DNA of 64,000 nucleotides from contig OX597831.1 in assembly GCA_951406725.2 (NCBI GenBank), positions 60,884,001 to 60,948,000 of the forward strand, read 5' to 3'. Within the stretch, counting starts at the first letter, position 1, and each line of letters starts with the position of its first letter. The translations under genes were made by a program, and so were the position numbers. The DNA is from Octopus vulgaris. Its lineage: Eukaryota. This document shows, one piece after another, positions 1 through 64,000 of this stretch. The notes under the pieces are model-generated. The model saw only the letters and a program-made list of their open reading frames with translations, had not been told where the DNA came from and did not search any database.

Positions 1-41
<41 letters not shown>

Positions 42-44
<3 letters not shown>

Positions 45-299
45 TTATATGTATTTGTGAAGGGAACCAACTTCTCATCGACTACTATGATTGTCACACG
101 CCGATGACGGGTCAATACCCTGAAACTCGAGTCCGTGTGTATCATAAGTTGAAGACGGGAAGGATGGCTTTCCTTTGCGAATACTGATAGGGCACAGAAA
201 GTGTGTCTATAGCCAGATGGAGGAGGTGTCCTCCTGGGGCTACAAACTACAGTAGCATTCACCCTTAGGGGTTAGCCATATTCAAATGGCAAATATACG

Positions 300-304
<5 letters not shown>
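42..304 (+). mobile_element. Short (TA)n-flanked element, probably a Penelope-like pLTR/retrozyme-like remnant
   Basis: GC-richer ~260 bp island between (TA)n tracts at 1-41 and 305-330; contains the hammerhead. Confidence 0.55.
86..146 (+). ncRNA. Minimal type I hammerhead ribozyme (CCGAUGA core variant) in a (TA)n-flanked element
   Basis: cacacg(95-100)-ccgatga-c-gggt/caat/accc-t-gaaa-ctcgag-tc-cgtgtg(134-139). Stem I, stem II, GAAA, palindromic stem III and a GUC cleavage triplet are present; stem I extends via tatgat(86-91)/atcata(141-146). Confidence 0.75.
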
Positions 305-331
<27 letters not shown>

Positions 332-1297
332 GATAGATAGATAGATATAGATATATGTATGTATACATATATATGTGTGTATATATATATATATATGATT
401 ATTTATTTAGATGCGTATCAGATTAACACTGGAAACACATTCAAAAACAAGAGTAAGAGTGTAATATAAACGGTTTCTCGTCAGCCTGTATCATTACTAT
501 TAAAAATTTAATTCTAAAAATGAAATTGCTTTCCTTCTTTTTCGAACATTTAATTTTTGAAGAAAATTTTTGATGAAGTGTAGCCACATTGGTTTTCGGA
601 ATTGTGGGTCACCTCTTGAAATTTTGTAAACAGGAAAGATTTTGAACTTTCCTCCACCGCATGTTACTAGATGCCAGCTCACTGCAATCTTGCGAAATTC
701 CGCTTGTAGGATTTATCTATCTATTTATCTATCTATCTGTCAATGTATCTATCTAGTTATCTATATATCTACACATCACGCTGCCCCTTCCTACTTCCCT
801 TCCAAACCCACAACCGATTTTCTGCCCACCACTGGGTCGATTTCCTGTTCACTATGTTATTTGTTCCGATTAATTGTTGTCGATGAAATACCAATATCAA
901 ACTGTTACACCGCGTGACCTTTCTCGATCAATCGCAAAACACTCCTGTATATAACAATTGACTTTCTCCAACTGATCTCTTACTCAAATTTCCAATGGTT
1001 GCGCTTTGAAACTTTCCCCATCCTTTATTATTTTTCTCCTCTTTCTATTTGCCCCACTTTGCTTTTCGTCCTCTCTCTCTCTCCCCGCTTTACACAGAAA
1101 ACAACAACTATATTCTCCTCTTCCAAACAAAGCAAAATAGCATCCGATTCATAGGAATGAACAGCAAAACGTTCTCTTTCCACCATTTTAATTTTGATTT
1201 CGTCGTGATGAGTTCGATAAATGAAGGAAAGCGCTATTAAAGAATTATTCAAATTTCTGACTGCCTTTTACTCTCTATCTCTTTCTGTCTCTCTCTG

Positions 1298-1331
<34 letters not shown>

Positions 1332-1516
1332 CCTTTTAGGCTCAAAATTTTAAGGATAGTTTGGACGTTGATTCTCGAGAAATTGGCTACAAATTATGGT
1401 GTTTGTTGTGATTTTGTTAAATTTTATATAATCGTATATATACATATATACATACATTCGCACACACATAGACACACACACACACACACAGACGTCCATA
1501 TATACATATATATATG

Positions 1517-1644
1517 TACACGAGTGGTGTATGAAAAGTCTTGAGCTTCAAAAGAACGAAACATGGCACAAGACTTCTGATGAAGGTGAAAGACTTCAAC
1601 GATCAAATGCCTTGAAGGCTCAAAACTTTTCATACCACCGTGTA
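1517..1644. mobile_element. (TA)n-flanked fold-back element with hammerhead-like remnant
   Basis: Imperfect ~33 bp inverted arms (1517-1551 / 1612-1644); ctgatga at 1577-1583 in the spacer. Confidence 0.5.
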
Positions 1645-1772
1645 TATATATATATATATGTTAGAAAAAGGATTCAAAGAAAAAAGAATACGCGTGGTAT
1701 AATTAGGGAAAAATAAAAAGAAACAAATAAAATGCACACCAAGCATAAAAGTAATAACCTTTTTTACTTGTC

Positions 1773-1807
<35 letters not shown>

Positions 1808-1933
1808 AAAATAAGCAACAAGGATATCCTTGTGGAATATTTTGATTATTTTGATTTTAATCACCTTATTTTGAAATTGTATGGATAATACCGCACCAAA
1901 TTCTGGTGCCTGAACTTTAGTACCATATTCATC

Positions 1934-1971
<38 letters not shown>

Positions 1972-3544
1972 GAGAGAAAGAGAGAGAGAGGGGGGAGGGG
2001 TAAGTATATAGGCAGAGAGAAAGAGAAGGACAGAGACAGACAGATAGATAGAAAATATCTCATAAATGCCTTAATGATGAAAATAATCTAAGTAGAATTT
2101 GAACTCAGTAACTGAATATTTCACGGAAATATATTGGCTAGTCAACTTCTAGGATATTTAATATAATTATTAGTAGTTATGGAACATCAAAACTGCCGTT
2201 GCTTGGACGGGCGGGGGATATGTTTTACTGACAATGCAATAGTAATTGGTAATTACCGCCAAGTTGTTCCTCCAATCTAAGTACAACTAGGACAGGAAAA
2301 TCAATGTTGTACGTGTGTGTGTGCCTATTGGATTATGAAGAAGTCATTTTGATTTAGGTGTGTATAGGTTTCTTTTAATGGATATTTATCTGTTAAGGAG
2401 TTTCGTATGTCGTACATAATGTGCTGAATTAGAGAAAACAATCGTATGTTTGAATTGGAAAGAAATCTACACAATAAACGTAGCTCTGAATTGATCTGTT
2501 CATACTTGAAATGAAATATCTAAATTCTAAATTCATTGAAGTTTATATTTAAATTTGTTTTCCTGTATTCTGCACCTAATCAACTCTGTACATAGGAATA
2601 CAGGACAGATGTTTAATGAAGATATCAGACTTTGAAATAGAGCGTATTCATTCCTTTGTTGTTGTTTCTTTCATCCATTCTTATTCCTATAGAATTTTAT
2701 TTACTTCTATACAAATTATATAATTTTCACTCTTGAATGTTCACTGCCAATAGAATGCCGTTCTAACCTATTGAAAATTCCTTCCTTATGATACTGATGA
2801 AATTAATTCACATCTAATCATTAAGTTGATGAACGATATAGATTTGAATATAATACAATAGTTTTGATGTGGTTGTTAGAACTTTTTAAAAAAACTTTCA
2901 TTTCATTATAATTTAAAATTCACCAAAGAGAACAGCACGATTGGTTAGTTTTGGAAATGTGATGTATCAGATCAAGAGGTCTACCTGTTAGAAAATATAT
3001 GATACTCTAGTTTTTGGCTTCCAGCATAATAATCTTTGTTCATGTATGAGCAGTGATTTAGCAGAGGCAGCGATTTCACGAACTGAATTCTTAATGTTAT
3101 TAAAGTATTTTAATGAAATGATAGAATGTTTCGGGTGCCAGAGAAGGAGCCTAGTTTTATATCTGTTGTATATTCCGGTTTTTAACATTCTATATTCACT
3201 TACCATCGATGTCAGCATTGCCTTTCGTATTATCGAGATACATCAAAATTGTACTGTCTGGGTGGGTTGGTCCGATCGAACAAATTCCAAAATATAATCG
3301 TCTCCACGCAAGTATTTTTTTTTATTTACCAACGCCTATTCCCCATAGGAGGGAGTATCCACAACAAAACACACACCGTGCATTCCATTCATTTACCAGC
3401 ACAAAGAGGCGAGCCCCATCGTGTCAAAGCATACAAAACAACCCCCGATATCAGCATCAGGTCCCAACAGCATATGCTGGTGTACCCTCGCCGCATCATA
3501 TGGCACCGTGCCCCTTTGAGCTATATCAATTAACTCATCGCTTC

Positions 3545-3585
3545 ACAAACACTCACCAAGCATTCCTATCGTTAATAAACTTCCT

Positions 3586-3638
<53 letters not shown>

Positions 3639-4525
3639 CAACTCTAGCCACCAAAACTTTTCTCACTCCGTCCATCCACACAAACTGAGGTCTGCCTCTG
3701 ATTCTGGTGCCTATCACTTCTGCTGTTAACATACTCCTTACCATCCGCTATTCCTCCATCCTATCCATATGGCCATACCACCACAACATTTGTCTATCCA
3801 TTCTAGTACATAGATTTTCTCTCATTCCTGCTCACTTTTGCACCTCCTCATTCCTCACCCTGTCTATCCGTGTCACACCAACCATAGTGCCCTCAAACAT
3901 TTCATCTCAAACACATCTAGTCGCCTCCTTTCCGCCTCTCTCAGACTCACGCACACTCACGCCCTCATACACACCTCTTTTCGCTTTAACCATTTATCTC
4001 TCAGCATAGCTTTCACAATTCCAGGAATCTTACACCCCTCCATCACGCTATATCGCACCTCCTCAGCCAATCACCCATCCTCCGTCACGTGTGATCGCAG
4101 ATACTTTAAATCACCTCCTCTAATATCTCACCAGTCACACTCACATTCACCCTATCAGCAATTCCATCTCTCGAAACATTCATCGCCTTACTCTTAGCTA
4201 CATTTACTTTCAGTTTCCTCCACTCACTCATTCTTCTAAACTCTACCTCAGTTGCTCTTCCGAATCTGCCATAAATTACTGTATCATCAGCAAACAACTG
4301 ACTCACCTGCAATTTCTCTCCATTTTCTTCCACCACTTGGGCTCCCTACCAAAAGTTCTAGCATTTACCTCTCTCAATAAACCATCCATATATAAATTAA
4401 ACAGCCACGGAACATCACACAAACCCTGTCTTAACCTCACCGTCGCATCAGACCATTCAGTTACTTCACTACTCACCCTGACGCACACCCTACTATAGAA
4501 ACTCTGTACAGCTCTCAACAATCCC
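3545..4525 (-). pseudogene. RTE-clade LINE reverse transcriptase fragment (frameshifted), interrupted by (CT)n
   Basis: LRQG..PWLFNLYMD, LFADDTV, KLKVNVAKSKAM and RGRPQFVWMD motifs across ORFs 4303-4521, 4106-4336 and 3553-3744. Confidence 0.85.
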
Positions 4526-7500
4526 TTCGACAGCGGCTGATATATAAAAACGGTCGCTGAATATGACTCACCTGTTATATCATAAAAATAAACTTTAAGT
4601 TCAAAGGAATACAGAGTTGATTAGTAATAAATTTATAATCTTTGAGATTCATGATTGAACACTGCTGCGCTTTCACAGGTTGTTTCAGGATTACAGAAAC
4701 TAAATCTTTCTCTACTTCTAATGTAGACGCTACCCGTTGACGTGTAGAGATAAGTATAAGTTCTTATAATTTATCTTCATAAATCAGTTCAGCCGAGCAA
4801 GCATTTAAACATAGCCTGTCTCTATATATCGAGAAACACTTAATCCAATAAAGCCATCTTTTCATAAGGCGATAGGGTGTAATTTAAGGGTATATTGATG
4901 TTATTTCTAGCACAATGAACAATCGAATAGAAATTCCCGTTCGTTTTCAATAAGTTCAATTGATATACATAGCTCGATTAATCTACATATTTCTCTCTAT
5001 AGATTTTCGTTTTGTGCTTCAGACATTAAAAGAGAAAGGTTACATTAAGAACTGTGCTGTCTTTACTTATATTATGATTCGATATATTAGTATCAAATCA
5101 TTAATGTATTTAAAAGTGTGCGCACGTGTCTTTGCGTGTATCAGAGTGTGTATGTGCATGAACGAGTGCGTTTGGAGGAATCAATGAGCAGTTAGTAAAT
5201 GTGGAATATAATTGGACTTGTAAAGTTACTGCATTCAACATCATAATATGAAGGATTTATAGCAGGCAGCGCACTGCCGGTTTGCTTTAGGAAGTGCGAT
5301 GGCAGCGACGCTGAAAGTGGTGGCGAAATCTTTGGCTGTGCTTAAATCGAGTCCTACAAAACATGGACAGTAGTTACAAAGATCAAATATACAATTTCAT
5401 TAAATTATATTCAAAGCGACAAATTTGTAACAAGCAAAGAAACCTAACGAGGCATTATTGATAATTGCCGTTCAATCCCCTTGTTGAATTGGATCTACAA
5501 TAGCAAGAAGCATAATATAAAATTACTTCGGCGGAAATGCCATGAATAAATGTCATAAAACGCTCCCTGTATCGTGCGAAAGTAATGCTGTTATCGGTTT
5601 GAGTTGATGGTTGTCAGAAAAAGCATTAAATGAACTGCATAGTGCTACGCATTGGATGAGGAGAGAAAATTATAAACATTTAATCAAGGGAAAGTATTCC
5701 GTTTTCAATGATCAATTAATCATGTTCTAAGTTAAGTCCTTATAACATTATAGATATATCAGGTTTAAATTGCGATGTCCATTTAGTATTAAACCCGATT
5801 CACGTTGCTTTGATCTCAGCAAGTAGTAATGACAATAGTACAAAATGCATGATTAAGAGATTACGGACATGTAACCTCTCTTTCTTACTACCCATAATGG
5901 TAGAATGGGAAGTATTGAATTGGGATTTGGCTCTTACAGATATTTCATTTAATCCTTTACGGGTGGAGCTTCATATAAATAATAGCATCAACGAGTAACA
6001 GCTTGATGAAAAATGTTCTGGTTAACAATATGTTACATGCTGTTTACTATGAATCTTTGATTATGCATGTGCTGTTGAGCATTTTACGTTTCTAAAGTAT
6101 ATGACCACGTTGCTCGTTAATAAGCAATATACAACTGGGTGATTTCGAAGGTTTAACTTTGTACGAATACATTACGTTGGGTCGAAGTAATGAATGTGTC
6201 ACGTGAATTAATCAAAGTGTAAATGAATATATGTAAATGCCGTAGAGTTAACATGGTTGAGTGGTTTATTTAATAGACAACAGGCACAGAGCATAAGAGC
6301 TGGAATTCAATGCATGCATTCAGTTGTGTTTCTGATAATTTATTATACATAATATTGCTTACAGAAAGAAACAGCATCTGGTTCCCTGAGAGAAAGATCG
6401 AAAAGACCTAATCAACGATTGATTAGCCAATGACGGAGTAAGTGCGTCATCGGTTAAACTGAAAGAAACAATACTGAAGTGTTGCTTACGTAAAACTCTA
6501 ATCCCTTGGAAATTAGAAGGTTACATTATATTGTATAACCTTAAAAGTACTCTTCTTTAAAACAAAACAAGATGCTCGTGCTTGTAAAGAATTAGGTCAT
6601 TCATCTACTCAACCAGAGCTGATTAGGTTTTAGCAAACAGAACACTTTCGTCACAAAACATTCAGAGGTTTGATACAATACGTTATCGGTTAAGTAAACA
6701 TTTATATCAAAATTACATAGCTATGTGAATGGTGGTCACAGAAGTCGTGTTCTTTGTAATAGCATAAATAAAAAAAAATCTTTCCTTTCTCTTTTTGAAT
6801 TTATGACACTTACGTCGCGAGGAGAAAGAAATCCATTAACGAGGATCAGCAGAACAATGCGACGAATAATTTCATAATTTTTATATACCTTCCTTGGATT
6901 TATATCTTCTTTAGCGCTGCAATGAGAATTAAATGTTCCACTGTAAGCTAAAGCAATATATGTCTATTAATAATTTATTTATACATTAATCTTTCTGTGT
7001 CTGTCTGTCTGTCTCTGTCTCTGTCTGTCTCTGTCTCTGTCTCTCTCTGTCTGTCTCTCTCTCTCTGTCTCTACTGCTGTAATAAGTCTACGCCCAATAG
7101 TGTATATTAACAGCAAAATACAAGGTCAAAGAAAAGTAAGAATCTTTTCTCTTCGTACCGTTCAGTACCAGCAACAAATCAAATATTCCTATGCAGTGTA
7201 AAAAAATATCTTTAACCCCCTAAATTCTTTCTGACATTTAAACTGATTTGAAGAACTTCACTAATTCAACAACATTATTTCTAAATGTCTATAATCTCCT
7301 AATAACAATTCATTCGAATCTTTCCAGTAGAAATGCAGTCCTTTAAGGAACAAATAACTCACGCTTGCATAAATGTGATGCCTTATGCATTTCTCTTACT
7401 TTATGTATCATACTTACAAAAATGCGTGATCGTAAGTAAGGGGAAATATTGAAGCATCAAATATATGTTGCAGTGTTTGGTTCTAACTCCAACTTATTTG

Positions 7501-7719
7501 AATCTTCCATCCGAAAGGGAGTTAATCCAGGAATGTACCAGCCCATTACTCATTTTTACATTGTCTAATGGACAACGTAATAAATACATGACGAATACTA
7601 GAAATCAACAATAAGAAAAGGTGATAGTTATCACTGTTCATAGTCATGCTTTGGCCAGATTTATCAGTCCGGCTTCTAGAGTTTTATTTTTTTACATTTC
7701 GCTTATATTGATTTCATAT

Positions 7720-7890
7720 TTTGGCAGTAGGCCAGAAAGTTCGAGAAAGGAGATAAATTGATTACATCGATCACAGTGATCAACTGGTATTTATTTTATC
7801 GACTCCGAAAGAATGGAGGGCCAAATTGAACTCGGCGAAATTTGAACTCAGAACGTAAAGACGAAATACCGCCGAACACTTTTCCGTCTT
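7720..7890 (-). mobile_element. Degenerate copy of SINE family B
   Basis: attttatcgactccgaaagaatgga...ctcggcgaaatttgaactcagaacgtaaagacgaaatacc matches the copies at 16.9, 35.2 and 41.9 kb. Confidence 0.65.
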
Positions 7891-9859
7891 ATATTTCACT
7901 TGTATTATGCATATTTGTGAAAAGAAAAAAAACTCAAACGAATTGGTGAAATTCAATCCTGTAATGGATCTTGTAATGACATAAATTTCTAATGACGAAT
8001 ATGGCGAAATACAATGAAAATATCAGCAATGTCGAAATCTCGTAATAAGTTTTATATCTGTCAATGCTTAATCACCCGATATTAGGTGATGCATCATCGT
8101 TGATTTCATGTACGACACATCATCTAGTATAGATTTATATTTTATGCAGGAAATAAGGCGATGTGCTGTTAAAATCGTAAGCATACTGGGCAAAATGCTT
8201 AGCGACATTTTGTCCGCCACTTTACATTCTGACTTCAAAATCTGCCGAGGTTTACTTTGCCTTTCATCCTTTCAGGTCCATAAAATAATTTCTAGCTGAC
8301 AACTGCGGTCGATATAATTGATTTACGCCCTTTCTCGACATTACTGACCTTTTGTCAAATTTTGAAACCAATATTTTATGCAGGAAATTATAGCCACACC
8401 CCTGGGCTCATAAGAGAACAAAATGAGGCTTATTTAAAAATCTGAGGATTTATGCACAAGATGCCCTAATCATATTATGTCTGTGAATCTTCACAATTAT
8501 GGAAAAAGTGTCTAACGACATAGAAATAATGGTTCATCGAGTTGAACTGCTAAGTTAGTACAAACGATGTACGGACATGGAATTAACTATTATGTTCCGC
8601 CATTTCTACTAACAACATAACATTTTAAAATATGTGTTTCTTCGTTTCTCTCCCTAGGTCCACAATAGCTGGTTGCTTTCGGTACAGGGAGCATATTGCT
8701 GCGCTTGATACGAACACGAGAAGTTTGTATTTCTTATCCCTCATTTGATAGCAAAAGAAGATAGGGATTTATGAAAACAAATAAAGCTTTCTTCTTTCGT
8801 TTCCAAATACAGGATTGTATTTTATATTATTTTATATCATTTTGATTTTTATATCACTCATTCGGTATATTACACAACTAACAAACGTACATTTCATTCA
8901 AGTTTACATGGATAAATTTATTCATTGTAATAATTCCTTTTTACCAAAAGAAAAAAAAGTATAAAGATTTTCATATCAAACGAGGAATTTATCGTCTTAA
9001 ATCCTTTTTCAAAAAACAATAGAACCAAGGAAAGAGGAGGTAACATTTAAAAGTTTAGCAGTAAGTAGCAGTCTAACAGCATCTTTATGCAGTCGTTTAA
9101 AAGCATAAGTTTCCAACTCGAATGAGAGAAGATTATAAAAGAAAATTATAAACATGCACAATGAAAAGCTGTCGCTACAAAGGAATAATAAACAAAAGAC
9201 ATTATAACTGAAATTCCAATCCTATAAAGGCCTTTATATTTAACCAAGGATGTGGAAAACATAAAGAAAACATTAGTGGTATCAAAAGTCATATATTAAG
9301 TTTTGTATTCTCTTCATATATTGAGACATTTACAGAAAGTAACAGTTACAGGGAAGAAAACAAAACAAGTTCAGGTGGCATCAACCCATAACAATAGATT
9401 TACTGTAGCAAAAATTGTTATGCATAAATGTGATATGAAATGTTTCATTTTAAAATTCACAAAGTTTTTGAAGTTTCTGCTTTAGAATAATTAGAATCAT
9501 TGTTTACGTGATTTTAACGTGGAAATGTCTTTTTTTTTCATTAGATTACCAAATAACTGCATTGTAATGATGCGGTATACGATAATAACATAAATTAAGA
9601 ATGTACACTTTGGTCAACGAAAATTTCAATTCAAAGCAATTGATAAGATTGTTCGCATACGTTCATATACAGCATACAAAAATATATGTGCGCGGCATGT
9701 ATGTAAAGGAATATCAAAATATACATAATGTATATGCGCGTGTGTGTGAGAGTATCTTATGTATGCACATATATATATATACATATATATATATATAATA
9801 TAATTCGAGACAAAACCACTACTTTGCAAAACAAACAAGGAAAGACTTAATCATAAAAT

Positions 9860-9865
9860 GTTTTA

Positions 9866-9896
<31 letters not shown>

Positions 9897-9897
9897 C

Positions 9898-9930
<33 letters not shown>

Positions 9931-9970
9931 CGAACGCATGTTGTACATTATGTAAGTATTTATGTGTGTG

Positions 9971-10001
<31 letters not shown>

Positions 10002-10011
10002 ATATAAACAC

Positions 10012-10068
<57 letters not shown>

Positions 10069-10304
10069 GGAGAGATAGATAAATAGATAGATAGGTAGGT
10101 AGATCGATAGATAGATATATATATATAGATAGATATATAGATAAATAGATAGGTAGATAGATAGATAGATACATACATACATACATATATGCATACATAC
10201 ATACATACATATATACATACATACATACATACATACATACATACATACATACATACATACATACATACATACATACATACATACATACATACATACATAC
10301 ATAC
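9860..10304. repeat. Compound microsatellite (TA)n/(GA)n/(GATA)n/(CATA)n
   Basis: Direct inspection. Confidence 0.95.
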
Positions 10305-10539
10305 TGTAATGACGAACAGTAGAATGTGTGCTCAAAACTGCATTGGGGAATTAGTATTCTTTCTTTGCAGGTTAACAAAGCTACCAACGTTTTCATATAT
10401 AAAATGACATCACAGCAATTATCAAAGCTGCTATATTGTAACGATCGTATTCGTCTCCATGTTGATATAATTGTTAAGAGATTTATCTCTACATGAAACG
10501 GTTGGAAGCCTTGTTGATCCACAAATAATTATGCGTGTG

Positions 10540-10922
10540 TTTGTCTCTATGTTCACATGCAATGTCTGTGCAAGACCCTGCCTCAGTAAAGCTGGACTCA
10601 AGAGTCATCTCGCGTAGTCATAAAGCGAGACAGATGAGTGACAACCTGGCCACTGGTGGTGGTGTAACACACCATACTAATCATATCTGTCGAGCATGTG
10701 GAAGAGAATGTAATTCGCCGGGATGAATTAAACGACATGCAAAGGTACATGAAGCCCAGTTACAACAACAGCCGGCTATTACCAGTAAAGGTTTTAGTAG
10801 TCAATTCTGTACAAGACATTGTAGATCTTTAGCTGGGCTAAAAAGTCACATTCGATCACAGCACCAGTAATATTTAAGCTTCGTGCAATGGCCATATTCG
10901 ATAACGAGGGGCAGTCATAACA
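10540..10922 (+). pseudogene. Two degenerate C2H2 zinc fingers, probably the 3' end of an RTE-like LINE
   Basis: HICRACGRECNSPG*IKRHAKVH and FCTRHCRSLAGLKSHIRSQHQ* in one frame with an internal stop; short 3' tail runs into (TA)n. Confidence 0.55.
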
Positions 10923-11403
10923 TATATATATATACATACTGTGTAGAAAATACTAGTTCCAAGACGGCATCTGTCTGGATTCCGACACTGTTGACAGCCC
11001 AGAGCTATATTTTCGAATATATACCCTGCCGAGAGCTGAAATGCATTTCCTACAAGATGAAGAAAATTTACATTGATACCTCGTTGAATATAAGGATGTA
11101 TAATGTAAGAACACAGCGGGGATACGGGTTTAGAGAAGCGCCACTCTGACATCTAAAATTGCAAATATTACGAACGTTTTCACTTTGAACATATATGCAT
11201 ACTGGATTTGTAAACAGAGTTGGTACAGAAATGATTGTAACAAATAAGTAAATATGTGTTAAAGTATTTCGTTGTCTTCTTATTGGGATTATATGTGTGC
11301 GTGCGCGTGTATGTATGTATGTATGTATGTATGTATGTATGTATGTATGTATGTATGTATGTTTTCATGTATGTATACATAGATATGTCAGGTAGATTTT
11401 TGC

Positions 11404-11437
<34 letters not shown>

Positions 11438-11760
11438 GTTTCTTTATTAGCCAATCAGGGCTGGACACAGATGGGACAAATTACAAAGTAGAGCTTTTCT
11501 TTTTAGGGATAAAAAAAGTGGGGTAGGTTTTCGATCAAAAGGGATCGTAGAAAGGACAAAAAAGAAAAAGAAAGGAAAAAAGAAGAGCAGAAACGATGAA
11601 TAGGGATCGTGTATCACAGAAATGTCATGATGTAAAGTGTAAAGGGGGAAGCAGATAAGGATTATCCATGGAAAGAAAAACCTACGGAAACGACCACGGT
11701 AACCTCGGACATTAATGTCACATGTTAACACATTTATTTCAAGTAACTCTCTGTTTTAAG
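11438..11760 (-). mobile_element. 3' UTR fragment of an L1/Tx1-like LINE
   Basis: tttctttattagccaatcagggctggacacagatgggacaaa resembles the 3' end at 47440. Confidence 0.4.
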
Positions 11761-12299
11761 GAATTTTAATCGATAACACCAAACAACCGCTGCCTTCACA
11801 AAACAGGAAATTTAAAATCCGTATATACTAATCAGCTTGTGTATAGAGTAATGAACATCTAAAAATACGGCCTTTACTCACGTACCTTTCTGAACATCAA
11901 AGCACTGGAAAAATAATTTTCTATACTATCACAGTCAAGACTTGCCCGACTAATATCACCAATCTCACAAACGAAAACTGGAAATACTTTATATAACAAC
12001 AATGACAGAATCAACCTAAACTTATCTCCGAATTATCTAGTCGTAGAGAAAAATCGACTACAAATTAACGTTAATAATGCATTCTATTTCTGCACATGAT
12101 TATCGCATAATCTTTCCAGACGTACAGTACATACTTAACTGAGCATGTTAAATGAAGCAGATGCTTCACGGCCAATTTCTGAATTTCACTTTCGAGACAA
12201 TATCTGTTTCAGTCTATAAAATTTCTATGGGGCTTTTTAAATTGAGCGTAAGTCTGGAGGAATTTAGTGCTTGTTAATTTCTTGGATAATCTCTATACT

Positions 12300-12686
12300 T
12301 ACTTTTATTTTTTACATTGTTTCAGTCATGTGACTGTGGCCATGCTGGAGCACCGCCTTTAGTCGAGCAAATCACCCCTAGGACTTATTCTTTGTAAGCC
12401 TAGTACTTACTCTACCGGTCTCTTTTGCCGAACTGCTAAGTTACGGGGACGTAAACACACAGCATCGGTTGTCAACCGATGTTGGGGGGACAAACGCAGA
12501 CACACAGACATATACATACATACATATATATATATATACATATATACGACGGGCTTCTTTCAGTTTCTTTCTATCAAATCCTCTCACAAAGCTTTGGTCG
12601 GCCCGAGACTATAGTAGAAGACACTTGCCCAAGGTGCCACGCTGTGGGACTGAATCCGAACTTACAACACAGCCACTCCTACGCCT
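12300..12686 (-). mobile_element. SINE family A (tRNA head, CORE-like ccttgggcaagtg box, internal microsatellite)
   Basis: High similarity to the copies at 19.0, 24.4, 53.0 and 55.4 kb. Confidence 0.85.
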
Positions 12687-13489
12687 CTATGGATAGAAGT
12701 CTACAATTTCTATTTGTATTATATATGTAATATCTCCTTGTTCTAACTTAGCAGGAATTTTGAGTCTCCTGAAGCAAATTACCTTTCTTCATAAGATTCA
12801 GGATTTATGAAATTTTTTACATAGTTTTAATAAATTTAGAAATCTTCAGATAATTCTGGAGAGGAGAAAAAGGGTCGATACCTTTTATTCAAGTATCAGA
12901 TGAACAGACTTCTGTTACATGAGGATACTTGTTTTAACATTCTTCAGATTGGCAAGTGTACGACTACATGTGCGGCAATGTGCTGCGTAATATAAACATA
13001 CTCATTTGCTTTTATAGTGGACGTCTTACAATCATTAATTAGGCGAGAAACATTCAGTGTGTTTATGCTGATGAATGATCTGCTCCTGAAATTGTACGAA
13101 TATTTCCACTCTGTGTTGCTTTAACACAGTTTGAAGCGCTTTAATTAGGAACGCGTGTTGATAAAATGAGCTTTTATAAAGTGAGGAATGCAACGGAGCA
13201 TAGGAAGCGTTAGGGCTATATTCACTTTCATGGCATTCTCAGATTGCTTAAAATTTGCCATCAAGTATTGTCTTTAAATAATAGCTGGTCTCGAAACATT
13301 TAACGGAGAGATTATGCGAGATTAAATACAGTGGTTACATGGTGCAGTAGGATGTTCAGTGTGTTTCATTACTAAAGCAGCGGATCGATATTTAACTGAT
13401 GCAAGTACAATGGTACCGAGGTAGAAGTTGGGTGAAGATATCACGCAGCTAAATTGACCATGATTAATAGGCGTATATATATAATGAAT

Positions 13490-13799
13490 GGAGGCGCAAT
13501 GGCCCAGTGGTTAGGGCAGTGTACCCGCGGTTGTAGGATCGCGGTTTCGATTCCCAGACCGGGCGTTGTGAATGTTTATTGAGCAAAAACACCTAAAGCT
13601 CCACGAGACTCCGGCAGGCTGTGGTGGTGATCCCCGCTGTACTTTCACCACAACTTTCTCTCACTCTTTCTTCTGTTGGCCTGCTCGCTTAGCCAGTGGG
13701 GTGGTGTCCTTTTGAAGGCTAAAACAATGCGAAGCGCATTGTGACCAGCGATGTGTAACAACATCTGATAGTCTGGTCGGTCACGGTGATCACGGTGAT
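13490..13799 (+). mobile_element. SINE family C, tRNA-derived head, (TCACGGTGA)2 tail
   Basis: A box tggcccagtgg and B box ggtttcgattccc; 5' ~190 bp shared with 55689-56071; approximate TSD atataatgaat/atataataaat. Confidence 0.85.
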
Positions 13800-14659
13800 A
13801 TAATAAATATGGGTGAGTGAAGACATGGATCTTCACAAATGGTTTAGAACAGGACCCTTTTCAGTTTGCGTACCTAAATCGTCTTTTCTGAGTGGTGGAA
13901 TGTGAGAGCAAGGAAGATTTTGAGCAAAATATAGCTACACTCACGTTGATTAGAACGGAATAAGGCTGGGTAGGGATATATGATGTAAATATTATTTGTG
14001 GGATTTTCACGTAGTTGCAGGCGGTGAGAGGGGTGAGTGGAGAATCTACCCCATTTCACGCGCATTTTTGATACAAAGTCAGCAAATTAGTTTCAAGCCA
14101 TCTTGGATAAAAAGAGGGTAAATGAAGTCTATATTAATCTGAAGTAGAGGTATTTCTCTTAAAACAGAAGATTACGCAGAATATTTATTGTATTTTGGGT
14201 CTTGTGTATAATGTTTTTCAAAGAAGAAAGAAAATTCGATATATTTTGGAATTTGAATAATTAAGAATTGACTCCGTAAACGTTGAAGAAGACTTATCTT
14301 GATATGTCCAGAAAGAGTTTTATAGTTTCGGTGAATTTAAACAAGATTGGGTTGTTAGTGTTACATAGAATATCAGGAAGATGAATTATCAATAAATTTT
14401 ATGAATTCAAAATTTATGCTAAAGTACAATACAGTTTGCTAATGTAAACAAAGTGGCTAATAGCATGAATTCAGTTAATTAAGATAAGTGGAAATTATAT
14501 TAAATTACGTGAGTAAAACAAAAAAATAAAAAGTGAAATGGAATTGTCACTTGAATGGAGAAAGAAATACATACCTGGCAGCAATTCATTGCGGTTTCAA
14601 ATAAATTAAAGATTGTCCTCTGAAAACTGAATTCTCCGAAAATTAAATTTTTATTAGGC

Positions 14660-14825
14660 ACAAGACCAGTAGCTTTAGGGGAGTTGTTAAGACGATTACA
14701 TCGACCCTAGTGCTCAACTAGTTCTTCGTTTATCGAGCCCGAAAAGATGACAGGCAAATTGGACCTCGGCATAACCTGAACTCAGACCGTAAACCTAACC
14801 TTTTTTGCCGGGGTATTAACACTTC
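14660..14825 (-). mobile_element. Degenerate SINE family B copy
   Basis: gattacatcgaccctagtgctcaact...ctcggcataacctgaactcaga...gctgccgcct. Confidence 0.6.
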
Positions 14826-15422
14826 TGCAAGCTGCCGCCTTCGTTTGACACGAATATTATGATACTTATTCAAGCAATGTCATTTGAAAACGTGTGGCCC
14901 GTTATAATGTAAGAGTTTTATATCATTTTACGTAAAAACTACATTAATAGTTATAGATGATTTTCTTAAAGGAATTGCGATATTACTGTAACACGTAAAT
15001 AATTATTTATTCAGTGGGAAGTGAAGAAGGTGGAATGGATTCGAGGGATGTATCAGCTACAATAATGTACTGAATTTTTCCTCATTTCAATTTAAGCTTC
15101 CTTTGATCTTCTGTAGCAGGATTTTAAAGATGATAATATAAATAGCGGTAACATATTTAATTTTAGCTGTTTCATATAATATCTTCACATGATGTAGCTT
15201 TTAATCTCAAGGAATATTTAAAAAAATTCCAATCTGGGCTACGGATTTCAGAGTTGTTAAGACATTCGTGTTTGGAAAAATGCATTACTTAATTAAGATT
15301 CATGCCGGAACGAAATTTCTCTGAATTTCTTTCGAAGAAAACTTGTATTTACCACAGCCTTTGGTCATATTATAAATATGCTTTTTTAAAATATATACAT
15401 TATAGGCTTTGAAACTAAATGG

Positions 15423-15859
15423 GGATCTTTTCGGTTTGAACGGCAGTTTTTAACATAATTTCTAGGTAACTAAAACATTTTAAACTTCGTATACTAGTAG
15501 AATGTGTTTATAAAACATCTTTTTCTCTTGGTTTTATTGAGAGAATTCTATAATTTGTAAGATATTTGTTGTTTTTTTCTTCAATTTCTGCAATTTCAAC
15601 CAATCAGTGACGTCTATTGAGTTAAAATGCATTCTGTGCCGTATGAATATGTCCATCGTTTAAGAAACAGATTGGGTTTATTTACATTTGTGAAGAAAAA
15701 ACGATGCCCTTCCCCCACCCCTAACCCTAACTCTAACCCTAACTAACCCTAACCCTACAAGAGATTGAAATGCAATAGATAGATTCTAGGCTCATAATTA
15801 TGGGTGACAATTTTATATGACACCGCTAGAAAAAACTGCCGCTCAAACCGAAAAGATCC
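15423..15859 (-). mobile_element. Non-autonomous DNA transposon (Merlin-like MITE) with internal (CCCTAA)n
   Basis: ~29 bp TIRs ggatcttttcggtttgaacggcagttttt / aaaaactgccgctcaaaccgaaaagatcc; exact 8-bp TSD ctaaatgg; strand is relative to the 18 kb copy. Confidence 0.85.
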
Positions 15860-16935
15860 CTAAATGGAAATGTGAAAGGGAAATATTTTCAAACCAAATT
15901 CGATATCCAGACGCCAATGCCTATTACTAGCTACTTAGCTACTCCAAAAATACTGAGGCTGAACTTAATAACGAGGATAAATTATTTAGCCTCATTACCA
16001 TATAGTACTGACTTCGAAGATTTAGTTTCACCGAAGAATTCAAAGAGAGAATAAATTATCTGGGATATCAATTGCTCACATCCAACACACACGGATGTGA
16101 AATTGAGTCAGTACTGCAATGAATCAAAATACGTGAAATATAGTTTTCTACGCTAACAAGATCACGAGAAATTGGTGAATTGTATAGAATTATACATTAC
16201 ATTGTGCAAACTGATTAACGCAAGAGGAGAGTGGTTGTTAGGAGATAAGTTTCTTGGTGAGAGACCGAAAATTTTGGGCTATCATTAAGTAGACAAAACT
16301 AACAATATAATTTTCTTCGAGATCGTTGATTGACCAATTACTTCGAATTTTCTAAGAATAATTATTGAACATTAACATGGGACAGTATTGTCATGATCGT
16401 TTTATATGTATATTATCTGTATTAAATCTGATGGAAAACGAATTAAAAGTGAGATTTGTCTTCAGGTAAATTTCAGTTCTTCCCTTAGGACGCGTGTATT
16501 GAATCGAACAAAATTGGTTTCAATTATATCTCTAATTGATGTATTCCAGTTAGGAAAGTGTGCATGTTATTTACCATTAAATAATATGACGTACTTAATT
16601 GTTTTGCATTACGAGGAATGACATCTAAAATGATAAAATATACTAGGTAATCATAAGAAGTGTAGATATAATTAATCACATATGATGTAATTTAGCTACA
16701 ACGTATGCTGAGTTTTAAACCCATACATTTATTGAGAGAAATAAGATATATATGATAAATGCATCAAGAATATTTGTTGCTTTCGAAAAACGAGATTTTA
16801 AATTCGTGCCTTTTACAAAATGAAATCATTCAGTGAAGCTGAAAACAGCGAAGCAAAGAACACAAAGTATAATATATCTCAAACTGAAGAACTGTATTAA
16901 AAAAATAAAAATGCGTGTGGGATGAACACTTATAT

Positions 16936-17352
16936 ATTTCTTTACTACCCACAAGGGGCTAAACACAGAGGGGACAAACAAGGACAGCCAAACTGATTAA
17001 GTCGATTACATCTACCCCAGTGCGTAACTGGTATTTAATTTATCGACTCCGAAAGGATGAAAGGCAAAGTCGACCTCGGCGGAATTTGAACTCAGAACGT
17101 AATGACAGACAAAACACCTACTTCTTTACTACCCGCAAGGGGCTAAACACAGAGGGGACAAACAAGGACAGACAATGGGATTAAGTCGATTACATCGACC
17201 CCAGTGCGTACCTGGTACTTAATTTATCGACCCCGAAAGGATGAAAGGCAGAGTCGACCTCGGCTGAATTGGAACCCAGAACATAACGGCAGACGAAATA
17301 CGGCTACGCATTTCGCCCGGCATGCTAACGTTTCTGCCAGCTCGCCGCCTTT
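16936..17352 (-). mobile_element. SINE family B with tandem duplication of its 3' part
   Basis: tRNA-like head at the right end; cctttcatcctttcggggtcgataaattaagtacc central domain (MetaSINE-like); 18-bp TSD tgggatgaaca(c/t)ttatat. Confidence 0.88.
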
Positions 17353-18067
17353 TGGGATGAACATTTATATGTTCATCGACAACTAACATGTCAAATCAAT
17401 TGCGTGATGGCATCTCAGCGAGATAAAAAAAAACAATATGTATGTGTTTGTGAGAGTGAGGGAGAGAGGAAGAATTGAGAGAGATAATCTCGCATCGCCA
17501 AAAACATACGCATGCTCTTATGTACAAATGGCTAAATTATTGTGTTAATTTACGAGGGGCTGGATAATCCACTGACATATTTTCCTTGTCATAAATCTCA
17601 AGTAGAACCCGAATGGCACACCGTGATAATTCAGGGCTTTTGAAAATCCAAATTATTCTGAGTTTCACTGGAGAGTTTGGATTTCTGTGAACTCAGATTC
17701 TCTGATAAGTCGTGGGTCGACACGAGGATAATGTAAACTTGCTTGTAAACGATTATTATATTCGTATGTGTATATTCATATGTATACTTTAAGTGAGTAT
17801 ATATGTTTCTATTCATATGTATACATTAAATAGGTAGGGCCATAAAACTTATTCGGAGATATGTCGATATTGAATAGTTCAAGACGGGACCTGTCTCAAG
17901 CGATATGAAACTAGAATTATTTGACTTCTGGATGTTCTCTCAGTGGAGTATAAATATATAGGATTTGGTGAGTATATACACCAATCTCCATAAATATATG
18001 TCCACTGATTCCAGTATATACAAGGACGGTTAACACCAGAAAAAGTATTATCGAAAGTGTAAAATAT

Positions 18068-18519
18068 GGATCTTTTCGGTCTGAACGGCAGTTTTTCTAG
18101 CGATGTCATATGAAATTGTCATAATTATGACCCTAATATCGATCTATTGCATTTCAATCTGTTTTAGGGTTAGGGTTAGAGTTAGGGTTAGGGTTAGGAT
18201 TAGAGTTAGGGTTAGGGTTAGGGGTGGGGGAGGTTATGTTTTTTTCTTCAGAAATGTAAATAAACCCAATCTGCTTCTTAAACGAGAGACATATTCATAC
18301 GCCACAGAATGTTTTTTTATCTCAATGGACGTCAGTGATTAGTTGAAATTGCAGAAATTGAAGAAAAAAACAACAAATATCTTACAAACTATAGAATTTT
18401 CTCAATAAAGCCAAGAGAAAAAGATTTTTTATAAACACATTCTACCAGTATACGAAGTTTAAAAGTGTTTAGTTACGTGGAAATTATTTTAAAAACTGCC
18501 GGTCAAACCGAAAAGATCC
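18068..18519 (+). mobile_element. Merlin-like MITE with internal (TTAGGG)n
   Basis: Same TIRs as 15423-15859, inverted relative to it; 8-bp TSD taaaatat/tgaaatat. Confidence 0.85.
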
Positions 18520-19005
18520 TGAAATATTTTTATATAAGAAGGTTTAACAAATTGCGTGTTATTCCCATATGCTCTGTGTCGTTCATGTTGGCTGAAAGAT
18601 TAAAATGTTCGACTGAAAGAGGAAAAATGCCTTAAGTATTTATGGAGGCGTTATACAGACTGCTAATTAATCACGGAAGGTGAGAGTTGAAGGAAGTATT
18701 TTAAAATTGGTCGATTGTGAATACTTATTGAAATCAACAATAGGAAATGCTAATGCATAAACCTGTGCCAATAGGTGTACGCATGTGTTTGCAGGCTAAT
18801 GTGTGAGTGTAAATATTTCCGGTAGTAAACTTAAAAGAAGTTGTTTTTTACTTATGCAATGAACTTTAGTTATACATTTATGTAAGGTTGGCCTGTTTCT
18901 TTTTGTTTTTGTTTTACGTGTTTTTTAATTTTTATAAAAGAAAAATGCTAAGACTCATGACCTAGTTCAATAAATATATCATAAATTACTAGTGTAATTA
19001 CTATA

Positions 19006-19400
19006 GGCGTAGGAGTGGCTTTGTGGTAAGTAGCTTGCTTACGAACCACATGGTTCCGGGTTCAGTCCCACTGCGTGGCACCTTGGGCAGGTGTCTTCTA
19101 CTAAAGCCTCGGGCCGACCAAAGCCTTGTGAGTGGATTTGGTAGACGGAAACTGAAAGAAGCCCGTCGTATATATGTATATATACATATGTGTATATTTG
19201 TGTGTTGTGTTTGCCCCCCCCCCCAATATCGCTTGAAAACCGCTGCTGGTGTGTTTGCGTACCCGTAACTTAGCGGTTCGGCAAACGAGACCAAGAGAAT
19301 AAGTACTAGGCTTACAAAGAGTAAGTCCTGGGGTCGATTTCCTCGACTAAAGGCGGTGCTCCAGCATGGCCACAGTCAAATAACTGAAATATGTAAATGA
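19006..19400 (+). mobile_element. SINE family A, full length
   Basis: ggcgtaggagtggct...ggttcagtccc (B-box-like)...ccttgggcaggtg...ccagcatggccacagtcaaataactgaaa. Confidence 0.88.
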
Positions 19401-19597
19401 ATAGATGAGTGTCGTAATAGTGATTTCCTTCAAATCTATATCGTTGTACTACAAACTTTTTGCCTACACTCTGTGAATAAACAGATATGCTAATCGGCTA
19501 GAGAGTAGATCTTTCGCCCTGAGTAAGACATTTAAAGAACTGACAAAGAACATACATACATATATAGAAACAGACCGATACGCATGCATGCAGACAT

Positions 19598-19603
19598 GCT
19601 TGT

Positions 19604-19635
<32 letters not shown>

Positions 19636-19762
19636 CTCCCTCCCTCCCTCCCTCCCTCCCTCCATCCCTCCATCCATCCATCCATCCATCCATCCATCCA
19701 TCCATCCATCCATCCATCCATCCATCCATCCATCCATCCATCCGTCCGTCCGTCCGTCCGTA
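19598..19762. repeat. Graded tetranucleotide microsatellite GCTT>CCCT>CCAT>CCGT
   Basis: Direct inspection. Confidence 0.95.
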
Positions 19763-20919
19763 CGTACATGTATAAACATAGGTACAAAAGTGTATTTATG
19801 CGTTTCTGCAGTTCCACATTAGTCTGAGAGTTCGTGTGTGTGTGTAGGTTGTTTGCGTGGCTTTTTTGGTGGATGTATGTGTCTGGGTCTATGTTTGTGC
19901 GAGTGTCTATGTGCGTATTTGTTTTTCTGTCGCTCTGTAGGGAAGTAAAAACCACGTTTGCTCAGCTGTATATTGTTTCGGCGTTATACGGACGTTACAT
20001 TATGCATTACGTAATTCTGAGTACGTAGGCATTATGACGAACCACCTGAGTCATAGCTGATAAAATGATGTCATGTTAAAAAAGAATACCTTCGGAACCA
20101 ACTGAAAACTATATAAGCATTCATTCTCAGATATTCTCGGATATCCATCTAGTGTCACATAGTATCTGTTAAGGAAATAACCAAATCTCGATCGCCGACT
20201 TGATGATGTGAGATGAAAAATATACATATCGTTTTCTAGTCATCTTCGCTTCTGCTTACTGTCGCATATTGTATTCGATCTGACCCTCCCCAGTAATCTT
20301 CCGTCCACCTATTATTCAGTCCCCTAGTGTCTTTTAGTAAGACATGTGGAAATAAACAGAGAAACAGGAATTCACAAGTTTCAAAGTTTACTATTTGTAA
20401 GATATAGATTTGATAACTTTACCAGATATTTCATATCTAATCAGCACCCTCCTATGATATTATAATTTAATTACGTTCGTGATTCATAATTATCGTTCGG
20501 ATATTATCAATAATTATTCTTTGTATATTTCATTTGATGGATAAATCAACAGTATGTGGGGGGGTGCAGGCACATACTCACATACTTTAAGTGTGTGCTT
20601 CTGTCCGGGATTGCTTGTTTACAACGACTCGTATATTTCAGTATAAGCAGAAATGTAATGTTTGCCGATAAAACACACGGGCATCATTCCAAACTTCCCT
20701 GCCTTCACTACATAAATGTCCTGTTCAGATATCAGACATTAAAACCGGCGCCACTTCTCTTATTTGATCCCTTAACCGGGACATTACCGATATTTATAGT
20801 TCGACCTCTGGAGAAAGATATAGTAAATCTTCTCTAACGATTATTGTCAGGATGCCAAGATTACACGTTTCGTAATATATCAACTGAATCACTTCCGTAT
20901 AAGTGCTCTCCTCTGAGTC

Positions 20920-21410
<491 letters not shown>

Positions 21411-24369
21411 ACCTATATAATTTCTTTCGTCTGTGAGTATATGTGCATTTGCGTTTAACTTTCGGTATGAGTGTGTTGAATGTTTTATGTTTGAGTATTC
21501 CTGTGAATGTTCTGCAAAGACCTATAAATCATAGTATATGTGGAATCGAAGTCTGCTCCCTGGACGTCGCTGTGAGTTGTTGTTCTAGGATCGTTGTATA
21601 CACAACTTAATTGTTGCTATCTTCATCTCTTTCTCTTCTCTCTCTCTCTCTCTCTGTCTATCTTTCTCTCTCCATGAAACTTCTCCCTTTCATTTTCTCT
21701 ACTTCACATAATAAGCGAACGTATGAAACAATTTAGCGAAGGAAAAACGATTTGTGGTTTAGTTTGACTGCAAAATAAAGAGACACATACACTAGTTTAT
21801 CACTAGTTTATCTTCAATTGAAGGGAAAATTAACAATAATATCATTATCAGAAACGTATCACCCAGAATGCTGTGTAAAATTTATAGGGAATATTTCTTC
21901 TAGTCAGGGCTAACTGTCTCTTTATTTTCTCAAACTTTGACTGCTGCGCTTAGCAACAGTCATCGATGTAAGAGAGGAATCGCCAGTATTAAAGAGAATA
22001 AGTGAAATAAAACTTTTATCAGCTTTATCTGTTGAAAGTATTTTTATATAAAATCACGAAATTATTTGGTAGACTGATGTCCGCTAGTTTATATAAAATT
22101 CGAAATGTTTCACATAGATCAACTTGATTAAATTGTTTCGTTTGAGCAGTTTCCACACAGTTAAACAGAGTCTATTAATATGTTTTAATAGCACATTACG
22201 TATTTTCCCTCAATAAACAATATATACCTTAGCACTTTAAACTCTCACTAATAAAAGTTCCTGGGTTTTCTTCCATGGTACACCTTACTCTTAGTAACCT
22301 ATTTTCAGCAGCTGGGTATCCCATAGGGGCATCTAAATTTCGCTTAACTGTTAGTAGACGATCAGAATCTGTGACACGTCTGGTGACTTGAATCATGGGT
22401 ACAGTGAATCCGAGAGGTGTGGCAAATTTTTCGTCTATAAAGTTTCGGTCAAAATATTTGGGACTATCTACGACTATTGTAAATTATTTAAGGTAACAGT
22501 TGTAGTAGAAGGCATATTGTTTCAGTTGGTAATTACGGATAAGATATCTCACCAAAATATCTTTGTGCTGTTTAGACTTCTTGTTCAATCAGCCTTAAAA
22601 GGATCAGATGCAACTAGAATATAACAAATATTATTACAAAACCAGCACGTGAATAATATTAATCTCACTGCAGCCAAAAGCACATAGAGACAAAATAACA
22701 TCTGGAGCATCAAACATCTCTCTGAGCATTTATCACTGCACGTGAATGCACACGAAACGCATTTTTGCTATCAACAAATAAGATTTGGATATGCATCTAC
22801 TTTTCCTGTTACGAATGTATACCTCTCAATGCCATACGTCAGCAGAATATAGAGGGGAGCTACAAGTGCGTTGTATAAGACTGCACCACGTATAATAAAC
22901 CTATGTATTATATTAAATTAAAAGCCATTTATGGAGTTCTTCCGTGGAGATGTTTCCAGTTTGCATCTCTAGTTTCTAATGCATATGAGATCAATTTTTC
23001 ACCATGATTATTGTTACGGAGACGATCTCTCACTAAGAAGTAATTTTTTCGATGTTTTCTTCCTTGCAACTCCTTTTTCATTATAATCCTGGCAGCTAAT
23101 ATTTATTCTCATTTCGCTAGTGTAAGCTTTATGCCATTCTACGACATTTTCTAAGTTGTCAAGGTAATAATGCTGAAAACGGGCAGTGACTTCTTGATGG
23201 TACAACGGAATTATTTCATAGCGGCTCACTTTGGGTAGCGACAGCTTGCGCGCTTAGTTCGCAAGTTCTGTTTCAATACATTCTTTCTTCTTTTAATGCT
23301 TTACCTTCAAAATACATGCTCCTTGACGATAGCCGCAATTTTCATGATTTTCATTCTTGCCAGTATTTCATTTTTTATACACAAACATCTCATTTGATGT
23401 TGAAAATCAATGTTGAAAATCAATTCTAATTATTGAAACTTCTCGCGTCAACAAATCCTGAGGTGGCACGATGGGCATTTCATTCAGTGACATTCTTTTT
23501 ATATGTGCGAAATATCGGAGTCAATTTTCTTCAATGACGGTTTCCAGTTTCCTAGTTTCGTTTTGTGTAATACAATAATTTATTTGTTGAAACAATTAAG
23601 ACCTGTACATTTTATGTTTTCTCACTGCCCAGATTAGCAACCAAAAAGATTTGTGTTGAAGAGCCATATGTTTTGAGATACTGGATTGGAAAGACCATTT
23701 CATGCAATCAGGAAAGCAAAGCGGGCGGATCATAGTCGACTGAAACCTTATCATCAAGCATTGAAAATTTGGATAACATACCGCGAAGACAATGGACAAT
23801 AAAATATCTTTGACTACTTTACTATGGACTGTAATTTGAACAAGTCTTTTTCTTCTAAAAGTGGATATTGGGTAAGCAATTTCGTGGTTACTAAATTGAC
23901 AATGAGATCAGAGACCGGTTTAACTTACACAATGTCTTTACGGAGGCCACAGCAATATAAAGTACGCCATAATTCACTGTTATTATACGGACATGGTGAA
24001 CCTTCTCCTGCATTTGAGATTTGTAGTTTTGTTAGATATTAATGCCTTAGCACAACAACAATTTTCAGTTTAAAATGTAACTAATACTAGTGAAAATCAT
24101 TCAGTAAAGTTTAGTATTGAATATTTGAAAGTTAGATACTATGCATTAGAAAACTTAATTGCTGAAATACCCCAATAGCAAATCTCTGCTAGAGCGGGAG
24201 ACACTCAGAAACACAAAAAGAAACACAAAAATACGAAAATAGGAATAAAAAGAATTATATGTTTTAAGAAGCACTATTAATGCATTAGACTGAGGGAATT
24301 GTGTAATAATTTTGTGTAGTACGTCAATACTACTAGAAATATTCAAACATATGTATATATATATGTGTA

Positions 24370-24790
24370 TATTCTTTTATTCCTTTACTTGTTTCCGTCA
24401 TTTGAATGTGGCCATGCTGGAGCACCGGGTTTAGTCGAACAAATCGACTTATTCTTTGCAAGTGTAGCGCATATTCTGTCGGTCTCTTTTTGTGAACCGC
24501 AAAATTAAGGGAAAGTAAACATACCAACACCAGTTGTCAAGTGATGATGAGAGGAGGTCAAACACAGACACACAAACACCTACAAACACACGCATACACA
24601 CGCACACACACATACTCACAAATATACGACGGGCTTCCTTCAGTTTCCTTCTACCAAATCCACTCGCAAGGCTTTGGGTCGGCCCGAGGCTACAGTAGAA
24701 GACATTTGCCGAAGGTGCCACGCAGTGGGACTGAACCCGGCACCATGTGGTTGGGAAGCAAGCTTCTTACCGCATAGCCATTCCTACGAC
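24370..24790 (-). mobile_element. SINE family A
   Basis: Similarity to 19006-19400 throughout. Confidence 0.85.
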
Positions 24791-27332
24791 TATATATGTA
24801 TGTATTACAACGCTTGCTTTTTAATTGTATTTATCTTGTTTCCAATCTTGAATCTATCGTCCAGTTTTGTATTGTATCATTCTTTGTCTGGTTGCTAACA
24901 TTTCCTTCACTGTTTGAACTTTGTTAAATATGAAGAAAAGCTTTATTATATAAAATTATTGCGGAAGCGTATAACGTCAATAGGATATAAAAGGTAACGA
25001 GGAACAGAAATGTCTTGCTTCCTTACAAACGTACAAATAAGATGAAACTCTTTCTTTCACAAAAATATTCCTCGTGTTCACACAGAAATCGAAATTGTGA
25101 ATGAATGTCAGAATCAGTGATAGACTCATATTTATTACTATTTACATTTTCAGTTGGAAACGATATATATTCTTGAATTTTTGAAGCGTGGAATATGATG
25201 AATATCAGGACCACTAGTTATGTTTTCAACCTTTGGAACATCAACAATTAGAGCAATCATGATAAATCTGGACAAAATGTAAGCTTCTGTGGTGATTACA
25301 TTATTGTTATATGCAGAAGTAACACATTCAATGAACAATTATTTTTTTTAGAAAATGGAAAATATGCTTGCCGTTTTGATAGACAACGAAACACAATGCA
25401 GTATGTCATTAAAGCAACTTAACGAAACGAGAATAAGCAAACAACCTGTTCATACCTGTACGAGAAGGGACGAGAATTAATTCAGACAAAATTACAGTTA
25501 GGATAATTATAATTTTGATAACTCGATTTGAGAGATCGAAAGGGTGCAATAAGTCCCTGATAAAGCTCTAAATGCGGACGCCCATAAAGTCAGCGAATTT
25601 CCCAAGATTGTTAAGAATAGCATTGAGCTCAGTAATTATTCTTCTCAGGTTTTATTCGATGTCCGTAAGAGAAGGGAAATCCTCACTTTCATGAAAAAAG
25701 GCACTTCTTGGTTATAGGCAGCAAACGACAATTTAACACAACTAATTGAGGTATTTATTTCCACACTCCAAGTTTTTGCATTTGCTTATTCATTATTCTG
25801 ATAAACGACAAACAACGAAAGATGTTTCCAGCTGGAGAAGCGATCATATAAAATCTTCTTGGTTAGGCGATTTCCTATGTTCATTATTGTTAATTTCTTA
25901 TTATGTGTCCGTTGAAAGTGTTTCAAATATGTTATGTAAATATTCAGGAAATTTAAGATCCCGGTTTTAAAAGTAATAGGCAACATTAACGTGTATGCTA
26001 TAAACCAAATGGTTAGGGAATAGATAATTAGATTGGCAAAAGTATCTTACGAGGTTTGGCAATATGTATTAAATCCTTAATTGCACTTTTAATTACATCG
26101 ATTTAAACACCATACAGACAATTTTGTCACCAAATGCTATTTCTAAACTTTATCTGCAGATAACTGGTGTAATTTACAAAATTCCAATACAAAATAAAAC
26201 TAAAATGTCTAAGTTTCATTGTTATGTCATATTTTATATACTTCTTATCCGACCATCTTCCACATATTTCTTTTTATTTATTACATATATCATAACAGGA
26301 AATATATATATATATCATAGCAGGAAATATATCATAACAGGACATATCGAATTAAATATGATGCCGAGCGTCAATAACCACATCTTCTGATTGAGCATTC
26401 CAACAACTTTCTCTATATCCTGTCTTGGAATACATCCCCTCTTGGTCTAATGTATGGATCCTATACAATGACAAAATCCCGTCGACAGAACATTTTTCAA
26501 TGTGTCAGCGAAATGCACAGATAAATTCCGCTTTTGTTTGAAAATAATATAACTAACGGATTCGATGTTATAAGATAAATACAAGAACAAACAAGGGAAT
26601 AACATTTTGTCGAGACTAAGTAAGTAGTTTTCGCTGTAACTGTATTAGAATTAATCGTTTCATTATTATTATACTAATAATATATTTCCTTGGTGTTTGT
26701 TGACATTCCTGATCAATTCCGTCAATAAGTGTCATTCTTTCGTAAACGAATGATGAATGAATTTCTGAAAATAATGCAGTAACTTTCATAATCTTAAAGA
26801 CTTTTGTGTAATTTCGTTGTTTGCTTTCAGAGGTTGAGCTAGAATCTACTTTCAGGGTCCATCTCTGTGTTGTCTTCAACTACTTTAATATTGCTACACC
26901 TGGGTGAAGCTTCTTATATAAATAATAAACAGCACTAGCTTGGAAGGTTATTGGTAGCTGATAGGACAATCACGGACATATTTCTGTCGTTTATAAATTT
27001 CAATACATTGTCATCTTCAAGAAGGAAGATTTCTTTTCTTTTTCCATCACTTTATTTATATATTCATTCATTCATTCATTTATTTGGTTTTACTCTTAGA
27101 TACACCATTTTTCTTGAGCTCTCCCCCCTCCACATTAGTATGTTACAACCATTCGTAAGAAAGAATATCGTAGTTTCTCTTTTACCATGTTGAACATCCC
27201 ATTTTACTGCTTCGAGCTACAGAATGTTGCATATGTGTAGCAGTCACCATGTTGATGTCAAGCATATAACTAAATAAAATTTAATGATACCTTGGACGTA
27301 TAGCTTTTTATAGATAACTGAAAAGGTGACAC

Positions 27333-27333
<1 letters not shown>

Positions 27334-27419
<86 letters not shown>

Positions 27420-27503
27420 TGATGATGATGATGATGATAATAATACTAATAATAATAATAATGATGATGAGGATAATAATAATAATATTAATAATAATAA
27501 TAA

Positions 27504-27534
<31 letters not shown>

Positions 27535-27600
27535 TATTATTATTATCATTATTATTATTGTTATTAGTATCATTATTATTAATATTATTATTATTAATAA
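27334..27600. repeat. (AAT/GAT)n tract switching to (TTA)n
   Basis: Strand switch near 27502. Confidence 0.95.
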
Positions 27601-27785
27601 GTCCCAAAAATTTTACATAGAATGAAGCAATGAAATTTTATGTAGTGTGTTATAGTAGGTTATCAACTCTTGTAGCAGTAATTGTTAAGACAATTTAGAT
27701 CCGAATTTCATGGAGCATATAATTGGTTACGCATGACTTCATGGAATATTACATGTTGAATATATATATATCCATACATTCCTCA

Positions 27786-27833
<48 letters not shown>

Positions 27834-27839
<6 letters not shown>

Positions 27840-27999
27840 AAGGAGTTCTACAGGACTAGAACTGTTTCATTCAAATGAAGATTTCATTTGAATGAAACAG
27901 TTCTATCCTGTAGAACTCCTTCTATAAAATAAATTAATTTACCCTGCTATGTATTGAGTACCTTAATTACTGTGGTTAACCCCGACTCAACCCGGGACC

Positions 28000-28002
<3 letters not shown>
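27834..28002. mobile_element. (TA)n-flanked fold-back element (PLE pLTR-like)
   Basis: 46/45-bp inverted arms 27834-27879 / 27883-27927 with a 3-nt loop and one bulge; tgaaga...gaaacagttc hammerhead-like remnant. Confidence 0.7.
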
Positions 28003-28081
<79 letters not shown>

Positions 28082-28084
<3 letters not shown>

Positions 28085-28245
28085 GCACTGGCGTGGCTAT
28101 GTGGTAAGCGGCTTGCATCTTAACTACATGACTGTGAGTTCAGTACCTCTCCGTTGAAGCTTGTCAAGTGTCTTCTACTATAGTTTCGGGCCGACCTAGT
28201 AAGTCGATTTGGTAGACAGAATCTTAAAGAAGCTTGTCGTATATA
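28082..28245 (+). mobile_element. Partial SINE family A
   Basis: gtggctatgtggtaag...aagtgtcttctactatag...gatttggtagacagaa. Confidence 0.7.
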
Positions 28246-28284
<39 letters not shown>

Positions 28285-28333
28285 GCACAAATACACATAC
28301 ACATATACGTATATATGTATATATATACACGAT

Positions 28334-28400
<67 letters not shown>

Positions 28401-28899
28401 CAGACATATACATGTGTGTGTGTATATTTTTCGGACACGACAAGGCATTTTCTTCATCAAGTTCTAGAGTGATACAATATTTTGGCAAGCAGCAATAACA
28501 TAAGGGATTTTTTTAGCTTCTTTCATCATGCATTCGTGAGCTGATTTAAAAACCAGCGTTCCCTATTTGTAAATAGAAAATTTTAATCACACAACAACAG
28601 TTAAAATTACAAGCCTTAAACTCAGTTTAATTACTTCTGAGATCTCTTCAATTTCATTTCTTCTCGGGTTTTCATTTATATCATATAAAATTTCAATTTA
28701 AAATTACAAGATCTGATCGAATTTTAAGTGTATGTTTTAATTTTTTTTTTTTTAATCTAGGATTGCTAAGAGCATATAAAGTAACCTGATTGCATTCACG
28801 CTTTTTCCTACTCCCTAATAAAATAGCTTTCGCATAAGAAGTAAACGAAATATACGTATAGGTATATAGAGAATATTTTCTTAATTCAGCCATTAGTAA

Positions 28900-29130
28900 A
28901 GGCGGATTGCTTGCTAAACATTTGAGGGTTCTTATCCTAAGTTTACATTAACAGGTACGCCTAGATTAAGCATATAAGTACGAGGCAAATCCAGCATGTG
29001 GCACCTGCTTACACATTATAAGTTTTCGTATCCTCTTCAATTCTAGAAGCCATCTTTGAATATAATTCCCATATGCATACTGTCATTCTCTATGGCTCAA
29101 AATGCTGACATTATGACAATGTTGTTCACA
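28900..29130 (+). pseudogene. Possible highly decayed RTE reverse transcriptase fragment
   Basis: gtcattctctatggctcaaaatgctga reads VILYGSKC*, resembling the RTE LLYGxExW motif; little other support. Confidence 0.25.
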
Positions 29131-29940
29131 AATGTGTTGTCCGTTTGGCAACTACCCGATTTCGATTACAAATAGAAACCAGATTTCCATGTCCCATTAG
29201 GTTCAGGGGTGATTTACATTTGCAAACTTATAAACTTCATTTAATATGTCTTTCTACTGAAAGAACTGGTGTCATTTTTCCCTGCTTATTTCTTTACACA
29301 CCACGTTTCACCCCGAATCAAACTCACAACTGAAATCTTCAATTAATATATTAGATCAATAAAGCGATTTCGTTGAATAAAATCCAGACAGCCTTGAAAA
29401 GTATGCGCAAACTTACTTCAACGGAACAATGACTGTATTTAAAACAGTTTTGAAGTGTACTTACCAACTTAGTTTTTAGGAAACGTCAAATTAGTAGATT
29501 TCAAATACCTGCAGGATATACTCTCTCTGCCTTCGAAGCAATAAACATTATTCAAATCTGATTTTGACAATCTCTATTATTAACTTTGTTTATAGCTTGT
29601 AGAGCAGAGTAAACAGGAAAAATCTTTAAACACGACAAACCAAGAAGATTTATCTTCATCAAATCACCTATCAATACAAGCACCAAAATGCCCAAAACTT
29701 TCTGTTGAGCTCCATGTATATTTTGGTTTCGTTAATATCGTACAAGCGCAAAACATGTATTTCACAAATTAAATAACGCGATCCTAGAAACACGAACCAA
29801 AGAGGACGGCCACAACTGCTCCTTCGGGTTTGACACTGGATTCAACATGATTTAAAATAAAAATTCAAGGGTTGCAGATGTGTTGAAATATTAAACTAAA
29901 TGTTGATAATTCCTCATTGCTCTTATCTCTCACCTTACTC

Positions 29941-29979
<39 letters not shown>

Positions 29980-30133
29980 CTCATTCTACCTCACTCTTCC
30001 TTTCTAACATATATGATAGGTAACCATGTTATCCACAATCGTCCTTCAGTTATTAATGAAGTTCTTATTTAATACTTCTCTTTACGACTAAAAGTTTAAC
30101 TTTGAAGTTATACGATGATTTCTGTCCAACAAC

Positions 30134-30210
<77 letters not shown>

Positions 30211-30307
30211 TTGATAGAAATAGTAAGACAACAAAAGAAAGAAAGAGAACTCGATATTATATAAATAGAGGAATTTATATGTAAATATAATATGTGACAA
30301 TTATTCG

Positions 30308-30383
30308 GTAGCCATGATAAAACTCCGAGTTTCGAATATCGGGGCGGAAACGCATGTCGCCATCCCTTCAGTTATCCGGCCAT
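30308..30383 (-). ncRNA. Degenerate hammerhead ribozyme in a PLE pLTR-like element
   Basis: Minus strand gataa-ctgaag(g)-ggat...attc-gaaa-ctcggag-tt-ttatc; A9 is missing or substituted. Confidence 0.55.
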
Positions 30384-30764
30384 CGGAAAAATGCTATGAA
30401 AATGACCGATAAACAATGGGGAATTACAGTGTGATTGACCGTTATTAAGACAAAAGAGCTATGAGACTGACAGCTAAGTGAGGGGAGGGAGTAAAGGTAA
30501 GGGAGTGAAAATGTTCATAGTATTCACGTAAAGGCGCATGCCCATACCTACACATGCGCGCCCGGGCACCTACGTACATGCGCCTATAAGTATATACTCA
30601 TCCACCCTCACTTGAAACACATGGATACCGAAGTTTAAAGGCGGTAACCCGTTACTTACATAAATCGTACCAGGAATAAGACCGAACATGGATGAAACCA
30701 AAATTAACAGTAGAAACAAAAACAACAATAATAATGATGATAATGATAATAGTAATAACGAAAA

Positions 30765-30925
30765 CACCGGCAATTACGAACATAGTGCTACTAGGAACCA
30801 TTCATATCCTACTCAAAGTACTTACAATCCAGTAAAAATAATAGCAACAAAACAAACCACTACACATAAATTACACAGAGCTGCGGCTCATAGCGCAGTG
30901 AAAACATGTGATATAAATAAGACCA

Positions 30926-30930
<5 letters not shown>
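30765..30930 (+). mobile_element. R4/Dong LINE 3' end
   Basis: IVLLGTIHILLKVLTIQ* then a 3' UTR similar to 40498-40620, ending in (TAA)n. Confidence 0.65.
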
Positions 30931-30993
<63 letters not shown>

Positions 30994-30999
30994 TGAACA

Positions 31000-31956
31000 A
31001 TGAACAATGGAGATTGCTACAATTGGCCTAGACACCTACCTGAAAAAACTCTGAGGACTGGATGCTAAAACTTGTCTCAAAACATGAAAACAAGAAAGCA
31101 TCATACTCAGTCACAAAACAGGCAAAGGAATATCTAAGTGAATTCCGAATACAACCAATTTCGGAATTAGCGATAGACATACAAGAAACAAGCACAGAAA
31201 AAGCTAGGCGCATGAAAACCCGTGCCAAAACCGCGGCCTTAGATATTCTGAATAATAAATGGCAAGAAAAACCTCTCTATGGCAAATACCCAAAGAGAGC
31301 GAATAATGCAGATATTGACAAAGCCCTGACCCATCAATGGCTAATGGCCTCTGGCTTAAAATCTGAGACAGAGGAGTTTATCATAGCAGCTCAAGATCAA
31401 TGCCTACCAACAAGAAACTACCAGGCCAACATATTAAAGAACGGCAGTAGCCCAACATGTGTGTATGCCGACAACAAAATGAAACCATTGATCATGTTGT
31501 CTCCAAATGCAGTCTTCTAGCGCCTACAGAGTACCTCAGTAGGCATGATAGAGCTGCACAATATATTCACTGGGTAATTTGCTAAAACCTTGATTTGCCC
31601 CATGAAAAACACTGGTGGGAACACAATCTCTGATCACGAGCAGAAGTAGTGGGGGAGCATCATAGCCATGTGTTGAGAGGGATTCTTTGGGCGTTTCATT
31701 CAACATCCTGAAATAACCCGTATTCAAGGACCTTTTGAGCAGGATGGGTTACTCGACCAGAAGAAAATTCTAAGTGGGCCCCTCCAGCAAGGTCATGTGC
31801 TGTTTATCCTGATATGAGATCACCATGTCGCGCACACATGGTTGTGATGCATGTGCCTAGTGTACCCTTATCAGACGGGTAGTCATGATGGGTATACTGG
31901 GCTTTGTATATTTTTACCCCAGTGTTACTTTGGTGCCATGCACTGCTCTCTCACGC

Positions 31957-31957
<1 letters not shown>
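31000..31957 (+). pseudogene. R4/Dong-clade non-LTR retrotransposon fragment between (TAA)n arrays
   Basis: KWQEKPLYGKY..WL..SGLKSETEEFIIAAQDQCLPTRNY, then frameshifted ETIDHVVSKC..LAPTEYLSRHDRAAQYIHW zinc-knuckle region. Confidence 0.85.
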
Positions 31958-32008
<51 letters not shown>

Positions 32009-32739
32009 GTAACAATAATAATAATATTTCTTTCAAATTTTAGCACAAAGCCCTCAAATTTAAGGTAAGATGGTAGTGTATTACTCTGACTGCAATACTT
32101 CTCAAATACTACAAATTTTAAACTGTGATATTTGCTTTAAAGAAAGATAAGAAATACACATTAAAGTATTGAGTATTAACGGATACAAATATATTTCGAC
32201 GGTGTTAGATATCCAGTCTTTCCTCCATCTTGTAACTATTGATATGCACGAACAGATATATTAAAATGCGGTTTCATCATTTTGCTTTGATTATTATTAC
32301 TCAACATGAAACACTGTGGGAGAAATAATTTCGGAATATTTTCAATAACTTCTTAAGTGTAAACTACCTATGTACAGTGAATAGATAAAGAAAAATTTAA
32401 TCGATTTCACGACATGCTAGCACTGCGTTTTCCTTCCAGGTGGAATGAAGGGAAAAGACAAGCCTACAGGGAAGGTTTGAACTCAAAAGCTAGTGAATCG
32501 AAATTAAAATATCCTACGGCATTTACTACAGGATTCTTCCATATCCTACACTCTAACATCTCACTGTTTGAAAATAATTAATTTCCTTTCGCATCTTTTC
32601 CTTACCGCTTTTATCTTTACCTCATACTTCTCCTCCAGTAACAAACATCACCTTATCTGACACTACAAAAGATTCATCTTTATACTGATTCGGATGACCA
32701 ATAAGTTTAGTAGTAGAGGAATTTTAGCAAGAAGTCTGC

Positions 32740-33112
32740 ATCATCATCATCATCATCATCATGGATACCATCATCCTCCTCACCATCATCAACAGCGTAA
32801 TAATCGTCATCACTATGATCAAAATAACGTTAAACCGGTTTTCACCCGCGTTGAATGCTTTCATCTACGTCTTTATCTTCGTACAGATCGCGATCAACTT
32901 TGACATAATAGATGTTCGTGGTTTTGTTGTAGCTATCATCATCATCATCATCATCATCGTCATCATCATAACCACCACCACCATCATCATCATCGTCATC
33001 ATCATCATTATTGTAGTCTACACTGTCATCGTCGTCGTTGTCGTCATCGTCTTCATAATCCTCATCATTTATTGATATTATTGTTCTTATTATTATTAAT
33101 ATTATTGTTGTC

Positions 33113-33180
<68 letters not shown>

Positions 33181-33195
33181 TATTATTATTATTAT
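32740..33195. repeat. (CAT/CGT)n cryptic repeat followed by (TTA)n
   Basis: Direct inspection. Confidence 0.9.
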
Positions 33196-33199
33196 CCTT

Positions 33200-34030
33200 T
33201 TCATTAGCAACTTTTTTCAATTACGTTTCCATTTCTTGCCGAGTGTCATCCTGGAACCTAGGGCAGAGAAACGTACGGTATACATGGAATGTCATTAAAA
33301 CAAACGCACCAGATTGTTCATATACAGAGTCATGTGATAGAGTATAAGGAGAAAACAGAAAGAAAAAAAGAAAAGAGAAAAAATAGGAAAGTAAACCAAT
33401 AAAATAAAGGGCGTTAAGGGAGAGAAAATTTACAGCGACAATGCTCTTCTCAATACGAGTGAAGTACCAGTTAAGGCACTCTTTAGTACTTCCTGCATGG
33501 AAGGTAAGCCAGGGATCATACTTTAAAAGAATTTAAAGTTCATTTTTTTATCATTCCAAGTGCTCCTACAATCACTGGTCTTTTAACCGTCTTGAGATGC
33601 CACATTTTTTCAATTTAGATGAGCATATCTTTATAGTTTCTGGGCTTATCGAATTATCTTGCCGAGATATTATGGTCACAGGGTATGCTCATGTCAATCA
33701 AAAAAACAGACTTTATTGCTTTCGTCTTTCACAACAATATCTGGTTTGTATACCTTGATGGGCCGGTCTATACATACCGGGAAATCCCAAAGAATAGTTA
33801 TATGTTCTCCCTCAGTTACAGCCTCAGGGTGATTTTTGTAATATTTCTCAGCGGAATTGATTATATAAAGCCAAAACATTATCCAATATAGATATTGGCC
33901 AATATAAATGATCTAATATAGATATTGTCATCTCTTGATTTGTACACTACAGATGCTAAAACCTTACACCAAGAGATTAGGTAGTGCACTGTTTCTATCC
34001 CATTTTTGCAGTATCGGCCTGTTTTCAATG
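33200..34030 (-). pseudogene. R4/Dong LINE restriction-like endonuclease fragment plus 3' UTR
   Basis: ILWDFPV..DRPI...KPDIVVKD, PVIVGALG, ALTGTSLVLRRALSL*; 3' end abuts (TAA)n on the minus strand. Confidence 0.85.
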
Positions 34031-34299
34031 GAAGGCAATGAGAAGGAGCTCCCAGTGGCTGCAGTGAGTTTAAGAACTCAACCGGGTATTTGACAATTTT
34101 GATTTATCCACAACAGTCTATAGATTTGTATGTTCGTTTCTTGTTAAACGATTCCAGAGGCTTCATTTTAAATTATTCACAGTAACGTTCTTTGGTTCCA
34201 TTATTGCTCATTCACACAACCAAGCAGAATTTGTGTAATTTAAAATTATACCTGGAAAAGCTTTTTCAATATGTTCTAACTAAGGTGCAGATTTTTGAT

Positions 34300-34875
34300 G
34301 GTTTTAAGTCCCCCTCAGGATTTATATGTAGCCTTCCATCTCCATGTTGCAAAATAGTATAGTATAATGTGACCTCATAATTGTAGAAATCTTTGACGCT
34401 TTCATATGTTTCTTTAAAATAGGAGATTACAAGCATGCTTTCAATTTATCCGCTTTGTTCTGAGAATCACGGGCGAAGCTCGTCTGAAATTACTTGAAAA
34501 TACTACTGTCACACCTCGCATTACACAATTGGAATTGCATAAATCCGGCAGCATTCTGTTAAGTGTTTCTACTGATTTTTTGTGGGACATTATAGCTTCG
34601 TGCATGAGAAATTGAGCTACATAAGAACCTTTGCAGACATGATTTGAAGTTAGATTGAATGGCAGCAACTTGAATGCTGCATGAATTGTTCTACCACCTA
34701 GCAGTAAAATCACAGCAATTCTAGAGCTCGCTACAGCTAAGGCTATTTCCTTTGTCTGCCCGACACTAAATCTGTAACCAAATTTTTTGCAGTTTCTCCT
34801 GGTGCGACTAAAAAATATAACCGTCCTTTCTTATGCCTCACTTGGTCAATGGTTGTTGTATATGCAACACGTTAG
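34300..34875 (-). pseudogene. Helitron PIF1-like helicase relic
   Basis: LLLGGRTIHAAFKL, EAIMSHKKSVETLNRMLPDLC..MRGVTVVFSSNFRRASPVI. Confidence 0.8.
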
Positions 34876-34884
34876 GCTGGAAAA

Positions 34885-35025
34885 CTTCTGGAGTTAAGTA
34901 TAGCTCCCGGATCGAGTGAGTTCCTTAGGATTCTCTTGCGTTCGTCTATTCATAGCTTGCAGCGTTTCATCCCTTTGATGTAGGGGCTTGGGTTTACGAG
35001 GATATTCCATGATATCGAGCGCCAT
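34885..35025 (-). pseudogene. Inverted diverged copy of PLE endonuclease C-terminal fragment
   Basis: Reverse complement aligns with ~36130-36270 (e.g. gaaacgctgcaagctatg, actcactcga, tacttaactccag). Confidence 0.75.
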
Positions 35026-35231
35026 TGATGCTGCTGCTGTCGTCGTCGTCGACGGTGCTGTTGCTGAAGGCGGGGCTGTTGGCGTTGGTGCTGGCAAATG
35101 TGGGGGTGGGGTTGGTATTGGTAATACTATCACCGTTACCGGTTAAGAAAGTGCTGTTACTGCTGCCAGAAGTGTAATTGGTCGAGCTTCTGCTTCTGCT
35201 GGGTCGTTTCTGCTGTTGTTGCAACAATACC

Positions 35232-35602
35232 TATTTCTTTACTACCCACAAGGAGCTAAACACAGAGAGGACAAACAAGGACAGACAAACGGAGTAAGTC
35301 GATTATATAGACCCCAGTACGTAAGTGGTACTTATTTAATCGACCCCGAAAGAATGAAAGGCAAAGTCGACCTCGGCGGAATTTGTACTCAGAACGTAGC
35401 GGCAGACGAAATATCTATTTCTTTACTACCCACAGTTGATTATATCGGCCCCAGTGCGTAACTGATGCTTAATTTATCGACCCCGAAAGGATGAAAGGCA
35501 AAGTCGACCTCGGCGGAATTTGATCTCAGAACATAACGGCAGACGAAATACCGCTAAGCATTTCGCCCGGCGTGCTGACGTTTCTGTCAGCTCGCCGCCT
35601 TA
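35232..35602 (-). mobile_element. SINE family B with partial tandem duplication
   Basis: Exact 18-bp TSD tgttgttgcaacaatacc (35214-35231 / 35603-35620). Confidence 0.9.
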
Positions 35603-35994
35603 TGTTGTTGCAACAATACCAGCAACAACAACATCAGTGATAACATCGACAGCAATTGTAACAACATGAAAAGGTACTTTACCGGAAACACACGTAGGGG
35701 TGGTAACATTACTGAGGCAGTCACCCCCTCCAGCGGTACCATCACCAACACCAGCAATTCCGGCAACAACAGGATTATCAGTAGCATCATCAGCATCATC
35801 AACATCAACAGCATCAAGAGCGGAGGCAACATCATCGATGACACCAACGACGCCAACAACATCAACAGAAGCAGCAACAACATCGGCAGCAAAGACATGG
35901 GCAGCTACAACTACATCAACAGCTGTAGCAGCAACAACAGCAGCAACAGTAGCAACCACAACAATAATATGTACAGCAACGACATCGCACGTCC

Positions 35995-36540
35995 ACTGAA
36001 ATATATTGGCTGGACCGGAAATCCATTCAAGTAACGTTCTTTCAAACATCTATCCTCCTTCAGAGTCCCGGAAAGGAGATATGTAACATCACTGGCCACC
36101 CACATTTGGCAACTAAAAGACGACGGATTTCCTCATTCGATCTCATGGAAAATCCACGTAAACCCGTCCCCTACATGAGAGGGACGAAACGCTGCAAGCT
36201 ATGCATAGTGGAACACACGAGAATTCTAAGGGACTCACTCGAGACAGGGGCTGTACTTAACTCCAGGACGGAGATCTTCGGGCCATGTTTGCATTTTAGA
36301 AGATTTCTGCTAGCCTTTTGGGAACCGCCAGAAATTGATAGCTAACGGTAGAGGAAGATAATACCTCATTGTTTACCTAACAGCTGAACGATGGTAGTAT
36401 GGCCGTAAATCGATAGCCATTGGCAATGGGAGATAATCCAGGCTTTTCGCCTCCATATTTTACAGAGGTTATAGGCCAACATGTCTTGTGGTCTGACGAT
36501 AAGCCATAAATATATGAACGGAAAACCCAGGGTAACCCTA
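35995..36540 (+). pseudogene. Penelope-like element 3' end: GIY-YIG endonuclease fragment plus pLTR with hammerhead-like motif
   Basis: KYIGWTGNPFK*R..HLSSF..TSLATHIWQLK..W, then PY..GTKRCKLC..E..LNSRTEIFGPCLH; ggt-ctgacga...gaaaacccagggta-acc at 36490-36537; ends at (TA)n. Confidence 0.8.
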
Positions 36541-37460
36541 ATATATATATATGTACACGCATTATATACACAAACACACCTATGAAGCAGACATACAACA
36601 TATCACATTTACCTATTTTACCGTAGATTGAAAACAACGATGAAAATCCTCATTCAATTTTTTTACCTTTATTACGGTTTCATCAAGCGTGTTTACATCT
36701 CTTAAACAATCATTGAGAAACAAGGAGCCCATTAGTTTACAAGCCCAAGTTTAGTAGTTCCAGGGAACTTAACTGACTAATTTGCGCTCTATAGAAGCGT
36801 AACCCTTTATTTATTAAAAGAGGTCTGTCAACGGTTAAAGTTGTCGTATAGTATCAAAGTTGTATGTTAGGAATATACACACGTAGTAAACATACAAACA
36901 TTTCGAATTTAAATATTGAGTAATAGATTTTTAAAACATGATCAACAGCGTTAGTCGATTTATGATCCTTGACGGGATCTCTGCATAGCTGTCTACATCA
37001 CTTGACTAATTCCAGATTAACAATTAGCCAATCAGTTTTATACATATCAATTGTAGTAGCTCCAGTTAACTAGCACGACTAATTTCCATACCAAAATCGG
37101 TTGACAATATATTTCATACTAAAGTTTCCCGAGTCTTTCATTTTAAATTATTCACATCAATGAGGAATCTAATCCGCACAAAATCGAGGTAAGATAGCTG
37201 TAATTCTACATTGTAGACATGTAGACATGTAAGAACAATTATATATATATAACAATAATCAAGGGTTTAGCAACAAGTTGCTTCACACATACCGAAAATT
37301 TAGAAATGGCAGCCAAAAGACCGCTATTTCTATTTCCTACAAAACATGTCTCCACAGATAACAATATTTGTAACTCACATAGGTAAAGTGAAGAAAAATA
37401 ATAGAATCAGCCTTCGATTAATTATGGACGCGTTTCTGGATTAGAATTATGAATTCACTC

Positions 37461-37530
<70 letters not shown>

Positions 37531-37537
<7 letters not shown>

Positions 37538-37839
37538 TATTGGTGAATTGAAGAAATGGAGCTGAACGCAGATTGAACAGAAATCGTTTTATTTCATTCT
37601 ACACGTGTTTCGAAAGGCACAATTTACCAAAATCCGATTGAATAATGGGACCAGCGTTCAGCTCCATTTCTTCAATTCACCAATAATATTTTAACTTCAA
37701 TTATCCGCACCAACGCACGGTTGCAACACCATATGGTTGTACCTCCAACCGTGCTGTTTACTGCTGTGATTTTTGCTACCAAGGTATCGGTTAAACTTTT
37801 GATTAATCTACTACAAGATTATTCATCTTTCTATTTCAC

Positions 37840-37842
<3 letters not shown>
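37531..37842. mobile_element. (TA)n-flanked fold-back element with hammerhead 3' half
   Basis: Perfect 39-bp inverted arms 37531-37569 / 37654-37692; minus strand gaaa-cacgtg-ta (37600-37611) followed by aataaa. Confidence 0.7.
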
Positions 37843-37889
<47 letters not shown>

Positions 37890-40151
37890 TATATGCATAA
37901 TCATATATTCGGTACGTATGTGTATTTTTGATTACGGGACCATATATATTCTGAAATAAATAGTCTTATGCAACATGAATTATTTTTATAGTTTTTTTAA
38001 ATCAAATTTCCTGAAACACTACCCATAACATGATTTTAAAATCTCTATGATAAATTAGTGAAGAACAGATAATTGGAAATACAATAAACGGGGCCATAAT
38101 TTTTCATGTGAAATGTCCGAGGATATCAGTAAACCCATAGCCCTGAGAATCGGTTACTATGCGGAACATGCCTGTTTTGCGAAATATATTTTGTCTTTTA
38201 CTTTTGATGTCCAAGTTTACTTGGGGTTCACATTGCTTTTCATTACTGTGGGACCTATAATATAATTAAATACTGCAGTTTGAATTAATATTATATCCCT
38301 CTCCCAATTTCCCTGAAGATATGCGACATTGGGGTTATATAAAAATAAATGCAAAATGTCATCGAGGTATGTCGGTGGGGAATGTATTGTAGCAAATAGA
38401 CTCATTAGCTACGCATTTTATTTCATATTAGGTCCTGAGTTCATGTATTGCTAGAGGTATCGTTACTTTTATTTTTCCCCTGTCAATTCATTATGTAATT
38501 TTGGCGTATTCAATTGACTATACATTCCGTAGCATTTTTAGCTTTTCTCCTATTAAAATCCAACTAATAATTAGAAGCCCCATAAAATCGTTATTAATTT
38601 ATCTGCCTTTGTTTTTTTGCTTATAATCATCAAACGTGATACTTGTAAACTAATTATGCATGTTTATAGTTTCAATACCTGTGGACGGAATATTTTAAAT
38701 CTAATTACATTTGTAAACATGTCGATTCAATACCTATCAGATTTACTCAGCTGTATCTAGGGACAAGTTTTTTATCAACCTCAATCATAAAGTGTTTTCT
38801 CAAAATTATGATGTTTCAATGGATAGAAATGAATCAGGTATGCTGTATAGATAGATAGCTGTAAAACTAAATGCTAAGCAAAATTTATATTGAATTCCAT
38901 TTGCCCATTACGCTAGAATAGTTAATTTTATGAGAAACCAGTATCGTCAATACAATGAAATTATTGATTACAGTAAAACAGCGATTTTATTGCGCCGTTA
39001 ATAAACTCTTAAATTCAAGGTTTTAATTGTATTCCACACATTTCTACGATTGGAATACGATGCAGTAAAACAGAAAAACGATTTTTAAAGAAAATAAAAG
39101 TTATATGGTAAGACGTTTCTCAATGGGTAGGCATCATGGAAAGAAAAGGCATTGATTATTTATTACGTATGTTAGTTATGTTATTTGTACAAATCATCTT
39201 CATACATTATATTTATAACACAGAACAAGCAGTTAAGCATTTACGCATCAAATAATTTTCTCAAACATATATTTTATTTTATGTTATATTTTTCATGCTT
39301 TTACTGCAAACATTTTCCACAATCTTTACACTAATTTTAATTTAATATTGCTGTAATAACTATGTTGTAGATGTATACAAAATCGCAAATAAATCATACC
39401 TAATTTAAGGAAACAAAATGCAATTCACATGCAATTTATTATATGTAACGAAACTATAAAACATGTTATATTATTGGATATCCAGTGTTACACGTTCAAT
39501 GTCATGAGATGACTCAAAAACCTTTACAGAAATGTAAAATATTTCACTCTACATCTCTGTCTCTTTTCTGAAGTCTTCATTGCAATTCTGATAACAGGTA
39601 GTATCTTGGATCGGAGCCGTTTATTGTCGCTCTGAGTAAACCAAATGATTGCAAGTGGGATTACACTGGTGGAATTAATGGGAAAGCTTAATCAATAAAT
39701 CAACGGACTTAGCTTGGTCATTTTGAATCAGTTTGATACTCCCTGGAGTTTACATTAAAGGTGTATGTTGGTGCAGAACATGCGGCCATTCACATGCTAA
39801 TTCAAGGATTAAATAGACAGCTAAGTCGAAAAACTGAATGCTCACCCGACGTTCGTGACTGAGCCAATCATGTATTTGTATGTGCGCGCGTAGATGCACT
39901 GTATGTTTGCATGCGCGTGTGTCCGCATATGTGTGGTTTGCTAGTGAGTGTAAAGATCGATATAGCATGCCCATCCAGCCAGTGGGAGTGGCGTCCCATA
40001 AAAGATACTTCCATATATGTATTTAGAGTCCTTCACATTGATGTCTCAGTGGCAATGGTTGTCCCATAACTGTAACGTCGGGTTGCATATCGCATGGCAA
40101 GTTTAGCTAAGTTACAAAGGTACAAGAATATCGAACAAATGGCGAGATGAA

Positions 40152-40760
<609 letters not shown>

Positions 40761-41268
40761 TAGTATACACAGTGGTGTGTAATGTTTCACCAAAATGAAA
40801 ACTAAACCTTTGCTAGAAATAAAAGTTAAACGCACTCACGCTGCAGTCAAAGTACATGACTGTATACATCATTAAGTGCGTGTGTGTGTGTGTGTTTGTG
40901 TGTGTACTTTTGTTTGCGTGTGCGTGCTTTCATGTTTGTGTGTGAGTGTGTGTTTGTCTATGACTATGTATTATGTATGTCTGGCAGCTGGTGATGGTGA
41001 ATGCATACGCTATTATACTTATTTGAAATGATGGATATGTATAGTGATTAACTGAACGCTATTGATATTGTTTCAAATGAACGTTAATGGATATAACGTC
41101 AGAGGTGGCCTTTAGAAAGAGGGATAAAGAAAAGGAAAACTAAATAAATGAGAAGTATATGACTATATGTATATTAAATAAAACCGCATAGAATAGGAAG
41201 AATATATATCTTGTCAATGAGAAATATAAGAAGAAAATTAATGTTTAAGTTATATATAATGATAGATA

Positions 41269-41820
41269 TCACTTATATGAACTAAATGTGTGTTTCTGCC
41301 AAAGTTTACATCCGTATGCACGCTCTATAACCGTGTTTACAAGAGGATGTTTAGAAAAAAGAATAAAAAATAGTTCAGAATTACAGAGAAGACAGAATTC
41401 TTTGCCTTTATCATAAGGTATCGAGATTGAGAGACTCAACCAATTTAAATTAAATTGTTTATTGTTGTCTTTTAGATCCCAAATTAATTTCCTAAGCCCT
41501 GTACCGTTACATTTATTCCTATCCCTAAATGTAGAGTAATGATTAGAAATTATTTCAGATAACTGTGAAGATGTGCTTCTAATATAAAAATATACTTGAT
41601 TACGAGTAGTAATTTTACACTGGTTTATAGAATTTTTAATTTTAGAGTTACTTGACATAAACTTGATTCTGTTGTAATTGACTTCAGATACAATAACCTT
41701 ATTATTATTAATATTTCTAGTGGGAATTGAGTAACAAATCTGTGATAATTTTGAAATTTCAATAAAAAGGCATATTACTTTACTTTTGGTATTCGAAATA
41801 TAACTTTTTAAACCTGGTTT
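41269..41820 (-). pseudogene. Penelope-like GIY-YIG endonuclease fragment
   Basis: YIRST..NHYSTF..TGLRKLIWDLKD..W..PY..FCLLCNSE, same architecture as the 36 kb fragment. Confidence 0.75.
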
Positions 41821-41940
41821 GCACTTATGTGTTCACCTCTGTGCGTGTGCGTATGTGCGTGTATATGTGTGTATATATATATACAGGGAGAGAGAGAGAG
41901 AGAGATGTGTATATACGTGTGTGTGTGGTGTCATAATATA

Positions 41941-42171
41941 TATTTCTTTACTACCCACAAGGAGCTAAACACAGAGGGGACAAACAAGGACAAATAAAGG
42001 GATTAAGTCGATTATATCGAACAAGTGCATAACTGGTACTTAATTTATCGACCACGAAAGGATGAAAGGCAATGTCAACCTCGGCGAAATTTGAACTCAG
42101 AACGTAACGACAGACAAATACCGCTAAGCATTTCGCCCGTGGCGCTAACGTTTCAGCCAGCTCGGCGCCTT
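41941..42171 (-). mobile_element. SINE family B, monomeric full length
   Basis: TSD gtgtcataa(t/c)ata; matches the 16.9 and 35.2 kb copies. Confidence 0.88.
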
Positions 42172-42482
42172 GTGTCATAACATAGGGATGCCTAAATGTT
42201 GTATGATATCGTCTTTGGTTTAAATATACGTCAACGATGTTTACTTGTTTGATATTCGCATCAACTATCACATTCGAATCGAAAATGTTGCATAACATTA
42301 TGACACCTTTCTTAAGGCAATATTTTGCGTTTCGACAACGATAGAACTATTATATTTGTGTAGTATATATCATATTTGTGTAGGTAACATTCAGATATGT
42401 TTTTAATATAACGTGCATGTTCCTGCTCAACAAAATGAAAGGCCCTTTCTGTAAATCTAAGTAGTAAAATTATTGAATATAG

Positions 42483-42900
42483 ATATTCTGTTGCGTCTGG
42501 GTAGAGTCATTTTCTTTCTGTGCCTCATGATTTAACACACACACCGGTAAAATTTCCACTTTTTTCTTATTTTTATTGTCCTAAAATTTTCGTTGCGTCT
42601 TGCAACGTTTTCAATAGTTTTGACTATTGAAAAGGTTGAAAGACGCAACACAAATTCTACCGGTGAGTGTGTTAAATAATAAGGCACAAAAAGAAAATGA
42701 CTCTCCCCAGACACAACAGAATATGCTTCAACACACGAACTCATATAATGAATCTTGCAAACCAAATCCCAAAACGAAATGAATATAGATAAGTTTGTTC
42801 TATATAGTGCATAAATAATATAACAGACGCAACTATGCATTCCTTTACTTGTAACTTGGAGCCAAGCTCCCAATTTAACGAAAGAGAACGTTTTGGAAAA
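42483..42900. mobile_element. Fold-back PLE pLTR-like element with U3-A8 hammerhead-like motif at the axis
   Basis: Inverted arms ~42483-42618 / 42623-42724 (right arm has a ~40 bp deletion); minus strand cta-ttgaaaa-c-gttgc/aagac/gcaac-gaaa-at-tt-tag. Confidence 0.65.
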
Positions 42901-45096
42901 CTAGTATATTATAATAATTAGATCTTCTGGAGCTACACTAAAACTATACGTATTGAATTATATTTTCGCAGGATGTACATACGGTTTATAAGTAGGAAAT
43001 ATAAAGCTAGTGAAGAATAAAGAATATGTATAAAATCAATTCTTTATAATATTCACAAATAGCTTACAGTGCTGCGAAGAATAACATTTTATTATATATT
43101 ATTGCTCTCAGATGAGGTTATTCTACTTGAAACTTAATTTATTTCCAGCAGTGTAATGATATTTCATGTGGCACAGGTTTCTATATATCATAGGCGAGTT
43201 AGCATTGGACATTATAGTTTCCATCTGCTTCTTAGATTATTACCTATCAAAGTATATCATCCAGAGTCTATAAACTACAGAAGTCAGTACGTTTATAGTA
43301 ATCCGTATGTTATTGTAGGCAAAGTCGTAGCTGAAATAAAATGTAATATACCATCGAATTTACTAAAACTCCACGCTTTTACTTGGTCCTAATTCTATAT
43401 TCTCTCCACGTGCATCTGATAACCATTATGTCTTCGTTTTTAATTATTTTAAATAATGCGGCTCTGCTCTTTTTATCAGTATATATGTTGATTTAAAATA
43501 ATATAAACGGGAGATTTTTTTTATTACTGGCGTTTGACCTTTTTCCTTAAACCCATATATAAGCTGATCATTTGTGTAGGTGATTAACACTGTGTGCATT
43601 AGCGTTCAAGCAGAAATTAGTTATCTATTTAAAAGAATATATTAACTTAGCGTGCGCATATTTTCAGTAGAAGCATTATACTCCTGGCAAATAGAAATAA
43701 CTCGTTATGATATGAAATACTCATAGTTATTTATTACAGTTATTCTGCAAAACAAATCAACGGAAACTAAACAGATTATTTCATGTCTACAGAGAAGATG
43801 TGAAATTATATTTACAGATCCTCCCAGTTTATTGAGATAGATTCATGTTTAATTTGAGAGTCTGGATGTTATAAGAGTATACTTAGTCATCGATCGATCA
43901 AATTAGTTCTTTTCTGTACGGGATTTTTCTCATTGTCCACATTTAATGCGCAATAAGTTTGATATAATGAAGGAAAAATGTGAAACGAGAGAGCAATATA
44001 ATGTTAGCTATCTCAGTTTAAGATATGTTTTCTTATCTACAAGATCTCGGTTTGTTCTTGGAAATTAAAACTGCCAACGCTATATTAATAGTGTTCCAGC
44101 ATGCCCACAAGACACCGGCTGAAGGCAATAAAAGAAACGTAAAATATTTAAAGGTAATGAAATATTTATACAGTATACCATCGAGCTACGGATGATTTTA
44201 AAGAGTATAAATATTTGGCGTTTCCAGTGGGTAAAGTTTTTGCGATTTAGTTTTTAATATAACTGCAAGGAACTGCTTTCCAACAATAAAACTAATGAAT
44301 TTGGTAAAGTTTCTGTGCTATCGCGAGAAGATTAATCTAAATGTTCGGGTTTTATCGCTTCCTCTCAATAAAAAAAAAAAAGTGTCTGACAAATTTACGA
44401 ACCTCTCACATTTCATTATAATCTTTCTACTGGCGCAGGCAACAACCAGTTTCTGCCACTTGTCATTTAATCCAATTTGTTACAGCTAGCTTTCCGAGAA
44501 AATCTTGGTAAGTATGAAGGTAAAATGAAGGCAGTAAATGGTGGATTAAATATTCAAAGCAACGTGAGAGTCAGAGTAGATAACAATTTCTAAACCATGA
44601 TTTTACTACCCGGCACCATGCCTACTGTGGATCCTAGATATTATCGTTCCTATTATTCACAAAAATATATAAATGAAACTGTATACCAAAGAATGGTATA
44701 CATACGGAGCAGTAACAACACCTTCCTTGCTACGATAATACGTATGTTTATGTACGTCATTGTTCAGTTTTACTTCAAGATTTCTTGCCAATAGTGAAAG
44801 AGTCAGTTTCTAACCTAGATTCAAGGTTTCTTCATTGGAACTTCAACGTCAACAATAGGGTATTTTTGTTTGTATGTATGCATTTGTATAGATTTGTATG
44901 TTTTGCTTTATGCATGTATTCTCATGCATATACTTGCATATCTAGACATGCTCATATATATTTAAATGATAAAATTGTGGAAAGCTTTACAGAATTTTAT
45001 AGTGATGGATTGGATCTGGATTGGATCGAATTACCTTTCTCCTTTCTGGTTTTTGGAAGCCTAATTCCTCAAGATTGGTGTTTAGGCAGTGTGCTA

Positions 45097-45195
45097 TGTA
45101 TGTATGTATGTATGTATGTATGTATGTATGTATGTATGTATGTATGTATGTATGTATGTATGTCGTATGTATGTATGTATGTATTCATGTATGTA
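45097..45195. repeat. (TATG)n microsatellite
   Basis: Direct inspection. Confidence 0.95.
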
Positions 45196-46157
45196 GGTGT
45201 GAATGTTTAGCGGAAATACAAGTAGACTCTTATAATTTTACCAAATTGCTCGTATCTTTGTTGAATTCTTTTTTCATTATTCTAAACTAATCAGATAGTT
45301 TTTTTCTCTCGTTAATCGTTCTATTAGAGGGACTGCTAGAGCCCATTGGCTGATTATACAATACCTATTTCCCGCTTAATAATAGATGGCGTCACTATGT
45401 CTCAACAAATCCACCTCGTTCAAATCCAAGATCCCAGACTGATACATATATAGTAAGAGAAACAGAGACAGAGATGCAGAGAAACTGAGGAACACAGGAA
45501 TGATGTAAATAACATTTACTTTACGCTTATAAGAAGATGCACAGATCATTTCATGTTTCTATCTCTTGTTTGAAGTAGTGTCTGAAATATTTTTTTCAAT
45601 AGTTTAATATTAATATTTTTTATGGAAATTTTGTTAATATGAACTCTGCCTCAACCAGACATTATTAAAGAGGATATTTGCTACCAACTTCTATTATATT
45701 CTATAAAATTTGTCTCGCATATTAAACGGCAGTTTTTTAATGTATTTTTGCAAAGAGTAACACGGTAGTATCCAGGGTGTTTTCATTTGTGTTACATAAA
45801 TTAATTTGTTTTTATGCTCTTTCTTTTTTATTTTCCTGTACTGTTTGAACACTTTGTGATCAACGTGTTCTTTTAAACGGAATTAAATGTAATTAAATTA
45901 CCATTCACACAGGAATTTTATTCCCATTTATGTTCTCCTCTATCTTTGAAACTACCATAATCATTTACTTGCATAAATTATGTATGTATGATTTTTCTTT
46001 GAGTTTAATTTAAGTAATTCTTGAGACAGTTCAAGCCGGTTGCTAACAAAATAAAAGTATTCTTGAGTTAAGACAGTTCCTAGTGTCTGTAAATATGTTG
46101 TTGAGTTGGTGAGTTCATTGAACTATCAATGCATACGCCCATGTATGTATGTACATA

Positions 46158-46188
<31 letters not shown>

Positions 46189-46429
46189 GAGTGTGTATAT
46201 TTGTATGTATATTCGTGTGTATGTATGCATGGGAGTGAGAGATCCGCCTATGCTTCTTTACACATCTTCCTAGCAGAAAGAAATTCCGTAATCTTGGTAT
46301 TGCAAGTTTCTTGAATACTTGGTTTTGTTGGCGTGAGTCTGAGAAGTGTTGTCAAGTTGACAAGTTGTTACAGACTAGAAACATCAGCTCTAGCATTGCT
46401 GAAAGATATTTTGCCATAAATTGATCACA

Positions 46430-47438
46430 ATATATTTCAACAATGCGGAAAATTTATTCATCAAAGCAAGTATCATTGCCATCGACACAATTTTTACCAA
46501 CGAGTTACAAGTTTGTTTATTCCGGTAATATATAAAATCTGGAGTTCTGGAGCTGATGAACTCTTTGAATGTACTTTCAGCATCAGCTTGATGCTTAAAT
46601 TCCTTCTCTCGCAGGAAACCATCAAGTTTCTTGAAAAAGTGGTAGTCGGTAGAAGAAATGTCTGGAGAATAATCTGGGGTGGAAAAACTTGGTAGCCAAA
46701 ATTCCTCAACTTCTATTGACCAGTCCGTGTCGGAGGAGTGGCGGTTTTTCGTTGATTTTGACAAATTCATAGCAATATGTTTCTGCAGTAATTGTTTTTC
46801 CGGGTTTTAAGAAATTATAGTGAATGAGTCCAACAGTACACAACGAAGCAATCACTATAACCTTCTTTTTGAAGAGCTCGGGTTTAGGGAAAGTTTTCGG
46901 TACTTCATTTTGCACCAACCACTGTGAAGAACGTTTGTTTTTATTACTGTACAGAATCCGTTTTTCATAGCAAGTTACAATACGGTCGAGAAATGGGTCC
47001 GTTCTGGTTAAGGGGAAAGAGCGACAAGCAAACTTAATATCTGCGCATTTTCTGATTTTCATTTAAATAGTGTGGTATCAATTCGTCGAGCCTTTTTTAT
47101 TTTACAAGGACATGCAAATGGTTGCAGGCAGTTTTCTGACTAACTCGATGTTCTTTTGCCAGTTCTCGAGTGGTTTATGTGGATCTCTGTCAATGACGTT
47201 CTTTAATTGACTGCCATCGACGACTGATGGGCATCCACTACGCTCACGATCTTCAAAAACTCAGGTCTCCATGCGAATTCGTTTAAACCATTTTCGAGCT
47301 GACCACTCACTGATCATTTCCTCACCAAACGTTTTGTTCATATCGCAAGCAGTTTCAGTTGCTTTACGTCCTTTTATGAAGTAGACAGCAAAATTGCTCG
47401 AATATTGACCTTCGGCAGTCCAGATGATTGTAACAACG
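46430..47438 (-). pseudogene. Mariner (Tc1/mariner, D,D34D-type) transposase relic
   Basis: KGRKATETA..TFGE HTH, FLDRIVTCYEK, GLIHYNFLKPGKTITAETY, YSPDISSTDYHFF. Confidence 0.9.
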
Positions 47439-47439
47439 A

Positions 47440-49186
47440 TTTCTTTATTGCCCACAGGGGGCTAAACATAGAGGGACAGTACAAAGATGGACAACAACTC
47501 ACAAGTGGGGAAAAATAAAACGAATGAGAAGGATAGTATAAAAAATGAATGCAGTACATGGAGGCTATTCGGATCCCACAATCCAAGTAACCGAGTTGAA
47601 ACATTTTAAAAACAATTCAATCATTTAATAATCACTTAATGTATCCATGTTAAATTCTTTTAAAAGTTCATGATGGCTTACCGTTGACTGCATTCCCTTA
47701 GTATCAATTTACGTTTGTCCCGTAATTCTCACTTAATCTTTGCGAGTTCTTTCTGTCCATTAACACACATTTAACATGCGAGAGCACTCCCTCAAACCCT
47801 TTAATATCAACTTTTATCAACACGTCCTGATTATTTCCTCGCATATCTCATCGAATGACTCACCGTGGAAAACAATGCAACTTTTTTCACAGGATGTGGG
47901 TTGGGAAATTTAGGGCTCCTGTGTATTTGTAGTTAAAGTATCATTGTCTGGTGAGGTTGGGTGAGAGTTGGTGCCTTCAGGGTGAGGGTGTGGCATAGTG
48001 GAGAGGGTGGTGTTCGCATGGGTGTAGGATGGGGGCTAACATTAATTCCCTAATTTCTCTTTTTTGTCCGGCGTACCGGCTTCCATTTTTCTGTTTTATC
48101 TTCCTTTATTTGTGACTCTTTCCTAACCTCCTTGCCGGGCTCCTCCACACACCCTCCAGTATCACTTGTCATTTCAGGAGGTGGTGGCGCGATTTTCTGT
48201 CGGGCCTGTAGTACTACTGTTTCTTTTTTGTTTTGTTTTTTTGGTCGGCGGAGAACACTCTACTCTTATGTGGCCTTTCTCTCCACGTTTATAACACCGG
48301 AGCTTCCTACCCTTCACTACAACTCGTAATATCACCTCCTCACCCACCGTTATAGTGTCAACCATACGTTCAAGGTCCTACAGAGAAGACTGGATTATTT
48401 TGTCTAGGGTCTGCTCTTGCCAATTCTTCAGTGGCGTTCTCGTTACTTGGAGGACCTGTACCTTAAATTCTACACCCCGCAGTATTGCAGCCACCAGTCA
48501 GGCGACATCTACCTCCAGGGAAATATCTTTCACCCTTACTCTGGAAGCACGACTTCCAAGGTAAGTAGGCAGGAGTATTACCTGAGTAAGTAGGCAGGAG
48601 TATTACACAGTTGCGTATTTCTCCCTCTGGCAAGGCAGGTGACATCCTGCCAGACGGGTCTCAATGCCTTCTTAACTTGTTGTTTTGACACTATCTCCAA
48701 TCTCTTTGCATCCAGACTATAGTTTCTATATATTATTGTCTTTTTTACATGTCCTTTGCAACTGTACTAGAGTGTGGTGGGGATCACTTTTACTTCGTGC
48801 CCCTCCCTTCGCAGGATATATCCCTGTATTTCTTCCACTCCATCTTCTTAAAACAAATTTCTTCTTTGGTTTCAACAGCCGCCGGTGCAAAGTTCATTTA
48901 TTTTCCCACCTTCATTTTTCCCCTCTTCCGGTCTGCAGTAACCACATTTCTCAGTAATTTTTCTTCGGGCGTCGTTATGTCTGGAGAATTTAAATCTTTA
49001 TACATCATTAAGACGTAAGTAATGCGTTTCCCACTTCATAAAATGTGGACAGCGTTAACAAAACTGCCGCAGGACAGTAAAAACACATGTCTCAAGACAC
49101 AGGAAATAATAACAAATATGATTCCAATTCAATAATCTTTGACTTATCTCTCTAACGACGCACAAACAGCATCCACGTCCAAGTCG
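47440..49186 (-). mobile_element. L1/Tx1-like non-LTR element, apparently ORF1-only, with 22-bp TSD
   Basis: LLPTYLGSRASRVRV (RRM-like) and GRKLRCYKRGEKGHIRVEC (degenerate CCHC); 3' end gggcaataaagaaa; flanked by gtccag(a/c)tgattgtaacaacga. Confidence 0.7.
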
Positions 49187-49208
49187 GTCCAGCTGATTGT
49201 AACAACGA

Positions 49209-50268
49209 ATTCTTTGTTGCTCACAGCGAATGCTTTATTGCTCAGGGGATAAATATAGAAGCGACAGTACATATACAAACAAGTACAATGAAAGTGGGCA
49301 GACAAGAATAAAAAGCGGATGTAAGGATGAATAAAAATAAAATAAAATTACAATGAGCAAGGCAATGAAGCCACTCGAGCCCACGTTCTGGCGACTTCAT
49401 TTAACTTTACAATTATACACTTTTTTTCGAAGTTCTATAACATTTTTGTAATTTAAAAAAAATTTAAACATGATAAGCATTACTAAATTCTATTCCAAAC
49501 ATTTGTTTTAACTCAAATTAACTCACCATTATAGATATCTCATTGGCATCGATGTTCCTGGCCACGTATTTAACGTTCTCTTCAGACATTTTTATCGTTC
49601 CGTATATATATAGGGTCAGCTGTAATGCAACTCAGATTCCTGGGCACCTTATCGCTAAGGCATGTTCACTCGTATTATATTGTCCCAGCTATATATTTCA
49701 TTCACAAGCCTGGCATTTGACTCGCCGTTAAAAACGATGTACTTCTCTTTTTTCCTTCTTTCCTCACAGGGCAAGCGTTGAGAAATCTGGAGCTCTTGTG
49801 TGAATGTGCTCATTTTTTCCGTGTCGGGTTACGCAGGGACAGCATTGGTGACTGCAGGGGCAGGGTGGGACAGAGTGGGTTTGGGTGGGTGACAGGTAGG
49901 TATGCGAGGGGATTCATCATTCAGAGGATGCGTCTTCTTCCCTTTCTCTCTTTTCCTTTTCCCCGCTTTTTCCCATTCGTCGTTCTTGTTCCCACCCACC
50001 TCTGCTTCGGCATTGGTTTCTACTGGAGGCGGAGGTGCGGGTTTCCTTCCTGCTCACGGGCTTCGGCGAGTAGTGGAGGACAGGACAGTCTATCCTAATG
50101 TGACCGTTTTGGTCACATTTGTAGCAACGAGGGATCCTGCCCTCCACTCTAACTTTTAATATTACGTCTTCATCTGAGGGCTCATCAAAGAGTGGTTCTC
50201 TTGAGTGATGGGGTGTAGTGTGTGTCTCGATGGGACGGCTATCATCTGTCGAGATTTAACAGTTATCG
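49209..50268 (-). mobile_element. Second, diverged L1/Tx1-like element with CCHC ORF1 fragment
   Basis: MEGRIPRCYKCDQNGHIRIDCP; 3' tail similar to 47440-47600. Confidence 0.7.
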
Positions 50269-50338
<70 letters not shown>

Positions 50339-50586
50339 TTAATACTTTGCTTATACTTTGCTTCGACATTGCGAGACTAATAACCTGGTGTGGAGCTCAA
50401 AGTGACGCATTAGTGAGGTAGAGAGCGGTAATAAGAAAATTAGATGACAAAAAAAATAAACGATTATCATATGATAATATTGTATTCCTGTGCCAACCCA
50501 TTTTACTATGTGTGTGCATGTATGTATGTATGTACATATAATATAAATATGTATATATATATACGTATGTGTGTATGTATGTATAT

Positions 50587-50625
<39 letters not shown>

Positions 50626-50626
50626 T

Positions 50627-51028
50627 CAAAATAAAAACATGATGCCAAGGATTCAGCGGTACATATGTTTCGGGCCTTTATTAGACAGATTTATAACAAT
50701 GCATAATGTATGTCTGTGGCCCTCTACAGCCGCGCACAACAGAAGATGGACGCTTCAATTCTATGCTGTTGCCGCATTATGTCGTACGCGAATGAGAGGA
50801 TTTGCATCCCCAACCAAGAATTTTTGATGTAACACAAGTCCTTGTGGAAGCTGTTGTGGCGGCTGAAGAAGGCCACAGACATACATTACATTGTTATAAA
50901 TCTGTCTTAAGGCCCGAAACATATGTATGAATGGCATATTTATTTTATCAATTTACTCCACCATACACCACCAAACGGTATACACAGGTACTTATAATTA
51001 TCAAGTACTCACCCCGAATTTCTGTACT

Positions 51029-51032
<4 letters not shown>
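50627..51032. mobile_element. (TA)n-flanked fold-back element with a hammerhead in each arm
   Basis: Inverted arms ~50627-50742 / ~50850-50948, each with gcgg-ctg(a/t)aga-(a/g)ggcc...ggccc-gaaa-catatg-ta. Confidence 0.8.
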
Positions 51033-51059
<27 letters not shown>

Positions 51060-51125
51060 ATAATAATAATATTGGGAGTATAACTTACAGTTTGGTTAGC
51101 ATAATAGTGGTTTTATCTCTAATTC

Positions 51126-51208
<83 letters not shown>

Positions 51209-51257
51209 AAAAAAAGTCACGATAGAAAATGCTAGAATAATTTCATAAAAAACATTT

Positions 51258-51293
51258 CAGTTCCGGTTTCAGTCATTGAGACTGTTTCAACTG
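51258..51293 (-). ncRNA. Degenerate U3-A8 hammerhead in a (TA)n-flanked element
   Basis: cag-ttgaaac-agtc/tcaat/gact-gaaa-ccgg-aa-ctg; two core deviations. Confidence 0.5.
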
Positions 51294-51432
51294 TAACAAT
51301 TAAACAATTAAATTTAGAAAAATTAAGAGAAAATTTTTTTTAAAAGAATATTTGTATAGTGTTCAAATACAAGTGGCTTGTTTCTCTCAGTCTCTGTCTC
51401 TATTGTTTATTCTTGTGGGTTCGAGGTCGTTG

Positions 51433-51507
<75 letters not shown>

Positions 51508-52480
51508 ACGTTTAAGAAGGTCGGCAGCTAATTTGGATATCGCATAGTGTGGCTATTGTTCACCATACACTTGTACGTCCTTCGATATTTAAGCAGTTAC
51601 AGAAGATTATTTTCTTCACATTTATTACCACTGAAATAAGAAATCAAAATATTTATCTCTATTTCTTGTACTGTTTCAATCCGTTCTGACAAAGGAATTC
51701 TTAGAAAAAGAGTTAAATAACCTTTAATATATGAGTTATTGTAATCCTCATTTTCTTCTGTATCTCTAGAGGCACCTCAAAACGTTTTCTTATATTATAT
51801 TTATGTAAGAAAAATGAGGCACATATGTGTGTGTACGCACACACACTTGTTGCTAATATTAAAATACGCAAATACGCATTAACGTACATGATAATCTTCT
51901 TTTTATTTTCAACAGTTTCAACAGTTTGGTGGGGGAGTTTTCTTCCTTATTGATATAACGCTAAAATTAGGAATATTGTCAGAAAAAAAAAAACATCTAT
52001 AGACAAACAACTGGAAGTGTAATATTTTTAGTGACATATCATTTCTACATGAAAACGATGGACGGCATTGATAGCAGTAATAACGTTGACTCCATTATTT
52101 GACGCAATCTCATGTTGAATGTCTCTAGGATACCTGAATAGGTAGATTAAATAATTGGATACCTAACAATAGCTAACAATAATACAAGCTAATGTGGTGA
52201 CGTTGCATGATCAGAGCAATCATTCAAATTGAAGGAAAAACAAAAAAAAAACAAATAATAATAAACAGATATAGCAATAACAGCAAATTATTTGATAAAT
52301 AATGAAAATACAAATACAATAGAAATGAAACAAAACAGAAGCAATCACAATGTAACAAGAATTCTTTAGAGGAATTCTCGGTCGCATTTTTTTCTTAATT
52401 ATATCCCATACCAATCATATTACGCTTGCATCATGAATGAGCATTGTAGAGTTGTAAAAAAGAAGGAAAACGTATATATT

Positions 52481-52518
<38 letters not shown>

Positions 52519-52979
52519 TAGAAAATGTATATTTATGCATCTAATGTGTGCATATGTATGTATATATATATATATACATACATACATACATACATACATA
52601 CATACATACATAAATACATACATACATACACACATCCACACAAGGAGTACATACATACGTATTTTGAGCTCTGTATTTGTTTTGCGATATCTTGATGTGA
52701 ACTCTGTCAAAACAGACATGGTTGCAGCTCACGAAGATCTACATACAAATACTAAAAACTGGCTGTGGTCTTGTTCACTACTTTTATTATTAGTTAAATT
52801 GTTAAATAACTATTTAACTTATTAAGTAATCGATTGCTTGATTAATCGTTCACTTAACTAATCAGTCAAGTTTGTCGATATACTGGTCGCTATCCACTTC
52901 ATCAACGACATCTCTTTCCTGCTGCAAGTATATTTCATATCTGTCGGTCCACACAGCAGTTTATTGGTTTTGTATATTA

Positions 52980-53199
52980 CTCTTTTACTCTTTTACTTGT
53001 TTCAGTCATTTGTCTGCGGCCATGCTGGAGCACCGCCTTTTAGTCGAACGAATCGACCCCAGGACTTATTCTTTGTAAGCCTAGTACTTATTATATCAGT
53101 CTCTTTTGCTGAACCGCTAAGTTACGGGGACGTAAAAAGAAACCGTCGGTTGTCAAGCAATGGTGGGGGGACAAACACAGACACACAGACATATACACT

Positions 53200-53258
<59 letters not shown>

Positions 53259-53420
53259 GACGGGCTTCTTCCAGTTTCCGTCTACCAAATCCACTCACAA
53301 GGCTTTGGTCGGCCCGAGGCTATAGTAGAAGACACTTGCCCAAGATGCCACGCAGTGGGAATGAACCCGGAACCATGTGGTTGGTAAGCAAGCTACTTAC
53401 CACACAGCCACTCCAGCGCC
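52980..53420 (-). mobile_element. SINE family A, full length
   Basis: Similarity to 19006-19400. Confidence 0.88.
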
Positions 53421-53424
53421 TATA

Positions 53425-53505
<81 letters not shown>

Positions 53506-55439
53506 ATGTGTGTGTGTGTGAATGTATGCGAGAGGTAATATTTCCACAAGTGATGGCACGGATCAAATCTAAACTTAATGATTGTTCATCTTCCATTCTA
53601 ATTACTCCAATTAAAAAAGGAATAATTTTGTATAGTAACGAGTTATATTTCATAGACACACACAGTCCATAATAACTTTCATACACTGATGTATGTTTAT
53701 AAACTCGCTGCTATTTGTTTACTAATATAACACACACACACCAGTATGTATATACCAATGCATTGGTCAATATTTTTGTAATTTTGTGCTTTTTTTATTG
53801 GTATAGGCGGTAGAGGTGGTCAAACACTACGGTGCATGTATCTTAATTACATTTCGTACATGTATGTGCGTATATAGATAGATAGATGTTGATGAAAATA
53901 TATTAAAGATGTAACAGCTTACAGTAGTGCATATGCTTCAGTACATAATATCTTTTCAAAGATAGCAACGAATTTATTGTAGAAATCAGTAGACTTTTAT
54001 ACGTGCATTAAAACGAAGAAGACATCGTAAGGACATTTATACGGAAAATAAAAACCAATTTTCGAAAGTTTAAATTATCATATATTTAAAATAGTGGAAA
54101 AAGTGTTCAGCGAATATCTCTAAAGGAGCCGCTTTATTCACAACGCATATATGAAGTGTTTTACGATACATTTGGGAAATATTAATCTAATGGCTGAATT
54201 TAATAGGTGACTGTCATCAAGGAAATTAATTATTCACAGAGAGAATTTAAAGGTATCAGAAACTATTGCTGGAAAAGTTGAACTGTTTGAACTTTAATTA
54301 AAACGATTTTTTAAAATAAGAAACAAAACGGAAAAGAAGCAGTTACACTTTTCCATAAAGGCGAATACAGTAAAGGAAAGCTTTCAAATTATATACTGTT
54401 TTTATGCAGTTGGTACACAAATGTAGATTAAGTCTGATTTAATGAAGTCGTATTATTTATAAGTTCAGGAAATGGTAACAGATCAAGTGATGTTACCTTT
54501 AAAAAGAGGGTTAGAGGAAAAGTGGAGAACATGGATACAAAATACAAAATATCTCGAAGAGAATGCATATGATTATAAGGCAACATGTGTCCCCATTTCC
54601 TGTTATAATGAGGACTTGTTGAAGATTTGGCTGCTTTATCTAGCAGAGAGTGTCCACTGATCCTTTTCTGCATTCGAAAATTAGGTTATTTATATATTCA
54701 AAAGTTAAGCTTTGCGTGAATGAATAAAAATCAACTTAAAAAGCAGGAGCATTTCCCCGCTTACCCACAAATACTGAGTATTTTTATGCATTTGTCGCTC
54801 ATTTGATCGTTAAATCAAATTTCTTTGTCTACTTTTATAATGTTTTACATGAAAGAAGTTTTTCGATTAACATTTTTTCCTTTTATGAGATTTCGTTTTT
54901 CTTTTCTCTCCACGCCACATTCACCGGGGATTAGGCAGTTTTGTTGCATTTAATAAGCTCATGTAATGATTAGCTGTTCATCAGCCCCAAAATGTATGCT
55001 ATATTATTACAGCAAATATGTGGAGCGACCTTAGGCAAAGCACACGCATTAACTTGAAAGGATTGCTTATTGGACACTCTAGCAATCTTCCGCAATTGTA
55101 ATAATATCAAATAAATCCTTTCAGGAAAGTCATTTCAGCTCCGATAGTATTGGGCATCGAACACAAAAAGCAAACTAAAAGAGATCAAAAGATAACATGA
55201 CATTCTCGCTGTGTAACACTAAATCAGATTTAGCTGCGTGGGTCTATTATCAAAAATATTCGTAACATCACCGTCCAAATGTTTCGTCCAACTTATCTCA
55301 AAGACGGAGATATGGCTGCTATTTATGCAATTAAAATTAACACTTTTACGATACTTGTCTTGTCAAAAATTTTGTTCGTGTCGATTACCTGACAGCGTAT
55401 GGTAATTGATTCAAATTTTTAGTAATCTAATTTTATAGA

Positions 55440-56212
55440 CATGACTGTGTGGTAAGAAGCTTACTCCCTAACCACATTGTTTAGGATTCAATTCCACTGC
55501 GTGGCCCCTTGGGCTAGAGTCTTGTACTATAGTCTCAGGCCTACCAACGGCGTGTGATGGGTTTGGTAGGAGGGGCCTGAGAGAAGCCTGTTGTATATAT
55601 TTATGTGTGTGCGTCTACACGTGTGTAGGTGTGGCGAGGTTGTGTCTGTGTTTCTTCAGACGCACCGCTTGACAACTGCTGTTGATGTTACGGTTGCTGT
55701 TGAGCGAACGGTCTTCGTCCAAGAGCTCGCAAGATGGGAGAAGTCCGAATCGTGGTCCTTTGCTATTCGTAAGACCCGCAGAAGAGAAAGCAGGTCAACC
55801 CCCGACACCGAGAGCATCGACGGATGGATGAATGCGCATCCAGGCTCAGCGGTGGCGTAGGAAGTCGGGGACATGTAACAGGAAGAAAGAGTGAGAGAAA
55901 GTTGGAGCGAAAGAGTACAACAGGGGTCGCCACCCCCACCCCCTGCCGGAGCGTCATGGTGCTTTTAGGTGTTTTCGCTCAATAAACACACACAACGGCC
56001 GGTCTGGGAATCGAAACCGCGATCCTCCGACCGCGAGACCGCTGCCCTAACCATTGGGACATTGCGCCTCCACTGTTGTTGGTGTGTCTATTAGCGGTTC
56101 GGTAAATAGACATCGATAGCATAAGCACTGGGTGCGCTTCATTCGACTAAAAATTCTTGAAGACAACGCCCCAGCATGGTCTCAGTTTGATGACTGAAAC
56201 AAGTGAAAGAAA
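55440..56212 (+). mobile_element. Old SINE family A copy split by a nested SINE
   Basis: 5' half 55440-55688 and 3' half 56072-56212 match family A. Confidence 0.75.
55689..56071 (-). mobile_element. SINE family C variant with a different 3' tail
   Basis: Head and centre shared with 13490-13680; TSD actg(c/t)tgttg(a/g)tgt. Confidence 0.85.
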
Positions 56213-56843
56213 AAGACGTTTGGAAGTAAAATGTAGTGGCATAGCATTAACGCAGTGATACAAACCTCGATGATTTTAATATACTTCTTTCATTTCTCTG
56301 TATTCTGACATACAATAATCACATTACAACGTTTGCTAACTCGAGATACTTAATCGAAATCCTTACACCAACAGAAATAACACGCAAATATATTTATTTT
56401 GTAACGTCGCCTCAAGTATTGATTTCAAAAACACCTCTTGTCATAACACATTCAATAAAACGAACTACTGGGCTGCTAAAATACCCCATAAAATTTACCA
56501 ATATATGTTTATTTGTGCGAATAACACTTAACAATAAAGGAAAAACAGGCCACATATGAATTTTTCTTCAGTCAGCCAAGCCTTCTTTACTCCTACCAAA
56601 TAATGAAGTGATCATTGCCAAGGTGAGAATTTTGTGTATTGTATGTTATACACAAAATGACCAAACAAACGATGGCTCTGAAATAAATATTTATGTACAT
56701 TTTATCTTCCAATCAATATAATATTATATTTTTCACTACATAAGTCACCTTGAAAACTTCAAGTTAACAATCTCGAAAAGGCTCTCTCTTACACTCTTCA
56801 TCTTATCACTACCCTTTCTCTCTCCCCTGTGTGTGTGTGTCTC

Positions 56844-56887
<44 letters not shown>

Positions 56888-56906
56888 ACGCACACACTCA
56901 TGTGCG

Positions 56907-56937
<31 letters not shown>

Positions 56938-56984
56938 TTGTATGTATGTATATATACGCAAACACGTGTGTCTGAATATATTCT

Positions 56985-57200
56985 TTTATTTCTTAGTTGT
57001 TTCAGCCATTTCACGACGACCATGATAGAAAACCAACTTACAGAGCTTTTTAGTCGAGGAAATCACCCCAGGCCTTATTCTTTGTGAGCGTAGTACTTAT
57101 TCTATCGGTCTCTTTTGTCGAACAGCTCATTTACGGGGATGTAAATACATTACCCTCGGTTGTCAAGCGATGGTGCGGGGACAAACAGTGATGCACACAC
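56985..57200 (-). mobile_element. SINE family A 3' part
   Basis: ttgtttcagccattt...tagtacttattctatcggtctcttttg...ggttgtcaagcgatggt. Confidence 0.7.
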
Positions 57201-57261
57201 ACAACCATAAATAAATATAAATGTATTTATGTATATATACATATATGTATATATATATATA

Positions 57262-57326
<65 letters not shown>

Positions 57327-57388
57327 TTATAGACACACACACATATATATGTATATACCTACATACTTACATACATACATATATATAT

Positions 57389-58435
57389 CAGGCTGAGTAA
57401 AGATTAAGCAACATTTTGAAACATGAAATTCATCACAATATATTTCAACAAGGCAGAAATTTTATTCATCAAAGTAAGTACCATTACAATCAAGACATTT
57501 TCCCTGACGGCTTACAAGTTTATATATTCCTCTAACATAGGAGTCTGGATTTCTGTAGCCGATGAACTGTTTCGACGTACCATCAGCCTCGGTTTGATTT
57601 TTGAACTCCTCTTGCAAGAAAACCAACAATGTGATTGAAAAAGTGGTAGTCGGTAAAACAAAGGACTAGGGAACAAGCTGTGTGGGGAATTTGTAGCTAA
57701 GCTCCTTCAACTTTTGGAGCGTCATTATTGAAACGTGGGGTCGATCATTGTTATTACGAATTATTGGTCGCCTTCTGTTGATCAGTCTTGGACGGAGAAG
57801 TAGCAGTATTTCGTTCATTTTGGCAATTTCATAGGAATATGTTTCTACAGTAATGGTTTTCTGGGTTTTAAGATGTTATAGCGAATGAATCCAGCATTAC
57901 ACCACCAATCAGTCACCAGAACCTCTTTTTTGAAGAGCTTAGGTTTAGGGAAGGTTTGCATTTTTCAAGGTGCTTCATTATGATCCAACCACTGCGAAGT
58001 ACTTGTTTTATTATTGTACAGAAATTGATTGGTCTGGTTACAGAGAAGAAGCGGCGAGCAAATTTCGTTTCTGCGCTTTTCCTGATTTTCATTCACAACA
58101 TTTGTTAAACTGTTTTGATTTTCCGGTCGCATGCAAATGGTGCAGTCATTTTCTTTTGCCAGTTCTCGGGGATTTTTACGTGGCTCTTTCACAATGACGG
58201 TCTTTAATTGACCGTCATCGATGACCGATGGGCGTCCATTACGGTTACGATCATCAAGGCTCAGGTCTCCACTGCGAGATCGTTTGAACCATTTTTGAAC
58301 TGATCATTCACTGGTCATTTTTTCACCAAAGGTTTCGTTCATATCACGAGCAGTTTCAGTTGCTTTACGTCCCTTTTTGAAGTTGAATAGTAAAACTGCT
58401 CGAATACTGCTTACATTTCAGTTGATTGTAACAAA
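57389..58435 (-). pseudogene. Second mariner relic, related to 46430-47438
   Basis: Colinear similarity (gaagagct.ggtttaggga, gcagtttcagttgctttacgtcc, gaaaaagtggtagtcggta). Confidence 0.85.
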
Positions 58436-58739
58436 GGTGAAAAAATATCAATTGATATATTTGGGCAATTCTATATGTATGTTATCAGATATTTCAAAAA
58501 TACATTCAGTATTATATATATATATATATATCGGTTACCGTCTACCAAATCAACTCTCAAGCTTTTCATCTGCCCGAGGCTACAGTAGAAGACACCTGCT
58601 GATGGTGGCACGCGGCGTAAAGACGATTAGCACAGGGTGATCGTGAACTCTGCTGTGCTTGCGCACTACGTTTTAGCCTTCTAACTAACTCCCTCTGTTT
58701 ACAGCAGTGCTTGGAAAGAACGTGTGTAGCGTGTAATCG

Positions 58740-58915
58740 TCGCATTAATCATGACAAAAAAAAGTTGTCATGGTGATACCTGCTCAGAGGCCTACTCAAA
58801 GTTGCAGAAAGTGTATGGGTATGGAGAGGATTATATGAACCACAGCCAAGTGTATGAGTGGTTCAGACGTATCCAAGGTTGTCGAAATCATGTCGATATT
58901 GACAAGCGCTTTACA
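58740..58915 (+). pseudogene. Mariner N-terminal HTH fragment (different family)
   Basis: TCSEAYSKLQKVYG..YMNHSQVYEWFRR. Confidence 0.7.
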
Positions 58916-59004
58916 ACAGAAAATAATACTTTCCTCAGTTACAGATGCTAGGATACTTCCAGAAGTATGTAAGTTCACCTCAACCCTGAAGTCAAAAGAA
59001 ACGC

Positions 59005-59224
59005 TACGAGGAGGTACTGAAAATTTCTTGGCTTTAAGCGTATCATAAATTGCGTGGTTGGAGGCCCAACTTCCCGAATTCTTTACATGGCTTAGAAAAG
59101 CAGAAGGACCGCTAGAGTAAGTGTGTAAACCTGAGATGGGAATGTGACGAAGAAATTCATAATCAGCTGTTCCCCCGGTATTTTGTTTTACTCAAAATCA
59201 TGAAATGTTTAACACTTCCTCGTA
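59005..59224. mobile_element. Mariner-derived MITE
   Basis: Imperfect TIRs tacgaggaggtactgaaaatttc / gaaatgtttaacacttcctcgta with TA ends. Confidence 0.6.
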
Positions 59225-59818
59225 TGTTGTACAACAGTCCTGGATAAACGGTGACACTCGGGACTTTTTGAATGGAACATCTAATACAAAATTACATTGA
59301 ATGTTTGTAGTGTCTCATGCAACCCACTTCTCGATAAGTGTCCCCAATGTCTGTTTTAGAAACAAACGACCTCAAAGACACAGTGAATAGCAGTCTTTGC
59401 TACCATCACGCTCAATACGTGTGGCATATTGAACCTACAGTGTTTATGGTGTTGATATTTTTGAAATACTAAAGAGAAGACATGACAAATTTTGAATTTC
59501 TCTGATGCCAGTTCTGTAGCATTAAGTTATGCCATCTATTTTTGTTTCACTTGATGTTCATAAATATGCAGAGATTTCTCTGCATATTTAATACTTTCAT
59601 ATATACACATATACATACTGGCAAGAAATCTTGAAATAAAACTGAACAATGACATACACACACACACATACATACATTGATACATGATATGGCTACGTTC
59701 GTTTGGTGAGGCTGCGAATCGTGAATTTACATGGAGCAGAAACAAACAGTCGTTAAATTATATAGGTAACTGCTACCAAATTGTTCAGTATTACATTCGT
59801 TCCTTTCTCTCCTCGATG

Positions 59819-59891
<73 letters not shown>

Positions 59892-60534
59892 ATAGGAACA
59901 GAGAGAAATGCATTGTGAGCACATACACATATATATGGATGAATTTATTTACGTGTGTTCGTAGGTGATAACTTGATTACATTTATCAAAAAGTATATAG
60001 CACACGATACAGTATTATAGAATATATTATATTTATATCAAGTAATTCAGACTACAGATAACACATTGTATTAACTTCGTTACTTGCCTCGAGGATATTC
60101 GTCAAGCACAATGTTTACCTAATAAAATTATTAATATGTTGCGGTGTGGATTAGAGGGTTTTCCAATATCTTTGTTCAAGATGTGTATTTCTTTGACGAT
60201 ATGAATGAATTATTCCTGTTGTATTTTATTAAAACTACACAGAGAAATATAAAAACAAAATTACCAAAAATAAACAGTTATGATTTAGTAACTTGAAAAT
60301 AAGAAAAGAATGGTAATAGAAAATGAAAAAAGCAAATTTGTAAGATGTTTTCTAGGCAAGTGATGTGTAAAGAAAGTTTAATATTTGTTTGCATATATGT
60401 GAATACGGCTGTGCGTGTGTGTGTGTGAGAGAGAGTGTGTGTGTGTATGTGTGTGTGTGTTTGTGTATACGTATGTGCGGCGAAGAAGAGAGATGCATAA
60501 CTAGTTTTCTAACTAGTTGACTAGCTAGCTAGGT

Positions 60535-60586
60535 TGATAGAGAGACAGTCAGATAGACATATATATATATATATAGATAGATAGAT

Positions 60587-60660
<74 letters not shown>

Positions 60661-60694
60661 GAAGACAGAGAGATAGACAGACAGACAGACAGAC

Positions 60695-60753
<59 letters not shown>

Positions 60754-60782
60754 GAGACAGACAGGCAGACATACAGACAGAC

Positions 60783-60867
<85 letters not shown>

Positions 60868-60883
60868 GAGGCAGACAGATAGT

Positions 60884-60982
<99 letters not shown>

Positions 60983-61007
60983 GGAGAGAGAGAGAGAGAG
61001 AGAGAGA
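60535..61007. repeat. (GATA)n/(GACA)n/(GA)n microsatellite
   Basis: Direct inspection. Confidence 0.95.
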
Positions 61008-61865
61008 TCGCAGTTATCATAAGTATTCAAGGGCAATAATTTCTGTATAGATTTAATAATACATACTTTAGTTTTCGTAAAATATTGATCTGTATATCAA
61101 TTAGTTCGATGCATGCTCTCCATTTCTAGTTGTGGTTTGTTAATATTGAAACGTAACTCTTAACGAATAGATTAAAGCGGGTGTACGTTTTAGTCTCTTT
61201 GACTTTACTTAATCCATGCTTTTGTAAATTTAATATGCGACGCACAGTGTAAGTTTGGTTTAGTTGACTTCTACATAAATGATGGTTCCGAATTCCAAGA
61301 GTCATTTCCCTGGCAAGCACCCATGCTTCTAAATGAACATATGATCTTGGATTTCTAGACAACAGCGGGATATGATATAGTTTATATCAATTGTACAGCT
61401 ATAACTTGATTTAAGACTGTACTTTTATGTTTCAATACTTGTAATTGGTGATTTAATACACAGTGAAATGGCTATGTAAGTTATATGATAGTTTGCAATC
61501 CCTACTTGGTTTCGAGGGATAGAAGTTAGAAAGTAGATTGTCGTTGATTTCGCTGCTTCTAAGTCATTAATATTGTAAGGGATTGATTTATGAAGGATTG
61601 TTTAATTCAGGACACATTCTATATACTTATGTTTTATAGGTATACATACACACACATATACACATATATATATACTCTATAAACACACACACACATATAT
61701 ATATACAATATAAATATATATATAAATATATATAGAAAATAGTAAAAAGTGAAAAAACTACAGAAGGCTTGTTTTAAAAGTTTAAAAAATATATATTTGA
61801 GTCAATATGTCTGAAGAATGTTATAATTTTTTTTTTCTTTTTTTTCATACAATGACATAGTTTAG

Positions 61866-61905
61866 AAGAAATGACCGGTTTCGCGTTCAGCTTTTCAAAT
61901 TTCTT
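61866..61905 (-). ncRNA. Minimal hammerhead ribozyme, U3-A8 core variant, in a PLE 3' pLTR
   Basis: aagaaat-ttgaaaa-gc/tgaac/gc-gaaa-ccgg-tc-atttctt: 7-bp stem I, palindromic stem III, GUC site, ~100 nt downstream of the GIY-YIG ORF stop. Confidence 0.8.
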
Positions 61906-62007
61906 ACATCGTTATGTTTACGTTAAGAAGTGTGAAGGAGAGTGAAAGAGAGTTCCAGATAAGGGAATGTAATAAGTGATATCTTCCGGTGTAAGGGAGA
62001 TAATCGC

Positions 62008-62775
62008 TTAATATTTCTTGCTTTTCTTTTGGAGTGAGTTTCTCTGTATAAGAATGTTGGAATGGTTAAGTTTGGGCTTGTATTTTTCAATGAAGAATGT
62101 TTCCTTGTTTAGTCTAATTTGTGTTGGTGTTCCGATAGCACATTGGTAGAATGGAAAGATTAAAAATTGTGGTAGTAGTTGCTTTGCGCATTTCTCAATG
62201 TGCTCACTAAAGAGTATCATTCTGGGTTCTGGGAATGCAATATGTTGTCGATGCAGTGTGCATCTACGTCTGAGTGATAGTCCCGTGGATCCCACGTAGT
62301 CTTGGTGGCAGCCCGAGCATTTTATGACATAAATTATGTTTTCAGAAGCACAAGTAAAATTAGATTTGATCTTGAATTTATGTCCTTCTTTGAAGAGGAA
62401 TTCTGATCCTTCTAGCAGGTTTGGACATGTTGTACAGTTCGGTCTACCACATTTTTTTACTTTTGCATCCGTAATTTCAGAAAACAATTTTGCCTTTGTG
62501 AGAATCTTTTTATGTGATTTAGGTTGTTTGTAGCTTTTAATGATTTGGTGTATGTTTAGAATTTCCTTTAATTTGGGGTCCTTATGAAGTATTGGTAAAT
62601 TCTGGGTGATGATGGTGAAGGCTTTGTTTCTGGGGTTGTATGTGGATATGTAAAGTAGTATTTTCGGGGAAGGTGTATTGTTGTGTTGAACTTTTCTTAA
62701 AGTTTCTATGTTGATTTCTGTTGCACGTCTGATCCCATCCTCTATGAGTTGAGCTGGGTAATGTCTGTCACTTAG
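62008..62775 (-). mobile_element. 5'-truncated Penelope-like (Neptune-type) ORF: RT thumb end, Cys-rich linker and GIY-YIG endonuclease
   Basis: Uninterrupted frame: RHYP..LI, CGRPNCTTC, FTCASENIIYVIKCSGCHQDYVGST..RCTLH..EH..R..KE..I..PKLN. Confidence 0.9.
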
Positions 62776-62878
62776 GGTAAACACATAAATGTGAAACAAG
62801 GTGGAAAAAAGAGTACTCAAATACCAGTCGTAGAGTAATATGCTTTATTTAAAGCAGCAGAAAATTCAACAAATAAAG

Positions 62879-62910
<32 letters not shown>

Positions 62911-62973
62911 AAATATAAATATATATATAGAAATATAAATATAAATATAAATATATTTATATATACAATATTG

Positions 62974-63004
<31 letters not shown>

Positions 63005-63682
63005 CATGTCGATATGTGTGTGTATTTATGTTAAACATGTGTAAGTATATAGATACTTGAACATGACATTTGCGTACGTACACCACTCTCTATGTCTATA
63101 TGTGTCTTTATCCCCCCTCTCTCTCTATTTATTTTTATCTTTCTCTGCCCCTCTCACTATCACTCTCTTTCACTTTCCTCCTCTCTGTCTCAACGGTTCT
63201 CTCTAACAATAGTTTTCCCTATATCTCATAAATTCTGATTAACCTCAGCTCTCGGCTTTCTTCAAAATATTTTGTTTCAAAATATATATTTAATCTAACT
63301 ATTGAAACTAATGAGATTCTCTCTATTAGATCTATAATCTCTATTGGCAGTTCGTTACCTTCAGAAGTATCTCAAGCGATCCTCATTAAAAAATGTGACT
63401 GAAGCTGCATTTATATTAATTCAGTATGGACCGAAGCAATAGCTGTTAAAGAGTGGTTCACAACGTGTGTACGCCGTCGGGTCTATATCACTAAACAAAT
63501 AATAATCCATTTAAGAGAATGATGAGAAGCAGTAGTTAGAATAAAGATGTTGAAAAAGATAAAAGGTTAGTCTATTTGTTGAAAATATACAAATTATCAC
63601 CAAAAGTGGAATAACAATTTTCAGTTATTCATGTTTTCAAATATGTAGTCTAATATCCGATGATGGTTAATCATCTATGTTC

Positions 63683-64000
63683 GGGTCTTTCCGGTTTGAA
63701 CAGCAGTTTTTTCTAGCGCTGTCATATGAAATGGTCGCCCATAATTATGACCCTAGTATCGATCTATTGCATTTCAATCTATTTTAGGGTTAGGGTTAGG
63801 CAGAAGGGTATCTTTTTTCTTCACAAATTTAAATGAACAAAATCTGTTTCTTAAACGAGGGACACATTCATACAGTACAGAATGTTTTCACCTCCATAGA
63901 CGTCAGTGCTTGGTTGAAATTGCAGAAATTGAAGAAAAAAAACAACAAATATCTTACAAACTATAGAATTTTCTCAATAAAGCCAAGAGAAAAAGATGTT
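63683..64000 (+). mobile_element. Third Merlin-like MITE with (TTAGGG)3, cut by the window edge
   Basis: Colinear with 18068-18430. Confidence 0.85.

Follow-up and report, generated by a model that had tools for sequence, protein, structure and literature searches.

Two ORF1-only retroelement remnants in tandem at a single site, 18 bases before the start-codon position of a decayed mariner in Octopus vulgaris

Results

Layout of the locus and its two mariners

The window that we analysed is the whole stretch of 64,000 nucleotides of Octopus vulgaris DNA, and the features described below lie on its minus strand unless another strand is given. In minus-strand order, a (TA)n microsatellite (50269-50336, no strand assigned) is followed by element B (50268-49206), a short spacer, element A (49187-47437), a second copy of the spacer and the decayed mariner M1, with elements and mariner all in the same orientation. 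M1 (46394-47436, the end being approximate) runs from 18 bases before its start-codon position to its 3′ end and lacks the 5′ terminal repeat along with the greater part of the 5′ UTR. A second decayed mariner, M2 (57390-58500), carries the same site empty. Both retain Mos1-type helix-turn-helix (HTH) and DDE transposase domains (Pfam HTH_48 and Transposase_1), with E-values of 2e-08 and 7.6e-13, respectively, in M1, and of 1.9e-14 for HTH_48 in M2. The two copies are identical at 768 of 970 aligned bases (21% difference), and their alignment passes through the spacer to 47436 in M1 and 58434 in M2, where it breaks. The 18 bases at 58417-58434 of M2 have no retroelement beside them and end directly before an ATG at 58414-58416. 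Their counterpart in M1 ends directly before a CTG at 47416-47418, which we assign to the start-codon position because the frame from this CTG leads into the residues at which the HTH profile begins. In a check for terminal inverted repeats, for which M1 offers no 5′ end, the two ends of M2 aligned weakly to each other. A third decayed mariner-like piece, which by eye belongs to another family, adjoins M2 at 58720-59200 on the plus strand.

The repeated spacer and the duplicated unit

The sequence-only reading had reported a 22-mer that occurs twice in the window, each time with the 3′ end of a zinc-knuckle element directly behind it on the plus strand. Both copies are present, at 47418-47439 (1 mismatch) and 49187-49208 (exact), and the tail of a minus-strand zinc-knuckle element adjoins each. 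With up to 3 mismatches allowed, the window contains no other match to the 22-mer, and two or more matches were obtained in 0 of 100 shuffles. A related sequence, noticed earlier at 58419-58434, stands in register in the M1/M2 alignment. When a 19-base core was searched on both strands at up to 5 mismatches, the four matches were the two spacers (0 and 1 mismatch), M2 (3 mismatches) and an unrelated place (5 mismatches).

Taken as the duplicated unit, the whole 22-mer is too long. The mariner-derived part comprises only 18-19 bases (47419-47436, 49188-49205 and 58417-58434), and the remaining three bases at 47437-47439 and at 49206-49208 probably belong to the element tail, because M2 has other letters there and because the two 21-base units at the end of B both terminate in TTCG. 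If the three bases are tail, the duplication would be about 18 bp long (plus or minus one), derived from mariner and present on both sides of A. The objection that the 22-mer is part of the element, which the earlier reading had named against itself, fails for the core and probably applies to the three bases; the candidate explanation that the 22-mer belongs wholly to the element was rejected because the core also occurs in M2.

The copy at 49188-49205, between the tail of B and the head of A, is identical to the copy at 47419-47436 at 17 of 18 positions, and the two share letters at which M1 differs from M2. We read it as the putative target-site duplication of A. Upstream of B, the (TA)n tract forms the left boundary and occupies the place at which one would expect another copy of the target and the 5′ end of the mariner; we searched for both and found neither. 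As a consequence, the insertion of B cannot be closed on the left.

Elements A and B are ORF1-only retroelements

Element A is a near full-length, decayed ORF1-only non-LTR element that has accumulated stops, frameshifts and a 26-bp internal tandem repeat at 48559-48610. Its zinc knuckle (48252-48299) matches zf-CCHC at E=0.26, which is below the cut-off, and the first Cys pair is damaged. Its 3′ tail (47437-47495) is common to B and to an abundant SINE-like repeat described below. Element B is a 5′-incomplete ORF1-only element of another subfamily, the knuckle of which (50082-50129) passes the cut-off (zf-CCHC E=1.1e-05) and the tail of which contains a near-tandem repeat of the last 21 bases (49206-49247). 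The 5′-most 80 bases or so of B (50186-50268) are not clearly ORF1; they constitute a repeat with high contig depth in all four of the sequencing runs examined below.

A Pfam scan of nine frames of A and B detected neither reverse transcriptase (RT) nor endonuclease, which rules out an autonomous element here but leaves room for descent from one. A single ORF1 without ORF2 is clear for A; for B, the match to C-terminal ORF1 was not significant in any of 12 comparisons. The two elements share this short layout and are identical at 547 of 849 aligned bases (~64%, compared with 54% in a control of 10 shuffles), the best-kept part being the knuckle region (59% identity over 29 codons). They are too different to be a recent tandem duplicate, and we rejected that explanation. 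Because copies at other loci match A or B at roughly 80-85%, the two represent separate subfamilies. An LTR element was also rejected, since no LTRs or pol were seen. A and B are thus ORF1-only, or "half", non-autonomous retroelements. The initial description of two L1/Tx1-like elements at the same site was right in that there are two retroelement remnants whose 3′ junctions fall at one nucleotide; it went too far in treating as full LINEs what are ORF1-only pieces with no RT or endonuclease, and their clade can be assigned only indirectly.

The ORF1 belongs to an octopod protein family

At E≤0.001, the best frame of A, with X at two stops, retrieved 146 of 1.84 billion proteins, most of them over the region before the knuckle and a few over the knuckle only. 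Seven of the ten relatives that were looked up carried a species name, and all seven came from Octopus bimaculoides, O. sinensis, O. vulgaris or Argonauta. A and B encode the decayed ORF1 of a large octopod family. In tblastn, long octopod relatives cover 48838-48189 of A, and their alignment to B starts at about 50198. The C-terminus of one relative aligns with 47707-47775 of A, a match seen in 0 of 300 shuffles and the sole clear one in 24 comparisons, so that the ORF1 of A reaches at least 47707, 270 bases from the element end; a profile of six C-terminal ORF1 pieces had no match to A or B. The zinc knuckle was found in 34 of 98 relatives at E≤1.

To place the family structurally, we used the predicted model of a relative, P0014, which is not the window's own protein (mean pLDDT 83). 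The best Foldseek matches of this model were tandem-RRM proteins. Its first domain superposes on nucleolin with a Z-score of 9.0 (rmsd 2.1, 77 aligned residues), and its second matches ferredoxin folds of the ACT/S6 type at about Z 8. The model suggests that the family has the build of a Type I ORF1, with two ferredoxin-like or RRM-like domains and one knuckle. A sequence search of solved structures gave mainly zinc-knuckle matches, and the matches in the ESM Atlas were CCHC proteins (0.92) and a cluster of ZCCHC3 type (0.90, 168 features in common), which we regard as a lead only. One O. bimaculoides gene model, P0097, joins a knuckle of this family to an SNF2 helicase; the join is probably an annotation fusion.

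An autonomous partner with RT and endonuclease was not found in the scan of the relatives, in the metagenome scan or among proteins of 677-2000 aa. Neither domain was present in the 22 relatives scanned, and no relative was found joined to RT. Alignment A5 gave 0 of 7997 among the proteins of 677-2000 aa, a comparison that is weak on ORF1-ORF2 fusions, and in the metagenome scan with this alignment 0 of 45 candidate stretches were confirmed. A word-based protein search was likewise negative for the frame of B (0 of 3 candidates) and for the frame of A among longer proteins (0 of 267).

A SINE-like repeat shares the tail

Over its final 37 bases, A has 86-89% likeness to the tail of a SINE-like repeat that is abundant and may be tRNA-derived; ARAGORN reported 0 tRNAs, and folding of the tails revealed no shared structure. 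The window holds three insertions of this repeat, all on the minus strand and all with an A/B-like tail: one at 16935-17352 with a 17-bp duplication unrelated to the mariner site, one at 35232-35601 with an 18-bp duplication and one at 41941-42170 with a 13-bp duplication. None of the three lies in a mariner. The repeat is dimeric at two of the three loci (16935-17352 and 35232-35601), and one duplication encloses the whole dimer. These mixed flanks indicate that elements with similar tails need not have a target in common. Most simply, there would be more than one partner family with a tail of this kind. The shared tail itself suggests an autonomous partner with a common 3′ end.

A third type of tail, at 11437-11480 on the minus strand, is 79% like the SINE-like tail over 42 bases and is followed by (TA)n. 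It may be the end of another LINE-type family; Pfam found no match in three frames of the 700 bases upstream of it. Two further features of the window were observed. An interspersed repeat is present in three copies about 90% alike (15412-15859, 18065-18530 and 63683-64000, no strand assigned), two of which are inverted 2.7 kb apart. A stop-free frame of 278 codons at 62008-62844 (minus strand) contains motifs that, by eye, presumably represent the GIY-YIG endonuclease of a Penelope-like element.

Contigs from public sequencing runs

We aligned the contigs of 4 of 24 public runs (X2, X4, X7 and X8, with organism labels A-D) to 47050-50268 at 80% likeness; the records listed comprise 24 of 1385 loose ends, 32 of 31809 pieces and 12 of the 30 records that include the X4 joints described below. 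A single X2 contig (3 differences in 863) and another from X4 (11 in 565) span the path from the head of A through the spacer at 49188-49205 to the tail of B. The junction is thus real and common to two organism labels, and an assembly artefact was rejected on this ground. Near-identical pieces of both elements are also present in X7 and X8. Among the 15 of 118 joints listed for the four runs, there was no allele with an empty site or with a single element.

Run X4 contains at least two joints from other loci (2 of the 12 listed among 30), each represented by a single contig at 80% likeness. In these, 12 or 13 variant letters separate an A-like head from the spacer, behind which an A-like tail follows, and one of them carries an M2-type letter in the spacer. 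They appear to be two more tandem head/spacer/tail junctions located elsewhere. At 49169, other letters were found in 3, 8, 3 and 7 contigs in the four runs, including a piece that ends at 49205-49208. If the listed distance is taken as the distance to the end of the piece, at least one other element head per run would be preceded by the spacer; the four runs probably show the same loci in these contigs. A different picture comes from the second X2 record on 47446-47718, which has 41 differences and 17 gaps and continues on the 3′ side with 73 letters that did not align to the target. This relative seems to lack the target.

Overall, a target preference is suggested by the two insertions at a single nucleotide in the window and by the additional spacer junctions in the contigs of the four runs, with one apparent counter-example. 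A putative short-form family is represented by A with its 18-bp duplication; the contigs from other loci cover parts of the same layout, and no whole other copy was seen among them. Loose ends before 47439 numbered 659-1103 per run, with an agreement of only 0.41, which, like the flanks of the three window insertions, speaks against a common target for the SINE-like repeat. The junction pattern had no match in viral contigs. Two matches in metagenome contigs were dismissed as chance, because the DNA that surrounds them resembles that of prokaryotes or phages and contains neither element nor mariner.

Discussion

Proposed insertion in two events at a preferred mariner site

We propose, with a probability of roughly two in three, that A and B were copied into the mariner in two separate events by the RT and endonuclease of a probably Tx1-like partner that prefers this site, so that a tandem array grows. 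The conserved 3′ tail of the ORF1-only RNA would be bound by the partner (trans-mobilisation), which would nick the antisense strand at a point 18 bases upstream of the transposase ATG and begin target-primed reverse transcription there. A second cut in the other strand, at about the ATG, would lead to the duplication of 18 bases. As the 18-mer would survive each insertion, the site could be used again and a tandem array could form. The 5′ part of B and the mariner 5′ end would probably have been lost later. We infer the partner, its cuts and the timing as separate events from what is generally known about non-LTR elements, and either order of insertion of A and B gives the same structure.

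Several observations favour this reading. The 18-mer occurs in M2 with no retroelement and in register with M1. At about 18 bp, the duplication agrees in length with those of the SINE-like insertions that have the tail in common (13-18 bp at the three loci). A sits between nearly identical target copies while A and B themselves have diverged widely, which would suit two events at a preferred site. We also count in its favour the 3′ junctions of A and B at one nucleotide, the X4 joints from other loci, the head pieces with other letters at 49169, the Type I build of the ORF1 family and the crocodilian precedent described below. Against it we count the mixed flanks of the SINE-like repeat, the X2 record that seems to lack the target, the missing left duplication of B, the negative searches for an autonomous partner and the fact that each joint from another locus is a single contig of one run.

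A single event is a reading that we judge to be improbable, if the least so of the alternatives. Here, the RT would have copied A and then switched to the RNA of B, or it would have copied read-through RNA of an existing B-spacer-A array, and the middle 18-mer would derive from an RNA end with mariner sequence; the site preference would be kept and the word "successive" dropped. The 5′-incomplete state of B, its open left side and the failure to see an empty-site or single-element allele among the joints listed for the four runs all fit such an event, and SINEU-2 has described 5′ extensions from flanking mariner in the accessible text of PMC4494074. However, the spacer copies share the letters that distinguish M1 from M2, as expected for a local copy, and the tandem junctions at other loci cannot be copies of the A/B array, since their heads and tails differ.

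Nearly the same low standing is given to a loose preference, under which the start region of mariner would be just one of many suitable sites and the majority of copies would be found in other places. Both the mixed flanks of the SINE-like repeat and the one relative apparently without a target speak for it. In addition, Tc1-mariner elements occupy 119 Mb of the 2.8-Gb O. vulgaris assembly according to the accessible supplement of PMC13282606, so that landings in mariner would be common. By rough reasoning, however, two insertions at one nucleotide, at least two spacer junctions and one head piece that extends across the spacer are too many for this view.

A further reading, which we consider improbable, moves the choice of target from the partner to the ORF1-only element itself. 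Its ORF1 protein, or read-through mariner RNA, would steer an unselective partner to the start codon of the transposase, and the SINE-like repeat, which has a similar tail but encodes no protein, would land anywhere. If this were true, the passengers would also knock out coding mariners at the ATG. The least probable account is hitchhiking of one old chance insertion that spread by mariner transposition and became tandem through recombination across the short duplication: it would place the 18-mer beside many copies without any targeting, and mariner bins are far deeper in contigs than element bins, but the divergence between A and B (about 36%) exceeds that between M1 and M2 (21%), the knuckle is the region best kept between A and B, as would fit a long separate life as retroelements, and recombination over 18 bp is rare.

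Comparison with known systems

The preferred reading, of two insertions by a site-preferring partner, has its closest parallel in crocodilians, where Tx1-Mar families and SINEU insert in Mariner-N4_AMi (PMC4494074). According to the accessible text of that report, 313 of 347 SINEU-3 copies are bordered by Mariner-N4_AMi, often in tandem around one target duplication of about 16 bp, and targeting is accepted when more than 20% of the copies of a family are flanked at the same position. If the preferred reading holds, non-LTR elements would favour fixed mariner sites in both cases, with non-autonomous elements at the same target. Unlike Tx1-Mar and SINEU-3, the passengers described here encode ORF1 and have a cephalopod host, and their putative target is the start codon of a transposase-coding mariner instead of positions near 240 and 830 of the non-autonomous Mariner-N4_AMi. 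The tail-sharing SINE-like repeat, unlike SINEU, does not use the target of its presumed relatives A and B; Tx1-Mar was compared by its description only. By eye, the SINEU-3 duplication printed in the accessible text of PMC4494074 does not resemble the 18-mer.

A fixed site in the DNA transposon Tx1D is targeted by Xenopus Tx1L, as described in the accessible texts of PMC4494074, PMC6719617 and PMC1635306. Going by these descriptions, Tx1L is autonomous, has an APE endonuclease and targets a non-autonomous piggyBac-type element, whereas A and B are ORF1-only with a putative mariner target. ORF1-only non-autonomous LINEs are known as HAL1, HeT-A and Ag-Sponge (PMC5753468, PMC5786205). Like these, as far as they are described there, A and B have one ORF1-type gene and a 3′ end, lack RT and would be moved in trans. 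HAL1, HeT-A and Ag-Sponge derive from mammalian L1, Jockey and CR1, respectively, whereas the ORF1 of A and B is known here only from octopod proteins, and the accessible parts of PMC5753468 and PMC5786205 report no mariner targeting for that group.

Type I ORF1 is described, in the accessible part of PMC5203782, as consistent with Tx1 in non-mammalian animals. The build met here is neither diagnostic of Tx1 nor unique to it, and we infer that the partner is of a Tx1-like clade and carries the endonuclease. Preference for a target sequence is a trait of many Tx1 members. Because the defining RT, which in Tx1-Mar is of a Keno-related lineage, is absent, an assignment of A and B to Tx1-Mar, or even to Tx1 in general, is not justified. 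O. vulgaris has 80 L1-Tx1 families, 13 of them recently active, by the accessible text of PMC13282606, in which we found no statement on their targets.

The sequence-only reading had suggested a possibly undescribed retroelement that targets mariner near its start codon. The mariner DNA at the start codon, its duplication-like arrangement and the same spacer before other heads agree with that suggestion. Its novelty is smaller than was supposed, since mariner targeting is already described for Tx1-Mar and SINEU in crocodilians (PMC4494074, accessible text). Our literature search, which had open papers as its scope and not Repbase, Dfam, the Zenodo library of PMC13282606 or subscription papers, found no mariner-targeting and no ORF1-only Tx1-like element from a cephalopod, and there was no cephalopod case in the accessible texts of PMC3747384, PMC8967140, PMC4758252, PMC10294476, PMC6719617 and PMC1635306 either. 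A and B are likely to be a new, cephalopod, ORF1-only variant of a known mariner-targeting behaviour.

Because this behaviour is already known, our findings extend a known theme and do not open a new one. If genome-wide counts confirm them, they would provide a likely independent case of retroelements landing in mariner, in a mollusc host and with ORF1-only passengers. They would also supply a new target whose endonuclease could be characterised, and a LINE-type candidate for the origin of the tail in the abundant octopus SINE-like repeat. By comparing targeted ORF1-only elements with an untargeted repeat of similar tail, one can test directly whether the endonuclease alone sets the target.

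Follow-up and report, generated by a model that had tools for sequence, protein, structure and literature searches.

Does the hammerhead motif in a microsatellite-rich stretch of DNA belong to a protein-coding Penelope-like element (PLE), and is the copy that carries it young? This question was raised by a sequence-only reading of the window, that is, the whole 64-kb stretch (64,000 nt) analysed here, which is AT-rich eukaryotic DNA, rich in microsatellites and repeats and looking like that of a cephalopod. We are confident in reading the locus as a whole as a 5'-truncated Neptune-type PLE lying in (TA)n, likely inactive, with a minimal hammerhead at its 3' end whose 3-8 pair is U3-A8 and which is predicted to cut only as a pair of copies. 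The order of the parts, the protein family, the truncation point, the motif and the derived substitutions are direct observations.

The composite insert and its coding fragment

In the sequence, the composite insert occupies 1.14 kb (61735-62878) and is bordered by (TA)n on either side. Its parts follow one another on the minus strand, from the island (62878-62776) and the PLE coding region (62778-62008) to the UTR, the hammerhead, the tail and (TA)n (Table 1). The sequence-only reading had let (TA)n come after the hammerhead; it is present, but it begins ~130 nt past the ribozyme, the element ending at 61735, and on the side of the island, too, (TA)n is present from 62879 on. The microsatellite at 61640..61734 is likely the target site. 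No recognisable ORF start was found by three-frame translation of the tail after the ribozyme, and the tail may be the remainder of a 3' pseudo-LTR. The insertion context fits the (TA)n bias of Neptune elements on both flanks, in a single copy (n=1). No target-site duplication could be called within the degenerate (TA)n flanks, and no second copy of the ORF or of the 3' region occurs in the 64-kb window, as expected for a 5'-truncated copy.

Table 1. Coordinates of the composite insert, of the island paralogue and of the dispersed repeats in the window
Feature	Position	Strand	Basis or remark
(TA)n/(CA)n microsatellite, 3' end of element	61640..61734	.	sequence
A/T-rich tail, 3' of ribozyme, ~130 nt	61735..61865	-	three-frame translation
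Type I minimal hammerhead, 40 nt	61866..61905	-	motif scans
3' UTR, 102 nt, pyrimidine-rich, stop codon to ribozyme	61906..62007	-	
9 codons and stop past the end of the closest relative	62008..62037	-	alignment with P0009
Linker zinc finger and GIY-YIG endonuclease	62038..62451	-	alignment, fold search
GIY-YIG landmarks NIIY; CSGC; YVG; LRRR	62340; 62319; 62298; 62274	-	
GIY-YIG landmarks His (two regions); NKET; KLN	62256 and 62205; 62109; 62073	-	
RT C-terminal (thumb/HTH) region and linker	62452..62778	-	alignment with relatives
103-bp island	62776..62878	-	paralogue match, shuffles
(TA)n microsatellite, 5' side of composite insert	62879..62995	.	sequence
Island paralogue, 73%	41757..41837	+	head-to-head with decayed GIY-YIG-like remnant
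Decayed GIY-YIG-like frame	41272 to ~41650	-	embedding search
Dispersed repeat family	12302-12658, 19002-19410, 24366-24805, 52978-53435, others		
Dispersed repeat family	16931-17364, 35219-35605, 41935-42183		
Dispersed repeat family	15417-15865, 18062-18525, 63683-64000		

A single stop-free frame runs from 62844 to 62008 on the minus strand (278 aa from stop to stop). Its 278 codons consist of 22 from the island, 247 aligned with P0009, the closest relative (92% identical), and 9 past the end of P0009. The ~255 uninterrupted codons reported previously are thus the 247 homologous codons plus these 9, that is, 256 open codons on the PLE side, which encode the RT C-terminal linker and the GIY-YIG endonuclease. 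The PLE homology begins at the Thr codon 62778-62776 and continues for 247 codons to the end of P0009. Because P0009 extends ~79 aa further upstream into the RT, the copy is 5'-truncated at 62778. Directly after the last residue of P0009 there is a Ser codon (62035-62037), one base from a stop. The 9 codons before the stop (62008..62037) are possibly read-through of a lost stop into the UTR; alternatively, P0009 may be cut by the end of its contig and not by its own stop.

Four relatives, P0009 included, were identified among 214 candidates of similar length. Among 569 candidates, a search for longer relatives identified eight proteins, all with PF26215, five with RT and four with GIY-YIG. The best of them, P0001, is 70% identical and 659 aa long, with RVT_1 and, at its C-terminus, GIY-YIG. 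At E<=0.001, the exhaustive protein search returned 3842 relatives, and the named homologues are oyster proteins only, at 38% identity. The PLE layout, RT followed by GIY-YIG, is therefore found in the homologues, while the RT core itself is missing from the truncated copy. Together with the continuation of the 92% relative into the RT, these RT and GIY-YIG homologues uphold the proposal that the locus is the 3' end of a Penelope-like element and contains a GIY-YIG ORF.

From 161 proteins, the 115 aligned over at least 200 aa were combined with the window protein into 116 rows. The linker motif CX2-5CxxC is present in 114 of the 116 sequences and the CCHH motif in 110, the window protein being included both times. 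The window linker is CX4CxxC, and its spacer from CxxC to the next Cys measures 24 aa, compared with 23-29 in the 102/116 sequences matching the pattern. In the nuclease, the order NIIY...CSGC...YVG...H...H is present and the catalytic and zinc-binding residues are all kept. Sections 3 and 11 of PMC8557442 define the PLE clades by the CCHH endonuclease and the linker. By eye, the Neptune rows in Fig. S2 of that paper have a long spacer like that of the window, unlike the short one of the Nematis rows, and the RT motifs of P0001 resemble two Neptune rows in its Fig. S1. These motifs suggest that the element is a Neptune-type PLE. The Naiad and Chlamys clades are excluded, the endonuclease being C-terminal, not N-terminal, in every RT-bearing homologue. 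The Hydra clade, in which CCHH is absent and the linker is CxCX5C, is excluded by the presence of CCHH and by the CX4CxxC linker.

The AlphaFold model of the window protein has a mean pLDDT of 63.8 (~80 over the nuclease), and its best fold matches in the PDB are GIY-YIG domains, namely I-TevI (E 1.9e-3, TMt 0.75), EndoII and UvrC, none of them at E<=0.001. A sequence search of the PDB with the window protein gave no match, and Pfam GIY-YIG stays below the cut-off on the window copy (E 0.024). A Pfam SIR2 match at the cut-off (E 4.9e-5) was rejected, since it covers the linker zinc finger and is weak or absent in full-length relatives, and GIY-YIG nucleases top the fold search. Stray copies were also sought in prokaryotic genome contigs, where 76 pattern matches came up, 0 of them confirmed.

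The 5' island and its junction

The ORF had been described as fused at its 5' end to an unrelated island. The island is indeed unrelated to the 3' region of its own element, with no significant similarity in either orientation (821/1000 and 87/1000 shuffles), but it is a repeated sequence. It matches 41757-41837 (+) with 73% identity (E 3e-6; 0/1000 shuffles as good), and a weak similarity to 27835-28002 was also found (3/1000 shuffles, one of 60 tests, uncorrected). The island and the 41.8-kb paralogue end within a few nt of the same position; this shared end faces the ORF at 62.8 kb and lies a few nt before the microsatellite at 41.8 kb. Since both paralogues share a fixed end, the island is likely a 103-nt stub, the 3' terminus of another PLE family, placed in tandem with the PLE fragment, with its orientation and origin deduced from one paralogue. 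Judged by the embedding search, the remnant at 41272-41845, whose decayed minus-strand frame is open for 187 codons, resembles a different PLE GIY-YIG type (score 0.95-0.96 for 41.3-41.8 kb, with GIY-YIG on 18% of the members of one cluster). For the same remnant, sequence search retrieved 0 of 565 candidates, and there was no match among the 161 proteins and no Pfam match.

How did the two parts come together? The last 3 nt of the island overlap the first homologous PLE codon, which is possibly microhomology, and there are no TA repeats between the island and the ORF. The RT-endonuclease of the family would have nicked (TA)n, and reverse transcription would have proceeded from the tail end at 61735 through the ribozyme, the UTR and the endonuclease until it stopped at 62778, where a short terminus from another PLE family would have been joined on at its end by ~3 nt of microhomology. 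We tentatively favour the sequence of events in which this foreign terminus already lay in the same microsatellite (sequential insertion).

A single event is possible too, if somewhat doubtful: after 1.04 kb of its own RNA, the RT may have switched to an RNA from another PLE family at that RNA's 3' end, copied 103 nt of it and ended in the same (TA)n. Such a template jump is suggested by the join free of TA repeats, the 3-nt overlap, the same inferred sense of both parts and the one (TA)n tract that flanks the composite, and template jumps have been proposed for Adineta Penelopes in the available part of PMC3846280. However, the same text notes microhomology at the 5' joins of plain insertions, PLEs tend to insert into or beside existing PLEs according to the available part of PMC6765202, and both families prefer the same microsatellite. 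Sequential insertion and the template jump fit the present data equally. A bolder combination, namely a single-step cross-family chimera from a family that runs on a reduced hammerhead (40 nt, U3-A8, 2-bp helix II, no A9 bulge) working only as a protein-assisted dimer, we consider unlikely; if it were true, the locus would show that PLEs can jump between templates of different families, and its ribozyme would mark how small a natural hammerhead can be.

We regard it as decidedly unlikely that the island represents an inverted piece, in plus-strand sense, or part of the same family's 5' region, as in the inverted pseudo-LTRs of PLEs. Inverted 5' pieces are common in PLEs (legend of Fig. 2, PMC8557442), and the 41.8-kb paralogue lies head-to-head with an endonuclease remnant, but the shuffles given above show no significant similarity to the element's own 3' region, and the end shared by the paralogues faces the ORF in one case and the microsatellite in the other. 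A 3' terminus of another PLE family thus stays our preferred origin for the island.

Decay of the copy and the hammerhead motif

The window protein and P0009 differ at 20 positions in 248 columns. When the differences were polarised by the majority of six outgroups (a few calls resting on one or two of them), 11 proved to be window-derived, 4 P0009-derived and 5 unpolarised. The window-derived changes include a one-codon deletion near 62625, Leu to His at 62514 (Leu in 105/115 homologues and His in 0/115) and Tyr to Pro, a residue seen in 0/114 homologues. In a tree of 34 unlabelled rows (35 were chosen, and P0012 was left out because it is too short), the window groups with P0009 as its sister (100/89). 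The terminal branches measure 0.059 for the window and 0.015 for P0009, ~4x longer in the window.

Because 11 of the 20 differences, the codon deletion included, are derived in the window copy, the comparison implies that the copy has decayed by ~2-3% since insertion, presumably by neutral change. Simulated neutral substitution yields a mean of 11 changes at 2% decay and 16.5 at 3%. In these simulations, with substitutions only, the probability that no stop arises is 0.55 at 2%, 0.42 at 3%, 0.22 at 5% and 0.06 at 10%. The open frame is therefore weak evidence of youth, since it would often survive decay of several percent. The decay is nevertheless mild, with the catalytic and zinc-binding residues intact and a deviation at 4 of the 41 columns conserved in at least 80% of sequences, compared with 3 in five of six relatives and 1 in the sixth. 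These results suggest that the insertion is decaying and that its family moved fairly recently, and the copy is likely inactive. The earlier impression of a young, recently active element is thus borne out in part: it suits the family, which is fairly recent, better than the copy, given the derived changes (11 vs 4) and the branch lengths.

Could the family instead be active at present and the insertion brand-new, its differences from P0009 being divergence between species or subfamilies under selection? The open frame, the full set of catalytic residues and a count of conserved-column deviations only one higher than in most relatives would agree with this, but the asymmetry of the derived changes, the codon deletion and the residues found in 0/115 and 0/114 homologues make it very unlikely.

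The 40-nt hammerhead with a U3-A8 pair reported on the same strand is confirmed at 61905-61866. It has a helix I of 7 bp, a helix II of 2 bp with a 5-nt loop, and GAAA, and its core reads U3 U4 G5 A6 A7 A8 A9 (U3 at 61898, A8 at 61893). The G10.1-C11.1 pair is at 61891/61883 and C17 at 61873, with cleavage predicted 3' of C17. The motif thus possesses the Watson-Crick 3-8 pair, G10.1-C11.1, A15.1-U16.1 and H17 of the hammerhead core. Helix III is palindromic (a 6-bp palindrome), which allows dimer pairing. The extra nucleotide between A9 and G10.1 that is usual in PLE minimal hammerheads is absent from the window motif, so one base may have been lost from the A-run of the core.

The strict scan of the 64-kb window found two motifs, of which the other, at 37101, is poor. 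Dinucleotide shuffling of the 275-nt 3' region produced a match in 0/5000 cases (helix I>=5, II>=2, III>=1) and in 8/5000 at looser settings. When the whole window was shuffled (n=30), the mean was 0.07 against 1 observed, and 0.67 against 1 at the loosest setting. Rfam had 0 gathering-level matches in the window; at E<=10 within 61700-63000 it gave no hammerhead family and chance-level matches to others only.

The hammerhead was also called intact, which is true of its core letters. The monomer, however, is not predicted to fold (z +0.75; 149/200 shuffles fold as well), and the lone motif has no second ribozyme in cis. For two copies, the minimum-energy fold is exactly the double hammerhead, at -13.3 kcal/mol, and it is kept with 10 and 20 nt of flank, another fold winning at 131 nt of context. 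The dimer is weak, with a pair probability of 0.38-0.48 in helix III and ~4% of the bound ensemble in the exact fold. On this folding model, the ribozyme is predicted to cut as a pair of copies and not as a monomer, and the lone copy would cleave poorly because it has no partner in cis. By analogy with the findings in PMC4209133 and PMC11167929, as far as their available parts go, even a true minimal PLE hammerhead would probably fail to cut if assayed as a monomer. Members of the family that are full-length or in tandem would have the ribozymes of two pseudo-LTRs, which would pair via the palindromic helix III and cut 3' of C17, possibly with the PLE protein assisting the pairing.

Judging from the DNA of one copy, the U3-A8 pair is probably an inherited trait of the family rather than a product of decay, because the two specific, independent transitions that it would need have a probability of ~2e-4 at ~2.5% decay (hand calculation). 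That the U3-A8 pair and the 2-bp helix II arose without selection after insertion, by a C-to-T change and the loss or change of G8 in a canonical PLE hammerhead, is the least probable of the alternatives: the copy is decaying, its core is one nt shorter than the published 8-nt consensus, the A-run would hide a 1-nt deletion and the cores of other window islands are degenerate, but helices I and III show no imperfection, PLEs commonly have U3-A8 families (~1,300 S. mansoni matches in the available part of PMC4209133), and two such changes are hardly to be expected at the estimated decay.

Other islands in the window and comparison with known systems

Several other (TA)n-flanked islands are found in the window. 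The relaxed hammerhead scan of the 64-kb window gave 4 matches, 3 of them listed, among which the second good motif is at 95-139 (+). It is a type I hammerhead with C for U at position 4 and a G+C-rich helix I of 6 bp, in an island at 43-303, between (TA)n tracts, that probably represents the 3' end of a different PLE family. Remnants that consist of GAAA plus a palindrome were found at 28176, 37600, 50660 and 50915; the first falls within a dispersed repeat that is common, and it may be due to chance. The island at 37532-37842, which is (TA)n-flanked, contains a long inverted repeat and a hammerhead remnant at 37600-37612 (-). A 10-mer that it has in common with our ribozyme, in the helix II region, was discarded as not significant against shuffles. 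The (TA)n-flanked island at 50623-51032 contains two inverted, degenerate hammerhead-like halves, at 50660-50672 (-) and 50915-50927 (+), a layout typical of inverted PLE pseudo-LTR stubs. Internal inverted repeats are also present in the (TA)n-flanked islands at 1491-1642, which shows the start of a canonical 7-nt hammerhead core, and at 27835-28002.

These ribozyme islands had been thought to be tied to the PLE studied here. The comparison of 10 islands, on both strands, with its ribozyme region and tail gave no significant alignment and so no support for the tie, which is one of analogy only. The other hammerhead-like islands are probably termini of other PLE families.

Other repeats in the window include several multi-copy families of SINE- or MITE-like dispersed repeats with 70-90% identity (Table 1). 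Two further frames lack a Pfam match: one at 31044-31520 (+), of 158 codons, which resembles the remnant of a non-LTR retrotransposon C-terminus, and one at 46390-46806 (-), of 138 codons, which resembles a remnant of a mariner-type transposase.

The headline features of the locus, that is, a PLE with a 3' hammerhead, the U3-A8 pair, a 2-bp helix II, 5' truncation and (TA)n targeting, are already in print. A novelty of U3-A8 is not supported, and the link between hammerhead and PLE, on which the sequence-only reading set its value, is already established, because U3-A8 and PLE hammerheads are reported in the available parts of PMC4209133 and PMC3088659. In the literature searched, which was mostly openly accessible, we found no description of the studied family or of cross-family chimeras, and we make no claim that such descriptions are absent. 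The locus gives access to a Neptune-type family that is fairly recent and has unnamed near relatives in the protein database. It also supplies a compact construct for asking if minimal U3-A8 hammerheads rich in A and U cut as dimers or depend on the PLE protein, and it bears on the joining of termini from different families by PLE RTs.

Among the known systems, non-LTR retrozymes, described in the available part of bioRxiv 10.64898/2026.07.22.740005 as non-coding tandem repeats that each have a type I hammerhead, were rejected, since the window has a single motif behind a protein-coding fragment. In the Anolis Poseidon element PAc, as far as reported in the available part of PMC11167929, the 3-8 pair is functional, single mutants being dead and the double mutant partly rescued, and the targets are AT-rich. 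PAc differs in that it belongs to a different clade, its cleavage needs the PLE protein and its ORF starts inside the ribozyme, whereas the window has no recognisable ORF start after the ribozyme.

Section 8 of PMC3088659 describes a natural covariation from C3-G8 to U3-A8, stated to be active in vitro, and according to the available text of that paper stem II often has just 2 bp and a weak stem III is common. Such hammerheads are like that of the window in their U3-A8 pair and short stems; in that text they are not tied to a Neptune element.

A further counterpart is the Cercyon element of Schistosoma mansoni. The available part of PMC4209133 reports U3-A8 in the PLE hammerheads of this species, with about 1,300 matches, and in its supplement a full-length Cercyon element has a U3-A8 example at each end, and many PLEs that are 5'-truncated have a 3' hammerhead alone. 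The same source describes PLE minimal hammerheads as inactive in monomeric form and weakly active as dimers. The consensus core there has 8 nt and that of the window is one nucleotide shorter, although the extra nucleotide between A9 and G10.1 is missing from 2 published rows of its Fig. S3 as well. Cercyon (Fig. 2A, Fig. S3 and Table S1 of PMC4209133) shares with the window the type I minimal form, the U3-A8 pair followed by an A-run and the position of the hammerhead, which lies 3'-terminally in a PLE that codes for protein; the hammerhead labelled S. mansoni (4) flanks a full-length element. It differs from the window motif in helix II (6 bp vs 2 bp in the window) and helix I (3 bp vs 7 bp), and in the window motif the extra nucleotide after A9 is absent and the palindromic helix III is longer.

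The C-terminal EN+ PLEs of the Neptune clade described in the available part of PMC8557442 share with the window the order of RT and a CX2-5CxxC linker with a long spacer, the GIY-YIG endonuclease with CCHH, the 3' hammerhead, the (TA)n target and 5' truncation. Compared with them, the window copy keeps only the last 247 homologous codons, without the RT core and the upstream pseudo-LTR, and has a foreign terminus at its 5' junction.
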